From NCBI GenBank assembly GCA_951406725.2, contig OX597818.1:79918001-79982000 (forward strand): a DNA stretch of 64,000 nucleotides, read 5' to 3'. Each line of letters begins with the position of its first letter. Positions within the stretch are counted from its first letter, which is position 1. Both the position numbers and the translations under genes were made by a program. Under the pieces are notes generated by a model that saw nothing but the letters and a program-made list of their open reading frames with translations, made no database searches and had not been told where the DNA came from. The stretch is from Octopus vulgaris (taxonomy: Eukaryota). Positions 1 to 64,000 of this stretch are shown here, piece after piece.

Positions 1-142
1 TAAAGTTACAACATCTGTATTATTGGTTCAGATTTCAACTAATAATTATCAAAAGAATTGGTTAAATGACTAGCTACCTCGATATCAACAATCTTGAGAA
101 TCTATATATATATAATCCTGTAAATCTTCACATACATATCTA

Positions 143-226
143 TACATACATACATACATACATACATACATACATACATACATACATACATACATACATA
201 CATACATACATACATACATACATACA
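143..226. repeat. (TACA)n microsatellite
   Basis: Perfect TACA tandem array; explains the YIHT/MYVC ORFs. Confidence 0.95.
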
Positions 227-650
227 CTGGGTTGGTAAAAAAGTTTGTAGCATTTTCAAATAAAATCCATTAACAATATTTAGACAGTTGTACATACTTT
301 TACCGAACCACATACTTAACATGTTTTGTTCCACTACTTTTCGCTACATTTGAGGCAGCTTCGTGATACCATCCTCCCAGAACTTGGCATCTTTCTGGGT
401 CATGAGCTGATCTAAGTAGTTTTTACACTCTTTTCAAGAAAATCAATTTCTTCTCATTAAGAGCATTTTGTAGGGATCGGAATAAATGATAATCCGAAGA
501 TGCAAGGTCAGGTGAGCACGGTGAGTAAATTAAGACATCCCATCCAAGCTCCACCAATTTTTGCCTGGTCTGCAAAGAAACTTGCGGTCTTGCGTTGTCC
601 TGATGTAAGATGACAACCTTTCGGTTGGCCAATTCTGGACGTTTTTCATC
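227..650 (-). mobile_element. mariner (DD34D) 3' fragment with terminal inverted repeat
   Basis: ORF 423-632(-) has HQDNARP...SPDLASSDYHLFRSLQN, the C-terminal mariner catalytic motifs; the end CTGGGTTGGTAAAAAAG abuts the microsatellite. Confidence 0.85.
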
Positions 651-854
651 AATTGCCTCCGTTAATCAGGCTAATTGAGAAGATTAATTGTCTGAATTTA
701 ATAGTCTGATTTATATATATGATAGACTCTCCCATCGTCAGACGACGTATGAGCGTTCTACAATTTCTTACCGAACAACCAAAAAGATGATCCATCAGAT
801 CGATACTATATGTACTGGTGTAACAGGTGTTACATGTCAGATGTCGAAATGATT

Positions 855-969
855 TCAGAGCAACGTGAAATGAAGTGCTTTGCTCAAGAACACAACGCAA
901 CGCCTGGTCTGGGAATCGAACCCACGATGGCGCAATCGTGAGTACAACACCTTAACCACTAAGCCAAGC
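855..969 (-). mobile_element. tRNA-derived SINE head (family C)
   Basis: Reverse complement GCTTAGTGGTTAAGG...GTTCGATTCCC (A/B boxes); homologous to 10366-10613. Confidence 0.75.
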
Positions 970-1086
<117 letters not shown>

Positions 1087-1126
1087 GTATATTGCATAGT
1101 ATATATAAGCATACATGTATAGTATA

Positions 1127-1171
<45 letters not shown>

Positions 1172-1489
1172 TTAGTATATGCATGCGTGCTCGTATATCA
1201 CCTTATAGCTTCGTGAGAGCTTCAAAAATGTATGTATGTGTGTGTATGTATGTGTGTGTGTATGTGTGTGTGTGTGTGTGTGCGTGTGTGTTTATGCACA
1301 GGGAAAATTGGACTTATTGTTTATGGAAGATGAATGGCCACGAGTCCTTTATTTGCTAGACTTGCCAACATGATTCCGAGTCGCATTTGTTCATTGCATA
1401 ATGTCTAAGTTCACTTAAATATAATGAAGTGATCCCAGTTCACTCAGGAATCTTCATCACTTTATAATCCATCAAGCGCTCCTGTCTCG

Positions 1490-1700
1490 AAGGAGCGTGA
1501 CCTAGTGGACAGCGTATTGCACTCGCGATCTTATGATCGTGATTTCGATTCCTAGACCGGGCGATCTGTTGCATTCTTGCGCAAAAACATTTCATTTCGA
1601 AATGATTCTGTTGAGCATGCGGCGGACAAGTGTCCTATTCAGAGCGCAATCAATTGCACATTATAGAAACCGGGTAAATGACTCCTAGGTCTTATGTCTC
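1490..1700 (+). mobile_element. diverged tRNA-derived SINE (family C)
   Basis: CCTAGTGG...GATTTCGATTCCTAGACCGGGCG...GAAACCGGG. Confidence 0.65.
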
Positions 1701-2073
1701 CTAGCCCTTACGGCTCCAAGGGCTCATGAGAGACCAAATCGTCACTATCGGGATACGTACAGAGTCTGGTGCTGTGTTTTCGTCTAAATCTCGTGACATC
1801 CCAGAAACTACCAGGAAAAAAAAAACGAACAATGGTTTTGGACTGTCATTGAGTAACTTGTCTATGTTCTCAGTCCATAGATTTTGGGGCTCATTTCTAT
1901 ATATAGAACTGGACAAGCCTTTATACTCACATTCAAGCATACAAACACGCACATCTGCTTACATTTATACACATGCATGTACACATGCATACAATATACA
2001 TCCGCACACACACACACACGGACATAAATATGTATGCATTTATAAATTACACACATATACATATTTATATATA

Positions 2074-3360
2074 CAAGATGTTCAAAACGTCTCTCTGCAG
2101 TGAATGTTTTTCATCCTGCGCATGCGTAACTTGGCTATCCCTGTGTTGGTGGCTGTGTGTTAGCCATTGTCCCTCAGTCATTGTGTACCATTCAGCGTGT
2201 CCACATGCTAACCATTGTAGATCGTACATTTTTAGTTGAATGGGTGTTTCGAGCTGGAAACAAATACACAGATACCGTGAAACAGAAGGTCAGTGGAACT
2301 TTTTCAAATACAATTGTTCCACATCGTGACACTGCGCGGGATTTGAAAAGAAAATTTGGAAACACAGGCTCAGTGGAAGACGCAGCAAGAAGCTGTAGGC
2401 CTACTGCCCTTTCAGATGAAACACTTCCCAATATTTCTGATAAACTGTTGGCAAGCCTGTCAAAGTCCTCATACAAATTGTCACAGGAAACGGAAATCAA
2501 CCTAGGAAGTGCTCACATGGCAGCAAAACAGAAATTAAATTTCTTTCCCTACAAAAGAATTGAAGACTACGGATCATGCTAAAAGGCTTCATTATTGTCA
2601 TTGGTTCCAAAACTTTGTTGCTGAAAAAGGCATAGAAGTGCTGGACGGGTGTTTTTACACCGATGGGGCTTTGTTTCATCTGTCGGGACACATAAATGCG
2701 CAAAACACAAAGTTATGCAGCACTGAGAATCCACACGCGACGCATGAGCAACCTCTGCATTTCGAAAAAGTTGAAGTATGGATAGCAATTTAGAGAAGCG
2801 CATTGTGGGACAGATATTTTCTGAAGACACCATCAACACCTAGAAATATTGCTCAAATATTGTCTATCCATTTGTAGTCCAACTCACTGATATTGAAATT
2901 AATAATGCATACTTTCAGCAAGTTGGAGCTACAGCACATACTTCGCGCATCACCATGCCGCTACTTCAGGAGTTTTTCGGTGAATGGATTATTTCGAAGT
3001 GACTTTGGCCACCAAGATCACCTGATTTAACACCGCCAGAGTTTTTTGTTTGGCGTGGGGGGAGGAGAAAGTAAAGGATCAGTGTACAAGAATCGCCCGA
3101 AAACCATTAATGAGCTAAAAGACGCAATCATAACCTTCCCAAGGTCCATACTGCGTCAGACTCTCCAAGATGTATTTAAAACCTTGTGTAGAAGAGTTAA
3201 CTTATATATTGAAAACGAAGGACGACACTTTCAACACCTCTTATAAAGTTTTTTTTTAATTCTTGTAAAGTCTAACATATTCTTTTGTAGTCTTTATACC
3301 ATCTTATAAATATTTTTTGCAATAAAATACTTACTACGGAGAGACTTTTTGAATACACTG
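2074..3360 (+). mobile_element. Tc1/mariner-superfamily element (DUF4817-type N-terminus, rosa/DD41D-like group), decayed
   Basis: Imperfect TIRs CAAGATGTTCAAAACGTCTCTC / GAGAGACTTTTTGAATACACTG with TA on the left. Frameshifted transposase: KFGNTGSVEDAARSCRP, FYTDGALFHLSGHINAQN, FQQVGATAH, WPPRSPDLTPPEF, EGRHFQHLL. Confidence 0.85.
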
Positions 3361-3462
3361 TGTGTGTGTGTATACAGGGAAAGAGGGGGATACACACATG
3401 TACATATACATTTAAGTAAATATGTACATATGTGTGTGTGTGCATAATTATGTATGTGTGGG

Positions 3463-3520
<58 letters not shown>

Positions 3521-3691
3521 GTATATATTTATATCTGTACGTACGTATGTATGTTAGTATGTATGTATATGAGCGTAAGTAAGTACACAGCTGGGTATCA
3601 ATACATTTTCAAAATAGAAAAATAATTTTAGAAGGTAGGGAACATAAAGCGAGACATATGTTACATTGTATTTCCTTGTGAATTACATACA

Positions 3692-3777
<86 letters not shown>

Positions 3778-3866
3778 CATTCATACAGATATATATTCAC
3801 AGGTATAAATGTGTGTATACATAATGAATACATATATACACACTCACACGTGTGTGTGTATATGAA

Positions 3867-3907
<41 letters not shown>

Positions 3908-4046
3908 TTATGTATATATATATTCATAAATATATATATAGTAAAGAAAAGAGTATATATACACATATACATATATATGAATATATAGATATAGATATAC
4001 ATGTATTATATGTCTACACTATATACACACATTCATATATATATAT

Positions 4047-4089
<43 letters not shown>

Positions 4090-4669
4090 TATATATACGC
4101 ATATACTTGTATGTTTGTATGTGTATATATATATATATAGACAGACATATATATATATTCATATCTATATATATATATGTATGTATATATCTTTATACAT
4201 GCATGTTTGTGTGTACGGGTGTTTGTGCGCGTATGTGTACATACACATACATATGTCTGTGTGTATGTATGTATATCTGCGTATGTACGTATTTACTTAA
4301 AAAAGCACGAAGAAGAACAGAATGAAAACTTTACACGGATGTTTGTGTGGGAGGATGTATATAATGTGGAGTAAGTGTCTGCGAGTGTATAAACGAATGA
4401 CGCAACAAGCTCTCGAGACAATGACATGCAGACAATAGGTGCCTCTAGTCCTGCTTCACTGCTGATGTTTTGTCTGTGTGTAGGGTTGGGCCGAGTGGGT
4501 AGGGCCTTGGCTCTAACTTAAATTCGTCTGTTTACGCTCAGCATTCCATTAAACACCATAGGGGTGAGTAAATACTATCTTTTCCCTCATCCCGCTTTCA
4601 TGTGACATTTATAAATGGTTTGTATTTGGTCGTATGTATAGCATGTTTTGATATTTTTAGGTCTGTAAA

Positions 4670-5345
4670 GGCGTCGAGCTGGCAGGATCATTAGCACGGC
4701 GGGTAAAATGCTTAGCGGCATTTCGTCTGTTTTAACGTTCTGAGTTCAAATTCCGCTGAAATCCATTCTGCCTTTCATTCTTTCGGGGTTGATAGAATAG
4801 GTACCAGTTCATCAGTGGAGTCGTTATAATCGATCTGCCTCATCTCCCGAAATTGCCTCCAGAAATTTGAAATCAATTTTTTTAGGTCTGTAAAGGTGAC
4901 GAGTTGGCTGAATTGTTAACACACCGGACAGAGTTCTTAATGGTTTTTCTTCTGATTCTTTAGGTTCTGAGTTCAGATTTCACTGTGGTCTACTTTACAT
5001 TTCATCCTTTCGGGGTTCATAAAATAACCACTATTTGAGCATATGCGTCGATGTAATCGACTAACCCCTACATCATATTTCAGGCATTATGCCTACATAG
5101 GAATTTGTTCCCTGCTATTTCAGGATTTCGAGTTCGTGAACTGGCAGAAACGTTATCACGTCGGACAAAATACTTAGCGGCATTTCTTCTGGCTCTTTAC
5201 GTCCTGAGTTCAAATACCATTGTCGTTAACTTTGCATTTCATCCCTTCTGGGGCCAATATAATAGATACCAGCTGAACCCTGGCATCGATATAATCGACT
5301 GGACTCCTGTTCTAAATTTCAGGTCTGGTACCTACTGTAGAAAGA
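4670..5345 (+). mobile_element. three tandem copies of SINE family B
   Basis: Repeated GAGCTGGCAG..TTAGCAC..GAGTTCAAATTCC..GCCTTTCATCCTTTCGGGGTCGAT..TACCAG motif. Confidence 0.8.
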
Positions 5346-5899
5346 AATATGTTTAGGTCTGTACGAGTCAACGAAGAAGTCTCTACATGCTCGTTTATTT
5401 TCTGGAAATCGCAGCCAATTCTCCCTCGTGTTACATGTTACAGTCTTATATAAAAACAAGACACATAGGATCATGTAGTCCTATATGCCGTCAAAAATAC
5501 AAGATGGCCATAGCTGGAATCAGATCATAGATCTATGTCTGTTAAGGTTGAGGTTAACATGTAACTAAGTAAATGGTCTAAAGCCCACAAATTCCAGCTC
5601 CCCCTCCCCCTCCCCACCTATGTTCCACAAGTATTACTGAAAAGTTTTGCCCCACCCACTTTATTTTTGGCACCAAAATAATTCTTTCTTTCTTCACCAA
5701 GAAATTCGACAAGTTTAACAAGCTGGAAGCCATTTCGATATACTTAGATATGGCAAATTATCCACCGCTCCCCTCACACACATACACATACACCTTTTCA
5801 TTCTCACAGCCTCCGGCCGCACCCCGTTGGATGCCCCTGTTTCCCTTATGACAGACATTGGGCTAAACAACAGCTTCTATAACTAGTTTTCAGGAGGGT

Positions 5900-6310
5900 G
5901 AGGGCCTGGCAAAATCGTTAGAGCGTTGCCAACAAAGAAAAAAATACATAAATAAATAAATTCCTTGTGATATTTGTTCTGGCTCTTTACATCTGACTTC
6001 AAGTTCTGCCGAGATCAAATTTATATTTTATCTTTTCGGAGTCGATAAAGTAAAGCGCTTGTCAAGTACTGGGTCAATGGAATCAACTTCGCCCTTCCCT
6101 TCAATTTTTCTGGTCCCGTGCATAAATATGAAACAATTTAGTAGCATTTTTACCGACTCATTACTTTCTGAGTTCATATTCCATTGATGTCAACTTTAAC
6201 CTTCATCCTTTCAGGGTCGATTAAATAAAGTACCTGTCAAGTACTGGTGTCGATGAAATCGACTAAACTCACTCCCAATAAAATTGCTGGGCTTGAGCCA
6301 AAATTTGAAA
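5900..6310 (+). mobile_element. two diverged SINE family B copies
   Basis: Same core CTTCATCCTTTCAGGGTCGAT..AAAGTACC..CAAGTACTGG. Confidence 0.7.
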
Positions 6311-6399
6311 GAAATATTATTATTACATGTGACAGATTGTAAGAATCGTTAGCGCATCAAGAAAAAACCTTACTGTATTTCTTCCATCTCTCTTCGTTT

Positions 6400-6577
6400 A
6401 GGGTCTAGTCGAACGAATCGACCCCAGTATATATTTTTCTAAGTCTGGTACTTACTTTATTGGTTTCTTTTACCGAAACACTAAGTTTCGAGGATGTAAA
6501 CAAACCAACACCGGTTTTTCAAACGATTGTGAGGAGACAGAAGCAAACACAAAAACGCGCATACATGTGTATATATA
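6400..6577 (-). mobile_element. SINE family A 3' half; Tc1 inserted at its TA tract
   Basis: TAGTCGAACGAATCGACCCCAG...GATGTAAACAAACCAACACCGG matches 17000-17200. Confidence 0.6.
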
Positions 6578-6579
6578 TA

Positions 6580-9010
<2,431 letters not shown>

Positions 9011-9606
9011 GACGGATTTCCTCTCAAACAGCGGTCCTTTAGGATCTCCTCCTTTTTCATGCTTTTTCCTGCAGGTGCCGATCGGCAACAGCTTAAGCAG
9101 AACATTAACGGCATCAATATTAAGTCTCGGAGGGCCTCCGTGGATCATGTGCACTACCCCTTCCTCCAGACACAGCAAGTAAATAAATAGAAGATATGTT
9201 TAAAAACTTATGCTATTATAGTGTGTCAAACAGTATTAATATCGCTGTTACTCATTCAACTAAACTAAATCTACGAGAACCAGGCGACTCTAACTATCTG
9301 TAAATTAAAAGAGAAACTTACGAATGTAAAAAATATCAGTATAACATAATTTATAAAACTTAAAAACAACTATTAGTGATTATAACAACATAGTTTATAA
9401 AACCTTAAACTTAAAAGCAATTATTAATGATTATATCAGCAATGTTATAGCAATCAGCCATGATTAATGATTGGTTGGCTGGTTGGAATAGCATTACAGA
9501 AAAGTTAGTTTCTTTATTATTTTAACTGAAGACAAAATTCATGGCTTATAGTGCCCAACAATGCAAAAATAACATATATTTCCTGATATTTAATAGCCTC
9601 ATTTAA

Positions 9607-9815
9607 GGTGGAGTGCCGGCAGAATCGTTAGCATGCTGAGCAAATTTCTTAGCGGTATTTCGTCCGTCTTTACGTTCTGAGTCCAAATTCCGCTGAGGTC
9701 AACTTTACCTTTCATCCTATCGGGGTAAATAAAAAAAGTGCTCACTGAGAACTGGGAACGCTGAATTCGACTCACCCACTCCTCTGAAATTGCTGGCCTT
9801 GTACCAAAATTTGAT
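9607..9815 (+). mobile_element. SINE family B
   Basis: GGCAGAATCGTTAGCA...GAGTCCAAATTCCGCTGAGGTCAACTTTACCTTTCATCC. Confidence 0.8.
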
Positions 9816-9844
9816 ATTTAATAAGCTCCTTTAAACATTTACCA

Positions 9845-10262
9845 GTTTCTTTTTACGGCCAGGACTAAAGGAGAAGGCTTTGCCCAGGATATTTACAACC
9901 CCTCTAATGCTAGTGAGATCGACGCGGTTAAAGTTTCTATTTTATGACTGCATGTTAACGGATGCAGGGAAAAGATGGGTTGGGAGAATTCCAGAGGACT
10001 GATATCTGGGAAGAAAGAGCTCGCCATAGGGGTTAATGCAGGATCTGCAGAGAATACTAGTATAGAGGATGAGAGGTTGGTACAGAGACAAATGAGCTGA
10101 GAACATCTGAATGTAGGTGACAGAAGACCAGCCAGATAAACGGAGCAGAAACCAAACAGCAGCGGTGGAATAGGTAGGGGAGAAGACTCCACATTTATGA
10201 GTCAGAGGTTGGAGTGCGTTACCAAGTGACCCTATGGCAATCAGCTGAGGAAAACAGTCAGA
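9845..10262 (-). mobile_element. CR1/Jockey-group LINE 3' end, decayed
   Basis: Frame-broken peptides LIAIGSLGNALQPLTHK, CSVYLAGLLSP, SFFP..., LPTHLFPASVNMQS resemble the C-terminus of CR1-like ORF2. Confidence 0.6.
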
Positions 10263-10365
10263 CATTTCGTTACCTAGATACAGGGTTCAAATGTTATTTG
10301 GCGTAGAGTTCACTTTTAATGCTTCTGTGATTAATAGAGTACCAGTAATATAATTAAAATAAGTA

Positions 10366-10613
10366 AATGCGCCCTTTTAAAGCCTAGCCAGGCTCATGGG
10401 CCGGTTTCCCGGTTTCTATGGCGTATGTGTTTCCCAGCTGGACAGGACGCCAGTCTATCGCAGCGTTACTCATTTTTGCCAGTTGAGTAGACTGGAGCAA
10501 CGTGAAATGAAGTGTTTTGCTCAAGAACACAACGCGTCGCCCGGTCCAGGAATCGAAACTACAACCTTACGATCATGATGCTGACACCCTAACCACTAAG
10601 CCGCGCGCCTCCA
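10366..10613 (-). mobile_element. tRNA-derived SINE family C, near full length
   Basis: Head GGAGGCGCGCGGCTTAGTGGTTAGG..GTTTCGATTCC; tail GCGATAGACTGGCGTCCTGTCCAG..GAAACCGGG; related copies at 11668-11920(+), 40555-40660(+), 46680-46920(-). Confidence 0.85.
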
Positions 10614-10699
10614 CACCAGTAATATACTGGCTTAGAATTTTTCAGCTATCTCTCTATCTATCTTTCTCACTCTTCTCTCTCTTTGAATAATTATCGTTG

Positions 10700-10910
10700 T
10701 TGGCATTTTTGGTACAAAGCCAATAATTTTAAGGGGAAGGGTTAGCTGACTGCATCGAGTTCAGTTCTCAACTGGTACTTATTTTATCGGCTTCGAAAGG
10801 ATGAAAAGCAAAGTCGGCCTTGGTGAAATTTGAACTCAGAAGGTATAGCCGAAAGAAATGCTGTGGAGCATTTTTGTTCCAACGCGCTGATGACGCTGTC
10901 TGCTCGCTAA
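10700..10910 (-). mobile_element. SINE family B
   Basis: Reverse complement of family B core: GGTACTTATTTTATCGGCTTCGAAAGGATGAAAAGCAAAGTC. Confidence 0.75.
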
Positions 10911-11129
10911 TAATGCAATAATACTTCTAGAAAATGTATTCAATACAGGATATCTTTCTTACGTTACTCAAATCAAAATGTTAACGTGGATATCAATATT
11001 TCTTTAATAAAGTTATTTTCTGGAAATTTTATATATTTTTTTAGATCATTTAATATATTTCTTACATTAATACTCTATTGTTTGTTTTAACAGCAAAATA
11101 TATATACAATCCTGGGCACAAATCAATTT

Positions 11130-11636
11130 AGTTGTGACCTCCTTCGGTCATGAATGACCATGGGATTGCACCTAGAAAGTTACCCTCCGAGGCACAAGTC
11201 TGGGCAAGGTTGTTTATGGAAGACCAGCTGTCACCCACACATACCAGCCTCCTCCTCTCCACCCCACCGATGTTATCCAAGGGAAAGGCAAATGCCGATA
11301 CAGCTTGGCACCAGTGACGTTGCAGCTCCTTTATTAACGTGCTGAACACTCCACAGACACGTGTACCCTTAACGTAGTTCTCGGAGATATTCAGCGTGAC
11401 ACAGAGTGTGACAAGGCTGGCCCTTTGAAATACAGGTACAACAGATACAGGAAGAAAGAGTGAGAGAAAGTTGTGGTGAAAGACTACAGCAGGGTTCACC
11501 ACCACCCCTGCCGTAACCTCGTGGAGCTTTAGGTGTTTTCGCTCAATAAACACTCACAATGCCCGGTCTGGGAATCGAAACCGCGATCCTACGACCCCGA
11601 GTCCGCTGCCCAAACCACTGGGCCATTGCGCCTCCA
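11130..11636 (-). mobile_element. long tRNA-derived SINE (family D)
   Basis: Head GGAGGCGCAATGGCCCAGTGG...GGTTTCGATTCCCAGACCGGGC; body segment shared with 26870-27100. Confidence 0.8.
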
Positions 11637-11667
11637 CAGCAATTTAGTGATGAGTATACAATAATAG

Positions 11668-11920
11668 GGAGGTGTGTAGTCTACTAGTTAGCATGTTGGA
11701 CTCACGTTCACAGGATCGTGGTTTCGATTCCCAGACCAGATGGTGCGCTGTGCTCTTGATCAAAACACTTCAATTCACCTTACTCCAGTCCAGTCTGCTG
11801 TAAATTAGTAACATTGCGACTGACTAGTGTTACGTTCATAGGGATGTTGTGACCTTGGTTACATATACCCCCATGAAAGTCAGGAGTGCGGCCCTATGAA
11901 TCCTATGACTCGAGACAGTA
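11668..11920 (+). mobile_element. diverged SINE family C
   Basis: GGATCGTGGTTTCGATTCCCAGACC..TGTGCTCTTGATCAAAACACTTC. Confidence 0.7.
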
Positions 11921-13465
11921 AATGAAGGAGTTGATGATGATGATGATGAAGTAATTTAGTATAAATTTATTATATTATTGAATACTTGAGTATTTTAAAC
12001 ATTTGAAATGTTTGAATAATTTTTTTCAAACCTGTAGATGCGCTAGATGTGCCGTTTATTGTTCAAGTTAATGTTATAATTTGCAATTTAAAAATACAGA
12101 GGAAAAATAATGGGAAAAGAAAATATATAAGTGAATAATGAATACAAACCTGAAAAAAAAAATTAATTGATTAAGAATAAATTATAAACATAAAGCAAAT
12201 CGAGATGTCTTAAGTATTAGGAAGTATGATTGGTGTATAGTGTTTAAAATTTTGTTATATAACAACGTATAGAGACTTCTGAATGTTTATTTAGCAGTGA
12301 TTTCTGGGCATATAAAATTTCAAAGGTTTCAGCTGTGCACACATAACAAGGTCTCGTATTTCCGTTGTAGGGATTTTGCACGCGAAACTATTTCCTATTT
12401 CAGTTCGAAATTTGTATTATTGTTTTACATTTAATTTACAAATGTTAAAAGATTAGTGTCTTTGTTGCGTATTATATTTTGAAATTCTCAGTTAATCACT
12501 ATTTTAAGAGACTTATGTCAAACTATTACATTCGAATAAATCACCCTCGAAAAATTTTCTAAAATCTCAAATCTAATTTTTCACTTTTCAAATTCTAAAT
12601 TTGAAATTTAATTTTTCACTTTTTTAAATCAAAATTTTAAACTTAATTTTTGAATTTTTTAACTCCTGAATTTTAAATTTAACTTCCCATTTAGATTTAA
12701 CCTTACCGATGTTCTATCTCGATATATTTTTGAATTACCGTTCCGTAAAAATATTACGCTTAAACGTCTTTTATGTAAACAAACATTTAGATCATATATG
12801 CTGTGAATATAACCTGCATAAAGGCCATATTCCCAACTAATTTGTTGAGGAGAAACTTTCTGATTTTAGGCAGCTGGTTTTGAAAAACACCAAGTCATTT
12901 CAAGACGGAAGCCGTAAATACTGCATTTCTAAATTCTTGGTCATCATCACAGCACCGTTTTCCGCAAATGAGACAGCCTTGAAATGGCTTTGGAATCATT
13001 GATTTTCTTATAGTGCACCATCTATTTTGCTTCATCGCAAAATGCATTCTAAAAACAATTGCATACCATAGTGTTATTTGTAGTTCAACTGCTACAAAAC
13101 ATTTATAAAATCTACACGTCGAAATATAGTATTCACTATACCTTACACCTCTACACAAGTAACACCTCTTACTTCCGTGATTTTTTCTTACAGTTTCCCT
13201 GTCTGAGTGACACAAAGACTGAAATATTGTTATTCTGAGTGATGAATTCAAATTTCGCTGAGGTCGACTTTGCCTTTCATCATTTCGAAGTCGATAAAAT
13301 AAGAACCAGTTGTAATTGACTTACCCATCCCCTCAAAACATTGCTGGCCCCTATGCCAATACTTGAAACCATTATTTCACAAGACGAGGATGTCTCAAAA
13401 GAAAATCTTAAACACCCATACGCAAACACAAATATTTGTATTATGTATATGTACACGGAAGTATG

Positions 13466-13539
<74 letters not shown>

Positions 13540-13804
13540 TAAACATATATATATATATATATATATAGTAATATATCCACACATATACATATAGATAGAT
13601 ATTTAGATACGTGTGTGCGTGTGTGTATGTATCTGCATATGTGTATGCGTATGCGTATATATATGCGTATATACTTATATATACATACATATTGTATTAT
13701 ATATACTATATTACACATGGTATATATACATAAATATGTTATACATTATATATTATATATGATATATATGCATTTTGTATCATATAGATATATGTGTGTG
13801 TGTG

Positions 13805-13955
13805 TGTGTGTGTTCGGCTGTAAAGTTACATATGAGACTCAATGACCGAAAGTTTCGTGTATTGCACTCATCAAAGTTTGATGAGTGCAATGCACATAAT
13901 TCTCGACTCTTAAATCACATGTACAATTTTACAGTCAAATAAACACACATACACA
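13805..13955. repeat. imperfect fold-back containing two back-to-back degenerate hammerhead motifs
   Basis: Core palindrome GTGTATTGCACTCATCAAA-G-TTTGATGAGTGCAATGCAC (13857-13895); the minus arm reads TTGATGA GTG caata CAC GAAAC tttcg GTC. Confidence 0.6.
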
Positions 13956-13960
13956 TATGC

Positions 13961-14000
<40 letters not shown>

Positions 14001-14269
14001 GCACATCGAATTAAGGAATCATAGAATTTATACGACGGTGATGAAAAGATAAGGTTAAATTTGATAATTTGTTCTATATTTATAGATTGCATCAGGAATG
14101 GAACCACTTCAATACATATGTGTCTGAACGTATGTACATTCGGACACCTATACACTCGGATGCATATATACTCGAATACGCATATACAGTTAAACACCCA
14201 TACACTGGAATGCACATACACACGATCACATATGATGCGTTCGGTGGGGGAGAAAGGAATTCTTTTATT

Positions 14270-14818
<549 letters not shown>

Positions 14819-14989
14819 CTTTACTCATTTTAAAGGAATATCTGAATCCTCATTTTTCAAATAGAAATTTCAGTTGGAGTATCAGCAATAAACAAGGGAG
14901 AGCTGGACACAGCGCATCCCAAGCGTTGTAGGGATAAAACAGCCGCCTGATAATTAAGTTTGTTTGATAAATTTTTATCCTTCTTTCTT

Positions 14990-15340
14990 TTATTTCTAGG
15001 CTTATTTTCAGTCGTATTTGCTGTTTGTTTGTCTGTGGACACGATATCTCAAGAGCTGCTGAATGTATTCGGACGAAACTTTCAGGGATGTTTTGCCTTG
15101 TGACTGGCCCGAACTGATTAGATTTTAGGATCGATCCTGTACAGGACAAGGATTCTGGATTATTTTTCCGGTTATTTTACTTAATTTTTGTGAGCGGTTG
15201 GATTCATTTTTAATATTTTTGTTTGTGAGAACAGTCGAGTTCATTTCAGATATTCTCATTTAAAAAATCAGCTTCGACTAACCGTTGAGAGGGCGTTGGT
15301 GTTGCCTTGGCGGAAGTTTGTGCTCTCTGAGTGCTCATGT
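14990..15340 (+). mobile_element. Helentron-associated non-autonomous element (HINE/DINE-1-like)
   Basis: GTTT/GTCT tract, 3' subterminal CCTTGGCGGAAGT, terminal stem-loop GTGCTCTCTGAGTGC; homologous to 61056-61440. Confidence 0.7.
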
Positions 15341-15662
15341 TTATTTTTGTATTTATTGTAGTGTTGCGAATTTACATTCGTTTCACAAAACAATATGCAC
15401 TTATCTGCCAATATATGCACATCCAATAGACAAATATATTTCACAATCGAATTTATGATATAAACTAGTTTTAAATTAAAAAGATATATTATCTTCTTGT
15501 TTCTGTATATCTGCATATATCACACAATAATAGTTCATTTAAATACGTATTTGGATTTGTAAATAATTCACAAATTCACAAAAAGTACAAATCTAAAATA
15601 ACAATATACCTTGGAAAACTTCAAATGTAACAAACCGAACGCGTCATTTACACTCAGAGATA

Positions 15663-15684
15663 TGTGTGTGTTTGTGCGTGTGCG

Positions 15685-15775
<91 letters not shown>
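15663..15775. repeat. (TG)n microsatellite
   Basis: Direct observation. Confidence 0.95.
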
Positions 15776-15778
<3 letters not shown>

Positions 15779-16997
15779 AGTGTGATATTGAACTTATCAC
15801 ATACCCCCAAATTGTTTGCCTTGTGCCAAAATTTGAAACCGTTGTTATTGCTCTTGTTATTATGCTTTTGATAATCTTAGAGTTGATGGTTAGGTTTTTT
15901 ATTTGTATTATTCTGTTTGTTGATTTTAGTATTTTTACTATTTTCCACCCTCTTTTGTATTCTGTGCCATTCACCAAGGTAAAATGTCACACCATCTTGA
16001 GGCTGAAATAAGCATAAAATCCTGCTTATGTCTCCTATATTTGTCTTCATTCACATCACAGTGGAAATGTTCTTCCTTTTCTTTCTAGTTGGTAGGGGTG
16101 GTGCATATAAGCTGTCTTAGTAGTTGTGATCGATGTCATTGTTGTTGCTACTGTTGTTGTCCTTATTGTTATTATTTATCTTGTTTCCTGTTGATGTCGT
16201 TAACTTCAAGAAACTACCGTCGAGGTGTTGCGTTTCAGTAGGTCTTGCAATATACCTTCAAAAACATGTCTTTGTTAATAACCTCACAACCACTGCACTC
16301 TATCTATCTATCTATCTACCTATCTATCTATCTATCTATTTCTCTATCTATCTATTTATCTAGCTATCTATCTCTATCTATCTCCCTTTCTTTCTCACTC
16401 CCCCCACTCTAAATTAACCTTTAACCTTTGCATTTCTAACTTCTCCTATTTACTTCCTGCCTCCCCTTTTCTACCATCACAACCTACACCATCATTTCCA
16501 GTGCTCTCTTCTGTTCAATTTACTCTGTTTTCTATTCTTTCTCTTCATTTAGTCCCTCCTCATGTCTATAATACTCAACATTTCGCTCTATTTCTTTTTA
16601 TCTTTCTGCCTGGTAATTTTTCCGTCTCCGTTACTCACTTCATACATCTACACGTTTCTCTCTTAGTGGTGTTCCATACGTCTTTATGCGGCCGAGATCT
16701 TATCGACTATATCCCCTACCCTAAAGTTGCTGGCCTTGTGCCAAAATTTGAAACCGTTATTTACACAATTTGTAATATAACCAAATACGCCAATTTTGGC
16801 GTAAAATTGTACTTTGTTCACTTTCGTTCGCATGAATAATGTATACACTTTTGCTGTTATGGCTTAATAAATGCTCCTATATGATTGACAAAACACAGCA
16901 TTCAAGCGCTATCGAAACTGATTTTAAACCTCAGAGCCTGTTAATATCCCTATTTGAAGTTCATTGATATCCCTTCGAAGTATGAAGCGTAGAATAT

Positions 16998-17202
16998 CTC
17001 TTTTACTTGTTTCAGTCACTTGACTGTGGCCATGCTGGAGCAACGCCTTTAGTCGAGCAAATCGACCCCAGGACTTATTCATTGTAAGCCTAGTACTTAT
17101 TCTATCGGTCTCTTTTGCTGAACCGCTAAGTTACGGGGACGCAAACACACCAGCACCGGTTGTCAAGCGATGTTGGGGTGGGGAACACAGATGCACAAAC
17201 AT

Positions 17203-17260
<58 letters not shown>

Positions 17261-17422
17261 GACAGGCTTCTTTCAGTTTCCATCTACCAAACCCACTCAC
17301 AAGGCTTTGGTTGGCTCGAGGCTATAGTAGGAGACACTTGCCCAAGGTGCCACGCAGTGGGAGTGAACTTGGAACCATGTGGTTGGTAAGCAAGCTACTT
17401 ACCACACAGCCACTCCTACGCC
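16998..17422 (-). mobile_element. SINE family A (tRNA head, CORE-like ACCTTGGGCAAGT, internal TA/TG microsatellite), full length
   Basis: Reverse-complement head GGCGTAGGAGTGGCTGTGTGGTAAG..GGTTCCAAGTTCACTCCC; more than 10 homologous copies in the window. Confidence 0.9.
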
Positions 17423-19359
17423 AGTACATTTTGATAAACATTTCTCCACAAGATCTAAGTTAGTGTCCTGTGAACTTAATTATTCGCTTTACACCTTACA
17501 CCTTACAGTGTTATCTCAACGTTTGAGTCTGCAGTGCAGTTTATTGATGTTTATTCCTAGTTGTGTTATCCACATGGGTGGCATACGTCAATATATTTAT
17601 TCACTATTTATACTGCATTTATTTCCTAAGTTGTTTTATTTTTTAAACACTGCTTCTCAGAGCGAGCGGTATCACCCTGGGTGGGGGCGTGGAAAATTTT
17701 ATATGCGCACTGGGAACCAAGGAGGCTTTAGGGGGCGGTTGATGCATCCGTTTAGCTCTTAAGCTTTTGTCTCCTATTTGAATATTAACTTTGAAAAAAA
17801 ACAAGTAGCTGTAATATTATGATAAAACTATTTGTTAGCCACAGTCACAATAACAGCGACAATATCAATAACAATAGCAAAGACAACTCTTAATTGGAGC
17901 ATAAAGATAAATTCCAACTGTACACAAATATACACACACACGTGTGTGTGTGTGTCTGTGAGAGTATGTGTGTGTATGTGTGTGCGTGTGTGCGTGTCTG
18001 TGTGTGTATGCACGTGTTAGAAAGAAAAAAGCTGGCACTGATTTTGAATTTCGAAGTTACTGTCTACTGAAAACTGACTTCTATCCCACACAATACCTAC
18101 TCTTACATACCACAACACTTTCATTCTCTACGATATTTTGGGTTTTTTTGGTGGGGCGGCGGGGTTCCTTCAGATTTCACACATTTATAAGTTAAAACTT
18201 GTTCAGCACATCTCGACATCCACTTCTTTCTTCCCACCTGCTTCATATCAATCACTAAGATATTGACCTCACAGTGATCTGGTGGGAAGTGACTAAGATA
18301 TTTCGGTAAAGTGTGAATATAAAAAAGTTTAGCCAAGCAAACGGTAGGCCTATCACTGTTTTCATTCTTGGCTATAAGATTTTTCCGGATCATATATCTA
18401 AAGCTAGAATCAGTTAAGGTTGACCATGGACGTTGCCTCCTATTTTTGGTAGCGTTTTTCGTATCCAAGAAATCATTTCCATTAGTGGCAATCTTTATCG
18501 CAGAAAGGAATCTACACTCAGTTTCGGGTTTGTCTCTGTTCTTGCACTCTTTTCCGTGGGCCCTTTTAAATGACTGCAGAGTCTAGCACTCTCTCGGTCC
18601 CTATCTCAGTGATTCCCAACGTAGGAAAATTGTGGTGGGGTGTAGGATCCAAAATTTTTCTTTTTTTTTTATAGTGAGGTATGAAATTGTGAACTAACAA
18701 CACTTAGAGCAAATTAACTACACTCATAGTAGTGGTGGCGCTTGCTACTGCTAGTGGTACTTGTGTTGGTGATGGTCATCGTCTTATTGTCCTTGTTTAT
18801 CCCCAAATAAATCTCGATCGGGCAAATTTCTAATACAAAGCATTCTAGCTATGACCTTCTCAACTGTTTTTATATACCTATCATTAAATCATCCATGTAT
18901 CCTGCCTTCATTTTCAAAGATAGTAGAGAGTTATAACGAAGCTATCTACAATTATCAGCAAGTCGGGTGACCACAATCCCAATGATAGCAGCTCTACCAT
19001 TGGAATTATATTATTGTCACTGTCTAGTGATAGTTGGCGAAGACATATTACATAACAACAGGCATCCAGGTTTAATGAGCGACAGAATCATTCCTCTGCA
19101 CCGAAATTATAGATGACATCATAAATGAACTTGTTGTTACAACTGGATATTGAAACAAGATCAACCACACAACGCTCCAATCGCTGAAATCCCGCTCTAA
19201 TCTATCATACGGATTACACCACAGGGGGTTCGAATGTTATACTCGTGACTTTTTTTTTCAGAGTATTACATCAGTGATGTGCGTGTGTGCATGCGCGCGT
19301 ACATGTGTATTTATATATATGCTAACGACATTTCCAAATAATAGTAATGACCCTTCCTA

Positions 19360-19552
19360 CCAAAGGCACAAGGCCTGAAATTTGCGGGTAGGGATTAAGC
19401 CGATTACATCAACCCTAGTGTTCAACTGGCGCTTATCCTATCGACCTCGAAAAAAAATGGGAGGCAAAGTCGACCTAGGCGAAAGTTGAACTCAGAACGC
19501 AGCGATGAGCGAAATGCCGCTAAGTATTTGGTCCTCTGCCAGCTCTCCGTCT
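19360..19552 (-). mobile_element. SINE family B
   Basis: GGCAAAGTCGACC..GAACTCAGAACG..GAAATGCCGCTAAG..CTGCCAGCTC. Confidence 0.75.
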
Positions 19553-19559
19553 TAATAGA

Positions 19560-19643
<84 letters not shown>

Positions 19644-19929
19644 CATATATAGAGAGAGAGAGACATACATATATATATACATATTTGTGTATATAATTAT
19701 GTATGCGTGTGTATATAAGTGTGTATGTATATGTATATATGGGGGGGCCTGTTTTATGTACTTATATATACATACACACACACACACACACGTGCACACA
19801 TATATATATATATATATATATATAGATGTACGTGTGTTTAAATATATATGTACACATATACATACGTGTATGTATATATATATATATATGTACACGTATG
19901 TATTTATGTACATATATATTTAAACACAC

Positions 19930-19973
<44 letters not shown>

Positions 19974-20019
19974 TAATGTATGTATATATGTATGTATATA
20001 ACACGTCCACATATATATT

Positions 20020-20230
20020 GTGGGCTAGATCGTGGATTCGATTCCTTGATTGGATGGCGCGTTGTGTTCTTGAGCAAAATACTTCATTTCTCGTTGTTCC
20101 AGTTCCCTTTCGGAGTGGGGTGTATGTTGGCCTACCCGACTAGCCAGTGGGGTGGCGGCATTTCAAAGCCAAAACAACGCAAAGCGCATTGTGACCAGCG
20201 ATGTGTAACAACTTCTGTTAGTCTGGTCGG
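20020..20230 (+). mobile_element. SINE fragment (tRNA-derived)
   Basis: GATCGTGGATTCGATTCC..GTTGTGTTCTTGAGCAAAATACTTCATTTC. Confidence 0.6.
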
Positions 20231-20782
20231 CAGCTTTTGTATTTTTTGTTCGATTTTGATGAAAATTGATGAGTAAGCGAGACTCATGGCAGTGAATTAA
20301 TGTCAGTGTATGGCGTTGATAAAAAATCGAAAATTGCACCTGAGCAGTGGTTTTATAAAATCAATAGGCTTTTTGCATGCAAATACTCATAAGGATTATA
20401 TTTTTGACTGCAACTTTTATATTTTCAAGAAAATGGTCACATGGATTCTATTTTATGATATAACCTTAACACTTTTCTTCGGATTTTGGTGAGACTGGAC
20501 ACGCTGATCAATTTTATACAGAGGGTAGCATTAAAGGGATAGAAATAAACAAACGTCACTCTCAATGGGTTGATGCACACCCAAAAGTTTGACTTCGATT
20601 TCAGACGGTCCAATATGTAGAATTATCTTGAAAACGTTAACCGGGTAAAATCCCTGCCAAACCAGATATAACATCTTAATTGGTAATAGTCGGCACGGGG
20701 GACGTAGAAGATTTCAATACAAGGTCAGAGGTGGACTTAACTTCAAGACGGAAAACACAAGCAGTGCCATATCCAGCAGCTA

Positions 20783-20833
<51 letters not shown>

Positions 20834-20840
<7 letters not shown>

Positions 20841-21583
20841 TCAATATAGGGTGGCAAAAAATTTCGTAGAATTTTTTTCCACCAGCGGCCTAGTGGGAAA
20901 AAATTAAATAGTCATAGACCATTTATAAATTCAACATCAAAATCAAGGAACGGCCATAATAGGCCATTCACCCACTAGAAATAACAGCTAAAGCTTCAAC
21001 CGCAAAACAACATTAATTCCGCAAACCAGGAGAAAATTAAAAAAACATTTACCCTGTAGTTCCTTATACGATGCACCGTTTCATCTATTGATTTTGATGT
21101 TGAATTTATAAATGGTCTATGACTATTTAATTTTTTCCCACTAGGCCGCTGGTGGCAAAAAAATTCTACGAAATTTTTTGCCACCCTATATTGATTAATT
21201 ATGAATTTTCTGGTTAATTCCGTAATGGAATCGGCGGCTTATATTTGCTGCCGATAAATTTGGCGCGATTGCGATGATTTGAAAATTTTAGGTCAGATAT
21301 TGCCGAGACAGTGATTGAAGTGCCTCGTGTAAATATCTGCTCCGATCTGGCTGTTCTTACTGACGAATCTATCGGCCTATGGAAGACTAGCTTGATTTAA
21401 TTTAATCAGGTTAGTTTACCATTAAACAATAGATGAAACGGTGCATCGTATAAGGAACTACAGGGTAAATGTTTTTTTAATTTTCTCCTGGTTTGCGGAA
21501 TTAATGTTGTTTTGCGGTTGAAGCTTTGGCTGTTATTTCTAGTGGGTGAATGGCCTATTATGGCCGTTCCTTGATTTTGATGA
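20834..21583 (+). mobile_element. HHR-bearing retrozyme-like / Penelope pLTR insertion: inverted leader plus 483-bp permuted monomer, in (TA)n
   Basis: A-B-A'-C-B' arrangement; TTGATTTTGATG repeated at 21088 and 21571; (TA)n on both sides. Confidence 0.75.
21353..21458 (+). ncRNA. type I hammerhead ribozyme
   Basis: Stem I GTTCTTA/TAAGGAAC, CTGACGA (21360-66), stem II ATCTAT/ATAGAT with extended hairpin, GAAA (21435-38), stem III CGG-TGCA-TCG, GTA cleavage triplet (21448-50). Confidence 0.8.
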
Positions 21584-21814
21584 TATATATATATATATAT
21601 ATATTATCTACATGCTTTCAAGCACTCTACTTAATTCTGTATTTATATATTAACGAGCAGGAATGAAAAACGGAACCGAATGAAAGAATGAAATATTGAA
21701 AGAATTGAAGAATAAGAAAATAAAGACGCAAACAAACATGAAAAGAAGAAATGTGAGAAAAATGCATGAGAGTTTTACCAATGAAAGAAAAAAGACTAAG
21801 AGAGAGAAGGGGAG

Positions 21815-21864
21815 ACAGACATACAGACAGACAGACGAGCAGGCAGACAGACAGACAGACAGAC

Positions 21865-21922
<58 letters not shown>

Positions 21923-21955
21923 CTAGATAGATAGATAGATAAATTGATAGGTAGG

Positions 21956-22039
<84 letters not shown>

Positions 22040-22040
22040 C
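21815..22040. repeat. (GACA)n/(GATA)n microsatellite
   Basis: Direct observation. Confidence 0.95.
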
Positions 22041-22424
22041 TTTGTTTAAAGGGAAGAATGAGTGCTAGAAAAAATAAGTAGAGGAATAGAAAATAGGAAA
22101 GTAGAAAATAATATGTAGAAAAAGAGTAAAACAGAGGAGAAAAACGGAATTAAATAGAGTGGGTGTTGAAGAATTCAGATGTATGTAGATGATGGGAAAA
22201 AGTGTGAAGAAAAGCTGTCATTGAATGAGTGTTACCTGATAAGTGTTTTATTTTTTATCCGCTAGGGGGCAAACCACATCTACTACGATACGGACATAAT
22301 GTGAAAATATATACGTAAAAAAAAAAAAAATAAAATAAGTCCAACGTTAAGTCATGCAAACTCAGATGTCTTGAATGAGAATGAACGAGAACATAAGGAC
22401 AAAATGTCTAAATGAAAATAGCGT

Positions 22425-22475
<51 letters not shown>

Positions 22476-22609
22476 CGTGTGTGTGTGTGTATATTATACG
22501 CATATAGAGACGCACACAACTACGTATCTTCGTACGTAAGTCCATCCGTTCTTATGTATTGATGTGTATGTGAGTGTGAATATATATATATATATACGCG
22601 CACACACCC

Positions 22610-22640
<31 letters not shown>

Positions 22641-23134
22641 CACAAAAGAAAGAAAAGAGAACTCTTATGGAACCATGTATGTAATTCGAACTCCAATAGT
22701 TTGTCCTTCTAGACCGCTGTCGTGTTCCCCAGCCAAAAAGCACGAAAGAATTTTAATGGGAAAATAATATGAATGATGGTGTTTGTCAGAAAGTAAAATT
22801 TGTTTGTATTGTAAAGGAAATGTTATTTGTTTGGTAAAACTACTTCGTTGATGGACTGTTTAAAAAGTGAACGTCATTTTCTTTTGTCTCGTGGATACTT
22901 CAAATAATGCACAGATTTTTTAAATTTATATTGTGCTTTGTTTTGTTTGTTGCTTTAGGGTTGTCTTTTATTTTTTCACAACTTACAAAGAAAATAGGTT
23001 GCCACATTATCTTTTTTTTCTTTTTGTAATATTTCGTTCTCAGATACTTAGATCAAACCTCTTACTGATGGTGACCAGAAGTAGGTAAAGGGGAGGACAA
23101 TATCTCTTAGATGCTATATATTCCTTGAAATAAC

Positions 23135-23810
23135 TAAAATTCGTGTGAAGCAGCGTTGAATAAACTATAACCGTGTATATTTAACAAGTTTGTGTACCAA
23201 AGTTTGTGGAAAAACTTTACACTGAGGAAACAGTCCGAAAGAAAATTGTCTCCACGCACACCAGCAAATGTACTGTTTGCTGTGCTAATGAGAGTTATCA
23301 TCCTTATAAAGTTGGGAAGAACAAATTCGATATTCGTAACTGATACCACTCAATCACATAGAAATGCATAGTTCCTACGATCCGATAACGTGATTTACCA
23401 GCCAATGCCTTTTAGACATATTGTCTATGAATATTTTCTCACGAGGTTATTTCCATAGCGAAAAGTCTTCTCATATTCGAGTGCACACGAACTTGTTATA
23501 TATATTTTTCACTCGGGGCAGCTTCGTGCGACTCTTCATCTTTAATTCCAAGCTCTACACACACTAACAAATGTGCTGTCTGTTGTTCTTATATATAAGA
23601 ACTATCGTTCTTAAAAGTCTATGAAGAATGAATTCAGTACTCGTAGCTGACGACACTCGATGATACCGAAACGCATGCATGCTACGATTCCATGACACCA
23701 TTTATAGACTAGTGTGTTTTATGAATATTATCTGAATAGAATTTTCTCTGGGAATTACTTCCGCAGCGAAAGGTTTTCCGCGTTCGCCGATACACCTACG
23801 TGTTACGTAC
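23135..23810 (+). mobile_element. decayed Penelope-like element 3' region (GIY-YIG remnant plus pLTR)
   Basis: Frame-broken EKLYTEET..HQQM..SYH.YK.GKNKFDI; imperfect direct repeats at about 23430-23480 and 23740-23790; HHR-like motif at 23641-23687. Confidence 0.45.
23641..23687 (+). ncRNA. degenerate type I hammerhead motif
   Basis: TCGTAG CTGACGA ... GAAAC GCATGC ATG CTACGA: stem I and both core boxes intact; stem II and NUH decayed. Confidence 0.5.
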
Positions 23811-23874
23811 AACTGTACATAATCAATATATATAAAATACGATACATACTTTTGTATCTTTTATTTTTTATCGT

Positions 23875-24195
23875 TTACTTGTTTGTCATTTGACTGCGGC
23901 CATGACATTTTTAAGCTTGCTACTTATTCTATCGGTCTCTTTTACCGAACTGTTAGGTTACGGGGATGTAAACACACCAACACTGGTTATCATGGTGGTG
24001 ATGGGCACAGACACAAGCAAACACACACACCTTTATATAAGACGGGCTTCTTTCGATTCCGTCTACCAAATCTGCTCACAAGGCTTTGGCCGGCCTGAGC
24101 CTATTGGGAAACACCTAAGTTGCCCCGCAGTGGAACTGAAACCGAAACCATGTGGTTGGGAATCAATTTTCTTACAACACAGTCACGCCTGCGCC
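23875..24195 (-). mobile_element. SINE family A
   Basis: Homologous to 17000-17422. Confidence 0.8.
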
Positions 24196-24202
24196 TGGCT
24201 TC

Positions 24203-24435
24203 TTATTTCTTTATTGCCCAGAAGGGGCTAAACATAGAGGGGACAAACAAGGACAGACAAACGGATTAAGTCGATTAAATCGACCCCAGTGCGTAACTGG
24301 TACTTAATTTATCGACCCCGAAAGGATGAAAGGCAAAGTCGATCACGGCAAAATTTGAACTCAGAACGCAAAGACAGACGAAATACCGCAAAGCATTTCG
24401 CCCGGCGTACTAACGTTTCTTCCAGCTCGCCGCCT
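24203..24435 (-). mobile_element. SINE family B (long-tail variant)
   Basis: Near identical to 25575-25800 and 43610-43842. Confidence 0.85.
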
Positions 24436-25574
24436 TCTTACCACGCCTGGTTTCTTACCACGCAGCAACACTTTAGCTTTTGGGGGTGTTGAATTTGTTC
24501 CCCTTATGAGATTATTTTCTAAATCATTCGATAGAAGTTGGAGTTGCTCTGTTTATTTTTTGTATTTGTCTCACAATACTAAATGAAATAGTTTGAAGTT
24601 TTCTAAATTAACCATCAGTGTTTCTTCTTTCTTACTGCAACAGCGTCACCCTTTAGTTGTTCTATTTATCTTTTGTATTTGAAAGTTCACTCTGCTTTTT
24701 TAGCGTTTAACTAATGTTTCAATATTCATAAATTTTGACGATTTGCCATGCATCACAACATTTCGGAGATATTTCTTCATCATAATTGTAGCCCGGCTGT
24801 TCTTTTGAGGCAAGTTGTGGCGGCACAATAGAACAATGACACTTAAGTTTGATTTGATTTTTTTTTTCTACTTGGGCTAATAGAAATATTTTTCTTTAAT
24901 TTTAAGACACTTGCTAGTGTTGTTCTGTTTATTGGTGGGGGATTCAGAAGTTCATTCTGCTATCTTCATCATCTCATCGTTTTAATGTTCATAAATTCAA
25001 ATGATTCGGCTGGCATCACAACATTCATAATAAATTTCGATGCTACGTTGGCGTGCGGCCTACCGCAGTATATCGACTCTACGCTGTCAGATTATCTGAT
25101 CGGGGTTAGGGTTAGTGTCAGTTATGAACATTTTGAAATTACAGACCGAAAATTCAGATCAAGGTGTGTTAGTACCTCCTCATGTCTACACAAGAAACGT
25201 TCTTCTTCGTGAACTTCTGCAGTGAATCATACCTGTATAACATTTTGGGAGTGATAGATAAAATTTTCTTATCTTCCTGTTCATTTTAGCATTTTTATAT
25301 ACATTCTCATCCTCTAATTACCGACTTTCATCACTCTTTTACTCTTTTACTTGTTGCAGCCATTTGACTACGGCCAGACTGGAGCACCGCCTTTAGTCGA
25401 GCACATCGACCCCAGGACTTATTCTTTGTAAGCCTAGTACTTATTCTATCGGTCTCTTTTGCCGAACCGCTAAACTCAGAACGTATTGTCGGAAGAAATA
25501 CCACTAAACGTTTTCTCCAGCGCGGTAACGATTCTGCCAGCTTGATGCCTTAATAAATCCGTAATTATTTAATT

Positions 25575-25800
25575 CTTTATTGCCAACAGGGGGATAAACA
25601 TAGAGGAAACAAACAAGGAGAGACAAACGGATTAAGTCGATTAAATCGAACCCAGTGCATAACTGATACTTATTTAATCGACCCCGAAAGGATGAAAGGC
25701 AAAGTCGACCTCGACGGAATTTGAATTAAGAAAGTAACGGCAGACGAAATACCGCTAAGTATTTTGCCCCGCGTGCTAACGATTCTGCAATCTCGCCGCC
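25575..25800 (-). mobile_element. SINE family B (long-tail variant)
   Basis: CGACCCCGAAAGGATGAAAGGCAAAGTCGACCTC core. Confidence 0.85.
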
Positions 25801-26209
25801 CTAACTCCGTAATTATTGACGGCTTGAATACGCTAGTAATATAGTTTCTTTGTTTTTATAAATTTTTGTTCAACAAACTTAACCTGTTTACATGGTTTTT
25901 AATACCCTACCACAAATTTTTAAAATTCATTTATCTCAAATAGTGTTATGAACTAAAGAAAACAGGAATTGAATAATTTTAAATATCCATTATTAACACG
26001 TTTGAAGGCGCTTTTGATGTAATTGGACATTCTTAGCGATGATGCTAATTATTTTATAATTGTAGCTATGTAAAACAGCTTTTAAACCTTTTCACATTGG
26101 CTGCCAGCTATCAATGATTACAAAAATGTTATTGTCACGTGGCTGTGTGGTTAGAAAGTTTGCTTTGCAACCAGATGGTTTCGGGTTCAGTTGCACGGCA
26201 CCTTTTCTT

Positions 26210-26415
26210 TCTTTTATTTGTTTCAGTCATTTTACTGCGGCCATGCTGGAGCACCGCCTTTAGTCGAACAAATCGACTCCAGGACTTATCGGTCTCTTTT
26301 GCCGAACAGCTAAGTTACGGGGACGTAAAAACCCCAACATCGGTTGTCAAGCGATGATGGAGGGACAAACACAGACACACAAAGATATACACACACACAC
26401 ATATATATGTGTGTA

Positions 26416-26464
<49 letters not shown>

Positions 26465-27278
26465 AAAAATACAAACTGGGACAAGAACGCAAAACATTTA
26501 GAAGACGATACAAAAAACACGGACGGGGCATTCGAAGCCTTCAATCTTCAGTCAAGAACCGGATCATCCTCGCAATTTCGGCTGATTAATCTTGACACGA
26601 ATAAGAATACAAAAATACTTAAAAACAATAATGATAATAATAATAACAAAAACAGGACGTCACAGACAGGCGTCTTTCGACAGGACGAATATATATACAT
26701 ATCATTCAAAATGTGACCGCGTGTGTACCGTTGGCGATTTTTTTTCCTCCGTCTTCTCTTCTCTGGATCTTTCCTTTTCCTATGTTTCTGACGAAGAGCT
26801 CCGCTCGAAACGTAAAGCCCTCCTTCTTCCCTTCATTCCTGAGCGTCCAATAATACTATATTTGTTCCACGTCACCCATGCATACCAGCCTCCCCTCTCC
26901 ACGTCACCGATATCATCGAAGGGAAAGGCAACTGCCGATACAGCTTGGCACCAGTGACGTCGGAACTCATTTGTACAGCTGAGTGGTCTGGAGCAACGTG
27001 AAATAAAGTGTCTTGCTCAAGAAAACAACACGCAGCCCCGTCCGGGATTCGAACTCCCAATCTCACGGTCGTAAGTTCGATGATCTGACCACTGAGCATT
27101 ATATACGTATACATACGACGGGCTTCTTTCATTTTTCGTCTACCAAATCCACTCATAAGGCTTTGGTCGGCCCGAGGCTATAGTAGAAGAAACTGGCCCA
27201 AGGTGCCACGCAGTGGGACTGAACCCGGAACCATGTGGCTGGTAAGCAAGCTACTTACCACACAGCCATGCCTGCGCC
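26210..27278 (-). mobile_element. SINE family A split by nested insertions in its (TA)n
   Basis: 3' half 26210-26400 and 5' half 27115-27278 flank PLE-like and SINE inserts. Confidence 0.8.
26784..26818 (+). ncRNA. minimal type I hammerhead motif (PLE pLTR type)
   Basis: GTTT CTGACGA A GAGC tcc GCTC GAAA C GTA AAGC; palindromic ACGT in place of stem III. Confidence 0.7.
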
Positions 27279-27370
27279 TGGGTAAGTATCTTCCACTTTA
27301 GCCCCAGGGCGACCAATGTCTTGTTCGTGAATGTGTTAAACGGAAATTTTGTGGAAGTCTATCGTGTGAG

Positions 27371-27460
<90 letters not shown>

Positions 27461-27704
27461 CGTGTGCGTGCGCGCGCATATGTGCGTTTGTCCTCCCTCC
27501 TCCACTTGGCTTGGCAATCAGTGTTGATTTGTTTCTGTTCTCTTAACGATCCGGTAAAAGAGACCAACAGTATAAGTACAAAATATAAGTTCTGGGGTTG
27601 ATTTCTTCGACTAAACCCTTCAAAGTAGTGCCCCTGCATGACCATACTCCAATGACTGACACAAGTAAAAGATAGAAGAAAGACACTGAGTTTTGTTAGT
27701 AATT

Positions 27705-27875
27705 GGCGCAGAAGTGACTGTTTGGTAAGTAGCTTGCTTACCAACGACATGGTTCCAGGTTCAGTCCCGCTGCGTGGTACCTTCGGCCAGTGTCTTCTAC
27801 AGTAGCCTCAGTTCGACCAAAGCCTTCTGAATGGGATTTGGCAGACGAAAACTGAAAGAAGCCCGTCGCATATAT

Positions 27876-27939
<64 letters not shown>

Positions 27940-28131
27940 GTATATATGTATGTATGTATATATATATGTATATATATGTGTGTGTGTGTGTATGTTTGTG
28001 TGTCTGTGTTTGTCCTCCCGAACAACGGTTGACAACCGATGGTGGTGTGTTTACATCCCTGTAACTTAACGGTTCGGCAAAAGAGACCGATAGAATAAGT
28101 ACTAGACATACAAAGAATAAGTCCTGAGATC
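27705..28131 (+). mobile_element. SINE family A
   Basis: Head GGCGCAGAAGTGACTGTTTGGTAAG; internal TA/TG tract. Confidence 0.85.
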
Positions 28132-28936
28132 GATAATTACGCACGGAGGTGTTAGATCCGGAATATAGATCTACAACAAATATTCGTAAAAACTTATTAC
28201 ATTGATTTAATTTTGCGACAGATCTATGGATTATAAATAATTTAAATGTTGCGATGCAATTTAGAAAACTCCGATTTAGAGTTTCCAACGCGGCGTATTG
28301 AACAAAGTGATTGACGCATTGCTAGCCTACACCGACGTTATTGTTCACATGCTTGGCATAAATTGTAAACTAAAGGAAAAGAGGAGGAAATAAATAGACT
28401 TAAATAGAGTGGACGTTGAGGATGTTTATGTATGAGACCACATTTTCTATAATATAGACAAAATTATAAATATGTATAAAAAAATAAGTGAAACACAGGT
28501 ATGCAATCCCAGATATCTTAAAAGAGAATGAACGAGAAAATATGGACAAAGTATCTAAATAAAAATAATGTGTGCACATATGTGGTGAGGATTGTTCTCA
28601 ACTGTTATGATAAAACAACTGCTATGCCGATGAGATCTACCGAGGCAGAAACACGTATGGACAGCTCTCCTCTTGTCGACAGACTGTGTTTCCTTTAATC
28701 GCATCTCAGATTTGGAAAAATTTTGATTCTTGATTTTTATCTTTCCTTCCCGTTTTGGTGTTGGTTCCGATTGCTACCAAGCGATTTTTGCACTATAGCA
28801 GAAAGCGAAAATAATTTCAGTAAATAAAGAATTTATCTCTTGTATGGTAATATGGTATTTAATACATCCTTATTCGTCATATGTGTGTGTGTTTGTATGT
28901 ATGTGTGCATGCGCGTATGTATATATATATATGTGA

Positions 28937-28996
<60 letters not shown>

Positions 28997-29000
28997 ATAA

Positions 29001-29033
<33 letters not shown>

Positions 29034-30988
29034 TATATATACATACACACACACATACAAACACACACATACACATACATATATACAAATAATGACTTAC
29101 AGGTTTAATTTTTTTAGCAAATAGCTTTCGCTATTTCCAAAGCTCATGTAAGACATTGAATCTGATCTGTAAGCACAGTTGAATTATTTCAAAGTATTTC
29201 TTTCTCGTTCCAACGTTTACAATGTATATGATTCATAACAGTCAAATCATGTCTGTCAATGTTATATGAAATCAAAGAATTATAGTTAGACAGTGTATTT
29301 AAATTACATTATTTCCATTAAAACAGACATAAATAAAAAAAACTGCTCTACAGTTATCTTAAAGTCGTACTGAATCGTCTTCGAATTTCTTATCTTGATT
29401 TAAGTATGCATAAGTATACATACTTATGTTTGTGAATGAGTGTATTTGCACGTGTTTATAAATTCACACTGGATAAGTACTCTCACTCGAAATCTGGAAT
29501 ATTTCTCGACAATGGCCATTTTGCAGTTTTGCTTGTAGGCATTTTAACAATTTCAAACACTTAGAATTTCTCATGTTAAATACGCAATTATCAGTATGAA
29601 ATTTGATGTTGCGTCCTTTTTTTTTTTTTTTGTTATTTATATTTTTTATTTTATTTCATTACTTTTCCCCCAATTTCTAACTCCTAGGTCTGGAACTTTA
29701 TAAAATCTCAAACAGACAGTGGATTTTTCGCTGAGGTAATCAATGTAACACAGGCATTTGCAACAATGAAATAGCACTAATTTTCTATTTTCCTTCTTTG
29801 TAATGTCAAATCGAATACACAGAATCTGAAACATGCCAAACAAAATGCTTACCAGCATTTCTTCCGGCTCATTACATTCTGAGTTTAAATGCAGTCGAGA
29901 TCAACTTAGCCTTTCATCTCTTCAGGGTCGGTAAAACAAAATACAATTTCATATAATCAACAAGCTCCATCTCTCAAAATTGTTGCCCATAATGGACTGG
30001 CGTTTCGTTCAAAGGAGTGCTTTGATTTGCATCACTTATACGCCATGGAAAACAGATACTCAGCTTTATGAGTCTTGGAGCTCCAGAAAAATTGAAAACG
30101 TTAAAATGACCGATCACGAAATTTTTAATATAAGCTGATGCAATAGCGATTTTCCGCTCGTATGTGCGTAACTGCATTCTCTGTTGAAGTGCCATCGGTA
30201 TCTAAGAAGAGGCAGTCTTATTAAGCTCACATTGGTAAAAGCCTTATGGCATTCTGGGATCCCAGAACCAGAACATGCTACAGCATCAAAAGGAAAGAGG
30301 AATGAAGCGCAAAAGATGTTCATGGTTGATAGCGAATGGAAAGTTGCCATGTATATATGTATGTATGTATGGATGTATGTATGCATGTATGTATGTATGT
30401 ATGTATGTATGTATGTATGTATGTATGTACGTGTGTATGTAGATGTGTATGATGAATGCATGTGTGTATGTATGTATGTCTGTATGTATGATGTATGTAT
30501 GAATGTATGTATGTATGTATGATGTATGTATGTATGATATGTGTATGTGTGTATGTATGTATGATGTATGTATGCATGTGTGATAAGTGAATTTATGATA
30601 CATGCATGATGTGTGCATGTATGTATGTATCTATGTACGTACGTGTGTGTGTGTGTGTGTGTGTATGTGTGTGTGTGTGTGTGTGTGTATTGTGAATTTA
30701 TGTTCCCTTTTTGATTTTGTGTAAATTAAAAAGGAAAGCGAAGGAAAGCATTTTATTTTGTTCATCATCCTTTAAACCTTAAGATCTTGCAGATTTTTAT
30801 AGTCCCTGATATCGTGTTCATTTGGAGAGTATGAATTAAGGATTATGAATTGTGATGTATGATGTATATCTGTATGTATGTATGTATGTATGTATGTATG
30901 TCTGTATGTATGTATGTGCGTATGTATCCTTAAAAACACAAATATAAATATATGCATGCGTACGTACATATATCCAATCATACATACG

Positions 30989-31020
<32 letters not shown>

Positions 31021-31169
31021 CGAGCATACATTGATACATGCATGCATAAAACATGTAAATTCGTACTTACATATACATTCATACATACATGCATACATCA
31101 TACATACATACATACATCATACATACATACATCATACATATAGACATAAATACATACACACATACATAC

Positions 31170-31930
31170 ATAAGTAGAGTATGGATTTAAGGATCCCAAT
31201 TTCAGCCATACTTTGCTCCAGACGGGATCATATGTATCCTGCTGCTCCAATCATAATGGTATAAAGCTGAAAGTGCATCTTGGATACTGGGTTTGCAAAC
31301 TCCTTATTAGTGGTCCATAGATGTTCTCTATCTCTTGTATTTTATTTCATTACTCCCCCACCCCCACCAAATTTCTAACTCTTGGGTCTGGAGCTTTATA
31401 AAATCTCAAACAGACAGGCATCTGCAACAATGGAATAGCACTAATTCTCTAGTTTCTTTCTTTGTAATGTCAAATCGAATACACAGAATCTGAGACATGC
31501 CAAACAAAATGCTTAGCAGCATTTCTTCCGGCTTATTACATTCTGAATTTAAATGCAGTCGAGATCAGCTTAGCCTTTCATCTCTTCAGGTCCGGTAAAA
31601 CAAAATACCACTGGTATCCAGAAGGCAGCTGATGTCCACAACAGAACGTATCTTCGCCTTGCGATCTCACGCAACAATGTCTGGCCGGTTCTGTTTTTAC
31701 TTGGAGGCTGTTTTAATTTTTAAGTTCCACCAATATTTCTTTGGCCCATCGGTCTCAATATAGTCAACTTCGTCTTCTGCTGTTTTCTTTGTGTGTGTAT
31801 GTACTCAATATTATCTTGGTAATAATCTCATAACCTGCATTTAAAAGCTCCTGTACTGTTATTGAATACCATATGGCTTCATACAAGGTTGTGGAACTCC
31901 ATTAGTGTATACAACCAATATAAAAATTTA
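31170..31930 (-). mobile_element. R4/Dong-type non-LTR retrotransposon RLE-domain fragment, interrupted
   Basis: Minus strand FKCRL, KKYWWNLKIKT..NRPDIVA*DRKAKIRSVVDISC, KIQEIENIYGPLIRSLQTQYP; parallels 49050-49300(+). Confidence 0.75.
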
Positions 31931-32069
31931 TAGAAAAAGAAATTGAAAAAACAGGCTTTAATTACAAATTGCAAAATTTGTTTCTGTGCCGTTGCTTGAG
32001 TTTTAAGTTGCTGAGTTGTCATTCTTATATCATTACATAAAATTTTTCTATAAATAATCATATAAATTA

Positions 32070-32486
32070 GGCGTAGGAGTGGCTGTGTGGTAAGTTGCTT
32101 GCTTACGAGCCACATGGTTCCGGGTTCAGTCCCACTGCGTGGCACCTTGGGCAAGTGTCTTCTACTGTAGCCTCGGGCCGACCAAAGCCTTGTGAGTGGA
32201 TTTGGTAGACGGAAACTGAAAGAAGCCCGTCGTATATATGTATATATATATATATATGTGCGTGTGTGTGTGTGTTTGCGTGTCTGTGTTTGTCTCCCCA
32301 ACATTGCTTGACAACCGATGCTGGTGTGTTTACGTCCCCGTAACTTGGCGGTTCGGTAAAAGGAGTCCGATAGTATAAGTACTAGGCTTACAATGAACAA
32401 GTCCTGCGGTCGAATTGCTCGACTAAAGGCGGTGCTCCAGCATGGCCGCAGTAAAATGACTGAAACAAGTAAAAGAATAAAAGAGT
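32070..32486 (+). mobile_element. SINE family A, full length
   Basis: GGCGTAGGAGTGGCTGTGTGG..GGGTTCAGTCCCACTGCGTGGCACCTTGGGCAAGT. Confidence 0.9.
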
Positions 32487-33045
32487 AAATGAATATGATT
32501 CGGCTACAGCCGTGTGCCAATACTTCATCACGTAGATTGTACGTATGGATGAATGAATGGATGGATGGATGGATGAGTGGATGGATGGATGAATGAATGA
32601 ATGTGTATATTATGTATATGTATATGTAATGTCATGTATATATGTATAATGTTTGTATGTTTGTACATATGCATATATGTTTGTATGTATGTTTGTATGT
32701 ATGTATGTGTGAACGTATAAATGTATGTACATATATATTTGAATGTCATGTATGCATGGATGTAAATACGCATATGTAAGTACGAATTTACATATGTTTT
32801 ATGTATGCATGTATCAATGTATGTTCGTATATATATATATATATGTATGTACGTATGTATGATTGGATATATGTACTTACGCATGCATATATCTATAGTT
32901 GTATGTTTTTTAAGGATGTGTCTGTGTACGTAGTTATATATTTATATAATAATACACGAATGTAATGAAAGCATATATGTATGTGTACATGTATGTACGC
33001 TTTTATGCGCATACATATATAAGCATTTACATATATATGTACGTG

Positions 33046-33126
33046 TAGGCTCCCGAGCGTTATACTAATACATCTGTTTGTTTTCTACACCACCTGTCTT
33101 CGTCTTTTGTTTTTTTCGTGAATTCT

Positions 33127-33180
<54 letters not shown>
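33046..33180 (+). mobile_element. short pLTR-like fragment abutting (TA)n
   Basis: CCCGAGCGT.ATACTAATAC resembles CCTGAGCGTCCAATAATAC downstream of the HHR at 26840; T-rich end runs into (TA)n. Confidence 0.4.
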
Positions 33181-33182
<2 letters not shown>

Positions 33183-33477
33183 TCAGGAACTATTAGACCT
33201 GACACCGTATATTAACCGGTGTTGTTCAAACGATGAATAGCCTTCGCGTAAATCACTGGTTCGTTTTGTTCTCTTACTTTATTGTCATCTTATAATCATC
33301 TCATAATAATGACCTTTATGACTCGTATTACTACCTCAGTCAATCTAAATGTATATATTTGTCACTACCTGTCATAAAGAGCCTTTTTCTATTTGCAATA
33401 TGCATTTTCGTTGATTTTTCATATTTTACCCTTACATTTCCACGTGTATTTTATATTTTCTTTTCGTAACATATTTC

Positions 33478-33535
<58 letters not shown>

Positions 33536-34139
33536 CACACACATACACACACACACACAACACGCACATATATACACTAACAGGTGATAAAAACCACTGT
33601 TTAGAAGTTTGTTGGTGATCATTAACTGTTGTGTACGACTTCTCTTCCGCCGGGTTGTTGTCATTCACTGTAGTGTACAACACACTTCCGTTGGGTAGTT
33701 AGGACTGGCTTCCGTCCGTTGACAGATATCGTTCTGTCGGTGTTTTGCAGCGTAAGGTTAAGACGTGAGTACGGTTTCTGTTCATTTCTCTGCAATACGT
33801 AGGGTTTCCCTATCGCTAACATTATATCGGTAGTAATTTTGTTTCAGCATTATTCAATGTTTATAGCTTGTAAGTGTATATATTGATTTAAACTACATGC
33901 ATATTTATTTATTCTATAATTAAGAGTAGTCTAAATAGTTCCCAAGTAATAAGCTCGTGGGCCGTTTATTTATAATGGATCGTTTAGTTTCTTTGCAGTT
34001 AAATGTTATTAAATTTTTATGTTTCAGTAATAGATGTATGTGTGTGTGTATGTATGTATGTATGTATGTATGTATGTATGTATGTATGTATGTATGTATG
34101 TATGTATGTATGTATGTATGTGTATATATATATATATCT

Positions 34140-34469
34140 TTTACCTTTTACTTATTTCAATCATTGGGGCACCGCCTTGAATGGTTTTAGTCGAGTAAAT
34201 CGACCCCAGGACTTATTTTTCAAAGCCTGGTGCTTATTCTATCGGCCTCTTTTGCCGAACCGCTAGGTTATGGGGACGTAAACACATCAACACCGGTTGT
34301 TGAGCAGTGGTGGGGGTCAAACAAAGACACAAACACTCGCACATATAGATATATACATATATATCAGCCCGAGGTTATAGTAGAAGGCATTTGCCCAAGG
34401 TGCCACGCAGTGGGACTGAACCCAGAACCATGTGGTTAGGAAGGAATCTTCTTACCACACAGCCACGCC
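34140..34469 (-). mobile_element. SINE family A (internally deleted)
   Basis: Homologous to 17000-17422. Confidence 0.8.
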
Positions 34470-35371
34470 TATATATGTAATATATAAAGAAATTCTCCAT
34501 TCTGATGGAACTGCTGTCGCTAAGGAGCTTATATTCTTTGACAACATTCTATGCCAACACCATGTCACCCGTCTTGACTAATGGCAGCCTATCTTCTGGT
34601 AGCTACCTTTGATTTCCTATACCAATTCATTCGGCAATACAAAGCCTGAAAGAGACGGGCTCCCGTTGGGAGCCTACGAAGCTTGAAGTTTCCTTCAACC
34701 GAATCCATTCGCAAGGCTTTGGATATATTTTGTTGTATTGAACTTGTTTCATAGTTATTGATTTAAGTTTGTCCTTTTCCTTGTACATTGTTCGACGACA
34801 GTGTTTACCTACAATGAACTATTCTACTAATCGTTATTAGACTTGTTTAGGGGTGTGGTATCTTTTTCATGATGTGATGTTGATTGAGAAGTAAAGTATC
34901 TAGTTGTCTATCTTTGTTGTATTCTCTGAATGTCCTTTTTGGAGTAATAAATTATCACTATTTGTTTACTCTTATGTTGCTACTTGTAATAAATAGGTGG
35001 ATTCTCAGGCAGTGTCTAGATTTGTAAGTCTGTGGACATCGACAGAGTAAATGGTACTGTTCAGGTGTGAACAACATACGTCATGCTCCATAGTGAATTT
35101 CTTATATCTTAGTCTTACTATTCTAGGTTGTCCTTTATTCTTCTAAAGTGGAAAGTGTCTGAGGATTCATAGCTTGTGGGTATCGCTTACTTTGGTATTG
35201 TTTGGTTTTCTTCATAGGCAACCTAACTAGGCTTGAACAACAATTAAATATTGATGTCTTGTGAGGTTCTGTGGAATATATACATAGATACATGTATACG
35301 TACGTATTCATAATTGCATGCATTTGTGTATATTCATAGAAAAGAAAACAAAATATGAGAAATTGCTTATA

Positions 35372-36637
35372 TTAGGTAGTCAAGAACGTTCTTGTGGAAT
35401 TTTTAATTTTTCTTTTAAATGATGTATTTTCAAATTAATTTTCGTTAAATTACTTTGACTTCATATATCATTTTAAAGCCCATTTTTCGCTCTATCTAAT
35501 CGTGTTACACTTTTTCTTTGTGAATAATTAGGCCATTTTTTCTGGAACGTTGAAAACAACATGAACAAAAAGCAAATTCGCACAATGTTATTATTCCAGT
35601 TCAAGCTAGGCCGAAAAGCAGCGGAAACAACTCGCGATATCAACGATGCATTTGGCCCAGGAAGTAATAATGAACGTGCAGCACAATGGTGGTTCAAGAA
35701 ATTTCGTAGCGGTGATGAGAATCTTGAAGCTGATAAGCGTAGTGGTCGGCCATCGGATGTTGATAACGATCAACTAAGTGCCTTATTGGAAGCCAATCCA
35801 CGCACAATTGTTCGAGAGCTTGCTTCTGAATTAGACGTAACGTATACGACAATTTCCAACCACTTGAAAGAGATTGGAAAAACAAAAATAATTGAACGAC
35901 AACCAAAAAAGAAAACGCCGTTTTGAAGTGTCGTCTTCCCTTCTTTTACGCAACAAGAACGACCCGTTTCTCAACCGGATTGTGACTTGCAATGAAAAGT
36001 GGATTCTTTACGGCAACCGGCGACGCTCAGCTCAGTAGTTGGACGCCGACGAAGTTCCACAGCACTTCCCGAAGCCAGAGTTTCACCAATAGAAGGTTAT
36101 AGTGACTGTTTGGTGGTTTGTGGCCGGTCTCATCCATCACAGCTTTTTGGATCCAGGCGAAACCATTACGGCGGAGAAGTACTGTCAGCAAATGGATGAC
36201 ATGCATAATAAACTCCGACAACAACAGCCAGCATTGGTCAATAGAAAAAGACCAATTCTTCTCCACGATAACATTCGGCCGCACGTCGCACAACTGACCC
36301 TGCAGACGTTGAACGAATTGGGCTACGAAGCTCTGCCTCATTCGCCATACTCACCAGACCTCTCACCTACCGACTACCACTTTTTCAAGCATCTCGACAA
36401 CTTCTTGCGTGAGAAATGCTTCAAAAACCAAGACGATGCCAAACACGCCTTCAACGACTCAATCGCCACCAGAACGGAGGATTTTTACGCTACTGGCGTA
36501 AATAAACTTGTTTAGTGTTGGCAAAAGTGTGTTGGTTCTGATGGTGTTTATTTCGATTAATAAAGTTTTGCATGAGCCTAGACATTTGCATCTGAATTTA
36601 AAGGTTAACAACCGCAAGAACTTTCTTGATAACCTAA
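35372..36637 (+). mobile_element. mariner (cecropia subfamily, Hsmar1-like), full length, decayed
   Basis: TIRs TTAGGTAGTCAAGAACGTTCTTGTGG / CCGCAAGAACTTTCTTGATAACCTAA with TA on both sides. Confidence 0.93.
35561..36560 (+). pseudogene. mariner transposase pseudogene
   Basis: KKQIR..FKLGRKAAETTRDIN, TCNEKW, LLHDNIRPH, YSPDLSPTDYHFFKHLDNFL, YFD*; WVPHEL linker deleted; several stops. Confidence 0.92.
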
Positions 36638-37019
36638 TAAGATGTAAGTACGTATGTATGTATGTATGTATGTATGTATGTATGTATGTATGTATGTATG
36701 TATGTATGTATGTATGTATGCATGCAGTATGAATTTGCATGGCTAAATATCTATTCATGAAGATGAATTGTAAACAGTTTCAAGGCAATTACTAAAAGCG
36801 TGCAATGAGAGACAGGTTCGTTATCTAAACTTTAAAGGAGAAAAAGGGGCCTATGAAACGAATTATGTAAGATTTAAGACCCTTCAAAATATGATGGTTA
36901 TCTAGAGTGAAACTCTTGAGGAAATAACTCTGCATTTAGTGAAGTAGTCTAAATTGTGCCATAGCTACATGTACGCACATGTTTAATGTGATGGTGGTGT
37001 TTCATAAGGTCTCGGTGAA

Positions 37020-37570
37020 TGTGGGGGTTATTATGGTAGTGCTTAGTGTGGTAGTTGATGTGTGGGAGGGACATAGTGGTTGTTGTAGGTATTGTCGCTG
37101 TGGTTAATGTGCTCATTGTTGTGATGGTTGATGTGGTGGTAGTGGTGGTAGTCATCGTCGTCGCGATGGTCATGGCGGTAGTCGTATTTATAGTAGTAGG
37201 TATTATGATGGTCGATGTGGTTGGTGTAGTGTTGATGATTGTAATGGTTGTGAAAGTTAGTATGATCGCTGTTATAGTAATGGTTGTTGCAGTGGTTCCG
37301 ATGGTTGTTGTGGTAGTAGGTGCGGTGGTGAATTTGTTAGCTGATGTTCTGATGATTAGATTGGTGATGTTTGCTGTAGTTGCGATGACGGTTGTGGTGG
37401 TGGTTGTTGTTATGGTTAGTGTGGTCTTTGCTCTTATGGTCGCAATGGTAGTTGTTATTGCAAAGGTTTGTGACTGCGGCGATGGTAGTGGTCCTGGTCG
37501 TGGTCGTGGTGGTTTAGCGGCAGCGGAGTGGTGATGGTGATGATGTTGGTACGGCCGTCACCATTGTTGT
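37020..37570. repeat. degenerate GTN/GGT/GAT trinucleotide low-complexity tract
   Basis: In-phase gtg/gta/gtt/gat triplets. Confidence 0.8.
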
Positions 37571-39742
37571 TGCAGTCGGTGCGCTTACTTTTTTCCTGTT
37601 TGGAGTGACTACAATCTCCCGTGGCCAATTAGCATTCTTTGACCAGAATCAATGCCTACCCGCCAATACCCGCCAAAAAATGGTGCCATCCATAATATTT
37701 TTACTACGAAGAGCAGAACAACAAGATGTCCACCTCACCATACATGTTCTTCTCCATGATGTTCTTCATGTCACGACAGCTTTGATATATTAACGTCTGT
37801 ACTAAAATACTTTGACAACTCACTGAAAGACAAACTAGAAATTTTTATTCTCTTGGTTTCACTTTACACGAATCGAGAATATTAGTTTCCACTATGAATT
37901 ATAAGTTTCTCGTTCTTATCGTCGTTGTTGTACTTGTTTGCATATTTATTTAGTTGTTTGTTGTTGTTTTGTGATGTAAATAGGCTAAAAAATCACTGAG
38001 AAAGTTCTAGAGTGTAGGAGTGTATATAAGGAGATGGGGGGGGGGCGGAATACTTATAAGACAAGGGGATAGTAAACCGAGGCGGTTTGCTTTGCTTTCT
38101 AGCTGTGCTGCTGCTGTTGTTACTATTGCTACTGCTGCTCATCATGATGATGATAATGGAAGGGTTCCTGAGTGTGGATGTGTGTATTGGCTGGAGATAG
38201 AGTGTGTATGTGCGTGTGTGTATGTGCGAGTATGTGTGAGAGAGAGAGACAGAGACAGAGAGAGATGATAGGTGGAGAGGTGAGGGATTACAACATTTGA
38301 CTGCATGCGATAAAACAACACGACCTCCAACCCCTACCCCTACCATCTCTTCTTCCACCGCTTCCTTAATCCGCATCCTCACCCGCCCACCCTCATTCCC
38401 TACCCCCGCCGAGACCACGACAATCATCACCGCCCCACCCATCCACCCACCCACTCCCGATTTCCTCTCACCTCACTCTTCACTTCTAGTTTGAAATAAA
38501 CGAGCTAATAAAATATGGTCTGACTCAATATACATACACACACACACACACACACACAAACACATATATATATATACAAACATATACACACCCATGCACA
38601 AGTGACACAGACATACTCACAACAACAGCAATAACAACAGTGTCAAGTACACAAACTTAAAAAGATAACATTCACTGGAATGGTAAAGTCGTCTGAATTT
38701 CGAGAAAGAATATGAAGTTATTTTACAGAAAAAGAATTCCTATGAAATACACACACTTACACACACACTTACACACTCACAAACACACACACACACACGC
38801 ACACATACATACATACATACATACATACATACATACATACATACATACATACACACATACATACATACATACACACATACATACACACGCTTACATATGC
38901 ACACACACGCACACACATATGTATACACACAAATACATCTATATATATAAACATATGCAAACACAATCATGCATAATATATATGTGTATGTACGTACGTA
39001 CTTACAAATAATGTGTGTGTATATATATATATATATGTATATATTTATGTATGTGTGTGTATATATATATATATATAAATATATATATATATACATATAT
39101 ATACATATATATATATATATATTTGCATGTATATGTTTATGTTTATGTAATTTTGTATTTATATGTTATTCTCATCGTTTTGTTTTTGTTTGTTTTTCTA
39201 TTTTGTCTTCTTTTTAAAGTTTTTTTTTTTTTTTTCTCAAGAGCATTTTAGAAACAATTGAAGCTTGCAATTCTGTTAGAAATGACACCGACTTATTAAT
39301 CTTTATTCGGTACTTTAGTACGCAACCATTTTAACTCTGCGTTTCTTTCGATTCAAACCGTAGAACCAAGTGAAAGTCTTCTACCTATAACCATCCGATC
39401 TTTTATTTAGACAAAATGTATTTGGAACTACATTTTCTGTAGCCTTCCGTTGCTGCCCCATTCAGACAAAGCATAGAGGCCACGGGGTCGAAAGCTTGTG
39501 AACATAGCTATCTGCTGACGATACGGAAAAGTTTCTAACGTTGTAATGGATTTAGAAAAGAGCTTGAAAGTTCTCTGATGAGCTCCTACACTTTCAGCGT
39601 GAAGCAAAGCATATTCGATGTTTCACCAAAAACTATATTTTCTGTGTCCTTCTGATTTCATGACAGCTAAGGTGTGATTTGAGCAAAATTAAGCTGATAT
39701 TTCTAGTAGTTCGGATTTGTTAAGTGAGTGGAAAGCCTATAC

Positions 39743-40060
39743 CGGGCAGTTTTCAACCATTTTTTTTTCTATGGAATACTTTGATTACTATTCTATTCTG
39801 ATAGAACCCATAACTATTCGATGTTTAAAAATTAATTTTATAGATCATTTTTTCAAAATCCCTATTTTGTTATTTATGCATTAACTTGTAAAGGTTGATG
39901 TAAAACGTTAGAGAAAGAAACCTAACTGTTTCTTCCAATAAATACATCAAAATCAAAACGTTTTCATGGACATGTAGCATACCACTGTGGATCCCCAATT
40001 TACTATATGGCTTCCATGGACACCGCAACACCTTATATGGACCCCGGTTGAGAACTACAG
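39743..40060. mobile_element. hAT (Charlie-like) MITE
   Basis: Ends ..CAGTTTTCAACC / GGTTGAGAACTACAG; perfect 8-bp TSD GCCTATAC at 39735-42 and 40061-68. Confidence 0.75.
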
Positions 40061-40250
40061 GCCTATACAGACAGGATTTTGAAAACGAAGAAAGGATTGG
40101 ACAAAGTGTTTCGTGGAGACGAGTTAGAGTAAAGGGAGAGCTGAGGCAGGGCTGGTAGATGGAATGACGTAGAAGGGCGAAGAGAGCCGTATTGAATTGT
40201 GAGAATATAACGTATTATTTTGATACTATGTTCTAGAGCTTATATTTTAG

Positions 40251-40427
40251 CCCTTTAGCATTCAGATTTCTGTCAAGTGTAATGGTTATCTATTCACAGG
40301 TTTTGAGATTTCGAGGATGCGATTGTGTACTTTTAGAATGATATAGTCTCTCACTGGATCTGGTGGATTTGAATATAAAACAACTATAATATGTGTGCCT
40401 GGTATGGCCAGTTTAAGTGCTAAAAGG
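40251..40427. mobile_element. piggyBac-like MITE
   Basis: TIRs CCCTTTAGCA / TGCTAAAAGG flanked by TTAG and TTAA. Confidence 0.7.
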
Positions 40428-40871
40428 TTAAACCAGAAAACTGAAACTAGTAGATAAATAGTTATGTGCTTTGAATGAGATTGATTCAAATTTCATTCTT
40501 AAATAATATAATATATTTTCCTTTTATAAGAAAATCTATAATTAAAGTGATTTTCTGCGATGGACTGGCGTCCCGTCCAGCTGGGGAACACATACCATTG
40601 AAACCGGGAAAGCGGGCCCATGAGCCTGGCTAGGCTTTAAAAGGGCGCATTTATTATTTATAGTGCTTTTACATTAGCAAAACAAAAAACTGATTGTTCA
40701 GTATTCTAGCAAGTCGACCATTTTGCTTCTACTTATGTCAAGATATCGCTATATTGTCGCCATCGAACTTCAAAATCATTGTTATATTTATGGCGTAAAT
40801 GTCATTTGAAGGTGCATGCCCAAGTGGTTAGGGTGATGCCCTCACGACTGTAAGATCGTCGTTTCGATTGC

Positions 40872-40930
40872 GAGATAAGTGAAGCTGTCAACAACTTCAA
40901 CGTTCTCACCCGGGAGACAAGCATCTGGCT
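40872..40930 (-). mobile_element. tiny RTE-like LINE fragment fused to a SINE head
   Basis: [13 protein letters not shown] peptide; SINE head at 40810-40872(+). Confidence 0.45.
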
Positions 40931-40964
40931 CCGTTATACGCGGGCGAGTGTGTGCTCGCGCGCG

Positions 40965-41009
<45 letters not shown>

Positions 41010-41077
41010 TATATATATATATATGTACATATGCATAATGTATGTAAACACTATAGACAACAATTTGATATACATGT

Positions 41078-41141
<64 letters not shown>

Positions 41142-41374
41142 ATATGTATCGTGAATGTATATGTATTAAGTATTGACCCAAAATGTTTGTTACCTTCATA
41201 ATTCTAGCTTTGCTCCGTGTTTAAGTCGAATCCCAGTTTTTACAGTTAAAACCAAGTATAAAATATTGCGAAATACTGTAGTGACAATAAGTAATTCTTT
41301 CTCATTTCGGAACAGGACCAGTTTATAATGATTGTTTCAAATTTTAACACAAGGACACAAATTTTAGGGAGAGA

Positions 41375-41720
41375 GAGTTTGACGATTAAATCAACCCAGT
41401 ACTTACTTTTAAACCTGTTATTTATTCTGTAGGTCTCCTTTGCCGAACCGATATGTTACGGGGAAGTAAGTAAACAGACTAAACCCGCTTGTCAAGCGTT
41501 GGGAGTGGAACTAGACAAACTCAAAGACACACAGACATACACGCTTTGTGTGTGTGTGTGTGTAAAATAGGCTTTCGCATTTTCCGTTTACCAAATTCAC
41601 TCACAAGGCATTGCTCGGCTCAGGGATATAGTAGATGACCCTGACTCAAGGTGCCGCCCAGCGGGACTGAACTTAAACTAGCGACTACAAGGAGAGCTTT
41701 TTAACCACGCAGACATACCT
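41375..41720 (-). mobile_element. diverged SINE family A
   Basis: TTTGCCGAACCG..TGTCAAGCG..CCAAATTCACTCACAAGGC..GGGACTGAAC. Confidence 0.7.
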
Positions 41721-42266
41721 GTTTTTCATTTTTGCTTTTGTTTTGTTTTTCCGATGTTTTTTTTTTTATTTTTTGGTAACATAAAAAAATTTTAAATTCT
41801 CATGTGTTTTACGAGTTTTGTTATCAAACCGAGCGAAAACAAAACATAACTAAACGATAAAAATAAATAAGTTTTAAAAAGAAACAGAAAATAAGACATT
41901 GTAATCCCATTGTATGTGTGTGTGTGTCGCGCGCGCGGTGAGTGTAAGGTTTTTGAGATTAGTAGTGGTGTCTGAGAGGCTATTGAGGGTGGGCACCTTA
42001 CTAGACGTCTTGCTCAATTAAATGCGAAAAGACAAGAGATAGCAAATTTAATTTTTTGCTTTATTACCTTCTCGTCATTTATTGTTTGTATCTTATCACC
42101 ATCAACTCAGTTCGTTCACGTCTTTGCTCGTTGTATAGTTGTTTCCTTTTATATATACAAGTCGTTATTCTACTGTTGTTTTCTGTAGCCTTTTCTATTG
42201 TTATTTCAATGACAGATTCTATGGTTATTTTTTCTACTGTATCTCTTTAAGCATGCCTCATGGTTT

Positions 42267-42312
<46 letters not shown>

Positions 42313-42664
42313 CTGGTAATAAGGGCAGCGTTGGCTAAGTGGTTGAAAAATTTGATTCGCAGCCATGTGATCTTAGATTCAGTCCCACTGCATGGTACCT
42401 TGGGCAAGTGTCTCGTACTATAATCTCGGGCCAACCAAGCCTTGCGAGTGGATTTGGTTCACAGAAACTGAGAGAATCCTGTAGCATATATATATGTAAC
42501 TTATATAGTAGATATAGAAACAGGGCTAATTTAGCTATTTCTCCATAGCCGTAATCAATTTACGAATCTCATTGGATTCTCATCAGTCATCTACATCAAT
42601 TTAGTTAATCTCTCCCAGAGAAACAAGCAACTAATCTGTTCATATACTCAAAAATTAGATTACA

Positions 42665-42872
42665 GGTAAGTTCACCAACATCAATTCATCACAGGAAAGT
42701 TCACTGCCATCAATTAACCATGAAGAAATTTCACCGCCTGGAAAGTATACCGAGAAGATATATCCATAGTACCTCACTGTTAATAGTTAAAAACTATTTT
42801 ATGGGGGGAAAAAACGATGAATTGATGACAGTGAACCATCCCTACGGTGAACTGATGACAGTGAACTTACAC
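42665..42872. mobile_element. small foldback/MITE with modular inverted ends
   Basis: Left GTAAGTTCACCAACATCAATTCATC and AAGTTCACTGCCATCAATT vs right GATGAATTGATGACAGTGAAC and GTGAACTGATGACAGTGAACTTAC. Confidence 0.6.
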
Positions 42873-42927
42873 ACCATAAGTGTTAACATTATTTTATTAT
42901 CAGGTGCCTGTCAATAGGGATCTCAAG

Positions 42928-43283
42928 GCACACGTGTGTTAAGTAGCTTGCTTACCAACCACATGGCTCTGGGTTCAATCCCACTGTGTGGCATCTTGGG
43001 CCAGTGTCTTCTACTATAGCCTCGGGCTGACCAAAGCCTTGTGAGTGGATTTGGTTGACGGAAACTGAAAGAAGCCCGTCGTATATGTTTGTGTATCTGT
43101 CTTTGACCCCCCCACCACCACCACCACCAGCATCGCTTGACAACCGATGCTGGTGTGTTTACGTCCCCGTAACTTAGCGGTTCGGCAAAAGAGGCCGATA
43201 GAATAAGTACTAGGCTTACAAAGAATAAGTCCTGGGGTCGATTTGCACGACTAAAAGCAGTGGTCCTTCATGACCGCAGTCAA
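42928..43283 (+). mobile_element. SINE family A
   Basis: Homologous to 32070-32486. Confidence 0.85.
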
Positions 43284-43609
43284 ATTATTTACAGAATCGA
43301 CACCGCTTACCAAGTCATCGCAGAAAATGCACATGTATGTTTGCTTGTAAAAACAACATTATGAAAGCTTATAAAATATTATTACTTACAGCCATATATA
43401 TATATATAAATATATATAAATATATATATATATACATATATATAACGCATATTTATTGTGTATCTCTCAATATTCCCAAGAACTGAACTAACCTATTTGT
43501 ATTGCGAATACTATTTGAAAATAACGAATAATTCCCACAAATGCAACTAGTTTTTAAATATTGGGGTAAAGACGTTCTTACGGAAAGAGAGAGAAAATAA
43601 AGGAGATAC

Positions 43610-43842
43610 TTATTTCTTTATTTCCCACAAGGGGCTACACACAGAGGGGACAAACAAGGACAGACAAACGAATTAAGTCGATAATATCGCCCCCAGTGCA
43701 TAACTGGTACTTAATTTATCGATCCAGAAAGGATGAAAGGCAAAGTCGACCTCAGCGGAATTTGAACTCAGAACGTAGCGGCAGACGAAATACCGCTAAG
43801 CATTTCGCCCGGCGTGCTAACGATTCTGCCGGCTCGTCGCCT
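43610..43842 (-). mobile_element. SINE family B (long-tail variant)
   Basis: Near identical to 24203-24435. Confidence 0.85.
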
Positions 43843-44394
43843 CAATAAAGGAGATATTGCTAGCATAAGCAGTTGCTAATATATCTCATCAAATTTCTTT
43901 GTCATTTATATGTGAACTAAGTAAATCATTTTTGTCACAACTCCGTGTTCAACATTATCTTTAAGAATTTGAGACAGTAAAGTTCGTATTGCTAGAAGTC
44001 AAACTGCGGTTGTGTTAACCTAATGACGTCGTTGTTCGAGAGTCTAGGTTTTCTTTGAGAACGATTCGGTTCCGACTTCTGATTTTAAAAAAAAAGTAAT
44101 CCTTTAAGTTCTCTCTATCAATTACATCGTTCAGTGTTTTTGCGTGTTTGTACATTTTGGGTGGGTGTGGGGGATGTGGGTGTGTGTATACGTGCATACA
44201 CGTGTCTGTGTGTGTGTTTGCGCACGCGCGCGTGTGAAAATATTTTGTATACTCAGCGCTAACATCTTTGTGTACCGATGACTATGTACAAACTATTTTT
44301 TTCTTTGTATGAGTATATGCACACATGCATGCACACACATGCACGCGCGTGTACAGATATATGTATACATATAATAAGTAGGTGTATAGTGAGA

Positions 44395-44403
44395 GAGACA
44401 GAC

Positions 44404-44480
<77 letters not shown>

Positions 44481-44505
44481 CAGACAGATAGACAGACAGA
44501 CAGAC

Positions 44506-44566
<61 letters not shown>

Positions 44567-44589
44567 TACAGACAGACAGACAGACAGAC

Positions 44590-44658
<69 letters not shown>

Positions 44659-44690
44659 GATAGAGTGTATTCTCCTTAATATACATATGT

Positions 44691-44767
<77 letters not shown>

Positions 44768-44865
44768 GCAGACAGACAGACAGACAAACAGATACATAAA
44801 TTGATTGACAGATGGATAGATGAATACATCGATGGATACATATAAACAGACAGACAGACAGATAG
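44395..44865. repeat. compound (GATA)n/(GACA)n microsatellite
   Basis: Direct observation. Confidence 0.95.
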
Positions 44866-45482
44866 CTAGAGAGGCAGGTGGTGCATTAAAAGCAGCAACG
44901 ATCGACAATCAGTAGAGCCCGTGATATTTCTCATGATTTGGGACAAGCATAGCTTTAAACTTATAGTTATATAAGTAAATTTCGAATATTTATTATGCAA
45001 TAATGGCATTACTTACGCTTTTTCCTAATGAAACAGCTGGTGAAAGTGATTAGATTGTAAAACATCTGTGAAATGTATGCCTTTCTGTTTTTTATTCTAA
45101 ATAAGCTTAGAAACCACACTCGGTGTGGACTTTTTAGCTAGCTCCTGCAGAGGGCTAGTTGAGCCTGCGGCCCAAAACTACACTGAGCTAAATAGCATGA
45201 CAATAATATGTCTATAATGACTATATGCCTGGCGGTGTTTGATCAGAGGTTAAGGGCGGATAAGAATTAATTCTGTAGTGCAATTATTCTATTTTTCCAG
45301 AAAAAGCAACCCAAATGCTTTTATATCAGATCCCAATGCTGGATGTTAAATAACCAAATGAGGGGGCAAATTTTCAATCCCGGGATCATCCTGATTCCAA
45401 AAAGATATAATGTGTCTATGTAGAGCAAATGTAGATTGTGATACAGGGGTCCCAGACGGACCCCTGTAGAATTTCTCTTTTA

Positions 45483-46150
45483 TTATTAAAGATATAAAGT
45501 ATAAAAGCCATCTCAATATGGCTAACCACAAAGTGGGGGTGTTACTGTAGCTTTTTAGCCCCAGGAGATCATCGTTTCCAGCTGGTTTTAGACACACTTT
45601 CTGTGCCCTTGAAGTATTTGCAAAGGGAGGCCATCCCTTCCTCGCAAGATGATCTCCTGGGGCTAAAAAGCTACAGTAACACCCCCACTTTGTGGTTAGC
45701 CATTTTGAGATGGCTTTTATACTTTACATTGTCGAGCTGTTACTGTTTACATCTCGCTCTGAGATTTAATAATGCTTACAGTCAGTTTTTCGAAATCAGT
45801 GGCAGGCGTCACTAGAAAAACTCTTATATATTTGCAAAGCAGGCCTTGTCTTTCATCGTGACCTGGTGGTTACCGCCCGTTGATAAGAGACAATAATCTC
45901 GAAACCTTTCCGTGCGTATCACTCAGGCTTGCGAGGAAGGGATGGCCTCCCTTTGCAAATACTTCAAGGGCACAGAAAGTGTGTCTAAAGCCAGCTGGAG
46001 ACGATGATCCCCTGGGGCTAAAAAGCTACAGTAACCCCTACCCCCCACTTTGTGATTAGCCATATTGAGATGGCTTTTATACTTTACATTGTTGAGTGGT
46101 TACTGTTTACATCTCGCTCTGAGATTTAATAATACTTATTAAAGATATAA
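45483..46150 (+). mobile_element. retrozyme-like / PLE pLTR insertion: inverted leader plus about 1.4 copies of a 355-bp unit, 15-bp TSD
   Basis: Direct repeats start at 45648 and 46003; 45495-45647 is the reverse complement of 45929-46086; TTATTAAAGATATAA at 45483-97 and 46136-50. Confidence 0.75.
45874..45916 (+). ncRNA. degenerate minimal type I hammerhead motif
   Basis: CGCCCG TTGATAA GAGA caataa TCTC GAAAC CTTTC CGTGCG; stems I and II recognisable, core mutated. Confidence 0.5.
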
Positions 46151-46244
46151 GTTGGTCTAAAGTAGTGCTTTTTGTGTGTTTCGTACATCATCACTTTTTT
46201 AATGTATATTTATATATACATGCATGTGTGTGTATGTGTGTGTG

Positions 46245-46283
<39 letters not shown>

Positions 46284-46437
46284 TTGTCTGTCTGTCTGTG
46301 TGCGCGCGCCTATAAGTGTTTCACCAGAAGATCCTGGTCGCGCAAAACTCGAGTCGCAAGACAAACCCTTCCTTAGTTTCAATGAAAAAAAAGAAATATG
46401 TATTTGGGCTTTCTTCTTTCATTTGACATTAACCAAC

Positions 46438-46499
<62 letters not shown>

Positions 46500-46953
46500 C
46501 TTTATGTGTGTTCTTCGAGGCATACTATTCCAAATACAGTTATTCCATGTTATCTTGAAGGTTTATAAAATTCTTGAGGTCAAAAATACATACATATACA
46601 CACACGCACATATATATGCATATATATATGATTATTATATACATATATGTGTACATATATAAAGCAAAGTTGTAAGGTTACCTGCTTGAGTCATACCGAC
46701 ACATAAGGGCCGGTTTCCCAGTTTTATGACGTATATATATATTCCTCACCTGGACGGGACGCCAGTCTGTCATAAGGTTATTCATTTTTGCTTGCTGAAT
46801 GGACTGGGGCAACGTGAAATGAAGTGTTGTGCTCATGAACATGCGTTACCCGATCCAGGAATCGAAACTAGTCATTACGATCATGAGTCCAACAACGTAA
46901 CCACTAAACCACGCGCCCCAACTTATACATATACAAACACACACACACACAAT

Positions 46954-47007
<54 letters not shown>

Positions 47008-47554
47008 TACATATATATATATATATAATATACTATAAACGTTAAGATTCCTGATGTGAAACCGTGTGTTGAAAGATATAGTTGTATTTCGGGAGGGTAA
47101 TTTTTTTTGTTTTACCAAATAAACACACGCATTATATATTCGTTCTTCACTCATTTATTACTGTTCTTATTCTAACTCATCTCCATTGTCCGTAAATCTT
47201 TCGGCACACATATGTGACCTCTTCCGCGACACTTTCCATCCTCATGAGTGTTCCTGCTCGGCTTAATCTATTCTGTTCTTCTGTGGTGTGTATTCTTATA
47301 CGCGCAGGCATTTGCATCTGCATTTGTGTATGTGTGTGTGTGTGTATGTGTGTGGTTGTTCTTAGTCGCACTATGACCCTCCCTTCAACCCCGTCCCCTC
47401 CTCCGTTGGCGCTGCTGCTGCTCTTGTTCCGACCTTTGGTACTGTTTTTACATCTTTCTGTATTTGTGTGTTCGCCCACGCTACTGCAATCATGGGTGTT
47501 GATGTTGCTGTTGTTGGTCGCGTTGTTGATATTGTTGCCGAGCTATTGCTAATC

Positions 47555-49692
47555 AGCCAAACTGTGATGTCAGAGGTGTGAGAGCATTGGAGGAACCTAG
47601 TTTCAATGTGGCTAGATTACAAGAAAGACTTTGACTCTGTTCCCCACTCATGGATGCTAGAAGCCCTTCAACATGCTAACGTTCCAGTAAGAATAGTCAA
47701 AGCCATAGCTGACCTGACTTCATCGTGGGCCAACATCTTGAAATTAAACACAAAGAGTGACTGTATTATCACCGATAGAATACAATATCGCAAAGGCATA
47801 TTCCAAGGAGACAGCCTAACTGTGATGTTGTTTACACTTTCTGTAAACCGCTTGTCATTCATCTTAAGGAACTCTGAAGGATATCTCACTGGTTCACAAG
47901 GAAACAAAAATGCCAAAATTACATACTGTCTCTTTGTGCGTGATTTAAAACTGAATGCAAAGAATATGCACGAGATGACCTAGTTACAACATTCTCAAAG
48001 GATGCAGGGTTGGAGTTTGGTCAGAATAAATGTTGTTATATGATTGTGAAAAGGAGGAAGAGCATAAACCAGACTAGTAACATCTCCATCAATGCTTTGA
48101 CTGTTTCCCCTGTATCTGACGAGGAATGTTGCAGGTATCTAGGGGAGGATGAAAATATATTTTACAATGGTACCTGTAACAAAACACGTGTCACTAAAGA
48201 ATATTACAGCCGAATAAAGAAATTTGGACTTCAGAACTCTCTGCATTCAATAAAACAGTGGCTCACAATGTATTTGCAGTGCCAGTACTCATACCAACAT
48301 TTGGGCTGCTTGATTGAACGTTTGATGAGATCGAAGCCATTGATGTGAAATCCTGAAAAATACTAACAAGCCCACATAATTTCCACATAAACAGTGACAT
48401 AGACCATCTCTACCTTAAACGTAAAAAAGGCGGCAGAGACTTAACATCGATCCAAAATGCCTTTGAATGTCGCATCATATTCCGTCGGCAACGTCTTTTA
48501 ACCACCACCAAGTTTGCATACATGATGCTGATAACATCATAAGACTTGGAAGGCAACCGCTTGAGCAACAATCTGTCTGATAACCTAGAATACATGCCCA
48601 AAGAAGTTACACGGCTCTACCATAACGTATCATCAGATAAAAGGGTGAGCCTATATAATCAGAGGACTATGCATGGATATGTTAGTAGAAAGCTCAGTGA
48701 TGATACTAACATCGATCATCAAAGCAATTTATCATGGACGAATAGTCGGATTACTACCTCCCACTTTGAAGGGTATGCATTTGCAATCCAGAAACAGGAA
48801 ATATCAACCAAGTACCTGATGCACAAAAGCCGTAAAATGTGACAACCGATGCGGACTTTGTGGAGTTCACACTGAAGATATCAACCACATCATAAGCAGT
48901 TGTCCGAAAATGTCATCACGGTATTATCTACCAATGAGACATGACGTTGTAGTTAGGACACTCCATAGTAAAATCCGTACGAAGGATAATCCCGAGGACA
49001 AAGAAATAAAAACCCATTATATGGTAAAAGCCATAGCCACTCATAATGAAAAGGAATACTGGTGGAATGTACCAGTGAAGACCTCAATAAAATGTAAGCA
49101 CAACAGACCTGATATAATGATTTGAGATAGAGAAGGAAAGCTGTGCACAGTTGTGGAAATTAGCTGCCCAGCGGATGTTAACATAAAGCTGAAGATCAGT
49201 GAAAAAGAGAACAGCTGTGCTGAACTATTGAGAAATCTGCAATTATTCTATCCAGGTTACAAATTCTTGTTTATATTTGTAATTATTGGAGTCCTGGGAT
49301 ATGTAACACACTGCCTAAATACAAGTCTTGAGAAATTAGGTTTCTCAAAGCCAGAAAGGAAAAAGCTAATTCGAAGACTACAGATCCAGTCCATCACTGG
49401 AACTGTAAAAATCTGTAAAACTTCCCAGTTTATCATTTAAATACATATGAGCATGTCAAGATATGTAACTATATTAATGAGAATACATACATAAAACATA
49501 CATACATGCATACATACATACATACATACATACATACATACATACATACATACATACATACATACATACATACATACATACATACATACCCTGGTGTTGA
49601 TTTTGAAATTCAATGAAGGAACCTTGGATCTACGTTAGAAACCGGTTCTTTCTCTATTGGCAAGAAATCTTGAAATAAACTGAATAATGACA
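47555..49692 (+). mobile_element. 5'-truncated R4/Dong-type RLE non-LTR retrotransposon, decayed
   Basis: RT motifs WLDYKKDFDSVPHSW, GIFQGDSL, LFVRDLKL; CCHC CRLCG..HIISSCP; RHD; RPDIMI..EISCP; 3' UTR contains (TACA)n. Confidence 0.9.
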
Positions 49693-49780
49693 TACATACG
49701 TACCTAGGTACGTGCATACGTACATGCATGCATAAAATAATTATCAGTGAAGTTGTCGAGGGAATCAAATAAATACTTTA

Positions 49781-49829
49781 CCCCTACCTGTCACGCAGAA
49801 GACCTGTGTTCAACACCTCGCTGAAGACG
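49781..49829 (+). pseudogene. possible tRNA-Asp(GTC) 3'-half relic
   Basis: CCTGTCACGC.G.AGACC.G.GTTCAA resembles the anticodon arm and T arm of metazoan tRNA-Asp; no D arm or acceptor stem. Confidence 0.4.
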
Positions 49830-50197
49830 TTTATGTTTTAATGGCGACGAGCCTGCATGGCCACAGCCACCGGCAGAAATATGTGTTTTTATATGTTTTA
49901 TATAATTTACATATTTATAGATGTAAAGATAGGATGATAAAAACATGTAATAACTAGTATGAAGATATGAATGTGAAAGAAAATAATGGAAGACATCTTA
50001 AGAAATTAGTTATATTACTTATTACTGTTGTATTAACTCTTGCTGTTGTATTAGACTTTCCTTCATCTTGTCTCGCATTAAACAGCGACAATCCGAGAGG
50101 AGGTAGTAGTGCCTACCACATTCAATTATGTTATATAGTTTATATAACTATTTGGATAATGATAATTACGATGATGAACATATATGAATATATATGA

Positions 50198-50382
50198 AGG
50201 CGGCGAGTTCGCAGAATCGTTAGCAAACAGAACAAAATGTTCGTCTGCCTTTACGTTCTTCTGTTCGACTTTGCCTTTCACTCTTTCTATGAAATAAGTA
50301 CCAGTCAAGTACTGGAGTCAATGTAGTCGACTTAACCCTCCTCTCAAAAACTGCTGACCCTGTGCTGAAATTATTATTATTA

Positions 50383-50444
<62 letters not shown>

Positions 50445-51270
50445 GAGGCGGAGAGCTGCCAGAATCGTTAGCACGGTGGAGGAAATGCGTAGCAGTATTT
50501 CGCCCATCGCTACGTTCCGAGTTCAAATTCCGCCGAGGTCGACTTTGCCTTTCATGCTTTCGGAATCAGTGAAAGTCTGGGGTCGATGTAATCGACTCAT
50601 CCCCTCTCCCAAAATGGCTGTCTTTGTGGTAAACTTTGAAACCATTATTATTATTAGTAGTATTAGTAGTAGTAGTAGTAGTAGTAGTAGTAAGACGGCG
50701 AACTGGCAGAATCGTTAGCACGCCGGGCGAAATGCTTTGCGGTATTTCGTCTGCCGCTGCGTTCTGAGTTCAAATTCCACCGAGGTCGACTTTGTCTTTC
50801 ATCCTTTTGGGGTCGATTAAATAAGTACCAGTTACGCACTGGGGTCGATATAATCGACCTTGTTTATCCCCTTGTGGGTAGTAAAGAAATAGGTGTTTCA
50901 TCTGCCGCTACGTTCTGAGATTAAATCCCGCCGAAGTCGACTTTGCCTTTCATCCTTTCGGGGTCGAGAAATTAAGTACCAGTTGAACACTGGGGTCGAT
51001 GTAATCGACCCATCTCTCCCCTAAAATGAATGCCCTTGTGGCAAAATTTGGAACCATTATTATTATTAAAGGTGGTGAGCTGGTAGAAGCGTTAGCACGC
51101 TGGACGAAATACTTAGCGGAATATCGCGCGTCGCTACGTTCTGATTTCATATTCCGCTGAGGTCGATTTTACCTTTCATCCTTTCGGACCCGATAAATTA
51201 AGTACAAGTGGAATACTGGGGTCGATGTAATCGATTAGCCTCAACCCGGAATTCCAGGCCTTGTGTCTAT
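50198..51270 (+). mobile_element. head-to-tail array of about five SINE family B copies separated by (TTA)n/(TAG)n
   Basis: Heads at about 50198, 50447, 50695, (50895), 51071. Confidence 0.85.
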
Positions 51271-51274
51271 AGTA

Positions 51275-51336
<62 letters not shown>

Positions 51337-51346
51337 CATTATTATT

Positions 51347-51750
51347 ATTGAGTGCGAGAGCAGTGCATGCCATCAAAGTGACACTGAGATAAAATATACG
51401 AAGCCCAGTATACTCATCTGATAAGGGTACACCAGGCACATGTATCACAACCATATTTGCATGACATGGTGATCTCACATCAAGATAAACAGCGCACAAC
51501 CTTGCAGGTGGGACCCAGTAAGAATTTTCTTCAGGTCGAGTAGCCCATCCCGCTCAAAAGGTTCCTGAATAAGGGTTGCTTAAGGATGTTGAAAGAAACA
51601 CCCATGTTACCAAATGTGAACTATCCAAAGAATACCTCTCACCACATAGCAACGATGCTTCCCCACTACTTCTACTCGTGATCAGACATGCACGTATCTT
51701 CAGCCACTAAGGGGCGTGCCCATCTGGTTACGGTCAAACAACCGACAAAT
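51347..51750. mobile_element. unclassified insert flanked by (TTA)n on both sides
   Basis: About 400 bp of complex sequence between two long TTA arrays. Confidence 0.4.
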
Positions 51751-51779
51751 AAATCTGTGGCATTGTGCAAAATATTTAC

Positions 51780-51853
<74 letters not shown>

Positions 51854-52832
51854 CATTATTATTACTATTATTATATATCCAAACTACTGTCTTACTCATC
51901 ACCAGGAGAAGTTCCTACTGGGTTTTTTTTTATTCTACTTCAGACGTTTTTTTTTCACTTGGTTCTGGCTATTATATTCTTTAACGCCATATTCTCAAGT
52001 CAACCTGGACACTTTACAACTGGATACAATTACCCTAATATATCAACTTTAGTAAAGTGTGGCTATTCTTTTTTTTTCATAGTAGGCTGCAGTGCATAAG
52101 GATTCTTATTAAACGCTTCTTCTTAACATTTTTTTAGATTTTTTGATCTTGTTCTTTTGTTAGTCTTTGATAAATGAGTCATTCTCAAAGAAAACAGTCG
52201 TGTTTTTTTGTTTTGTTTTTTTTTTGTTTTTTGTTGTTTTTTTTCAATAAATTTAGTGACAGTGAATTGTTGCTGATCGTCTGGGAATAGCTCCACTATA
52301 AGGTATCTATTATGAGTCGAGTTTTAGGATAAGATGTTAGGCAAGAAAAATGACGATGTTACAAGGCTGATGACTCAGAGTGCTTTCAGAGTAGATTAGC
52401 TTCCTGCGTGAAAAAGACATATATATTCTTCACAAACAGTCGATATCTATCTCCGGCGGACAGCCGTTCCTTTGGTATTTGTAGATCTTAATATAACAGT
52501 GTTTCAGAGGAGCTGTCCACATCTTTCCAGAAGGTTTGATTTATTGCCCTAAACAAATAATTAAATTTAGTGATAAATTCGCAGATATTCTGTTAAATTA
52601 CCAGTCACTTTGCTTCCATAAGATTCATTGAAAATATATTTGGTCATCGAATATTAAAAGAAAGTATTACTTTGAGACGACATATCATGTCTGTGTGTGT
52701 GTTTGTGTGTGTGTGTGCGCGCGCGCGCACGAGTGGGTGCGGGTGTATGTACGAATGTAGTATATATACATACATATATACATATATGCATAGATGCATA
52801 CATACATGCATGTATTTAGACAGACAGATAAA

Positions 52833-52961
<129 letters not shown>

Positions 52962-53059
52962 TACACACACACACAGATACACATAGGTTTAGTGATGCGA
53001 ACAGGAAAATGGAACCCAAAACATAACTATATATATATTATTATTCTATTCTTTTAATC

Positions 53060-53363
53060 TTTTTACTTGTTTCACTCATTTGACTGGAGCACCACTTTGA
53101 AGGGTTTTAGTCGAACAAATCGACCCCAGGAGTTATTTCTTAAGCCTAGTACTTATTCTATCGGTCCGTTTAGCCGAACCGCTAAGTTGCGGGGATGTAA
53201 ACATACCAACACCGGTTGTCAAACAGTGATGAGGGGGAAAAAGAAAGACACAAGGACACACACACACACATGAGTCTATAGTAGAAGACACATGCCTAGG
53301 GTGTCACGCGGTGGGACTGAACCCAGAACCACGTGGTTGAGAAACAAGCTTCTTATTACACAG

Positions 53364-53365
<2 letters not shown>
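53060..53365 (-). mobile_element. SINE family A (internally deleted)
   Basis: Homologous to 17000-17422. Confidence 0.8.
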
Positions 53366-53411
<46 letters not shown>

Positions 53412-53721
53412 ACACACATATATATAGGTATGTACGCATGTATCTATGTATATATATATATGTGTGTATATACATATACGTGTGTGTTAGAAACAGAGAA
53501 TGAGTAAATAAAACATGTGGTACCGCTTTAGAACATTTGGTTTACAATTTAAACATAGTGCAGACTAGTTTTAGTAAATACATACATATATACATATATG
53601 CATACTGTACATACACATACATACATGTATTAACATATAGACATAATACGTATTACATACATACATACGTACATACATACATACATACATACATACATAA
53701 CTGAATGCATAAATACATACA

Positions 53722-53752
<31 letters not shown>

Positions 53753-55386
53753 GCTATCAGCAACCGACTTGCGCGTGCAGGAGGTGGGGTGATTTAAAAT
53801 TTGTTTTTAAACATTTTCATTTCCAATTATACCGACCTAAAGAAGCACAGGTCAATAAATGCCCTTTCCCCTTCTTTCATGAATAAGAGAAAGACTTTCT
53901 GCTCACCAACTTATCGTTATTCATATCAGATTTTAGAAAACATATTTTCATCACATAGAATTTCGCTGTAAGATAACAACATCGATAACAACACCACGAA
54001 CTCTGTCATGAAAGCATATATATAATCATTGGGAGCATTTGTTTACGTTAAAAAAAACTGGGTGTGTCAAACAAATACAATCTGTAAGCGGAAGAATAAA
54101 AATGTACAGGACTTTTATCAAGTTTAACATGTAACATTTCATTCCTTTTTGTTTTCTAAATTCTAGCGATAGAGTATTTTCTTTGTTGGAACCAACTCCT
54201 TTCTTATAGGAATTATTCAAATAATTAAAACAAATAACGTGCATATATATATACGAGTATATATGAAATCGAAATATGTCATGTAGACTTAGAGGAATTC
54301 ACTTTCTTTTCGTATAAACAATTCTTTCCACTAAATTTTTGCCATTTATACAAATGTTGCAAAAGAATTAAAATACTGTCTTTAAAATACTAAGAAGCAT
54401 CAGTTTAGAGAAGATTGCAGGAGTATGCAAACAAAAAAATTGGCAAATAACACGTGGGATATAACATGTAGTATATGATACGTGACATATGATACGTGAT
54501 ATATGACACGTGGTGTATGACACATAGCATATGACGTGGTATATGTCATGATGGCAAAGAAATTCTAGTGGAATTATTAATTTAATCAATACATGTACCA
54601 ATTCTATAAACTGACTTGGGAAGATCCTTCAGTCTGTTACATGAAGGTTATGAAGAGCTAGTGCTATGTAATATATCCCGACTGCTTACACTTCAGCGAG
54701 AATTAGCTGCTCCAGAAAGCTATTGTTCGTTGAAAAGGAAAATGTTGTTCCACATAATAAAATCACCCGTCGAAATTTCACAGTAAATACGCGTACATAT
54801 GTTACAACAAAAACACCGACAATAACAATAACATCGAGATAAAACTATCACAGTTAACGGACAGGAAGTAGCTGCTTATGAAGAGTAGAAATGATTGAAT
54901 GAAACAAACAGTTCATGAGATACAGTTTACGATAAAATTTAAGAATAGCTTTACTGAAAGAGAATAAGTATGTCTAGTCGATAGAAAACATACTATGATG
55001 TTATACAAGATCGATTTAGTTGTTGAAGTATATATACACAACACAGATTAAAATTACGTTTTGGACATGGAATGTCTTTAATGTATTATGTAGCAATTGT
55101 CATTCACTAAGTGATTGCAGTGGCAGAGATCGATCGAAATAACTCAACCAAAATGGATTACCTCTTTCCACAAAAACATCGAAAGACAACGGGAAAACAC
55201 CGGACAGAATACTATGCTTAAAAATAAGTGGAATAATGAATTCACAAACCACCAGCTTCAGCATTATGATAGACTATCCAAAAATCTACGGGAGATATTC
55301 GTAGGTGAACTAATCGCTTTTAAACACAAAGAGCCGTAAGTCAAAAGTTTTGCTATTGTAGAAAATTACACACACAGACACACATA

Positions 55387-56632
55387 TTTTGGGTCATCCA
55401 ATGAATAATGCGGTTTTTTATTCTTCTTTTATTTTTCAAAATTAAGATGAAATTCTTTTTTAATCTAAAATATGCTCTCCTTCATTTTATACAATGCTCT
55501 TCCATCTATCTGGTAGACTTACAAGGCCCCTCTTCCAAAATTTACTTGTTCGTGACGAAAAATACTCCTCCAGTACTGTTCTGACCTCGTCTACAGAATG
55601 CATATTTTTTCCGTCTAAATGATTTTAAAGACTACAGAATAAATGATAATCAGATGGGGCACTGTCTGACGAATATGGTGGGTGAGGCATCGTTTCCCAT
55701 TTAAGCTGTTCCAGCCTTTGGAATGTCATCTTCGCTGTATGTGGCCGAATATTAACCTGAGGGAAGAACACCTTCCGTCTTGAAACCAAAGATGGTCGTT
55801 TTTCTTCGAGCGCTGACTCAAGCCGCTCAGGCTGCTCGCATTAGAACTCCTTTGTTAACGTTTGGCTTCGGTTTAAAAGTTCAAAGTGGACTAAACATTT
55901 GATATCCCACCAAACAAATAAAAACACCTTACGTTTAGCCTGGGGTGCCGGTGCTTCTCCTTTCCCTACCCACTCTCTTCAGCGCTTGACATTTTTATAG
56001 AGAACCCATTTCTCGTCACCAATCACTATTCGGTCCAAAAAGAGTTCATTCGTGAGATGTGGCATCAAAGAAGAGCACACATTGACTCTCTACGCACGAT
56101 TAGACTTCGAAAGTTTGTGAGCTCAGCTTGAGGATTTTTTCCAATGGCACGCAGGCGTCGATGATTGGTTGAATGACCAAATCCAAGCTTTTCTGCTAGT
56201 TCCTCAACACTTACGATGAAATTTTGTTCCACAAAGGTTTGCAGGACGTCCTTATCGAATTCTACAGATCTTCCAGGATGTGGCTCATCTTCTAGACCGT
56301 AGTTTCTAGAACCACCGTTGACACTGGGTTATATTTATTGTCCGATCTCCATATACTGCATTAATATTCCTCGCACTTTCCGTTGCGTTGTTGCCTTTAT
56401 TGAACTCATGAAGCAAAATATGCCGAATATGCTCCTTTGTCACTTCTATTATAACTTTGAAAAAATAACTGTTAAAATCGAACTGCACTCTTCAAAACTT
56501 GCACTAAGGATAAGAGCAAGGTAAAATTACTACCTGCTTTTATATCAAATTGATGCAGGTAGTTTATCCCCTCTCTCTCCGACATTTAGTTCATGCAATT
56601 AAAAAATAAAAACGCATTATTTATGGGATCAT
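55387..56632 (-). mobile_element. mariner (DD34D) element, decayed
   Basis: TIRs GGGTCATCCAATGAATAATGCGGTTTTT / AAAAACGCATTATTTATGGGATCA; EVTKEHIRHILLHEFNKG.., IGDEKW, PPYSSDSAPSDYHLF on the minus strand. Confidence 0.88.
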
Positions 56633-58183
56633 ACATAAAATTTGTAAATACTTCTATTTGAAAGGATCTGTAGTTATTCTGAGGCGAATTTGGAATGTAA
56701 TTAAGCATCATAACCGTGGTGCAGCATGTTTAAAGAAGCTACGAAGTGAGTACAGTACAAACATCTCAGATATGTCTTCGCTGTCCAGAAACACGGAACT
56801 ATAATTAATTATGCGATCAATAAGATAGACAAGAACGTCTCCGAACCTACACGTTAAGACAGAACGCACTTATGTCGATTGCGCCATACCAGTGTCAAAG
56901 ATACCTCTCGCATCAGCAGTTGCCCAAACTCGTTGGCAAGCTTCCACCTTCTTTGAGACAACATAATTGCCCAAATCATTCTCATTGTTATCCGCGGGAG
57001 TTTTTATCGTTTTGACCATTGCACAGAGGTATCTAAAAGGAACAAAAGTTTATGCACTATTGAGAGATAATGAATGACTTGTCTGAAGTTGTGGATAAAG
57101 AGAACATCTATGGTGAAGTAATGTGGAAAGTAAACATTTTATACCTTGGCTATAGATTTTCATTTATAACTGTTGTCATAGAATCAGTGAGCTGTGTTGT
57201 AACAGACTGACACAAAGGTCCGGAAATGCTGAAGTTTTCAAAGAAAAGCAAAGCAAACCGACTCGCATCCTCCAAATACCATCGTTTAAGGGTTCAGTGA
57301 AAATTAGCATTTTAGTTTCTTGAAGTGAATACATACACATAATCATAAATAGAGATAATGGTGCAAATTTACAAATAAAACCCTTTAGGCTAGATTCCCA
57401 AAATACACATACATATTACACATGTAAATCGAAAGAAAACAAAAACTGAAAATATTCAGATATTTATACATTTATAGGACAAACTTACATAGAGTACAAA
57501 GACACAGAAAATTAAGGGGAGACAGTATGGTGCTACAGGTCCGACATCTGTTTCTAAGGACTCAGAATTACTTTACAATGCGGACAGATGCCGTTCGCTG
57601 AAATCAAGGGTGTATAATCTTATATATGTATATAGAATACATACACACTCATATACATAAAGTAATCACAGACACTCGTGCACTAGAGAGATATGTGCAC
57701 CTATTGCATGAGTACACGTATAAGCACTGTATGCCATACCATATATGCACGCATTAACTCTCTCTCTCTCCCAAACTTGCAGGTCACCAGAAATTCCTTG
57801 AGTGAAAAATAATCTATTCATTTTGTTAGTGACAGGCTTGAATTTTGTGAAGAAGTTAAATCTAAAAACGAAAAAATGTACCCGCGTCTGTACATAGACA
57901 CATTCATACATTCATACGTAGATCACATGCAGATGTTATTAAGTGTTTAAGTAACAATCGCGAAAAATTAGAGTTTACAGACAAAGGTATGAACCATCTA
58001 ACTTGCGTTTTGTAAATTTAACACACACACACATATGTATGTATGTACATGTATATATACATATATATTTCCATAACATTTGAATATCTACATAAATCCA
58101 CAAATGTCTCTCTCACGTACACACGATTTGTATGTGTGTATACACGCATACATACACACATGCACACACACATATGTATGTGC

Positions 58184-58224
<41 letters not shown>

Positions 58225-58498
58225 CATATATATATATAAATGTGTGTGTGTACGTATATGTATGTATATATATATATACGCACACACGCCCAAACAAAAG
58301 CACATCTTCAAAAACAATCAAATGAATTCCTTTTCTTTTTACTTCGTTTTCTCTGAAGAAAAAAATATGGGCGATGGAAAAGTATTGAGAATGAGAGTGT
58401 GTAAGAACTAGATTTAATTAAAGCACTAACATAACATGTGTGTGTGTATGTGTAGGTATGTATGTATACGCATATGTATATATCCATATATGCATACG

Positions 58499-58532
<34 letters not shown>

Positions 58533-58671
58533 TGTATGTATTTATATTTATATTTGTAAGGAAGTAAAACTAAGTCATACTGTACAAGACTTGAACAAGA
58601 GAGCAGATGTATAAACTTAGAAGAGGGATGGAAGGGGGAATAACTAGGATTAGAAAGAAGGAGACTATATA

Positions 58672-58713
<42 letters not shown>

Positions 58714-59413
58714 AAGACATGAAATTGCGTAGGATCTAGAAGATTAGTTTAGCAGGTGGCTCTTTGCAGAGGTCACTGTAGTGTAAAAAAAATGGTAAAG
58801 ACTAAGATTGTTAAAGTTACAGTAGGAGACTGGTGCTGAGGAAGTGTTTTTTTTTTTCGAATTTTATTTAATTTTACTGAGTTTTTTCTGAATTTTTTTT
58901 TTGTTTTGGAGGGGGTTTGTTTTGCTTTATGTTGTTTTTGTTTTTTGGGGTTTTTTTTTTCCTTTTTGTATTATTCTTTTGGTTACATTTTCAACTTATT
59001 CTTACTTTTCTCTCTAATTGTCAATCCTGTGGATATACATACAATTATTGCGGCACTGACTAATAGACATTTCTGGAATGCAGAGACCTGGTATGTAGAA
59101 TGGAACCTATTGGCGACATTCCTCGCTGTTTGCGAACTTTTTTCATTATTGTTTTTTATTCATTTATTTTGTCGCATTTTATTATTTTTTATATTTTATA
59201 TATATATTTTTTTCCTTTCATTTTGATTTTTCCGACATCTGAACACTACCGGCTCTCTTCAATGTTCTCTCAATACGTATGCAGACGCATGTATATGCAT
59301 ACACATATGTATCTATGTTTGTATATATATATATTGTGTATATATGAGTGTGTGTGTACTCACACATGCATAAATATATATATGTGTGCATATATATGTG
59401 CGCATATAAATAC

Positions 59414-59491
<78 letters not shown>

Positions 59492-60144
59492 CTAAGCTTT
59501 TGCTGAACCGGATAGATATGTGTCCAGTTTCGTTCACTGCTTAAAATCATTTAATTTCTTTTCATACTGGAATCTTGGAACCCGTTCCTTTTCCTTTATT
59601 ATTTTTCTCTCAATAAAGTACCCCCATCATTTATGTCACACCTATTTAAGAAATCATTGTTGAATAATACTCCCCATTCATGATAGATGGATACCACCCA
59701 GTTATATCGTTTCTAGTGAACTGACTCTCTCTTTATAGATGTCTTCGGTAAAGCCACGGACTTCACTCATTAAAAATCTGGACCTGTAATTGTACATACG
59801 AGATAGATACCGGTACGATTCCAGTAAAACGAATACGTAAATCTTTTTGAGGTATTGAAAGTGATATCTTTGTGTATAGTAGGTCAATAAACAGACATCA
59901 TTGGAGACAGATTGTTGTTGAGAGTGATTTGGCTGCTATTTTTTGTATTTCTAACGGATCAAGTGACGACGTAGAGAGATTGTCATTGAATAAGTCTGAA
60001 ACGACGGGAACTCTCACAACTAATTGGCCTTTAAAATAAAGTCTGCCGAAGGTGACGAACTGGCAGAAACATTAGCACGCCGTATATATCTATGCGCTTG
60101 CGCGTGTGTGATTTAAAGGATTCAGTTTATTACAAAAGTCCCAG

Positions 60145-60655
60145 TCATGGGATATGAATGTAGAACTAGGAAAAAGCTACAGTTCTTCCAGGGTTATCCA
60201 GACAATACTGAGGCTGGGTGTAGTTTTCTGGTATGAGAAGGCAAAAAAGATAAACTTGATAATCTTGCAGTCCGATGAGAAGGATATGACGATCAAACCT
60301 TTGACTAAAGAGCACCAACTACCAAAAGCGTTTGCAGGAATGCAAAAAGAAGGGATGGCAGGGATAGGTATTCCCAGTGGAAGTTGCCTGTAGTGCATCC
60401 CATGTTTTGTCGGTATAGGGAACGCTTACAGCTATTAGAATAAGAAAGGAGAGAGAGAGAGAGAGAGAGCTGTGCGAAAGATTGGAGAAGCAGTACAAAA
60501 GGTCCCTTGCTTGTTATGGAGTAAGAAAGAAGAGTTAAGCTGTAGATCAGGAGGCGATGATAAGCAGTGATTTGGTCACCACTGCTGATCCACCAACGGG
60601 AGGGTGTTACGGTTCAGAGTCGAAACACGATATAATTACTGGACACCGACTGATT
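60145..60655 (+). mobile_element. HERO-like RLE non-LTR retrotransposon 3' end
   Basis: Frame-broken IQTILRLGVVFW.EKAKKI, LQECKKKGW..VFPVEVAC, RAVRKIGEAVQK..LWSKKEELS, followed by a UTR. Confidence 0.65.
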
Positions 60656-61055
60656 ATATCAATACCTCCAGATCAAAGCTATATTCACCAAATATGAATG
60701 GAGAATCAACTTCAGTCACACCTGATCGTTTTTCTGTCAAAGTCTGAGTTTCAGAATTGATGATTTAGTATTTAATTTGGAAAAGTTACTTAGAAAAGTT
60801 TTATACGCTGATTTCCAAAACTCAATAAAATAAAGCTACATATGATTACTACTGGATATAAATGTTAAGAACTTCCTAATAAGTAAGAAGCGAAGAAAAT
60901 GAAATATATGAATTTGATGCACATTTTCTTTATTCCTTAATTTCAAATTCAAACATCTAATTCCGCCAAAAGGGATAATTATTGCCCTTGTATTAACCGT
61001 CCGCTAGATTAGTCGAGTTTATTTCAGATATTCTCATTTTAAAATACTACGTATT

Positions 61056-61440
61056 TTATTACCTCCGCCTTAACGATGGCGGAGGTATTGTTTCCAGTCG
61101 TGTTTGTTTGTTTGTTTGCTTTCCGTGGACAAGATATCTCAAGAACTGCCGGATGGATTCGGATGAAACTTTCAAGGATGTTTGGCCTCGCGACTAGCAC
61201 GAACTGATTAGATTTTGGGATCGATACGGTACCGGACAAGGATTCTGAATTATTTTTCCGTTTTTTTGTTGTTTTTTTTACTTAATTTTTGAGAGGAGTC
61301 GGGTTCATTATTATTATTCTCGTTTATGAGAGCAGTCGAGTTTATTTCAGATAATCTCATTTTAAAGATCATCTTCGGTTAATCTTTGAGAGGACGTTGG
61401 TGTTACCTTGGCGGATGTTTGCGCTCTCTGAGTACTCTTG
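61056..61440 (+). mobile_element. Helentron-associated non-autonomous element (HINE/DINE-1-like)
   Basis: 5' ACCTCCGCC..GGCGGAGGT hairpin, (GTTT)n, 3' CCTTGGCGGATGT, stem-loop GCGCTCTCTGAGTAC. Confidence 0.75.
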
Positions 61441-61449
61441 TATGTTATG

Positions 61450-61780
61450 TTTTCATTCTTTTACTCATACGTAATGGCAATGACATTATTTTGAATATAG
61501 TGGATAAGACCGTTGTTTTAATATGGCGCAAATCCAACACAAGCATGGAGAAGCAAGGGTTATAGGCCACAAATAATCTAACAAAGGTATGGAGAAGCAA
61601 AGGTATGGGCCGCAAAACGAATCTGCAGCTGTTCAAGACATTCATGCGACTAGAATTAATTCTACGGATGTGAGAAATGGAAAGTGACAAAAATGGGGGG
61701 AAATGGGCAGCTTCCAGTTCACATGCTTAAAGACATCGAGTGGCTGCAAAGGGTCCGAAATGACACAATTGTGTTCTATG
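61450..61780 (+). mobile_element. RTE-like LINE ORF2 fragment
   Basis: LTKVWRSKGMGRKTNLQLFKTF, YGCEKWKVTK, SFQFTCLK. Confidence 0.6.
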
Positions 61781-62022
61781 AAGAAGAGTTACTATGATTA
61801 TCACGATACATTATTAGTTTAGAATGTTTAAATGTTTTATAAGTTTTGTCTGCAAGTCAGTATTCTTGCAGGAAGCCTGTTCATTTTAAGTTTCTTTCGA
61901 AAATTTCTTAGGCTTTCGTTGCTTGAAGGTTACAGTGGCTTTTTATTCCTGTTATATTACTGAATATTTTATATTCTATTCCATTTGTTTATATTTCCTA
62001 TATACATACATATACATATATC

Positions 62023-62056
<34 letters not shown>

Positions 62057-62319
62057 TGTGTGTGTGTGTGTCTGTGTGTGTCTCTGTGTGTGTGTGTGTG
62101 TGTGTGTGTGCAGAAACTGAATTGTCATTACAACTATCAAAGACCAAAGTTACATGTGCTTGTATGTTGATCATAGCGTACTTTGAACACTTCGCTCTCT
62201 TTCTTTCTTTGTCTTCTCTCCCTCTCTTTCTCATTCTCTCTATATATATGTCTGTGTGTGTGTGTGTGTATGTGTGTGCGCGCGTGTATATATGTAAGTA
62301 TGTATGTATTTGATACATT

Positions 62320-63480
62320 TTATGGCTTAAATCTGCTTTGGGTGGAGTACCATTGAGGCTTCATTAAATAAGTTTTCATAGAAAAATCAAAGAATTATAG
62401 ATGTTTCTGCAATGTTATTTATAACAATTTTAGAATTATCAAATAGTTTTCTTTATATATATAGATAAGTGTTCTTTTTTGTTTGTGGTAAGATAAAATA
62501 ATAGATTGCTCAATGTTAGGGTGATGCCTAAGAAATTTGTGGTTGTAATGCTGTAATGCTGTGATTTTAAATTAATGATATTTAAAGAACGACTGTAAAC
62601 CCTTTTTGATTTGGTTCATCTTTTATAAGTTGAAATTGCTTAGAAGTAGCTTACTCTTGACTCGATAAGGATTTTCTATCATTTGGAACACATTTTTTAG
62701 CTTTCACAGTCGATACAAACCTACCAAATCATTATCCTTGGCTGAATCATCTAAACCCATATTAACCTCACATGAGATATGAGAATTTTTCATTCATATG
62801 AAATTATCGTTTTGTATCGTCGTTTATCGAGCAAGCATCAATTATTCTATTTTTTTCTCTTTTATATTAGTTATATTATAGATTAGTTATAGCTGCTATG
62901 AATAAAGGTTTAGTTATAAATCTATAGTACTCGTGAACACCAAACTGTAAGATCATTCCCAACTCCTTTCATGAGTTAGGTGATTCAAGTTATTCTTTTA
63001 CTTTATTAGTATTGTTTCAAAGTGTTACTGTCTATATTTTCTGTTAAGGTGTAAAATTATTTTTCTAATACTTTTTTTTTGCTGATTTGTTGGTTTCCGC
63101 CGTCTTTATTTATTTTATTTTATTTTTTTTGCAAATTTTAATTATGTTCTTTAAAAGAAAAGTACAGTAATTTAGATATCAGAAGTTCAGTTCGATATGT
63201 TATACAAAAGAAGATTTCTCAACACTTGGTTGTTTATCTTGTAGTTTGAATGATAATCTATTTTTTGCTATATGTGTCAGTGACTGAATTTGAAACGTGC
63301 GTTTGATACGACTCTGTAAATTATATATAGGTTTATATTTGGCCTGACTAGAAGTATAATTGATTAGAACTGTTCTTGATCCAATGTCTTCTGAAGAAAT
63401 TTTTTGGCCTTTCTAAATTTTATATTTTCAATTAAGAAGAGTTCGTTAATTGTTTTAGATGACTATGAAGTTGCTAGAAA
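62320..63480 (-). mobile_element. highly decayed Penelope-like reverse transcriptase region
   Basis: Minus strand EVNMGLDDSAKDNDLVGLY (cf. PLE DVTMGSxDxAxxxDLVGLY), TNFLGITL, LFNEAS. Confidence 0.55.
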
Positions 63481-63716
63481 ACATTGACATCATCTCAGTC
63501 CTCCCAGCCTTCATCATGTAGCACAGGATGTGAAGGGGAGAGGAGAAGGTTGCACCATTAAACTCATTTCTGCTGAGTATACGGGAACAACTTGAAAAGT
63601 TGTAACTCACTCAAATACACAACATATATTCTTGAAATAGATGAAGTTATAAATAACAGCGTGTAAATATTGAGTGTATACATACTCGAGGTCACACATA
63701 CGCACACACAGATGTG

Positions 63717-63762
<46 letters not shown>

Positions 63763-63767
<5 letters not shown>

Positions 63768-64000
63768 CGAGATGAAAATCCAAGGGTGTGAAAGATTTCA
63801 GAACATTTATAAATATAAAGTCTTACAGTTGTTTCCGGGATAATTTATATATCCTTTCATCGGAGATGGTGTGAGAAAATGGTTAAGCAATAGTTATTCT
63901 AGATAAGATGTGAAATAGAGAGTGAAGCGGAGGAATGAAAATAGACGTGAGATATGCAGGGATATTATATCTTCACTTCCATTACTTAGGCAGAATGGTA
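63763..64000 (-). mobile_element. Penelope pLTR-like fragment abutting (TA)n
   Basis: Contains an HHR-like motif; ends in a TA tract. Confidence 0.55.
63821..63866 (-). ncRNA. variant type I hammerhead motif (CCGATGA core)
   Basis: Minus strand TCT CCGATGA A AGGATA tataaat TATCCC G GAAAC AACT GTA AGA. Confidence 0.55.

Follow-up and report, generated by a model that had tools for sequence, protein, structure and literature searches.

A dispersed copy of an abundant 483-nt hammerhead repeat in Octopus vulgaris, probably inserted by a Penelope-like enzyme

Introduction

A 750-base insert in a 64,000-nucleotide stretch of Octopus vulgaris DNA (contig OX597818.1; the whole stretch is referred to as the window) raises the question of which machinery placed it there and from what form of RNA it was copied. 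The initial annotation read it as a young, retrozyme-like element whose source had been circular or tandemly repeated. Two wider matters are still open: how the enzymes of Penelope-like elements (PLEs) create insertions that are both tandem and inverted, and whether the circular RNAs of retrozymes are real transposition templates (PMC8557442, PMC11167929, PMC7229834).

PLE insertions have been described in which partial tandems form a pseudo-LTR (pLTR) adjoining an inverted 5'-truncated copy, optionally with a tail of 30-40 bp (PMC8557442). In a rotifer PLE the inverted pLTR overlaps the direct one and head-to-head is the usual polarity; pLTR sequences were reported to suffice for mobilisation in trans (PMC3846280). 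A repeat end followed by a tail is the ordinary layout of inverted PLE heads (PMC3846280, PMC8557442), and where PLEs enter microsatellites the target duplications are unreadable (PMC8557442, PMC8969392). PAc, the purified PLE protein of Anolis, cuts both strands of AT-rich DNA and extends them, starting at two internal RNA sites that set the tail and lack homology to the target. The RNA that it copies in vitro is mainly uncleaved, and mutation of the ribozyme leaves insertion just as efficient (PMC11167929).

Animal retrozymes appear to be derived from pLTRs (bioRxiv 10.64898/2026.07.22.740005). Their circles were found in coral, mussel and axolotl (PMC7229834), and the mussel provides a molluscan retrozyme of approximately 350-390 bp (PMC7229834). 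The text of the preprint mentions no mollusc among its 35 species. The giant squid paper counts 235 Rfam hammerheads, given there without detail (PMC6962438), and in the O. vulgaris assembly Penelope-like elements amount to 6.83%, with 31 recently active families (PMC13282606). In the literature on octopus or cephalopod hammerheads, Penelope elements or retrozymes we found no description of the 483-nt family reported here, which may sit unnamed in repeat libraries.

Results

The insert is an inverted head and a forward body of one 483-nt unit

Self-alignment confirmed, to within 1-2 nt, the segment order A-B-A'-C-B' and the coordinates first given for it. The forward body (21088-21582, plus strand) is 495 nt long and consists of one 483-nt unit and a 12-nt terminal redundancy, a minimal pLTR; the 12-mer noticed earlier at both ends of the unit was found at 21088 and again at 21571, 483 nt apart. 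The inverted, 5'-truncated head (20833-21090, minus strand, 258 nt) corresponds to unit 21427-21582 running straight into 21100-21202. In reverse complement, segment A (20833-20946) matches 21088-21202 at 99.1% with one gap, and segment B (20935-21093) matches 21424-21582 at 98.7%, true homology beginning at 21427/21090. The inverted leader had been said to read B' directly into A'. It does so: the minus strand of the head aligned to the doubled unit across the end-to-start join with 1 substitution (20989 versus 21528) and one 1-nt gap.

The insert lies in (TA)n, as originally described, between (TA)26 on the left (20784-20835) and (AT)11 on the right (21583-21604). Microhomology was found at two of the three junctions: the last 3 nt of the left tract (TAT on the minus strand) are common to the 3' end of the head, and head and body overlap by TTG (21088-21090) at the head-to-head inversion joint. 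The right junction has none, the (AT)11 tract being without homology to the continuation of the unit. Since the target is a microsatellite, a target duplication is unreadable here.

The head exceeds the 3' end of the body by a tail of approximately 102 nt (20833-20934, minus strand; for the tail concept see PMC3846280, PMC11167929). The 3' ends of body and head lie 132 and approximately 234 nt past the predicted ribozyme cut site. Both are preceded by the word TTGATT at 5-6 nt and by a hairpin at 13-17 nt; a strong hairpin (21151-21185, plus strand) ends 16-17 nt upstream of the 3' end of the head (unit position 21201/2), and another (21548-21569, plus strand) ends 13 nt upstream of that of the body. 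A third TTGATT in the unit precedes position 21403 or thereabouts. Such a word is common to 2,304 of 104,811 position pairs (2.2%) and the pattern was spotted post hoc, and we therefore treat it as a lead only.

The single substitution in 257 nt between the arms corresponds to approximately 0.5 million years, with an upper limit of 3, at an octopus rate (PMC13282606) and ignoring assembly error and conversion. Judged from the sequence, the insertion looks young.

The unit is non-coding and carries a type I hammerhead

The unit has a GC content of 37% and is non-coding, as are non-LTR retrozymes, for which GC is under 45%. Across the six frames of the doubled unit, stop-free stretches reach at most 60 aa, in agreement with the earlier remark that no long ORF is present. 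An endless reading frame on a circle (483 = 3 x 161) was ruled out, each of the six frames having 7-18 stops per turn. The reverse transcriptase (RT) and GIY-YIG frame of an autonomous PLE was not found in the insert; a Pfam scan of 15 selected frames from the window gave no GIY-YIG match, and its sole RT match lies in another element, at 47.6-49.4 kb. For the tRNA-like head of a tRNA-derived SINE, ARAGORN predicted 0 genes and Rfam at E ≤ 10 matched no tRNA, although a decayed head can be missed by both programs. The predicted fold of the unit was better than that of 100 of 100 shuffles (z = -7.6). Several variants outside the hammerhead disrupt predicted pairs when taken singly, and the whole-unit fold is therefore unsupported by covariation.

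A type I hammerhead was located at 21354-21456 (plus strand) by descriptor match and fold prediction, and the motif is predicted to cut its own RNA after 21450. Stem I has 6 bp (21354-59/21451-56), the core occupies 21360-66 with GAAA at 21435-38, stem II has 6 bp (21367-72/21429-34) and encloses an insert of approximately 55 nt with a 14-bp hairpin, and stem III has 4 bp with a palindromic 4-nt loop (21442-45). An A-U pair is found where G10.1-C11.1 is usual. The initial annotation had called the motif complete, and the descriptor returned one complete match in 64 kb on both strands. Among 20,000 dinucleotide shuffles of the unit, a loose descriptor match was seen in 4 and stems of at least 6/6/3 bp in none. 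The head carries just the 3' half of the hammerhead, on the opposite strand.

Rfam gave no match at gathering score in the 64 kb and 18 weak matches at E ≤ 10, none of them a hammerhead; the long stem II insert is probably why the motif is missed. The type I topology does not fit a plant LTR retrozyme, which has a type III hammerhead in true LTRs. A short helix III with a palindromic loop, as here, marks hammerheads that are described as acting in dimeric form (PMC4209133). In the predicted ground state of this copy the core is paired with helix III; the active fold is less stable than the ensemble by 5.4 kcal/mol, whether the RNA is modelled as linear or circular. A core paired off in this way would fit an uncleaved template.

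The unit belongs to a large repeat family

Of 24 public sequencing runs listed, 20, from 10 studies under four organism labels, contain the stretch wholly or partly, and none is recorded as RNA. The contigs of four of the 24 runs were aligned to 21088-21780; two of these runs were DNA-like and two RNA-like, the RNA status being a guess. The DNA-like runs gave 6,477 and 12,748 aligned contigs, and such thousands of distinct contigs indicate a large family. Summed depth in these two runs was approximately 1e6 on the unit versus 50 and 88 on the unique 3' flank, which is no copy number. In run X1, 1,507 contigs were at least 99% like the unit, 2,723 were 95-99%, 1,964 were 90-95% and 283 were under 90% alike. 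With about a third of the aligned contigs under 95%, the family is diverged, and the youth claimed for the element as a whole thus applies to the insertion and not to the family.

Loose ends ahead of the unit start (before 21094) continue as the 3' end of the unit in all four runs (10, 12, 1 and 1 contigs), and the end-to-start join is therefore a property of the family. The join, at the locus and in the four runs, is what would be seen of head-to-tail repetition in contigs too short for full dimers. Among 40 of the 97 variant rows, the catalytic core varies at two positions only, N7 (21364) and H17 (21450), both of them free. Variants at 21387, 21389 and 21455 keep pairing, while some in stem II break predicted pairs when taken singly. 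At 21170, 21429, 21455, 21458 and 21509 the body carries a minority letter (other letters have 71-99% of the depth), and the head carries the identical letters, which argues that both arms came from one source lineage.

The share of C at H17 (21450) was 44% and 54% in the two RNA-like runs compared to 1% and 7% in the two DNA-like runs (4 contigs each). The different subfamily mix in the RNA-like runs, at 21450 and at 21364-21373, is a hint of what could be selective transcription, or a contig artefact or graph fragmentation. Coverage of the unit in the RNA-like runs was not used as evidence of expression, because DNA carry-over of a high-copy repeat could give the same. An opposite-strand joint at 21268/21301 (depth 48) was observed in run X2, under another organism label, and marks a further family copy with an inversion point of its own.

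Outside these runs, a 22-nt family motif had 0 matches in viral and 0 in prokaryote contigs. An 18-nt motif matched 48 metagenome loci, none extending beyond 24 nt; as the likeness stops there, these were rejected as chance matches.

Other elements in the window

A second insert (45483-46150) has the same anatomy and no sequence relation, with an inverted head at 45492-45648 and a forward partial tandem at 45648-46138. Its period is approximately 355-360 nt, and it holds 1.37 units. The target is duplicated over 15 bp, and an extension of 49 nt is present on the side of the body. At 45880 lies what may be a U3-A8 variant of the hammerhead core, with no clean helix I; 65 of 20,000 shuffles match it. 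At 26783-26817 we observed a minimal type I hammerhead that looks intact, with its core, a bulged A, a stem II of 4 bp, a minimal helix III and a helix I of 4 bp. This motif, at 26788, lies in what is probably the truncated end of a Penelope element, with (TA)n on one side and a SINE-like repeat on the other. The three hammerhead-related elements in the window showed no homology to one another above that of shuffles. The second insert and the hammerhead at 26788 mean that such structures are not rare in the window.

The window also contains a Tc1-type transposon (6561-8215), whose terminal inverted repeats are approximately 85% alike and whose transposase frame is interrupted by a stop, a decayed mariner transposase in two frames (35528-36515), and a decayed non-LTR retrotransposon with RT and zinc-knuckle fragments (47582-49440). 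The C-terminal part of the last presumably resembles a restriction-enzyme-like endonuclease.

The anatomy agrees with insertion by a PLE enzyme

The insert matches the published PLE pattern of an inverted 5'-truncated copy placed head-to-head at the 5' end of a partial tandem, and its (TA)26 and (AT)11 flanks are the AT-rich or microsatellite target of such insertions. In PLE terms, B' may be regarded as the repeat end, the 12-mer as a minimal pLTR and A as the tail, although the head extension, of approximately 102 nt, compares to 30-40 nt published for PLE tails. The view of the element as retrozyme-like with a PLE-type insertion is supported: the unit is non-coding, hammerhead-bearing and self-closing, and its join is family-wide. 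Against the reading of the insert as a retrozyme-type copy placed by a PLE stand the long tail, the single complete hammerhead of the locus (no array with two was seen), the A-U pair in place of G10.1-C11.1, the variants that break predicted pairs outside the hammerhead, the absence of the inversion junction of the locus from the joints of the four runs, and, as described below, the drop in depth at 21304-21351 and the contigs of the RNA-like runs that leave the unit for unlike sequence.

On balance we think it probable that an abundant 483-nt hammerhead repeat, dispersed and non-coding, gave rise to the insert as one of its copies, likely reverse-transcribed and inserted in trans by a PLE enzyme and probably from longer-than-unit RNA with an intact ribozyme site. 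A tandem source locus would be transcribed into more-than-unit RNA, and a PLE GIY-YIG endonuclease would cut both strands of the (TA)n tract. Both DNA ends would then be joined to cDNA begun at two internal RNA positions, 132 and approximately 234 nt past the cut site, which would leave the tail of approximately 102 nt. Both copies would be 5'-truncated, at 495 and 258 nt, and would meet head-to-head at the 3-nt microhomology. An identical product would result from self-priming on the first cDNA. The two internal starts of PAc and its use of uncleaved RNA account for the two 3' end positions and for both copies crossing the cut site.

The template may have been linear or circular

Both copied strands cross the ribozyme cut site, and the template was therefore uncleaved or re-ligated; the sequence requires an intact or re-sealed cut site and an end-to-start join. 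A linear RNA of approximately 1.24 units suffices, and a circle suffices too. Of the proposal that the source had been circular or tandem, the need for a more-than-unit template stands. A circle is not singled out by it, since PLE heads are ordinarily laid out in this way and a purified PLE enzyme uses uncleaved linear RNA. Among the possible templates we put an uncleaved linear multimer at slightly better than an even chance and a ligated circle at a good deal less than even, and an end-to-end jump between cleaved monomers is improbable.

The best surviving alternative keeps the PLE-mobilised retrozyme and changes the template to a covalently closed 483-nt circular RNA, formed by double self-cleavage and ligation and copied for one turn and 12 nt. 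The length of the body leans slightly towards it, as a truncation at random would stop so close to one unit only about once in 20 to once in 40 cases; the second insert in the window, however, has 1.37 units, and "one turn" is thus no rule. A circle would also have its cut site crossed by both copies, and so would the linear RNA of approximately 1.24 units with one uncut site, which explains both arms. Related animal retrozymes yield abundant circles (PMC7229834), and circles have been proposed as PLE templates (PMC4209133), but the dominant PLE substrate in vitro was uncleaved RNA (PMC11167929). The unit is highly structured and its ribozyme is predicted to be blocked, which may favour a circle. 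No run recorded as RNA contains the stretch, and contigs are unable to reveal circles. We regard the circle as possible, yet would sooner expect it to be wrong.

A bolder version, which we offer tentatively and think rather improbable as a whole, is that an undescribed retrozyme family of thousands of copies, probably of octopus, has a stem II arm of approximately 55 nt that hides it from Rfam, and that a PLE copies its 483-nt circular RNA directly from two sequence-defined starts, 5-6 nt after TTGATT following a GC-rich hairpin.

Other explanations

The insert could instead be the truncated end of an ordinary autonomous PLE whose long terminal repeat holds an internal 483-nt duplication. Such stumps are common and would have identical anatomy, and a canonical minimal hammerhead is present at 26788. 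In run X1 the depth falls up to approximately 500-fold at 21304-21351, and some contigs run into unlike sequence, 5% in X9 and 14% in X11, both RNA-like runs. In both DNA-like runs, however, the number of such contigs was 0, and the loose ends shown at this valley (24 of 187) resemble a diverged unit with indels. Moreover, A'-C-B' and B'-A' close a loop that leaves no room for an ORF, and no frame exceeds 60 aa. We consider this explanation unlikely.

An origin at the DNA level, in which a satellite-derived extrachromosomal circle or a break-repair product was caught at the fragile (TA)n without reverse transcription, would explain the tandem join, the microhomologies at two of the three junctions and the choice of a breakage-prone microsatellite. 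It does not sit well with the head-to-head polarity relative to the ribozyme strand and the terminal tail, which fit PLE insertion, with the recurrence of this anatomy together with a 15-bp target duplication in the second element, or with core variation confined to free positions (in the 40 of 97 variant rows), and it is very unlikely. An assembly or long-read fold-back artefact, suggested by the 99% identity of the inverted arms and by the inversion junction being absent from the joints of the four runs (it lies at the stretch edge, where repeat letters were skipped, and was probably masked), is hardly credible, as the join in the head is the real join of the family, a fold-back of the locus cannot yield the head because B' of the body precedes (AT)n and not A', and a merge of different copies is unlikely because the arms share five minority letters.

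Discussion

The locus is best compared to two groups of elements. With animal non-LTR retrozymes it shares a short non-coding unit of low GC that bears a type I hammerhead, a head-to-tail join, a high copy number and a proposed mobilisation by PLEs (PMC7229834; bioRxiv 10.64898/2026.07.22.740005). The unit had been thought somewhat larger than typical; its 483 nt fall inside the published retrozyme range of 51-972 bp (bioRxiv 10.64898/2026.07.22.740005). It differs by the stem II insert of approximately 55 nt and by a motif missed by Rfam. The preprint calls retrozymes active when at least two consecutive units have complete hammerheads (bioRxiv 10.64898/2026.07.22.740005). With one complete hammerhead, our locus counts by this rule as a monomer-type copy rather than an active array. 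It probably belongs to a retrozyme family that is itself a non-autonomous PLE derivative. The alternative first posed, of either a retrozyme or a pLTR remnant, is not sharp, since the same preprint derives animal retrozymes from pLTRs.

With the insertions of endonuclease-bearing PLEs (PMC3846280, PMC8557442, PMC11167929) the insert shares a head-to-head inverted 5'-truncated copy with an overlap of a few bases, a partial tandem, an optional tail at one end, an AT-rich or microsatellite target, and, upstream of the 3' ends, a hammerhead whose helix III is small and palindromic. The insert differs from these PLEs in having no RT or GIY-YIG frame and a tail of approximately 102 compared to 30-40 nt. 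The main start of PAc lies approximately 85-92 nt past the cut site (PMC11167929), compared to 132 and approximately 234 nt for the 3' ends of the insert. The non-autonomous PLEs called Chlamys, e.g., MRC1, are likewise non-coding, PLE-moved and able to form pLTRs and head-to-tail multimers; they differ in being algal, mostly without hammerheads and with known autonomous partners (PMC8557442). By analogy, the insert would behave as animal non-LTR retrozymes do when mobilised by a PLE; what sets it apart is the length of its stem II arm and of its tail.

The anatomy of the locus has been described before and is largely explained by known PLE biology, and a single locus does not settle the template question. 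The long stem II arm illustrates that abundant hammerheads can escape standard models. In a high-copy, non-coding family with readable ends, body lengths modulo 483 together with the positions of the 3' ends would separate a circular from a linear template. If this is indeed an undescribed family copied from circles, the ends of its copies would allow the circle-template model of PLE and retrozyme insertion to be tested on the scale of a genome.

Follow-up and report, generated by a model that had tools for sequence, protein, structure and literature searches.

Retrozymes and PLE insertions

The closest described systems to the insert analysed here are the non-LTR retrozymes and the Penelope-like elements (PLEs), and a PLE origin of the former has already been proposed in a preprint (bioRxiv 10.64898/2026.07.22.740005). 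In the portions of the literature consulted, the enzyme that moves animal retrozymes has so far been argued from shared ribozymes, co-occurrence and homology to pseudo-LTRs (pLTRs) (PMC7229834; bioRxiv 10.64898/2026.07.22.740005), and an active retrozyme is defined by the presence of two motifs (bioRxiv 10.64898/2026.07.22.740005). The hammerheads of dimer-cleaving retrozymes carry a 'single base pair capped by a palindromic tetraloop' (PMC7229834), and this one-pair helix III with its palindromic tetraloop is the amphibian retrozyme form, for which the excerpts describe efficient cleavage only as a dimer (PMC7229834; PMC4209133). PLE insertions are described as 5'-truncated partial tandems, often with an adjacent inverted 5'-truncated copy, a 30-40-bp tail at one end and a target duplication (TSD) of variable length, and the formation of these tandem and inverted structures is called undefined in the sections consulted (PMC8557442). 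A PLE protein has been shown to cleave AT-rich DNA on both strands and to extend each of them; its cDNA starts at two adjacent internal RNA sites which delimit the tail, mostly on uncleaved RNA, and in vitro the priming takes place at sites not homologous to the cut DNA (PMC11167929).

We examined a 64-kb stretch of DNA, referred to as the window, in which the 668 bases at 45483..46150 hold one member of an abundant family of non-coding 355-base repeats that fold as a hammerhead ribozyme. With a probability of roughly 0.78, we take it for a partly decayed member of a high-copy, non-coding family of non-LTR retrozymes with a 355-nt unit, whose insertion was likely the work of a PLE endonuclease/reverse transcriptase.

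Anatomy of the insert

The insert is flanked by the perfect 15-bp duplication that the initial annotation had reported, as its left copy (45483..45497) and its right copy (46136..46150, followed by low-depth flank) agreed at 15/15 positions in a repeat search of the window. The chance of such a match is ~8e-9 per position on the basis of composition, and the TSD of this single insertion is A/T at 14/15 positions. Next to the left copy lies an inverted, 5'-truncated leader on the minus strand (45498..45648), which was annotated as 153 bp and measured as 151 nt, or 157 counting 6 nt of microhomology inside the TSD. The leader copies unit positions 281-355 and 1-76 and thus crosses the unit junction, with 1 difference in 76 nt from copy 1 and 2 differences in 75 nt from the unit tail. 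It is followed on the plus strand by a full 355-nt unit (45648..46002), which overlaps the leader by 1 nt at 45648, and by a partial second unit (positions 1-128; 46003..46135). The distance between the two starts at 45648 and 46003 is the annotated 355 nt, or 360 counting a 5-nt insertion in the C-run of copy 2, and the two body copies are 90% alike across 136 columns. As the body of 488 nt corresponds to only 1.37 units, it contains one hammerhead and not two monomers; the proposed tandem-monomer architecture stands here as a partial tandem. In family contigs, which are too short to show arrays, the unit closes on itself. The last part of the body forms a plus-strand tail (46084..46135) of 52 nt, or 46-55 nt allowing for microhomology, which is present at the right end only and absent from the inverted leader. 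Homology at the inner joint is 1 nt, and the outer joints share 5/6 nt (left, where the final 6 nt of the TSD match the reverse complement of the unit) and 3 nt (right, TTA) with the duplicated target; both outer junctions sit at TTA then CA in the unit.

The 355-nt unit is non-coding, has a GC content of 44.5% and is strongly self-paired, none of 100 shuffled sequences folding as well (z -4.4 for the linear form and -3.9 for the circle), and no plus-strand frame of at least 120 aa was found in the unit region. These properties place it within the range of non-LTR retrozyme units (150-450 bp, non-coding, GC <50%, highly self-paired), which bears out the annotated fit in size, and the 15-bp TSD, in an element of no apparent LTR/PBS/PPT layout, agrees with their TSD of >4 bp and their want of such a layout.

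The element was inserted into the AT-rich end of an older, unrelated high-copy repeat (45150..45493, left boundary unmapped), and the left flank up to ~45461 belongs to this different abundant repeat. The loose ends of the left-repeat contigs resemble the sequence entering the left 15-mer (15/16 letters in one X6 consensus), and as these contig ends run into 15-mer-like sequence, the 15-mer is best read as target DNA. An 8-nt match between the TSD and the tail was reached by 3% of 3,119 AT-rich control 15-mers and is suggestive only. A GC hairpin (45446-45464) was observed near the AT-rich end of the left repeat, an end that may resemble a Helitron 5' terminus on the minus strand. At 45482-45497, the alignment of contigs of one subfamily (17 in run X1 and 25 in run X2) extends through the left TSD in reverse, and beyond it these contigs continue in unit-like sequence, as if a short form without the ~40 nt after +76 had paired with nearly the whole target overhang, by chance or by pairing-guided target choice.

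The hammerhead motif

The hammerhead-shaped motif annotated at 45874-45916 was confirmed as a type I hammerhead on the plus strand (45865..45923) with a conserved core, the U3-A8 covariant described below, and canonical helices. A relaxed type I descriptor, run over the two strands of the 64 kb, matched here and nowhere else, and the Rfam model Hammerhead_HH9 aligned to it at full length (45862-45932, 26.6 bits, E 2.7e-4 in an 801-nt search of 45400-46200), with a score below the Rfam gathering score of 52, which counts against the retrozyme reading. No Rfam family reached its own gathering score in the 64-kb window. Stem I forms 5/6 pairs (45874-79/45911-16), the core U3-A9 lies at 45880-86, and stem II (45887-90/45897-900) includes G10.1-C11.1; these are followed by GAAA (45901-04), loop III (45905-08) and U16.1-C17 (45909-10), with the predicted cut at 45910/45911.

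The core of the focal copy is UUGAUAA (TTGATAA in DNA), in which U3 and A8 jointly replace C3 and G8. Decay was set aside as the first reading of this core, as the two changes are a compensatory pair whose covariation is reported, in the part of PMC4209133 consulted, for ~1,300 Schistosoma PLE-related motifs. The U3-A8 pair is likely common to the whole family, and no row at 45880 or 45885 that would restore C3 or G8 was present among the 40 of 138 difference rows listed, which include weaker rows nearby. In the core predicted by the initial annotation, the GAAACCGGTC end proved to be one of two family alleles, GAAACTAGTC being commoner in three of the four sequencing runs, and the CTGATGA half is probably incorrect, the window having TTGATAA.

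Loop III of the focal copy reads CCUU and has lost the palindrome. By contig depth, the alleles at 45906-45908 were T 1,828, A 1,914 and G 1,759 of 1,984 in X1, and in X2 they were T 4,038 at 45906, A 4,063 or G 3,453 at 45907, and G 7,411 of 7,566 at 45908; the corresponding T/A/G/G depths were 343/340/202/527 of 545 in X6 and 11/11/24/35 of 35 in X9. As the alleles move together at matching depths in 4/4 runs, the family loop is either CUAG or CCGG by a phase inferred from these depths, and both are palindromic. By analogy with the amphibian form, the family ribozyme would cleave as a dimer via the palindromic loop III. An active retrozyme is defined by two motifs and the focal copy has one hammerhead, which again weighs against the preferred reading.

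Abundance and variation of the family

Contigs of four sequencing runs out of the 24 listed (X1, X2 and X6, probably DNA, and X9, guessed to be RNA) were aligned to 45150-46222 at 80% likeness. The totals, which include the left-flank repeat, were 5,741/40.6 M for X1, 5,693/35.8 M for X2, 2,690/14.2 M for X6 and 246 for X9; as the RNA status of X9 is only a guess, its 246 contigs were not used as evidence of transcription. The summed contig depth, which is not a copy number, ranged in X1 from 14,000 to 1.16 million over the element, dropped to 5,900 in the final bin, which takes in some flank, and was 74-103 in the right flank. Contig depth thus reveals a large, multi-copy repeat family in three organisms, and the ~2,700-5,700 contigs in each of X1, X2 and X6 rule out a single-copy unit made by a local replication rearrangement, the outcome against which the initial annotation had staked its reading. 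Of 39 joints and 24 filled joints, 15 and 12 respectively were listed, and none of those listed skips the insert. Exact-pattern scans of two metagenome sets gave 0 matches, and one match in viral contigs was rejected as chance, since beyond a lone 19-nt word no part of it aligns. Elsewhere in the window no further copy of the family was found.

The closed 355-nt unit is a trait of the family and not of this locus alone, as diverged contigs bridge the tail to the hammerhead (X6 record 24, 45745-45905, 18 differences) and the hammerhead to the unit start (X9 record 32, 45855-46009, 17 differences). Further head-to-head joints with other breakpoints were found among the rows listed (45527>45967, 45561>45966, 45530>45669 and 45554-57>46118), along with an opposite-strand joint of ambiguous polarity (45873>45989); these joints were called at 80% likeness, mostly from 1 contig each and some with sides of <30 nt, and call for caution, which weakens their support for the preferred reading. 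Along the unit, the X1 depth was 1.1-1.4 million at positions 1-75, 187,000 at 76-100, 106,000 at 101-125, and 14,000 at 151-175; across the hammerhead it was ~50,000-80,000, and at 301-355 it reached 0.8-1.4 million. It therefore drops after +75 (~6-fold in X1, 3.6-fold in X2) and again after +125, and decays upstream of +300. This profile fits fixed 3' starts near both outer ends together with strong 5' truncation, and the step at +76 can also come from subfamilies diverging there (loose ends at 45482 and 45495).

The same profile bears on whether the pieces are truncated pLTR fragments, derived from a PLE that is autonomous or is long but internally deleted, instead of a free-standing 355-nt retrozyme. 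Unit positions 301-75 stand at a depth at least 10-fold that of the hammerhead region, several subfamilies diverge outside them, and homology of retrozymes to pLTRs is reported for Xenopus in the part of the preprint consulted (bioRxiv 10.64898/2026.07.22.740005). We nevertheless judge this origin unlikely, as in the diverged contigs the hammerhead region follows the tail without a break, so that the unit is closed, no long plus-strand frame is present, and the motif, with its 6-bp stem I and 4-bp stem II, is a canonical retrozyme hammerhead rather than one of the minimal PLE type.

Proposed course of insertion

Under the retrozyme reading, the enzyme would nick both strands of the AT-rich target 15 bp apart. 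One nick would prime cDNA at unit position ~128, from which 488 nt would be copied across the intact cut site, and the other would prime at position ~76, from which 151 nt would be copied. The truncated 5' ends would then be joined head to head via 1 nt of homology, leaving an inverted leader, a partial tandem, a one-sided tail and a TSD. As the 488-nt cDNA crosses the intact predicted cut site, the template would have been longer than a self-cleaved linear monomer, that is, an uncleaved multimer or a circle. The sequence of the focal insert is compatible with either a circle or a mixed multimer, and a form with a long C-run, seen in further contigs of the family, is a weak hint of the latter.

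The partial tandem with its adjacent inverted 5'-truncated copy is that of the described PLE insertions, and the AT-rich target and the TSD agree with their AT-rich targets and variable TSD lengths, as judged from one insertion. The offset between the two proposed priming sites is 46-55 nt against the published 30-40, a comparison drawn from one copy and a coarse depth profile. Against the retrozyme reading, the short homology at both junctions differs from the priming without homology seen for PLEs in vitro. The pattern of inverted copy, tail and TSD supports a PLE reverse transcriptase as the likely mobilising enzyme, in line with the suggestion made earlier. Of the twin-primed reverse transcription suggested with it, the priming of both target strands is likely retained, whereas two sites ~50 nt apart with overlapping copies follow the known PLE pattern. 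The focal geometry is thus the described PLE pattern of inverted pLTR and tail, and neither a new mechanism nor twin priming of the L1 type.

L1-type twin priming by a LINE enzyme on one multimeric RNA could account for the 15-bp TSD, the head-to-head inversion and the match by which, where the leader starts, the top-strand target end is complementary to the RNA at 5/6 positions. It is very unlikely here, as the insert has no poly(A) or simple-repeat 3' tail, the cDNA starts lie ~50 nt apart in the unit with copies that overlap by 76 nt rather than abutting, and the contig depth of the family changes stepwise at these two points as well. A simple insertion in which a later local fold-back or replication template switch created the inverted leader is hardly credible, even though local inverted duplications exist in the window (14606-14729, 97%, around a TA run) and the leader differs from copy 1 at fewer of 76 nt than copy 2 does (1 vs 4), since this contrast lacks significance (Fisher p 0.37), a single TSD encloses the whole structure exactly, and joints of a similar kind are seen again in further contigs of the family as well as in an unrelated insert.

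A wider form of the retrozyme reading, which we regard as doubtful, would have a PLE enzyme copy the U3-A8 family from circular RNA over 1.37 turns. Priming would occur on each target strand, at two fixed TTA|CA sites, and pairing to the RNA (5/6 at the leader start, 8/8 inside the tail) would select the 15-nt overhang, with PLE enzymes mobilising a broad class of small structured RNAs. If true, this would make the U3-A8 family one that is invisible to CUGANGA descriptors, and, with an unrelated ribozyme-free unit 25 kb away inserted likewise, would provide many natural records of how PLE inversions form.

A companion insert and other features of the window

The two inserts of the same geometry that the initial annotation had called unrelated are indeed so. 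The companion (20833..21583, plus strand) consists of an inverted leader (20833-21093) and a 483-nt unit, as compared with 355 nt, starting at 21088 within (TA)n, and shares no match of >9 nt with the focal insert. Its leader crosses the unit junction and is 96-99% alike, and its folding z is -6.5. As both flanks are (TA)n, its TSD is unreadable. Searches of 20833-21583 found no hammerhead or other ribozyme, so that the attribution to ribozyme RNAs does not cover both inserts. As Naiad PLEs are described in the sections consulted as being without hammerheads and preferring (TA)n (PMC8557442), the companion is likely a non-autonomous Naiad-type PLE element, and supports a shared class of enzyme and not a shared ribozyme mechanism.

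A scan of 8 frames in the window found no PLE ORF with RT and GIY-YIG, which weighs against the preferred reading, and instead Tc1/mariner pieces and one generic RT fragment. These are a broken Tc1-type transposase at 6883-7968 (PF01498, PF13358), a broken mariner transposase at 35528-36515 (PF17906, PF01359) and a non-LTR RT fragment at 47582-48348 (PF00078, below cut-off). A 124-nt palindrome (14606-14729), 97% perfect and centred on a TA run in a dispersed repeat, adjoins a long (TA)n and looks like a local fold-back duplication. At 61011-61420, a 33-nt direct repeat, 323 nt apart, surrounds an element that contains a GTTT run and a short hairpin and may resemble Helentron-associated non-autonomous elements.

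Comparison with known systems

Publications already exist on non-LTR retrozymes and the PLE origin proposed for them, on the inverted geometry of PLEs and on the U3-A8 core. The inverted-copy-plus-tail signature was not found for a retrozyme in the literature searched, which included term searches of PMC7229834, bioRxiv 10.64898/2026.07.22.740005 and the review PMC11722881, with most subscription papers and Repbase/Dfam outside its scope and with preprint supplements that may list related families; the word 'inverted' is absent from the main text of PMC7229834 by term search. The focal insert is a real, somewhat decayed insertion of a non-LTR retrozyme family, new as judged without Repbase/Dfam, with an inverted structure that is likely of PLE type. 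A short abundant retrozyme with this signature provides insertion-level evidence for the link between retrozymes and PLEs, of modest value, and the family is a convenient substrate for breakpoint counts or for the existing in vitro PLE assay. As its parts are all known, it would be of interest to specialists more than a surprise.

Among the described systems, in the parts of the sources consulted, Naiad PLEs and non-autonomous Chlamys elements such as MRC1 (PMC8557442) are the closest match to the companion in geometry, the lack of a hammerhead and a (TA)n target that hides the TSD, a likeness judged by these features. The hammerheads of the Schistosoma Cercyon PLEs (PMC4209133) are minimal, with a long helix II and mostly single, unlike the focal motif, but have the same U3-A8 compensatory core, and motif pairs on opposite strands 100-700 bp apart are also noted for them. 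From the EN+ PLEs (Penelope/Poseidon and Neptune; PMC8557442, PMC11167929) the focal insert differs in having no RT/GIY-YIG ORF, a canonical rather than minimal hammerhead and a tail of ~50 nt, and it resembles them, by what these excerpts describe, in the partial tandem, the adjacent inverted 5'-truncated copy, the one-sided tail, the AT-rich target, the variable TSD and a hammerhead upstream of the RT start sites. In its U3-A8 core and its 1.37 units with an inverted leader, the focal copy is unlike the animal non-LTR retrozymes (newt/axolotl satellite-2 HHR_Amex1 and the 350-390-bp repeats of mussels; PMC7229834). With these, as far as the portion consulted describes them, it shares a 150-450-bp non-coding, self-paired unit with GC <50% and a TSD of >4 bp, and its family shares the canonical type I hammerhead, one-pair stem III, palindromic tetraloop and high copy number.
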